Positions 1-22,950 of a stretch of DNA of 22,950 nucleotides are shown here, piece by piece. This DNA is from Escherichia coli (lineage in GTDB: Bacteria > Pseudomonadota > Gammaproteobacteria > Enterobacterales > Enterobacteriaceae). Each line of letters begins with the position of its first letter. Within the stretch, counting starts at the first letter, position 1. A program made the position numbers and the translations under genes. The notes beneath the pieces were generated by a model. The model made no database searches and had not been told where the DNA came from. It saw nothing but the letters and a program-made list of their open reading frames with translations. The stretch lies in assembly GCF_003334355.1 (NCBI RefSeq), contig NZ_QOWP01000046.1; one strand, written 5' to 3'.

Positions 1-7718: not shown

Positions 7719-7741
7719 TGTTTTTGGCCGTGGAATGAACA

Positions 7742-8261
7742 ATGGAAGTCAACAAAAAGCAGCTGGCTGACATTTTCGGTGCGAGTATCCGTACCATTCA
7801 GAACTGGCAGGAACAGGGAATGCCCGTTCTGCGAGGCGGTGGCAAGGGTAATGAGGTGCTTTATGACTCTGCCGCCGTTATAAGATGGTATGCCGAAAGG
7901 GATGCTGAAATTGAGAACGAAAAGCTGCGCCGGGAAGTTGAAGAACTGCGGCGGGCCAGCGAGACAGATCTCCAGCCAGGGACTATTGAGTACGAACGCC
8001 ATCGACTTACGCGTGCGCAGGCCGACGCACAGGAGCTGAAAAATGCCAGAAACTCCGCTGAAGTGGTGGAAACCGCATTCTGTACTTTCGTGCTGTCGCG
8101 GATCGCAGGTGAAATTGCCAGTATTCTCGACGGGATCCCCCTGTCGGTGCAGCGGCGTTTTCCGGAACTGGAAAACCGACATGTTGATTTCCTGAAACGG
8201 GATATCATCAAAGCCATGAACAAAGCAGCCGCGCTGGATGAACTGATACCGGGGTTGCTGA

Positions 8262-8287
<26 letters not shown>
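7742..8287 (+). CDS. nu1: Terminase small subunit Nu1
   Basis: 181 aa, MEVNKKQLADIFGASIRTIQNWQEQGMPVLRGGGKGNEV…; colinear with and near-identical to λ Nu1. Confidence 0.95.
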
Positions 8288-11968
<3,681 letters not shown>

Positions 11969-11988
<20 letters not shown>

Positions 11989-13288
11989 TCTCCCGCATAT
12001 TGCCAGCATGGCCTTTAATGAGCCGCTGATGCTTGAACCCGCCTATGCGCGGGTTTTCTTTTGTGCGCTTGCAGGCCAGCTTGGGATCAGCCGCCTGACG
12101 GATGCGGTGTCCGGCGACAGCCTGACTGCCCAGGAGGCACTCGCGACGCTGGCATTATCCGGTGATGATGACGGACCACGACAGGCCCGCAGTTATCAGG
12201 TCATGAACGGCATCGCCGTGCTGCCGGTGTCCGGCACGCTGGTCAGCCGGACGCGGGCGCTGCAGCCGTACTCGGGGATGACCGGTTACAACGGCATTAT
12301 CGCCCGTCTGCAACAGGCTGCCAGCGACCCGATGGTGGACGGCATTCTGCTCGATATGGACACGCCAGGCGGAATGGTGGCGGGGGCATTTGACTGCGCT
12401 GACATCATCGCCCGTGTGCGAGACATAAAACCGGTATGGGCGCTGGCCAACGACATGAACTGCAGTGCAGGTCAGCTGCTTGCCAGTGCCGCCTCCCGGC
12501 GTCTGGTCACGCAGACCGCCCGGACAGGCTCCATCGGCGTCATGATGGCTCACAGTAATTACGGTGCTGCCCTGGAGAAACAGGGTGTGGAAATCACGCT
12601 GATTTACAGCGGCAGCCATAAGGTGGATGGCAATCCCTACAGCCATCTTCCGGATGACGTCCGGGAGACACTGCAGTCCCGGATGGACGCAACCCGCCAG
12701 ATGTTTGCGCAGAAGGTGTCGGCATATACCGGCCTGTCTGTGCAGGCTGTGCTGGATACCGAGGCTGCAGTGTACAGCGGTCAGGAGGCCATTGATGCCG
12801 GACTGGCTGATGAACTTGTTAACAGCACCGATGCGATCACCGTCATGCGTGATGCACTGGATGCACGTAAATCCCGTCTCTCAGGAGGGCGAATGACCAA
12901 AGAGACTCAATCAACAACTGTTTCAGCCACTGCTTCGCAGGCTGACGTTACTGACGTGGTGCCAGCGACGGAGGGCGAAAACGCCAGCGCGGCGCAGCCG
13001 GACGTGAACGCGCAGATCACCGCAGCGGTTGCGGCAGAAAACAGCCGCATTATGGGGATCCTCAACTGTGAGGAGGCTCACGGACGCGAAGAACAGGCCC
13101 GCGTGCTGGCAGAAACCCCCGGTATGACCGTGGAAACGGCCCGCCGCATTCTGGCCGCAGCACCACAGAGTGCACAGGCGCGCAGTGACACTGCGCTGGA
13201 TCGTCTGATGCAGGGGGCACCGGCACCGCTGGCTGCAGGTAACCCGGCATCTGATGCCGTTAACGATTTGCTGAACACACCAGTGTAA
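11969..13288 (+). CDS. C: Head maturation protease / scaffold C
   Basis: GTG start at 11969 giving MTAELRNLPHIASMAFNEPLMLEPAYARVFF…, 439 aa as in λ gpC. The track ORF from 11822 is an upstream open-frame extension overlapping B. Confidence 0.9.
12683..13288 (+). CDS. nu3: Scaffolding protein Nu3 (in-frame internal start within C)
   Basis: ATG at 12683 in the C frame, at the position expected from the λ map (Nu3 shares C's C-terminal third). Confidence 0.6.
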   Translation: MDATRQMFAQKVSAYTGLSVQAVLDTEAAVYSGQEAIDAGLADELVNSTDAITVMRDALDARKSRLSGGRMTKETQSTTVSATASQADVTDVVPATEGENASAAQPDVNAQITAAVAAENSRIMGILNCEEAHGREEQARVLAETPGMTVETARRILAAAPQSAQARSDTALDRLMQGAPAPLAAGNPASDAVNDLLNTPV

Positions 13289-13297
13289 GGGATGTTT

Positions 13298-13630
13298 ATG
13301 ACGAGCAAAGAAACCTTTACCCATTACCAGCCGCTGGGCAACAGTGACCCGGCTCATACCGCAACCGCGCCCGGCGGATTGAGTGCGAAAGCGCCTGCAA
13401 TGACCCCGCTGATGCTGGACACCTCCACCCGTAAGCTGGTTGCGTGGGATGGCACCACCGACGGTGCTGCCGTTGGCATTCTTGCAGTTGCTGCTGACCA
13501 GACCAGCACCACACTGACGTTCTACAAGTCCGGCACGTTCCGTTATGAGGATGTGCTCTGGCCGGAGGCTGCCAGCGACGAGACGAAAAAACGGACCGCG
13601 TTTGCCGGAACGGCAATCAGCATCGTTTAA
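13298..13630 (+). CDS. D: Head decoration protein D
   Basis: 110 aa, [27 protein letters not shown]…; SD AAGGGA ahead of ATG 13298. Confidence 0.9.
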
Positions 13631-13685
13631 CTTTACCCTTCATCACTAAAGGCCGCCTGTGCGGCTTTTTTTACGGGATTTTTTT

Positions 13686-14711
13686 ATGTCGATGTACACA
13701 ACCGCCCAGCTGCTGGCGGCAAATGAGCAGAAATTTAAGTTTGATCCGCTGTTTCTGCGTCTCTTTTTCCGTGAGAGCTATCCCTTCACCACGGAGAAAG
13801 TCTATCTCTCACAAATTCCGGGACTGGTAAACATGGCGCTGTACGTTTCGCCGATTGTTTCCGGTGAGGTTATCCGTTCCCGTGGCGGCTCCACCTCTGA
13901 ATTTACGCCGGGATATGTCAAGCCGAAGCATGAAGTGAATCCGCAGATGACCCTGCGTCGCCTGCCGGATGAAGATCCGCAGAATCTGGCGGACCCGGCT
14001 TACCGCCGCCGTCGCATCATCATGCAGAACATGCGTGACGAAGAGCTGGCCATTGCTCAGGTCGAAGAGATGCAGGCAGTTTCTGCCGTGCTTAAGGGCA
14101 AATACACCATGACCGGTGAAGCCTTCGATCCGGTTGAGGTGGATATGGGCCGCAGTGAGGAGAATAACATCACGCAGTCCGGCGGCACGGAGTGGAGCAA
14201 GCGTGACAAGTCCACGTATGACCCGACCGACGATATCGAAGCCTACGCGCTGAACGCCAGCGGTGTGGTGAATATCATCGTGTTCGATCCGAAAGGCTGG
14301 GCGCTGTTCCGTTCCTTCAAAGCCGTCAGGGAGAAGCTGGATACCCGTCGTGGCTCTCATTCCGAGCTGGAGACAGCGGTGAAAGACCTGGGTAAAGCGG
14401 TGTCCTATAAGGGGATGTATGGCGATGTGGCCATCGTCGTGTATTCCGGACAGTACGTGGAAAACGGCGTCAAAAAGAACTTCCTGCCGGACAACACGAT
14501 GGTGCTGGGTAACACTCATGCACGCGGTCTGCGCACCTATGGCTGTATTCAGGATGCGGATGCATTGAGTGAGGGTATTAATGCGTCTCCCCGTTATCCG
14601 AAAAACTGGAAGACATCCGGCGATCCGGCGCGAGAGTTCACCATGATTCAGTCAGCACCGCTGATGCTGCTGGCTGATCCTGATGAGTTCGTGGCCGTTC
14701 AACTGGCGTAA
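13686..14711 (+). CDS. E: Major capsid protein E
   Basis: 341 aa beginning MSMYTTAQLLAANEQKFKFDPLF…; λ gpE. Confidence 0.95.
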   Translation: MSMYTTAQLLAANEQKFKFDPLFLRLFFRESYPFTTEKVYLSQIPGLVNMALYVSPIVSGEVIRSRGGSTSEFTPGYVKPKHEVNPQMTLRRLPDEDPQNLADPAYRRRRIIMQNMRDEELAIAQVEEMQAVSAVLKGKYTMTGEAFDPVEVDMGRSEENNITQSGGTEWSKRDKSTYDPTDDIEAYALNASGVVNIIVFDPKGWALFRSFKAVREKLDTRRGSHSELETAVKDLGKAVSYKGMYGDVAIVVYSGQYVENGVKKNFLPDNTMVLGNTHARGLRTYGCIQDADALSEGINASPRYPKNWKTSGDPAREFTMIQSAPLMLLADPDEFVAVQLA

Positions 14712-14752
14712 TCATGGCCCTTCGGGGCCATTTTCTCTCTGTGGAGGAGTCC

Positions 14753-15151
14753 ATGACGAAAGATGAACTGATTGCCCGTCTCCGCTCGCTGGGTGAACAA
14801 CTGAACCGTGATGTCAGCCTGACGGGGACGAAAGAAGAACTGGCGCTCCGTGTGGCAGAGCTGGAAGAGGAGCTTGATGACACGGATGAAACTGCCGGTC
14901 AGGACACCCCTCTCAGCCGGGAAAATGTGCTGACCGGACATGAAAATGAGGTGGGATCAGCGCAGCCGGATACCGTGATTCTGGATACGTCTGAACTGGT
15001 CACGGTCGTGGCACTGGTGAAGCTGCATACTGATGCACTTCACGCCACGCGGGATGAACCTGTGGCATTTGTGCTGCCGGGAACGGCGTTTCGTGTCTCT
15101 GCCGGTGTGTCAGCTGAAATAACAGAGCGCGGCCTGGCCAGAATGCAATAA
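14753..15151 (+). CDS. FI: Head completion / DNA-packaging protein FI
   Basis: 132 aa beginning MTKDELIARLRSLGEQLNRDVSLTGTKEELALRVAELEEELDD…. Confidence 0.9.
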   Translation: MTKDELIARLRSLGEQLNRDVSLTGTKEELALRVAELEEELDDTDETAGQDTPLSRENVLTGHENEVGSAQPDTVILDTSELVTVVALVKLHTDALHATRDEPVAFVLPGTAFRVSAGVSAEITERGLARMQ

Positions 15152-15162
15152 CGGGAGGCGCT

Positions 15163-15516
15163 GTGGCTGATTTCGATAACCTGTTCGATGCTGCCATTGC
15201 CCGCGCCGATGAAACGATACGCGGGTACATGGGAACGTCAGCCACCATGACATCCGGTGAGCAGTCCGGTGCTGTGATACGTGGTGTTTTTGATGACCCT
15301 GAAAATATCAGCTATGCCGGACAGGGCGTGCGCGTTGAAGGCTCCAGCCCGTCCCTGTTTGTCCGGACTGATGAGGTGCGGCAGCTGCGGCGTGGAGACA
15401 CGCTGACCATCGGTGAGGAAAATTTCTGGGTAGATCGGGTTTCGCCGGATGATGGCGGAAGTTGTCATCTCTGGCTTGGACGGGGCGTACCGCCTGCCGT
15501 TAACCGTCGCCGCTGA
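15163..15516 (+). CDS. FII: Head-tail connector protein FII
   Basis: 117 aa, same length and position as λ gpFII. Confidence 0.9.
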   Translation: MADFDNLFDAAIARADETIRGYMGTSATMTSGEQSGAVIRGVFDDPENISYAGQGVRVEGSSPSLFVRTDEVRQLRRGDTLTIGEENFWVDRVSPDDGGSCHLWLGRGVPPAVNRRR

Positions 15517-15527
15517 AAGGGGGATGT

Positions 15528-16106
15528 ATGGCCATAAAAGGTCTTGAGCAGGCCGTTGAAAACCTCAGCCGTATCAGCAAAACGGCGGTGCCCGGTGCCG
15601 CCGCAATGGCCATTAACCGCGTTGCTTCATCCGCGATATCGCAGTCTGCGTCACAGGTTGCCCGTGAGACAAAGGTACGCCGGAAACTGGTAAAGGAAAG
15701 GGCCAGGCTGAAAAGGGCCACGGTCAAAAATCCGCAGGCCAGAATCAGGGTTAACCGGGGGGATTTGCCCGTAATCAAGCTGGGTAACGCGCGGGTTGTC
15801 CTTTCCCGCCGCAGACGTCGTAAAAAGGGGCAGCGTTCATCCCTGAAAGGTGGCGGCAGCGTGCTTGTGGTGGGAAACCGTCGTATTCCCGGCGCGTTTA
15901 TTCAGCAACTGAAAAATGGCCGGTGGCATGTCATGCAGCGTGTGGCCGGGAAAAACCGTTACCCCATTGATGTGGTGAAAATCCCGATGGCGGTGCCGCT
16001 TACCACGGCGTTTAAACAGAATATTGAACGGATACGGCGTGAACGTCTTCCGAAAGAGCTGGGCTATGCGCTGCAGCATCAACTGAGAATGGTAATAAAG
16101 CGATGA
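15528..16106 (+). CDS. Z: Tail completion protein Z
   Basis: 192 aa, colinear with λ gpZ. Confidence 0.9.
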   Translation: MAIKGLEQAVENLSRISKTAVPGAAAMAINRVASSAISQSASQVARETKVRRKLVKERARLKRATVKNPQARIRVNRGDLPVIKLGNARVVLSRRRRRKKGQRSSLKGGGSVLVVGNRRIPGAFIQQLKNGRWHVMQRVAGKNRYPIDVVKIPMAVPLTTAFKQNIERIRRERLPKELGYALQHQLRMVIKR

Positions 16107-16498
16107 AACATACTGAACTCCGTGCAGCCGTACTGGATGCACTGGAGAAGCATGACACCGGGGCGACGCTTTTTGATGGTCGCCCCGCTGTTTTTGATGA
16201 GGCGGATTTTCCGGCAATTGCCGTTTATCTCACCGGCGCTGAATACACGGGCGAAGAGCTGGACAGTGATACCTGGCAGGCGGAGCTGCATATTGAAGTT
16301 TTCCTGCCTGCTCAGGTGCCGGATTCAGAGCTGGATTCGTGGATGGAGTCCCGGATTTATCCGGTGATGAGCGATGTCCCGGCACTGTCAGATTTGATCA
16401 CCAGTATGGTGGCCAGTGGCTATGACTACCGGCGCGACGATGATGCGGGCCTGTGGAGTTCAGCCGATCTGACTTATGTCATTACCTATGAAATGTGA
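16103..16498 (+). CDS. U: Tail terminator protein U
   Basis: 131 aa; start overlaps Z's stop (ATGA), as in λ. Confidence 0.9.
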
Positions 16499-16505
16499 GG
16501 ACGAT

Positions 16506-17246
16506 ATGCCTGTACCAAATCCAGTAATGCCGGTGAAAGGGGCCGGGACCACACTGTGGGTTTATAAGGGGAACGGTGACCCTTATGCGAACCCGCTTTC
16601 AGACGTTGACTGGTCGCGTCTGGCTAAAGTTAAAGACCTGACGCCCGGCGAACTGACCGCTGAGTCCTATGACGACAGCTATCTCGATGATGAAGATGCG
16701 GACTGGACTGCGACCGGGCAGGGGCAGAAATCTGCCGGAGATACCAGCTTCACGCTGGCGTGGATGCCCGGAGAGCAGGGGCAGCAGGCGCTGCTGGCGT
16801 GGTTTAATGAAGGGGATACCCGTGCCTATAAAATCCGCTTCCCGAACAGCACGGTCGATGTGTTCCGCGGCTGGGTCAGCAGTATCGGTAAGGCGGTGAC
16901 GGCGAAGGAAGTGATTACCCGCACGGTGAAGGTCACCAATGTGGGACGTCCGTCGATGGCAGAAGATCGCAGCACGGTGACGGCGACAACCGGCATGACT
17001 GTGACGCCTGCCAGCACCTCGGTGGTGAAAGGGCAGAGCACCACGCTGACCGTGGCATTCCAGCCGGAAGGCGCAACCGACAAGAGCTTCTGTGCGGTGT
17101 CTGCGGATAAAACAAAAGCCACCGTGTCGGTCAGTGGTATGACCATCACCGTGAAAGGTGTTGCTGCAGGCAAGGTCAACATTCCGGTCGTATCCGGTAA
17201 TGGTGAACTTGCTGCGGTTGCAGAAATCACCGTCACCGCCAGTTAA
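16506..17246 (+). CDS. V: Major tail tube protein V
   Basis: 246 aa from [22 protein letters not shown]…, with the C-terminal Ig-like region present. Confidence 0.9.
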
Positions 17247-17261
17247 TCCGGGGAGTCAGAG

Positions 17262-17684
17262 ATGTTCCTGAAAACCGAATCATTTGAACATAACGGTGTG
17301 ACCGTCACGCTTTCTGAACTGTCAGCCCTGCAGCGTATTGAGCATCTTGCCTGGTTGAAAGAGCAGGAAAAAAAGGCTGAATCCAGTGGCAACCTGCAGG
17401 TGTCTGTAGAGGAGCTTATCAGAGGCGGGGCGTTTCTGGTGGCGATGTCTCTGTGGCATAACCATCCACAGAAGACAAAGCTGCCGTCCATGAATGAAGT
17501 CATTACGCAGATTGAGCAGGAAGTGCTTACCACCTGGCCCACGGAGGCAATTGCTCAGGCTGAAAACGTGGTGTTACGTCTGTCCGGAATGTCTGAGTTT
17601 GTGGTGAATAATGCCCCTGAACAGACAGAGGACGCCGGGCCTGCAGAGCCTGTTTCTGCGGGAAAGTTTTCGACGGTGAGCTGA
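17262..17684 (+). CDS. G: Tail assembly chaperone G
   Basis: 140 aa; the slippery heptamer G GGA AAG lies at 17660-17666 near the 3' end. Confidence 0.9.
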   Translation: MFLKTESFEHNGVTVTLSELSALQRIEHLAWLKEQEKKAESSGNLQVSVEELIRGGAFLVAMSLWHNHPQKTKLPSMNEVITQIEQEVLTTWPTEAIAQAENVVLRLSGMSEFVVNNAPEQTEDAGPAEPVSAGKFSTVS

Positions 17685-18100
17685 GTTTTGCCCTGAAACT
17701 GGCGCGTGAGATGGGGCGACCCGACTGGCGTGCCATGCTTGCCGGGATGTCATCCACGGAGTATGCCGACTGGCACCGCTTTTACAGTACCCATTATTTT
17801 CATGATGTTCTGCTGGATATGCACTTTTCCGGGCTGACGTACACCGTGCTCAGCCTGTTTTTCAGCGATCCGGATATGCATCCGCTGGATTTCAGTTTGC
17901 TGAACCGGCGTGAGGCTGACGAAGAGCCTGAAGATGATGTGCTGATGCAGAAAGCGGCAGGGCTTGCCGGAGGTGTCCGCTTTGGCCCGGACGGGAATGA
18001 AGTTATCCCTACTTCCCCGGATGTGGCGGACATGACGGAGGATGACGTAATGCTGATGACAGTATCAGAAGGGATCGCAGGAGGAGTCCGGTATGGCTGA
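17666..18100 (+). CDS. T: T-frame portion of the G-T fusion chaperone, made by -1 programmed frameshift from G
   Basis: Open frame in the -1 register relative to G, starting at the slippery site and ending just after the H start; same architecture as λ G/GT. Confidence 0.8.
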   Translation, partial: VFDGELSFALKLAREMGRPDWRAMLAGMSSTEYADWHRFYSTHYFHDVLLDMHFSGLTYTVLSLFFSDPDMHPLDFSLLNRREADEEPEDDVLMQKAAGLAGGVRFGPDGNEVIPTSPDVADMTEDDVMLMTVSEGIAGGVRYG

Positions 18101-20672
18101 ACCGGTAGGCGATCTGGTCGTTGATTTGAGTCTGGATGCGGCCAGATTTGACGAGCAGATGGCCAGAGTCAGGCGTCATTTTTCCGGTACGGAAACTGAT
18201 GCGAAAAAAACAGCGGCAGTCGTTGAACAGTCGCTGAGCCGGCAGGCGCTGGCTGCACAGAAAGCGGGGATTTCCGTCGGACAGTATAAAGCCGCCATGC
18301 GTATGCTTCCTGCACAGTTCACCGACGTGGCCACGCAGCTTGCAGGCGGGCAAAGTCCGTGGCTGATCCTGCTGCAACAGGGGGGGCAGGTTAAGGACTC
18401 CTTCGGCGGGATGATCCCCATGTTCAGGGGGCTTGCCGGTGCGATCACCCTGCCGATGGTGGGGGCCACCTCGCTGGCGGTGGCGACCGGTGCGCTGGCG
18501 TATGCCTGGTATCAGGGCAACTCAACCCTGTCCGATTTCAACAAAACGCTGGTCCTTTCCGGCAATCAGGCGGGACTGACGGCAGATCGTATGCTGGTCC
18601 TGTCCAGAGCCGGGCAGGCGGCAGGGCTGACGTTTAACCAGACCAGCGAGTCACTGACGGCGCTGGTGAATGCCGGTGTGCGTGGTGGTGAGCAGTTTGA
18701 GGCGATCAGCCAGAGTGTGGCGCGTTTCTCCTCTGCATCCGGCGTGGAGGTGGACAAGGTCGCTGAAGCCTTCGGGAAGCTGACCACAGACCCGACGTCG
18801 GGACTGACAGCGATGGCACGTCAGTTCCATAACGTGACGGCGGAGCAGATTGCGTATGTTGCTCAGTTGCAGCGTTCCGGAGATGAAGCCGGGGCATTGC
18901 AGGCGGCGAACGAGGCCGCAACGAAAGGGTTTGATGACCAGACCCGCCGCCTGAAAGAGAACATGGGCACGCTGGAGACCTGGGCAGACAGGACAGCACG
19001 GGCATTCAAATCCATGTGGGATTCGGTGCTGGATATTGGTCGCCCGGACACTGCCCAGGGAATGCTGGAGAAAGCAGAAAAGGCTTTTGATGAGGCGGAC
19101 AAAAAATGGCAGTGGTATCAGAGCCGGAGCCACCGGCGCGGTAAAACCTCAGCATTTCTTGCCAATCTCCGGGGAGCATGGGAGGACAGAGCGAATGCGC
19201 AACTTGGGCTTTCAGCCGCCACGTTGCAGGCCGATCTTGAAAAGGCCAGAGAGATGGCAGCAAAGGACTGGGTCGAGTCTGAGGCATCACGGCTGAAATA
19301 TACCGAAGAGGCGCAGAAGGCTTACGAACGCCTGCAGACGCCGCTGGAGAAATATACCGCCCGTCAGGAAGAACTGAATAAGGCACTGAAAGACGGGAAA
19401 ATCCTGCAGGCAGATTACAACACGCTGATGGCGGCAGCGAAAAAGGATTATGAAGCGACGCTGAAAAAGCCGAAGCAGTCCGGCGTGAAAGTGTCTGCAG
19501 GCGATCGCCAGGAAGACAGTGCTCATGCTGCCCTGCTGACGCTTCAGGCAGAACTCCGGACGCTGGAGAAGCATGCCGGAGCGAATGAGAAAATCAGCCA
19601 GCAGCGCCGGGATTTGTGGAAGGCGGAGAGTCAGTTCGCTGTACTGGAGGAGGCGGCACAACGTCGCCAGCTGTCCGCACAGGAGAAATCCCTGCTGGCG
19701 CATAAAGATGAGACGCTGGAGTACAAACGCCAGCTGGCTGCACTTGGCGACAAGGTTACGTATCAGGAGCGCCTGAACGCGCTGGCGCAGCAGGCGGATA
19801 AATTCGCACAGCAGCAACGGGCAAAACGGGCCGCCATTGATGCGAAAAACCGGGGGCTGACTGACCGGCAGGCAGCGCGGGAAGCCACAGAACAGCGTCT
19901 GAAGGAACAGTATGGCGATAATCCGCTGGCGCTGAATAACGTCATGTCAGAGCAGAAAAAGACCTGGACGGCTGAAGACCAGCTTCGCGGGAGCTGGATG
20001 GCAGGCCTGAAGTCCGGCTGGAGTGAGTGGGAAGAGAGCGCCACGGACAGTATGTCGCAGGTTAAAAGTGCAGCCACGCAGACCTTTGATGGTATTGCGC
20101 AGAATATGGCGGCGATGCTGACCGGCAGTGAGCAGAACTGGCGCAGCTTCACCCGTTCCGTGCTGTCCATGATGACAGAAATTCTGCTTAAGCAGGCAAT
20201 GGTGGGGATTGTCGGGAGTATCGGCAGCGCCATTGGCGGGGCTGTTGGTGGCGGCGCATCCGCATCAGGCGGTACAGCCATTCAGGCAGCTGCGGCGAAA
20301 TTCCATTTTGCGACCGGAGGATTTACGGGAACCGGCGGCAAATATGAGCCAGCGGGGATTGTTCACCGTGGTGAGTTTGTCTTCACGAAGGAGGCAACCA
20401 GCCGGATTGGCGTGGGGAATCTTTACCGGCTGATGCGCGGCTATGCCACCGGCGGTTATGTCGGTACACCGGGCAGCATGGCAGACAACCGGTCGCAGGC
20501 GTCCGGGACGTTTGAGCAGAATAACCATGTGGTGATTAACAACGACGGCACGAACGGGCAGATAGGTCCGGCTGCTCTGAAGGCGGTGTATGACATGGCC
20601 CGCAAGGGTGCCCGTGATGAAATTCAGACACAGATGCGTGATGGTGGCCTGTTCTCCGGAGGTGGACGATGA
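18093..20672 (+). CDS. H: Tail tape-measure protein H
   Basis: 859 aa beginning MAEPVGDLVVDLSLDAARFDEQMARVRRHF…, with the Gly-rich C-terminal region; 6 codons longer than the 853 aa I recall for λ gpH. Confidence 0.9.
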   Translation: MAEPVGDLVVDLSLDAARFDEQMARVRRHFSGTETDAKKTAAVVEQSLSRQALAAQKAGISVGQYKAAMRMLPAQFTDVATQLAGGQSPWLILLQQGGQVKDSFGGMIPMFRGLAGAITLPMVGATSLAVATGALAYAWYQGNSTLSDFNKTLVLSGNQAGLTADRMLVLSRAGQAAGLTFNQTSESLTALVNAGVRGGEQFEAISQSVARFSSASGVEVDKVAEAFGKLTTDPTSGLTAMARQFHNVTAEQIAYVAQLQRSGDEAGALQAANEAATKGFDDQTRRLKENMGTLETWADRTARAFKSMWDSVLDIGRPDTAQGMLEKAEKAFDEADKKWQWYQSRSHRRGKTSAFLANLRGAWEDRANAQLGLSAATLQADLEKAREMAAKDWVESEASRLKYTEEAQKAYERLQTPLEKYTARQEELNKALKDGKILQADYNTLMAAAKKDYEATLKKPKQSGVKVSAGDRQEDSAHAALLTLQAELRTLEKHAGANEKISQQRRDLWKAESQFAVLEEAAQRRQLSAQEKSLLAHKDETLEYKRQLAALGDKVTYQERLNALAQQADKFAQQQRAKRAAIDAKNRGLTDRQAAREATEQRLKEQYGDNPLALNNVMSEQKKTWTAEDQLRGSWMAGLKSGWSEWEESATDSMSQVKSAATQTFDGIAQNMAAMLTGSEQNWRSFTRSVLSMMTEILLKQAMVGIVGSIGSAIGGAVGGGASASGGTAIQAAAAKFHFATGGFTGTGGKYEPAGIVHRGEFVFTKEATSRIGVGNLYRLMRGYATGGYVGTPGSMADNRSQASGTFEQNNHVVINNDGTNGQIGPAALKAVYDMARKGARDEIQTQMRDGGLFSGGGR

Positions 20673-20998
20673 AGACCTTCCGCTGGAAAGTGAAACCCGG
20701 TATGGATGTGGCTTCGGTCCCTTCTGTAAGAAAGGTGCGCTTTGGTGATGGCTATTCTCAGCGAGCGCCTGCCGGGCTGAATGCCAACCTGAAAACGTAC
20801 AGCGTGACGCTTTCTGTCCCCCGTGAGGAGGCCACGGTACTGGAGTCGTTTCTGGAAGAGCACGGGGGCTGGAAATCCTTTCTGTGGACGCCGCCTTATG
20901 AGTGGCGGCAGATAAAGGTGACCTGCGCAAAATGGTCGTCGCGGGTCAGTATGTTGCGTGTTGAGTTCAGCGCAGAGTTTGAACAGGTGGTGAACTGA
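20669..20998 (+). CDS. M: Tail tip assembly protein M
   Basis: 109 aa; start overlaps H's stop. Confidence 0.9.
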   Translation: MKTFRWKVKPGMDVASVPSVRKVRFGDGYSQRAPAGLNANLKTYSVTLSVPREEATVLESFLEEHGGWKSFLWTPPYEWRQIKVTCAKWSSRVSMLRVEFSAEFEQVVN

Positions 20999-21696
20999 TG
21001 CAGGATATCCGGCAGGAAACACTGAATGAATGCACCCGTGCGGAGCAGTCGGCCAGCGTGGTGCTCTGGGAAATCGACCTGACAGAGGTCGGTGGAGAAC
21101 GTTATTTTTTCTGTAATGAGCAGAACGAAAAAGGTGAGCCGGTCACCTGGCAGGGGCGACAGTATCAGCCGTATCCCATTCAGGGGAGCGGTTTTGAACT
21201 GAATGGCAAAGGCACCAGTACGCGCCCCACGCTGACGGTTTCTAACCTGTACGGTATGGTCACCGGGATGGCGGAAGATATGCAGAGTCTGGTCGGCGGA
21301 ACGGTGGTCCGGCGTAAGGTTTACGCCCATTTTCTGGATGCGGTGAACTTCGTCAACGGAAACAGTTACGCCGATCCGGAGCAGGAGGTGATCAGCCGCT
21401 GGCGCATTGAGCAGTGCAGCGAACTGAGCGCGGTGAGTGCCTCCTTTGTACTGTCCACGCCGACGGAAACGGATGGCGCTGTTTTTCCGGGACGTATCAT
21501 GCTGGCCAACACCTGCACCTGGACCTATCGCGGTGACGAGTGCGGTTATAGCGGTCCGGCTGTCGCGGATGAATATGACCAGCCAACGTCCGATATCACG
21601 AAGGATAAATGCAGCAAATGCCTGAGCGGTTGTAAGTTCCGCAATAACGTCGGCAACTTTGGCGGCTTCCTTTCCATTAACAAACTTTCGCAGTAA
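20998..21696 (+). CDS. L: Tail tip protein L
   Basis: 232 aa, with the C-terminal Cys cluster (CSKCLSGC); start overlaps M's stop. Confidence 0.9.
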   Translation: MQDIRQETLNECTRAEQSASVVLWEIDLTEVGGERYFFCNEQNEKGEPVTWQGRQYQPYPIQGSGFELNGKGTSTRPTLTVSNLYGMVTGMAEDMQSLVGGTVVRRKVYAHFLDAVNFVNGNSYADPEQEVISRWRIEQCSELSAVSASFVLSTPTETDGAVFPGRIMLANTCTWTYRGDECGYSGPAVADEYDQPTSDITKDKCSKCLSGCKFRNNVGNFGGFLSINKLSQ

Positions 21697-21701
21697 ATCC
21701 C

Positions 21702-22950: not shown

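What the first reader, a model, noticed from the sequence alone, without database searches (positions are those of the whole stretch)
17660..17666. Conserved G-T -1 programmed frameshift site
The slippery heptamer G GGA AAG sits 16 nt before the G stop, with the T frame open in the -1 register through to the H start. The expected G:GT chaperone architecture is intact.
Basis: partly seen in the sequence, partly recalled or inferred. Interest (0 to 1): 0.15.

Follow-up and report, generated by a model that had tools for sequence, protein, structure and literature searches.

The report
Lambda-type G/GT tail-chaperone frameshift site
This is the well-known "slippery" site at which a few percent of ribosomes translating the phage lambda tail gene G slip back one base to make the longer GT protein needed for tail assembly; it is intact here in an E. 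coli lambda-like prophage and is an ordinary, already-described feature.

Summary
GGGAAAG lies at 17660-17666 in the register G GGA AAG of gene G (17262-17684). The G stop codon starts 16 nt after the heptamer's last base. The -1 frame is open from 17621 to 18100 and overlaps the H start (18093) by 8 nt.

The DNA is 93.8% identical to phage lambda G-T and 99.9% identical to E. coli prophages. The predicted 279-aa fusion matches a full-length GT PHROG, the NCBIfam equivalogs for lambda G and T, and Pfam PF06894 plus PF06223.

Comparative data fix the shift site:
- In 16 phage records (down to about 33-36% protein identity) and 77 of 78 viral-contig loci, T is in the -1 frame and an in-register xxA AAG site (G GGA AAG, A AAA AAG or G GAA AAG) lies in the short overlap.
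- No start codon is conserved in the T frame, and invariant T residues lie upstream of the first ATG.
- Of 12 in-register X XXY YYZ heptamers in 4,739 late-gene codons, only this one opens into a longer -1 product.

The verdict is an already-known lambda G/GT -1 programmed ribosomal frameshift of low interest. Two minor leads remain: a weakly supported downstream hairpin, and a second in-register A AAA AAG inside this G allele.

The parts
16506..17246 (+). Gene V, major tail tube protein (upstream context of the G/GT module)
   Evidence: 246 aa; matches phrog_41 'major tail protein' end to end, E 3e-123. Same position as lambda V.
17262..17684 (+). Gene G, tail assembly chaperone; the zero-frame product is 140 aa
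   Evidence: ORF. TIGR01674 phage_lambda_G 186.9 bits (cut-off 74.45). Pfam PF06894 Phage_TAC_2 E 1.6e-51. phrog_42.
17621..17684 (+). G / -1-frame overlap: the only stretch where a -1 shift joins G to T
   Evidence: The last -1-frame stop ends at 17620 and the G stop is at 17682-17684. In relatives the overlap shrinks to 25-37 nt but still contains the site.
17660..17666 (+). Slippery heptamer G GGA AAG, the -1 programmed ribosomal frameshift site
   Evidence: Sequence and register. Identical to lambda at the homologous position. GGGAAAG in 75 and AAAAAAG in 2 of 78 viral-contig loci, always 15 nt before the G stop. Lambda's G/GT slippery sequence is listed as GGGAAAG in PMC3296357 Table 1.
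17666..18100 (+). T segment, read in the -1 frame after base 17666 is read a second time. Together with 17262-17666 it encodes the 279-aa GT fusion
   Evidence: Translations. The fusion matches phrog_32165 over residues 1-278 (E 3e-127). TIGR01715 phage_lam_T 185.8 bits (cut-off 77.35) over fusion residues 140-245. PF06223.
17674..17744 (+). Predicted RNA hairpin downstream of the slip site (outer helix 17674-17681 with 17737-17744; inner helix 17700-17715 with 17720-17735). A weak lead, not an established part
   Evidence: MFE -38.7 kcal/mol, z -2.45. More negative than 94% of same-length windows in the late operon. 96.7% of cells paired in 10 relatives, but 14 of 21 pairs never vary and only 2 show compensatory change. 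Not kept in mEp460.
18093..20672 (+). Gene H, tail tape measure protein (downstream context; the binding partner of G and GT in lambda)
   Evidence: 859 aa. phrog_24 tape measure. TIGR01541 tape_meas_lam_C 444 bits. Its ATG overlaps the T stop.

Best explanation
This is the lambda-type G/GT -1 programmed ribosomal frameshift site of an E. coli lambdoid prophage.

Most ribosomes translating G read ...GCG GGA AAG TTT TCG ACG GTG AGC TGA and release the 140-aa chaperone gpG. A small fraction, about 4% in lambda itself, slip back one base while tRNA-Gly and tRNA-Lys occupy GGA and AAG. The tRNAs re-pair with GGG and AAA, and the next codon read is GTT (17666-17668). Those ribosomes continue for 144 more codons to the TGA at 18098-18100 and make the 279-aa fusion gpGT.

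The driver is the A AAG element. The single E. coli tRNA-Lys (mnm5s2UUU anticodon) reads both AAG and AAA, so re-pairing after the slip costs little.

In lambda, many gpG and a few gpGT bind the tape measure protein gpH through the G part. The T part recruits the major tail protein gpV. Neither protein ends up in the virion, and the roughly 30:1 ratio set by the frameshift rate is needed for tail assembly.

Shown here: the sequence, register, frames, homology, synteny and conservation of the site. Inferred by homology to lambda: that the fusion is made, at what rate, and what it does.
For: - Sequence and register.
- Identity: 93.8% nucleotide identity to lambda G-T, with the heptamer at the homologous position.
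- Family matches: the fusion matches a full-length GT family (phrog_32165, residues 1-278) plus TIGR01674, TIGR01715, PF06894 and PF06223.
- Synteny: V-G-T-H order.
- Two-frame architecture: all 185 phage records match the fusion as two pieces in different frames.
- Site conservation: in 16 phage loci spanning 98% down to about 33-36% identity, an in-register xxA AAG always lies in the overlap, and -1-frame stops lie as close as 9 nt upstream of it. 77 of 78 IMG/VR loci show the same, with constant 15-nt spacing.
- No independent start for T: K135, E140 and F143 of the fusion are invariant and lie upstream of the first T-frame ATG, which is Phe in five of the ten aligned sequences. Lambda's GTG right after the site is GTT here and GTC, GTA, GCx elsewhere.
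- Uniqueness in the operon: it is the only in-register heptamer of 12 in the late operon that extends the protein.
- Substitution pattern: the G-to-T difference from lambda at 17668 changes Cys to Phe in the G frame but is silent (Val) in the T frame.
- Literature: GGGAAAG slip site, about 96% zero-frame reading and dependence on tRNA-Lys modification (PMC3296357); the 30:1 ratio and chaperone model (PMC5009743); G_GGA_AAG (PMC7618472); A_AA.G as the most shift-prone tetramer in E. coli (PMC4066793); G GGA AAG nearly as effective as A AAA AAG (PMC6924986).
Against: There is no direct evidence of the fusion protein or of a frameshift rate for this particular allele. The base two positions after the heptamer differs from lambda (T instead of G), and its effect on efficiency is unmeasured. 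Most database records, including RefSeq/PGAP for the 99.9% identical prophage, annotate T as a separate gene. That is an annotation convention rather than evidence. One related locus (L018) has the site out of register.
Confidence: 0.95

Rival explanations
1. T is an ordinary separate gene translated from its own start codon (the ATG at 17711, or the codon right after the heptamer as in the lambda record), and the heptamer is incidental.
For: Most records annotate it this way. Lambda RefSeq has T as CDS 10115-10549 starting at a GTG. PGAP calls a 129-aa 'phage tail assembly protein T' from the ATG in the nearest E. coli prophage. An ATG exists at 17711.
Against: The lambda GTG is GTT in this window, which is not a start codon, and it is GTC, GTA, GCG, GCA or GCC in relatives. 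The ATG at 17711 corresponds to Phe in N15, Flotzy, mEp213, mEp460 and Providencia phage PSTCR8lys. The T family model and the invariant residues E140 and F143 begin upstream of that ATG, directly after the slip site. The 15 nt before 17711 (AAACTGGCGCGTGAG) contain no spaced Shine-Dalgarno sequence. A full-length GT family exists in PHROGs.
Confidence: 0.03
2. The G-T fusion arises from transcriptional slippage (RNA polymerase adding or dropping a base in the A run) rather than ribosomal slippage.
For: The site contains a short A run, and relatives with AAAAAAG have six A's.
Against: Here the run is only three A's, far shorter than the homopolymer runs that support polymerase slippage (general knowledge, not tested here). 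The conserved feature across relatives is the codon register xxA AAG rather than run length. In lambda the GT level responds to the tRNA-Lys U34 modification state, which is a translational effect (PMC3296357).
Confidence: 0.01
3. The heptamer is a chance occurrence in a decaying prophage, and GT is no longer made or needed.
For: GGGAAAG occurs 5 times in the window against 3.3 expected. Prophage copies can decay, as in L018.
Against: G, the T frame, V and H are all intact and full length. Differences from lambda in the T segment are nearly all synonymous (1 of 5 nonsynonymous). The site is invariant in register and spacing in 77 of 78 loci.
Confidence: 0.01

Closest known systems
Bacteriophage lambda G / G-T -1 programmed ribosomal frameshift (Levin, Hendrix & Casjens 1993, J Mol Biol 234:124; Xu, Hendrix & Duda 2013 and 2014, as cited in PMC5009743 and PMC7618472)
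   Same: Same heptamer G GGA AAG at the homologous codons and the same 15-nt distance to the G stop. Same 140-aa G and 279-aa GT lengths, the same V-G-T-H gene order and the same ATGGCTGA overlap with H. 93.8% nucleotide identity over G-T.
   Different: The G coding part is a divergent allele: 49 of the 54 nucleotide differences lie upstream of the slip site, 30 of them nonsynonymous. The base at 17668 is T rather than G, so the G tail reads ...GKFSTVS instead of ...GKCSTVS, and lambda's nominal GTG 'T start' is absent. This allele also carries an extra in-register A AAA AAG at 17369.
Conserved tail assembly chaperone frameshift of long-tailed dsDNA phages (Xu, Hendrix & Duda 2004, Mol Cell; cited in PMC5009743), for example N15 genes 14/15 and phage LLS genes 11/12
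   Same: Two overlapping ORFs between the major tail and tape measure genes, with the second in the -1 frame and expressed only as an extension of the first. The slip site lies near the end of the first ORF.
   Different: N15, LLS, mEp213, mEp460 and Providencia phage PSTCR8lys use G GAA AAG, where only the A-site tRNA re-pairs perfectly. This sequence is described as less slippery in PMC6924986. In mEp460 and PSTCR8lys the site lies 3 or 0 nt from the stop. Other phage groups use other shifts, for example -2 in Mu (PMC3498833).
E. coli dnaX A AAA AAG -1 frameshift
   Same: The same A AAG / tRNA-Lys slippage core. A AAA AAG is the site in the Stx1-phage and ASU11 relatives of this locus.
   Different: [quoted passage not shown] Here I saw no Shine-Dalgarno-like element within 6-17 nt upstream on reading. 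A downstream stimulator is unproven, and the frameshift product is longer.

Membership tests
Lambda-type G/GT tail assembly chaperone -1 programmed frameshift | Two overlapping ORFs lying between the major tail protein gene and the tape measure gene | tested here: met
   V 16506-17246 (phrog_41), G 17262-17684, T frame 17621-18100, H 18093-20672 (phrog_24, TIGR01541).
Lambda-type G/GT tail assembly chaperone -1 programmed frameshift | Upstream ORF is a gpG homologue | tested here: met
   TIGR01674 phage_lambda_G 186.9 bits against a cut-off of 74.45. PF06894 E 1.6e-51.
Lambda-type G/GT tail assembly chaperone -1 programmed frameshift | Downstream ORF is a gpT homologue in the -1 frame relative to G | tested here: met
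   TIGR01715 phage_lam_T 185.8 bits against a cut-off of 77.35. PF06223. -1 frame confirmed. T is in the -1 frame in 77 of 78 related loci.
Lambda-type G/GT tail assembly chaperone -1 programmed frameshift | Slippery heptamer in the zero-frame register X XXY YYZ inside the overlap, near the G stop | tested here: met
   G GGA AAG at 17660-17666, 15 nt before the TGA.
Lambda-type G/GT tail assembly chaperone -1 programmed frameshift | T has no conserved initiation codon of its own; conserved T residues begin directly after the slip site | tested here: met
   GTG in lambda is GTT here and GTC, GTA, GCx in relatives. The first ATG corresponds to Phe in five of the ten aligned sequences, and invariant E140 and F143 lie upstream of it.
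Lambda-type G/GT tail assembly chaperone -1 programmed frameshift | Slip site conserved in function across diverged relatives | tested here: met
   An in-register xxA AAG is present in all 16 phage loci down to about 33-36% identity and in 77 of 78 IMG/VR loci. The Lys at the site is invariant.
Lambda-type G/GT tail assembly chaperone -1 programmed frameshift | The fusion protein is actually produced at a low, fixed rate (about 3.5-4% in lambda) | not testable with these tools
   Known for lambda only (PMC3296357; PMC1616953 quotes 0.3-3.5% for gpG/gpGT). No expression data exist for this allele.
Lambda-type G/GT tail assembly chaperone -1 programmed frameshift | gpG and gpGT are both required for tail assembly, in a balanced ratio, and are absent from virions | not testable with these tools
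   Literature for lambda (PMC5009743). Inferred here by homology.

The most novel reading that the evidence does not exclude
The predicted hairpin starting 7 nt after the heptamer (17674-17744) may be a conserved cis element that tunes the G:GT ratio in lambda-like phages. Separately, the extra in-register A AAA AAG at 17369-17375, found only in this G allele and followed by a -1 stop after one codon, may act as a second deliberate slip site that lowers gpG output. Either would add an undescribed layer of control to a textbook frameshift.
Probability: 0.07. Interest if true: 0.3.

Novelty: already known. Interest (0 to 1): 0.05.

Why it matters
It matters mainly for annotation. The GT fusion is an essential tail-assembly protein, yet the records fetched here for lambda (RefSeq), HK630, Turner, PhiR46_1 and the closest E. 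coli prophage (RefSeq/PGAP) all show T as a separate CDS rather than as a joined G-T product. Among the fetched records only phage LLS carries a joined CDS, and N15 marks the slippery sequence. G-T DNA at least 80-90% identical to this window is present in 3,509 of 5,426 complete E. coli genomes, so the gap is widespread. Confirming the site also shows that the tail module of this prophage is intact. It does not open a new biological question.

Tried and rejected
- Rfam scan of the whole window: nothing at the frameshift site, only an unrelated cspA thermoregulator. No curated family for this site was found, so this is uninformative.
- tRNA scan: no tRNA genes.
- PDB sequence search with the fusion: no hits.
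- Strict X XXY YYZ search in divergent relatives: failed for N15-like, mEp460-like and Providencia phages. Reading the codons showed they use G GAA AAG instead, so the strict pattern was too narrow and the site is not absent.
- Downstream stimulatory hairpin: a fold exists (z -2.45) and is in about the top 6% of local windows. However, 14 of 21 pairs never vary, only 2 covary, and the region encodes the most conserved peptide of T (LKLAREMGRPDWRAML). I did not accept it as part of the mechanism.
- Upstream Shine-Dalgarno-like stimulator: I saw none within 6-17 nt on reading. The nearest GAGGA ends 28 nt upstream.
- Literature on whether lambda G-T needs a downstream element: I could not retrieve Levin 1993 or Xu 2013, and the reviews I read do not state it. 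My memory that no stimulator is required is unverified.
- First version of the -1 ORF length script: it read the wrong base and gave wrong lengths. It was corrected, and only the counts are used.
- L018 as a possible natural in-frame G-T fusion: rejected. It is a 4-nt insertion that truncates G.

Full report
**1. The observation**

The window has GGGAAAG at 17660-17666 on the + strand. The ORF 17262-17684 encodes a 140-aa protein. The heptamer begins at the third position of a codon, so the zero-frame reading is GCG GGA AAG TTT TCG ACG GTG AGC TGA. The -1 frame is open from 17621 to a TGA at 18098-18100. The next gene's ATG is at 18093, giving an ATGGCTGA overlap.

**2. Is it more than chance?**

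The bare heptamer is not rare: there are 5 copies in the window against 3.3 expected. The other two + strand copies (6414, 21790) are out of register with the ORFs that contain them, by arithmetic on the ORF coordinates. Across 16 late genes (4,739 codons) there are 12 in-register X XXY YYZ heptamers, which gives about 0.05 expected in the 21-codon G/T overlap. Only the one at 17660 leads into a -1 reading frame longer than what is left of the zero frame (144 codons against 5). The other 11 hit a -1 stop well before the zero-frame stop, after 1-46 codons. The first version of that script read the wrong base, and one search is the corrected one.

**3. What the DNA is**

G-T is 93.8% identical to lambda (NC_001416 9711-10549) and 97.6-98.3% identical to phages Turner, PhiR46_1 and IdasGreatGrand. 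It is 99.9% identical to prophages in several E. coli chromosomes. Matching G-T DNA (80% identity or more in all but a handful of records) occurs in 3,509 of 5,426 complete E. coli genomes. The whole window aligns to lambdoid phages in prophage order: lysis genes, then the packaging genes (terminase, portal), then head and tail genes.

The neighbours are V (phrog_41, major tail protein) and H (phrog_24; TIGR01541, tape measure). The predicted fusion consists of G residues 1-135 plus the -1 frame from 17666, 279 aa in total. It matches phrog_32165 over residues 1-278 (E 3e-127). It also matches TIGR01674 phage_lambda_G and TIGR01715 phage_lam_T, both far above their curated cut-offs, and Pfam PF06894 and PF06223.

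**4. Comparative mapping of the shift site**

All 185 phage records that match the fusion do so as two pieces in different frames. I fetched a graded series of 16 phage loci, from 98% down to about 33-36% protein identity. In every one, the G ORF overlaps an open -1 frame by only 25-82 nt, and an in-register site ending in A AAG lies inside that overlap:
- G GGA AAG in lambda, HK630, Turner, PhiR46_1, an Stx2a phage and PhiR12_2*.
- A AAA AAG in Stx1_1649, ASU11 and Stx2_14744.
- G GAA AAG in N15, Flotzy, LLS, mEp213, mEp460, phi458 and Providencia phage PSTCR8lys.

N15 and LLS carry depositor annotations of exactly this site as the -1 slippery sequence. In the Stx2a phages the -1 frame opens only 9 nt upstream of the heptamer. 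In PSTCR8lys the G stop follows the AAG directly. The only region where a -1 shift is productive in all relatives is therefore the heptamer and a few bases before it.

A wider sample of 80 IMG/VR loci gave 78 with both parts. Of these, 77 have T in the -1 frame with an in-register GGGAAAG (75) or AAAAAAG (2), always 15 nt before the stop. The constant spacing has a simple cause. The G stop TGA is formed across the -1-frame codons GAG CTG A.., which encode the conserved Glu-Leu/Met of T.

The one exception, L018, has a 4-nt insertion 40 nt upstream of the heptamer. The insertion truncates G at 124 aa and leaves the intact heptamer out of register, so it is a damaged copy.

**5. T cannot be an independent gene**

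Lambda's record starts T at a GTG immediately after the slip site. That codon is GTT in this window, GTC in most IMG/VR loci, and GTA, GCG, GCA or GCC elsewhere. The first ATG in the T frame here (17711, fusion residue 151) aligns with Phe in five of the ten aligned sequences. The invariant residues K135 (the slip-site Lys), E140 and F143 lie upstream of it, and the TIGR01715 match starts at residue 140. The G-to-T difference from lambda at 17668 changes Cys to Phe in the G tail but is silent in the T frame. This fits the -1 frame being the constrained reading after the slip site.

**6. Mechanism**

By homology with lambda, tRNA-Gly on GGA and tRNA-Lys on AAG slip back to GGG and AAA. The next codon read is then GTT, and translation continues to 18100.
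- PMC3296357 lists GGGAAAG as lambda's G/GT slippery sequence. It reports that the zero frame is kept about 96% of the time, and that under-modification of tRNA-Lys (UUU) U34 raises frameshifting and lowers phage yield.
- PMC5009743 summarises the 30:1 gpG:gpGT ratio and the chaperone model. The G part binds tape measure gpH, the T part recruits gpV, and neither protein is in the virion.
- PMC4066793 ranks A_AA.G as the most shift-prone tetramer in E. coli. This explains why A AAG is the invariant core in the family.
- PMC6924986 reports G GGA AAG as nearly as effective as A AAA AAG, and G GAA AAG as less slippery.

The production, rate and function of GT for this particular allele are inferred, not shown.

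**7. Possible stimulators**

On reading, I saw no Shine-Dalgarno-like element 6-17 nt upstream. Downstream, a hairpin is predicted whose outer helix begins 7 nt after the heptamer (MFE -38.7 kcal/mol, z -2.45). Its z-score is more negative than that of 94% of same-length windows across the late operon. It is formed in 96.7% of cells across 10 relatives. However, 14 of 21 pairs never vary and only 2 show compensatory change. It overlies the most conserved peptide of T, and it is not kept in mEp460. I treat it as an unproven lead. I could not retrieve the primary lambda papers. My recollection that lambda needs no stimulator is unverified.

**8. Comparison and verdict**

All sequence-level defining features of the lambda-type G/GT frameshift were tested and met. 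Only expression and function could not be tested. This is an already-known feature in a very common E. coli prophage family. The practical residue is an annotation gap: the fetched RefSeq and GenBank records of lambda, its close relatives and the nearest E. coli prophage still show T as a stand-alone gene.

Noticed in passing
window 17668: T here, G in lambda, HK630, Turner and PhiR46_1. This removes the GTG that the lambda record uses as the nominal start of T (GTT is not a start codon). It changes the G tail from ...GKCSTVS to ...GKFSTVS and is silent (Val) in the GT frame. It is shared with the E. coli VG888-46E9 prophage, which differs from the window only at 17500 over the 839 nt.
   Followed up: yes
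window 17369-17375: A second in-register slippery heptamer, A AAA AAG (the dnaX-type motif, within a run of seven A's), lies inside G at codons Glu-Lys-Lys. A -1 slip there meets a stop after one codon. It is present in 14 of the 97 fetched loci and absent from lambda's G allele. It may be a neutral cost or a ribosome sink; this was not tested.
   Followed up: partly
window 17336-17642 versus 17667-18100: The divergence from lambda is very uneven. Of the 54 nucleotide differences, 49 lie in the G part (30 nonsynonymous) and only 5 in the T part (1 nonsynonymous). G therefore looks like a mosaic or exchanged allele joined to a lambda-like T.
   Followed up: partly
window 17674-17744: A predicted RNA hairpin begins 7 nt after the slip site. 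It is stable (z -2.45, about the top 6% of local windows) and mostly maintained in relatives, but it shows almost no covariation and overlaps the most conserved T peptide.
   Followed up: partly
window 17940-18097 (fusion residues 227-279): The lambda-type T ends in a tandem duplication of a motif: DDVLMQKAAGLAGGVRFG, then DDVMLMTVSEGIAGGVRYG. N15-, phi80- and mEp460-type relatives have only one copy and end about 35 residues earlier.
   Followed up: no
window 5297-5681 (+), ORF 5442-5654: An Rfam cspA thermoregulator (RF01766, 114 bits, E 7e-29) covers the 5' leader and the ORF of a 70-aa cold-shock protein gene (best NCBIfam match CspG, just below its cut-off). It lies between the lysis genes and Nu1, so it looks like a prophage-borne cold-shock 'moron'.
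   Followed up: partly
window 476-1000 (-) and 2550-3272 (+): The left end of the window is not lambda-like. It holds a Blc-family outer-membrane lipoprotein gene (312.6 bits, above the cut-off) and an AraC-family regulator (best matches YdeO, GadX and HilD, all below their cut-offs) upstream of the lysis genes. These are probably prophage cargo genes.
   Followed up: no
window 4583-5080 (+) with 4758-5030 (+): An Rz-like ORF (165 aa) contains an embedded ORF in another frame. The embedded ORF encodes a peptide with a lipoprotein-like signal (…LIVLTSC…), which is the Rz/Rz1 nested-gene arrangement. This identification is by reading the sequence and from memory, not by a family search.
   Followed up: no
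L018 1201-2043 (IMGVR_UViG_2695420576_000005): A related prophage copy has a 4-nt insertion (ACAGAGG changed to GCCCTCGTCTG) 40 nt upstream of the heptamer. G is truncated at 124 aa and the intact GGGAAAG is out of register, so this is a decayed copy or an assembly error.
   Followed up: yes
Records NC_001416.1, JQ086376.1, PP925837.1, PV340565.1, NZ_CP128581.1: T is annotated as a separate CDS, starting either at the GTG after the slip site or at a downstream ATG. In phage Turner, G is labelled 'hypothetical protein'. Among the fetched records only LLS has a joined G-T CDS, and N15 marks the slippery sequence.
   Followed up: yes
MW057783.1 'Campylobacter phage CJLB-4' (48,361 bp): A record labelled as a Campylobacter jejuni phage carries G-T at lambda-like coordinates (9630-10468) with the same 93.8% identity to the window as lambda itself. 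It looks like lambda DNA under another name.
   Followed up: no
PMC3296357, main text: The paper's body text gives the lambda slippery sequence as 'GGGTTTG', with codons GGT-TTG and GGG-TTT, while its Table 1 gives GGGAAAG. The text version is a slip in the paper.
   Followed up: yes

Follow-up and report, generated by a model that had tools for sequence, protein, structure and literature searches.

Does the tail gene H of a lambda-like prophage in Escherichia coli, which is six codons longer than its counterpart in phage lambda, encode a different ruler for the tail, or is it essentially the lambda protein carrying stretches exchanged with a relative? Mosaicism within single genes is well known in lambdoid phages, and length differences in a tape measure protein could have consequences for tail length. 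We addressed the question in a window of 22,950 nt (contig NZ_QOWP01000046.1), by which we mean the whole stretch of DNA that was analysed. In the ORF list, H occupies 18093–20672 on the plus strand and encodes a lambda-family tail tape measure protein of 859 amino acids plus a stop codon, compared with 853 amino acids for lambda gpH (J02459, 10542–13103).

H possesses the Pfam domains, the collinear full-length homology, and the gene position of the lambda gpH family. TMP_2 (PF06791) covers residues 54–256 (E = 1e-70) and Tape_meas_lam_C (PF09718) covers residues 633–707 (E = 3.7e-21). The lambda tape measure protein in the PDB (8iyk, chain H) was matched by phmmer from end to end (E = 0; query 1–859, chain 1–853), and the lambda structures available for comparison are 8IYK, 8IYL, and 8K35. 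A locus in the PSS-12 prophage, 99.8% identical, is labelled in RefSeq as 'phage tail tape measure protein'. According to the ORF list and the RefSeq annotation of the near-identical locus, the two tail assembly chaperone genes lie directly upstream on the plus strand: gene G (17262–17684) and gene T (17666–18100), which is read by a -1 frameshift; the slippery heptamer GGGAAAG is found at 17660–17666 on the same strand. The end of T (18100) overlaps the start of H (18093). Downstream, gene M for the distal tail protein (20669–20998, plus strand, 109 aa) overlaps the stop codon of H, as it does in lambda, and is followed by gene L (20998–21696, plus strand; ORF list and RefSeq annotation of the near-identical locus), so that the surroundings match the lambda order V-G-T-H-M-L-K. 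In the C-terminal part of the protein, residues 633–707 are 98.7% identical to lambda, and the last 59 residues (801–859) are 100% identical. This identical stretch includes the counterpart of the C-terminal helix, residues 818–842 of lambda gpH, which in the lambda tail tip docks onto the gpI trimer (PMC10721106, PMC12617516). The hydrophobic, Gly-rich region preceding the gpH* cleavage in lambda is also retained in this H. We infer that the H protein works exactly like lambda gpH.

Where does H depart from lambda? The preliminary description of this DNA had claimed that H is six codons longer, that a divergent internal segment at about 19050–19290 follows the peptide DIGRPDTAQ, and that this replaced segment accounts for the extra length. 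The alignment with lambda gpH bears out all three claims. The two proteins share 92% amino-acid identity over all 859 columns with a single gap of six residues, and the divergent segment was located at 19043–19286, within a few bases of the estimate. At the nucleotide level we counted 194 differences, including the 18-nt gap at 19161–19178, of which 134 fall within the 244 nt of 19043–19286 (binomial tail 1e-89). All six codons belong to that one 18-nt gap inside the divergent block, so that the extra length cannot be attributed to scattered indels. Another 19 differences are clustered within 49 nt at 18656–18704 (7e-21 against the background rate), forming a second replaced patch that had escaped the earlier description. 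The remaining 2,287 nt outside both patches have 98.2% nucleotide identity to lambda.

The main replaced cassette (19043–19286, plus strand) comprises codons 317–398, with amino-acid differences at 323–396, and is 244 nt long, compared with 226 nt in lambda. It lies in the helical middle of the protein, with a Pfam domain on either side. Over codons 323–396, identity to lambda drops to 46.6% for nucleotides and 29.4% for amino acids. The two cassette peptides can nevertheless still be recognized as relatives (35% identity over 60 aa, E = 1e-4), and the AlphaFold2 models predict the same helix-break-helix arrangement for both, ruling out an unrelated inserted sequence. The two versions are old, weakly homologous alleles with about 30% amino-acid identity. 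The six extra codons (19161–19178, plus strand; residues 357–362, ANLRGA) constitute the only gap in both the protein and the DNA alignments, although their exact site is alignment-dependent because the surrounding similarity is low. Tandem Repeats Finder reported nothing relevant in the gene, ruling out a tandem duplication as their origin. In the AlphaFold2 models the six residues are placed at the start of a long helix, spanning 353–433 (81 residues) here and 353–427 (75 residues) in lambda. We used only secondary structure from these models, which have low overall confidence (mean pLDDT 39–40) and a local pLDDT of 61–82 at residues 321–380 of the prophage model; they give only a hint that the six extra residues are helical.

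The small upstream patch (18656–18704, plus strand) covers residues 189–204, which read TALVNAGVRGGEQFEA in this H and SALVKAGVSGEAQIAS in lambda, with 50% identity and no change in length; dS reaches 1.76 in codons 188–204. Compared with N15, the patch is 59% identical in this H and 29% identical in lambda. At this patch only, lambda is clearly the outlier.

The cassette alleles are widely distributed. The window-type cassette, longer by six residues, is common to this H and to the Stx2a-phage and PhiR5-type H genes, whereas the lambda-type cassette is shared by lambda, N15, HK225, and mEp237. Among 5,426 complete E. coli genomes, 972 contain the window-type and 3,008 the lambda-type cassette. 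At least 21 deposited phage genomes carry the window-type cassette at 90% identity or higher, and the Stx2a, PhiR5, and PhiR12 phages carry it at about 76%. Phages Kati, PhiR34_1, PhiR68_2, phiSTEC1575-Stx2k, and YDC107_1 and the PSS-12 prophage (WP_338388993.1) all have an H of the same length, 859 aa, with 99.6–100% nucleotide identity across 19043–19290. The phage genes in this group are 96.9–98.6% identical to this H over the whole gene. The group differs from this H only by point differences that are scattered and lie for the most part in the C-terminal half, and the PSS-12 protein differs at 3 residues. Kati, PhiR34_1, PhiR68_2, and phiSTEC1575-Stx2k are recorded as propagated on E. coli with an 859-aa H that is 98.6% identical, and the window-type allele is therefore probably functional in virions. 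The cluster of 859-aa proteins to which this allele belongs (P0002) has 7,781 members. The H of this prophage is hence a common, ordinary, and already known natural allele. Thousands of E. coli and phage sequences already include it with annotation, and the finding, although real, is of little import in itself. Our literature searches did not find a paper on this specific H polymorphism. At the cassette position, the textbook lambda H stands for just one of two common classes of allele.

Which of the two alleles is the newcomer depends on the outgroup. In 60-nt windows across the cassette, this H is 70–80% identical to the H of Stx2a and PhiR5, and its cassette is as diverged from theirs as the rest of the gene, whereas lambda is only 17–63% identical. 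The deeper outgroup, comprising N15 gp16, HK225, and mEp237, belongs to the same protein family (58% identity for N15) and has the lambda-type cassette without the six residues. At residues 323–356, lambda is 76.5% identical to N15, close to the neighbouring 75%, and this H only 29%. The evidence on polarity is accordingly split between the nearest outgroup, which is window-type, and the deeper one, which is lambda-type. The preliminary description had read the segment as a mosaic internal cassette; the replaced segment stands, but it does not follow that this H is the deviant, as the same cassette type occurs in the nearest divergent H lineage. The reverse proposition for the cassette, with lambda as the recombinant and this H as the norm, was also dropped, since N15, HK225, and mEp237 share the lambda cassette type. 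On these comparisons, at least two old classes of cassette allele circulate among lambdoid phages.

How did such alleles come to sit within otherwise nearly identical genes? Synonymous sites are saturated throughout cassette codons 317–398, while the flanks have dS values of 0.036–0.092. The saturation in both patches combined with low dS outside them indicates that they arose by recombinational replacement rather than by scattered indels or fast local evolution. The segment boundaries against lambda are sharp, and the same cassette is present in several different H backgrounds, supporting the internal mosaic cassette that had been suspected from the sequence. Among 17 H proteins, three of the four possible combinations of patch and cassette were seen, and the lambda-type patch accompanies the window-type cassette in P0008, P0020, P0091, and PhiR47_2; patch and cassette thus assort independently of each other. 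This evidence consists of identity, dS, clustering, and allele distribution. Divergence in place, through locally accelerated evolution or a small insertion followed by drift, might seem plausible in a region between two conserved Pfam domains, within a central portion of the protein that tolerates indels in other family members. It is, however, difficult to reconcile with synonymous saturation that extends even to the edge codons 317–322 and 397–398, where the amino acids are identical, next to flanks with dS of 0.04–0.09. Diverged relatives of each allele furthermore occur in other lineages, the alleles are found joined to different flanks, and the six codons show no tandem-repeat origin. 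We consider divergence in place extremely improbable. With recombinational replacement, H would be lambda's own gene, at about 98% nucleotide identity, apart from two stretches that homologous recombination swapped with those of a distantly related H allele, and the conserved flanks would be the sites where recombination shuffles the cassette classes among near-identical H genes.

The six residues could still matter if they changed the tail. Each tape-measure residue adds about 0.15 nm to the length of the tail (a value of Katsura & Hendrix 1984 quoted in PMC5099701), and the extra residues are tentatively predicted to be helical, so that they would lengthen the ruler helix by about 0.9 nm (6 x 0.15 nm). 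The lambda tail, however, is built from 32 gpV rings with an axial rise of about 4.2 nm (42 Å) per ring (PMC10721106), and 0.9 nm corresponds to about 0.2 of a ring. Because the length of the tube is quantised in rings, the share of 33-ring tails could at most shift slightly. The lambda H deletions of Katsura and Hendrix and the TP901-1 deletions and duplications follow the same principle, in which the central helical part sets the tail length, but they involve far larger changes than six residues; in the account given in PMC5099701, these variants span tens to hundreds of residues with tail shifts of many nanometres. Moreover, the Q antiterminator gene of this prophage is cut by an IS element, and this copy may be unable to make tails unaided. 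A measurably longer tail, as the preliminary description had suggested in a marginal form, is therefore very unlikely, and the effect of the cassette on tail length is predicted to be negligible and practically unmeasurable. Since the addition amounts to about one-fifth of a gpV ring, the tail would be expected to keep about 32 rings, and exchanging the cassette would be functionally near-neutral. We regard this whole account, a lambda-like H with two recombinant stretches, a tail of about 32 rings, and a near-neutral swap, as highly probable.

Near-neutrality might be questioned on other grounds, because the two deep classes at high frequency could reflect selection instead. The cassette classes would then be a balanced polymorphism, with the segment contacting a host inner-membrane DNA-entry factor or a tape-measure-recognising protein of defence or superinfection exclusion; the alternative allele would alter host-factor dependence or permit escape from defence, and the length difference of six residues would be a by-product. 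The two classes are both common (972 and 3,008 of the 5,426 genomes), and they are old, with saturated dS, and each occurs in several backgrounds. The literature also describes tape measure proteins as contact points for host and defence proteins. Lambda gpH was proximity-labelled by ManZ and is associated with the SNIPE nuclease, and escapers of phage Bas14 mapped to short stretches inside the tape measure protein, among them a deletion and a duplication of 7 residues each (bioRxiv 10.1101/2025.11.03.685801). Tab of phage JBD26 targets the tape measure protein (PMC10884400), and manXYZ resistance is bypassed by mutations in lambda H or V (PMC9850009); the positions of the known ManYZ-bypass mutations in H were not found in the literature searched. 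None of these observations, however, bears on this cassette, and the SNIPE study grouped lambda relatives at >90% tape-measure identity, which places both alleles (92% identical) in one clade. The cassette pN/pS of 0.48/0.76 does not point to positive selection, although the ratio is uninformative at saturated sites, and under neutrality recombination among lambdoid phages is expected to produce mosaic alleles. We thus consider a balanced polymorphism unlikely, and the more specific proposal, in which the cassette classes and the small upstream patch are both kept by selection through an entry factor or a tape-measure-recognising defence or exclusion protein and a swap changes which hosts or lysogens are open to injection, decidedly doubtful. 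If the cassette did govern host-factor use or defence escape, it would offer a small, naturally occurring means of probing how the tape measure protein acts in injection.

Returning to the near-neutral swap, a change of six residues is much smaller than the single ring that the ruler can resolve and should not be taken for a tail-length variant. Nor is the cassette a hotspot of length variation in the H family, which naturally ranges from 835 to 953 aa: the indels are scattered, at 153–167, 366–385, after 440, after 521, after 531, and at 715–719. The real natural ruler variants in the family are the 903- and 953-aa relatives, which carry perfect 50-aa tandem duplications.

The open reading frame at 18093–20672 (plus strand, 859 residues) is gene H, the tail tape measure gene of the lambda family. 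It stands in a lambda-type row of tail genes (V, G, T, H, M, L, K) with the frameshift heptamer GGGAAAG at gene T (17660–17666), and its product contains the Pfam domains TMP_2 (residues 54–256) and Tape_meas_lam_C (residues 633–707) and matches the lambda tape measure chain in PDB 8IYK along its entire length. The whole window is prophage DNA from an E. coli chromosome. It matches E. coli PSS-12 (NZ_AP027697) best, at 99.8% identity across all 22,950 bases, and the PSS-12 counterpart of H, annotated as 'phage tail tape measure protein', differs at three residues. Gene K (21702–22445), starting directly after L, encodes a 247-aa C40-family peptidase; lambda K has 199 aa in the old J02459 annotation, a gap that lies in the annotation and not in the sequence.

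We aligned H with lambda gpH (853 aa; J02459, 10542–13103). The two proteins share 92% amino-acid identity with a single six-residue gap opposite window residues 357–362, bearing out the six-codon excess proposed in the preliminary description; the gap falls within the divergent internal segment located there accurately, instead of scattered small indels. The 194 DNA differences are distributed very unevenly. The cassette (19043–19286, codons 317–398) holds 134 of them, including an 18-nt gap at 19161–19178, and a small patch at 18656–18704 (residues 189–204) holds another 19, while the other 2,287 nt have 41 dispersed differences and are 98.2% identical to lambda. Chance would not produce such clustering (binomial tail 1e-89 in the cassette, 7e-21 in the patch). 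The regions with assigned roles, namely the TMP_2 domain at the N-terminus, the hydrophobic, Gly-rich region, and the helix at the C-terminus that binds gpI, are all 98–100% identical to lambda.

Silent sites argue for replacement of both segments by recombination with a distant allele. Codons 323–396 have 46.6% nucleotide and 29.4% amino-acid identity with saturated synonymous sites, and the edge codons 317–322 and 397–398 encode the same amino acids, yet essentially all their synonymous sites differ. The small patch has a dS of 1.76 (19 differences in 49 nt), compared with 0.036, 0.092, and 0.063 for the three flanking stretches of H. Fast protein evolution of the segments in place is very unlikely because it would leave silent sites unsaturated. 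The idea of a mosaic internal cassette is thus supported, with the small patch, overlooked before, as an addition.

Relatives of H point both ways on the direction of the cassette exchange. The H lineage of the Stx2a and PhiR5 phages has ~80% nucleotide identity overall; the window cassette is 70–80% identical to this lineage, like the remaining gene, whereas the lambda cassette reaches only 17–63%. This comparison first suggested lambda as the carrier of a foreign cassette, a reading we set aside because the tape measure proteins of N15, HK225, and mEp237 resemble the lambda cassette (77–79% identity over its first 43 residues). In the full alignment, residues 323–356 are 76.5% identical between lambda and N15, close to the 75% of the neighbouring stretch, and 29% identical between the window and N15; N15, as lambda, is without the six extra residues. 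With the window type close to Stx2a/PhiR5 and the lambda type close to N15, the cassette exists as two classes of old alleles that both have diverged relatives of their own. The small patch has an identity to N15 of 29% in lambda and 59% in the window; here it is lambda, not the window, that stands apart from N15 and the Stx2a-type lineage.

The cassette is not a foreign insert. The window and lambda peptides retain weak homology (35% over 60 residues, E = 1e-4), and the AlphaFold2 models share the same local layout, comprising a helix at 321–344/345, a 7–8-residue break, and a long helix. The latter is predicted at 353–433 in the window (81 residues) and 353–427 in lambda (75), in models of low overall confidence (mean pLDDT 39–40; locally 61–82 at residues 321–380 of the window model). 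The cassette is thus an allelic version of one structural element. No tandem-repeat origin was found for the six extra codons.

Two deep classes at high frequency could also reflect a selected polymorphism, because host entry factors and defences both make contact with tape measure proteins. In lambda, ManZ proximity-labels gpH, which is also associated with the SNIPE nuclease; the changes in Bas14 escapers map to one short stretch inside the tape measure protein and include a deletion and a duplication of seven residues each (10.1101/2025.11.03.685801). The tape measure protein is the target of Tab from phage JBD26 (PMC10884400), and lambda overcomes manXYZ resistance through mutations in H or V (PMC9850009). 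Nothing ties the cassette segment to the ManZ, SNIPE, Tab, or manXYZ interactions, and we therefore consider selection an improbable explanation of the two old allele classes.

The patch and the cassette assort independently among 17 H proteins: a lambda-type patch accompanies a window-type cassette in PhiR47_2 and three other H proteins (P0008, P0020, P0091), and both are of lambda type in P0003 and P0101. A third variable stretch, residues 786–829 (20448–20579), has one version shared by the window and lambda and is strongly different in the family members P0001 and P0002, phage 2B8, and PhiR47_2 (63–78% nucleotide identity). H-family lengths range from 835 to 953 aa through variation scattered across many sites, including deletions at 153–167, 366–385, 525–545, and 715–719 and a 7-residue insertion after residue 521, which speaks against the cassette as a general length hotspot. 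The six-residue difference itself belongs specifically to the cassette allele.

In the lambda tail tube, 32 gpV rings are stacked at an axial rise of ~42 Å (PMC10721106), and six gpH copies occupy its lumen, resolved only as the C-terminal helix docked on gpI (PMC12617516). Lambda uses ~27 residues per ring. With the ruler constant of ~0.15 nm per residue (Katsura & Hendrix 1984, quoted in PMC5099701), six extra helical residues would amount to ~0.9 nm, or 0.21 of one ring. As the tube grows by whole rings, the modal ring number would stay unchanged, with at most a slight shift in the distribution; by this arithmetic a longer tail would be quantitatively negligible. P0101 (903 aa) and P0003 (953 aa) carry a perfect 50-residue tandem duplication after window residue 531, and P0003 a second one after residue 440. 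Such natural rulers, longer by 50 and 100 residues, would be expected to lengthen the tail by ~1.8 and 3.6 gpV rings, although the sequences may be assembly artefacts.

Mosaicism of the kind illustrated by the H alleles is textbook knowledge for lambdoid phages, and the 859-aa allele is common and already annotated, making the finding ordinary; no description of this H polymorphism was found in the literature searched. At ≥90% identity, the window-type cassette occurs in 21 deposited phage genomes, including Kati, PhiR34_1, PhiR68_2, phiSTEC1575-Stx2k, YDC107_1, 2B8, the 2E9 group, and ev243; another 40 records hold a related cassette (~76% identity), namely those of Stx2a-converting phages, PhiR5_1, the PhiR12 series, and phage 204576. 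By megablast, 972 of 5,426 complete E. coli genomes carry the window type and 3,008 the lambda type, the ~76% class being left out of these counts. In a large protein collection, 7,781 sequences belong to the 859-aa cluster P0002 alone. Phages whose records name E. coli as propagation host carry an H gene 98.6% identical to that of the window over its whole length, indicating that the allele is probably functional. H is interrupted in Stx2a_JNE122398 (1020–3598; split into three ORFs of 401, 188, and 333 aa) and PhiR5_1 (1014–3586; annotated as two CDS); the breaks may be real or may stem from sequencing errors. MW057783.1 ('Campylobacter phage CJLB-4'), a lambda-like record of 48,361 nt with H and cassette identical to those of lambda, looks like lambda DNA deposited under the name of a Campylobacter phage.

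The window begins with the left end of an IS629/IS1203-type IS3-family element (1–78, minus strand; terminal inverted repeat TGAACCGCCCCGG..., orfA start MTKNTRFS), which interrupts the Q antiterminator gene and leaves its last (C-terminal) 79 codons (81–320). With Q cut, expression of the late operon, to which H belongs, may depend on Q being supplied in trans. A Qin-type lysis and cold-shock module (3463–7353; essD, ydfR-like, rrrQ, rzpQ, cspI, ynfQ, ynfR, frameshifted ynfN, gnsB, ydfO, ynfO) is joined to the lambda-type head and tail module, and similarity to lambda itself starts at ~6633 by megablast.
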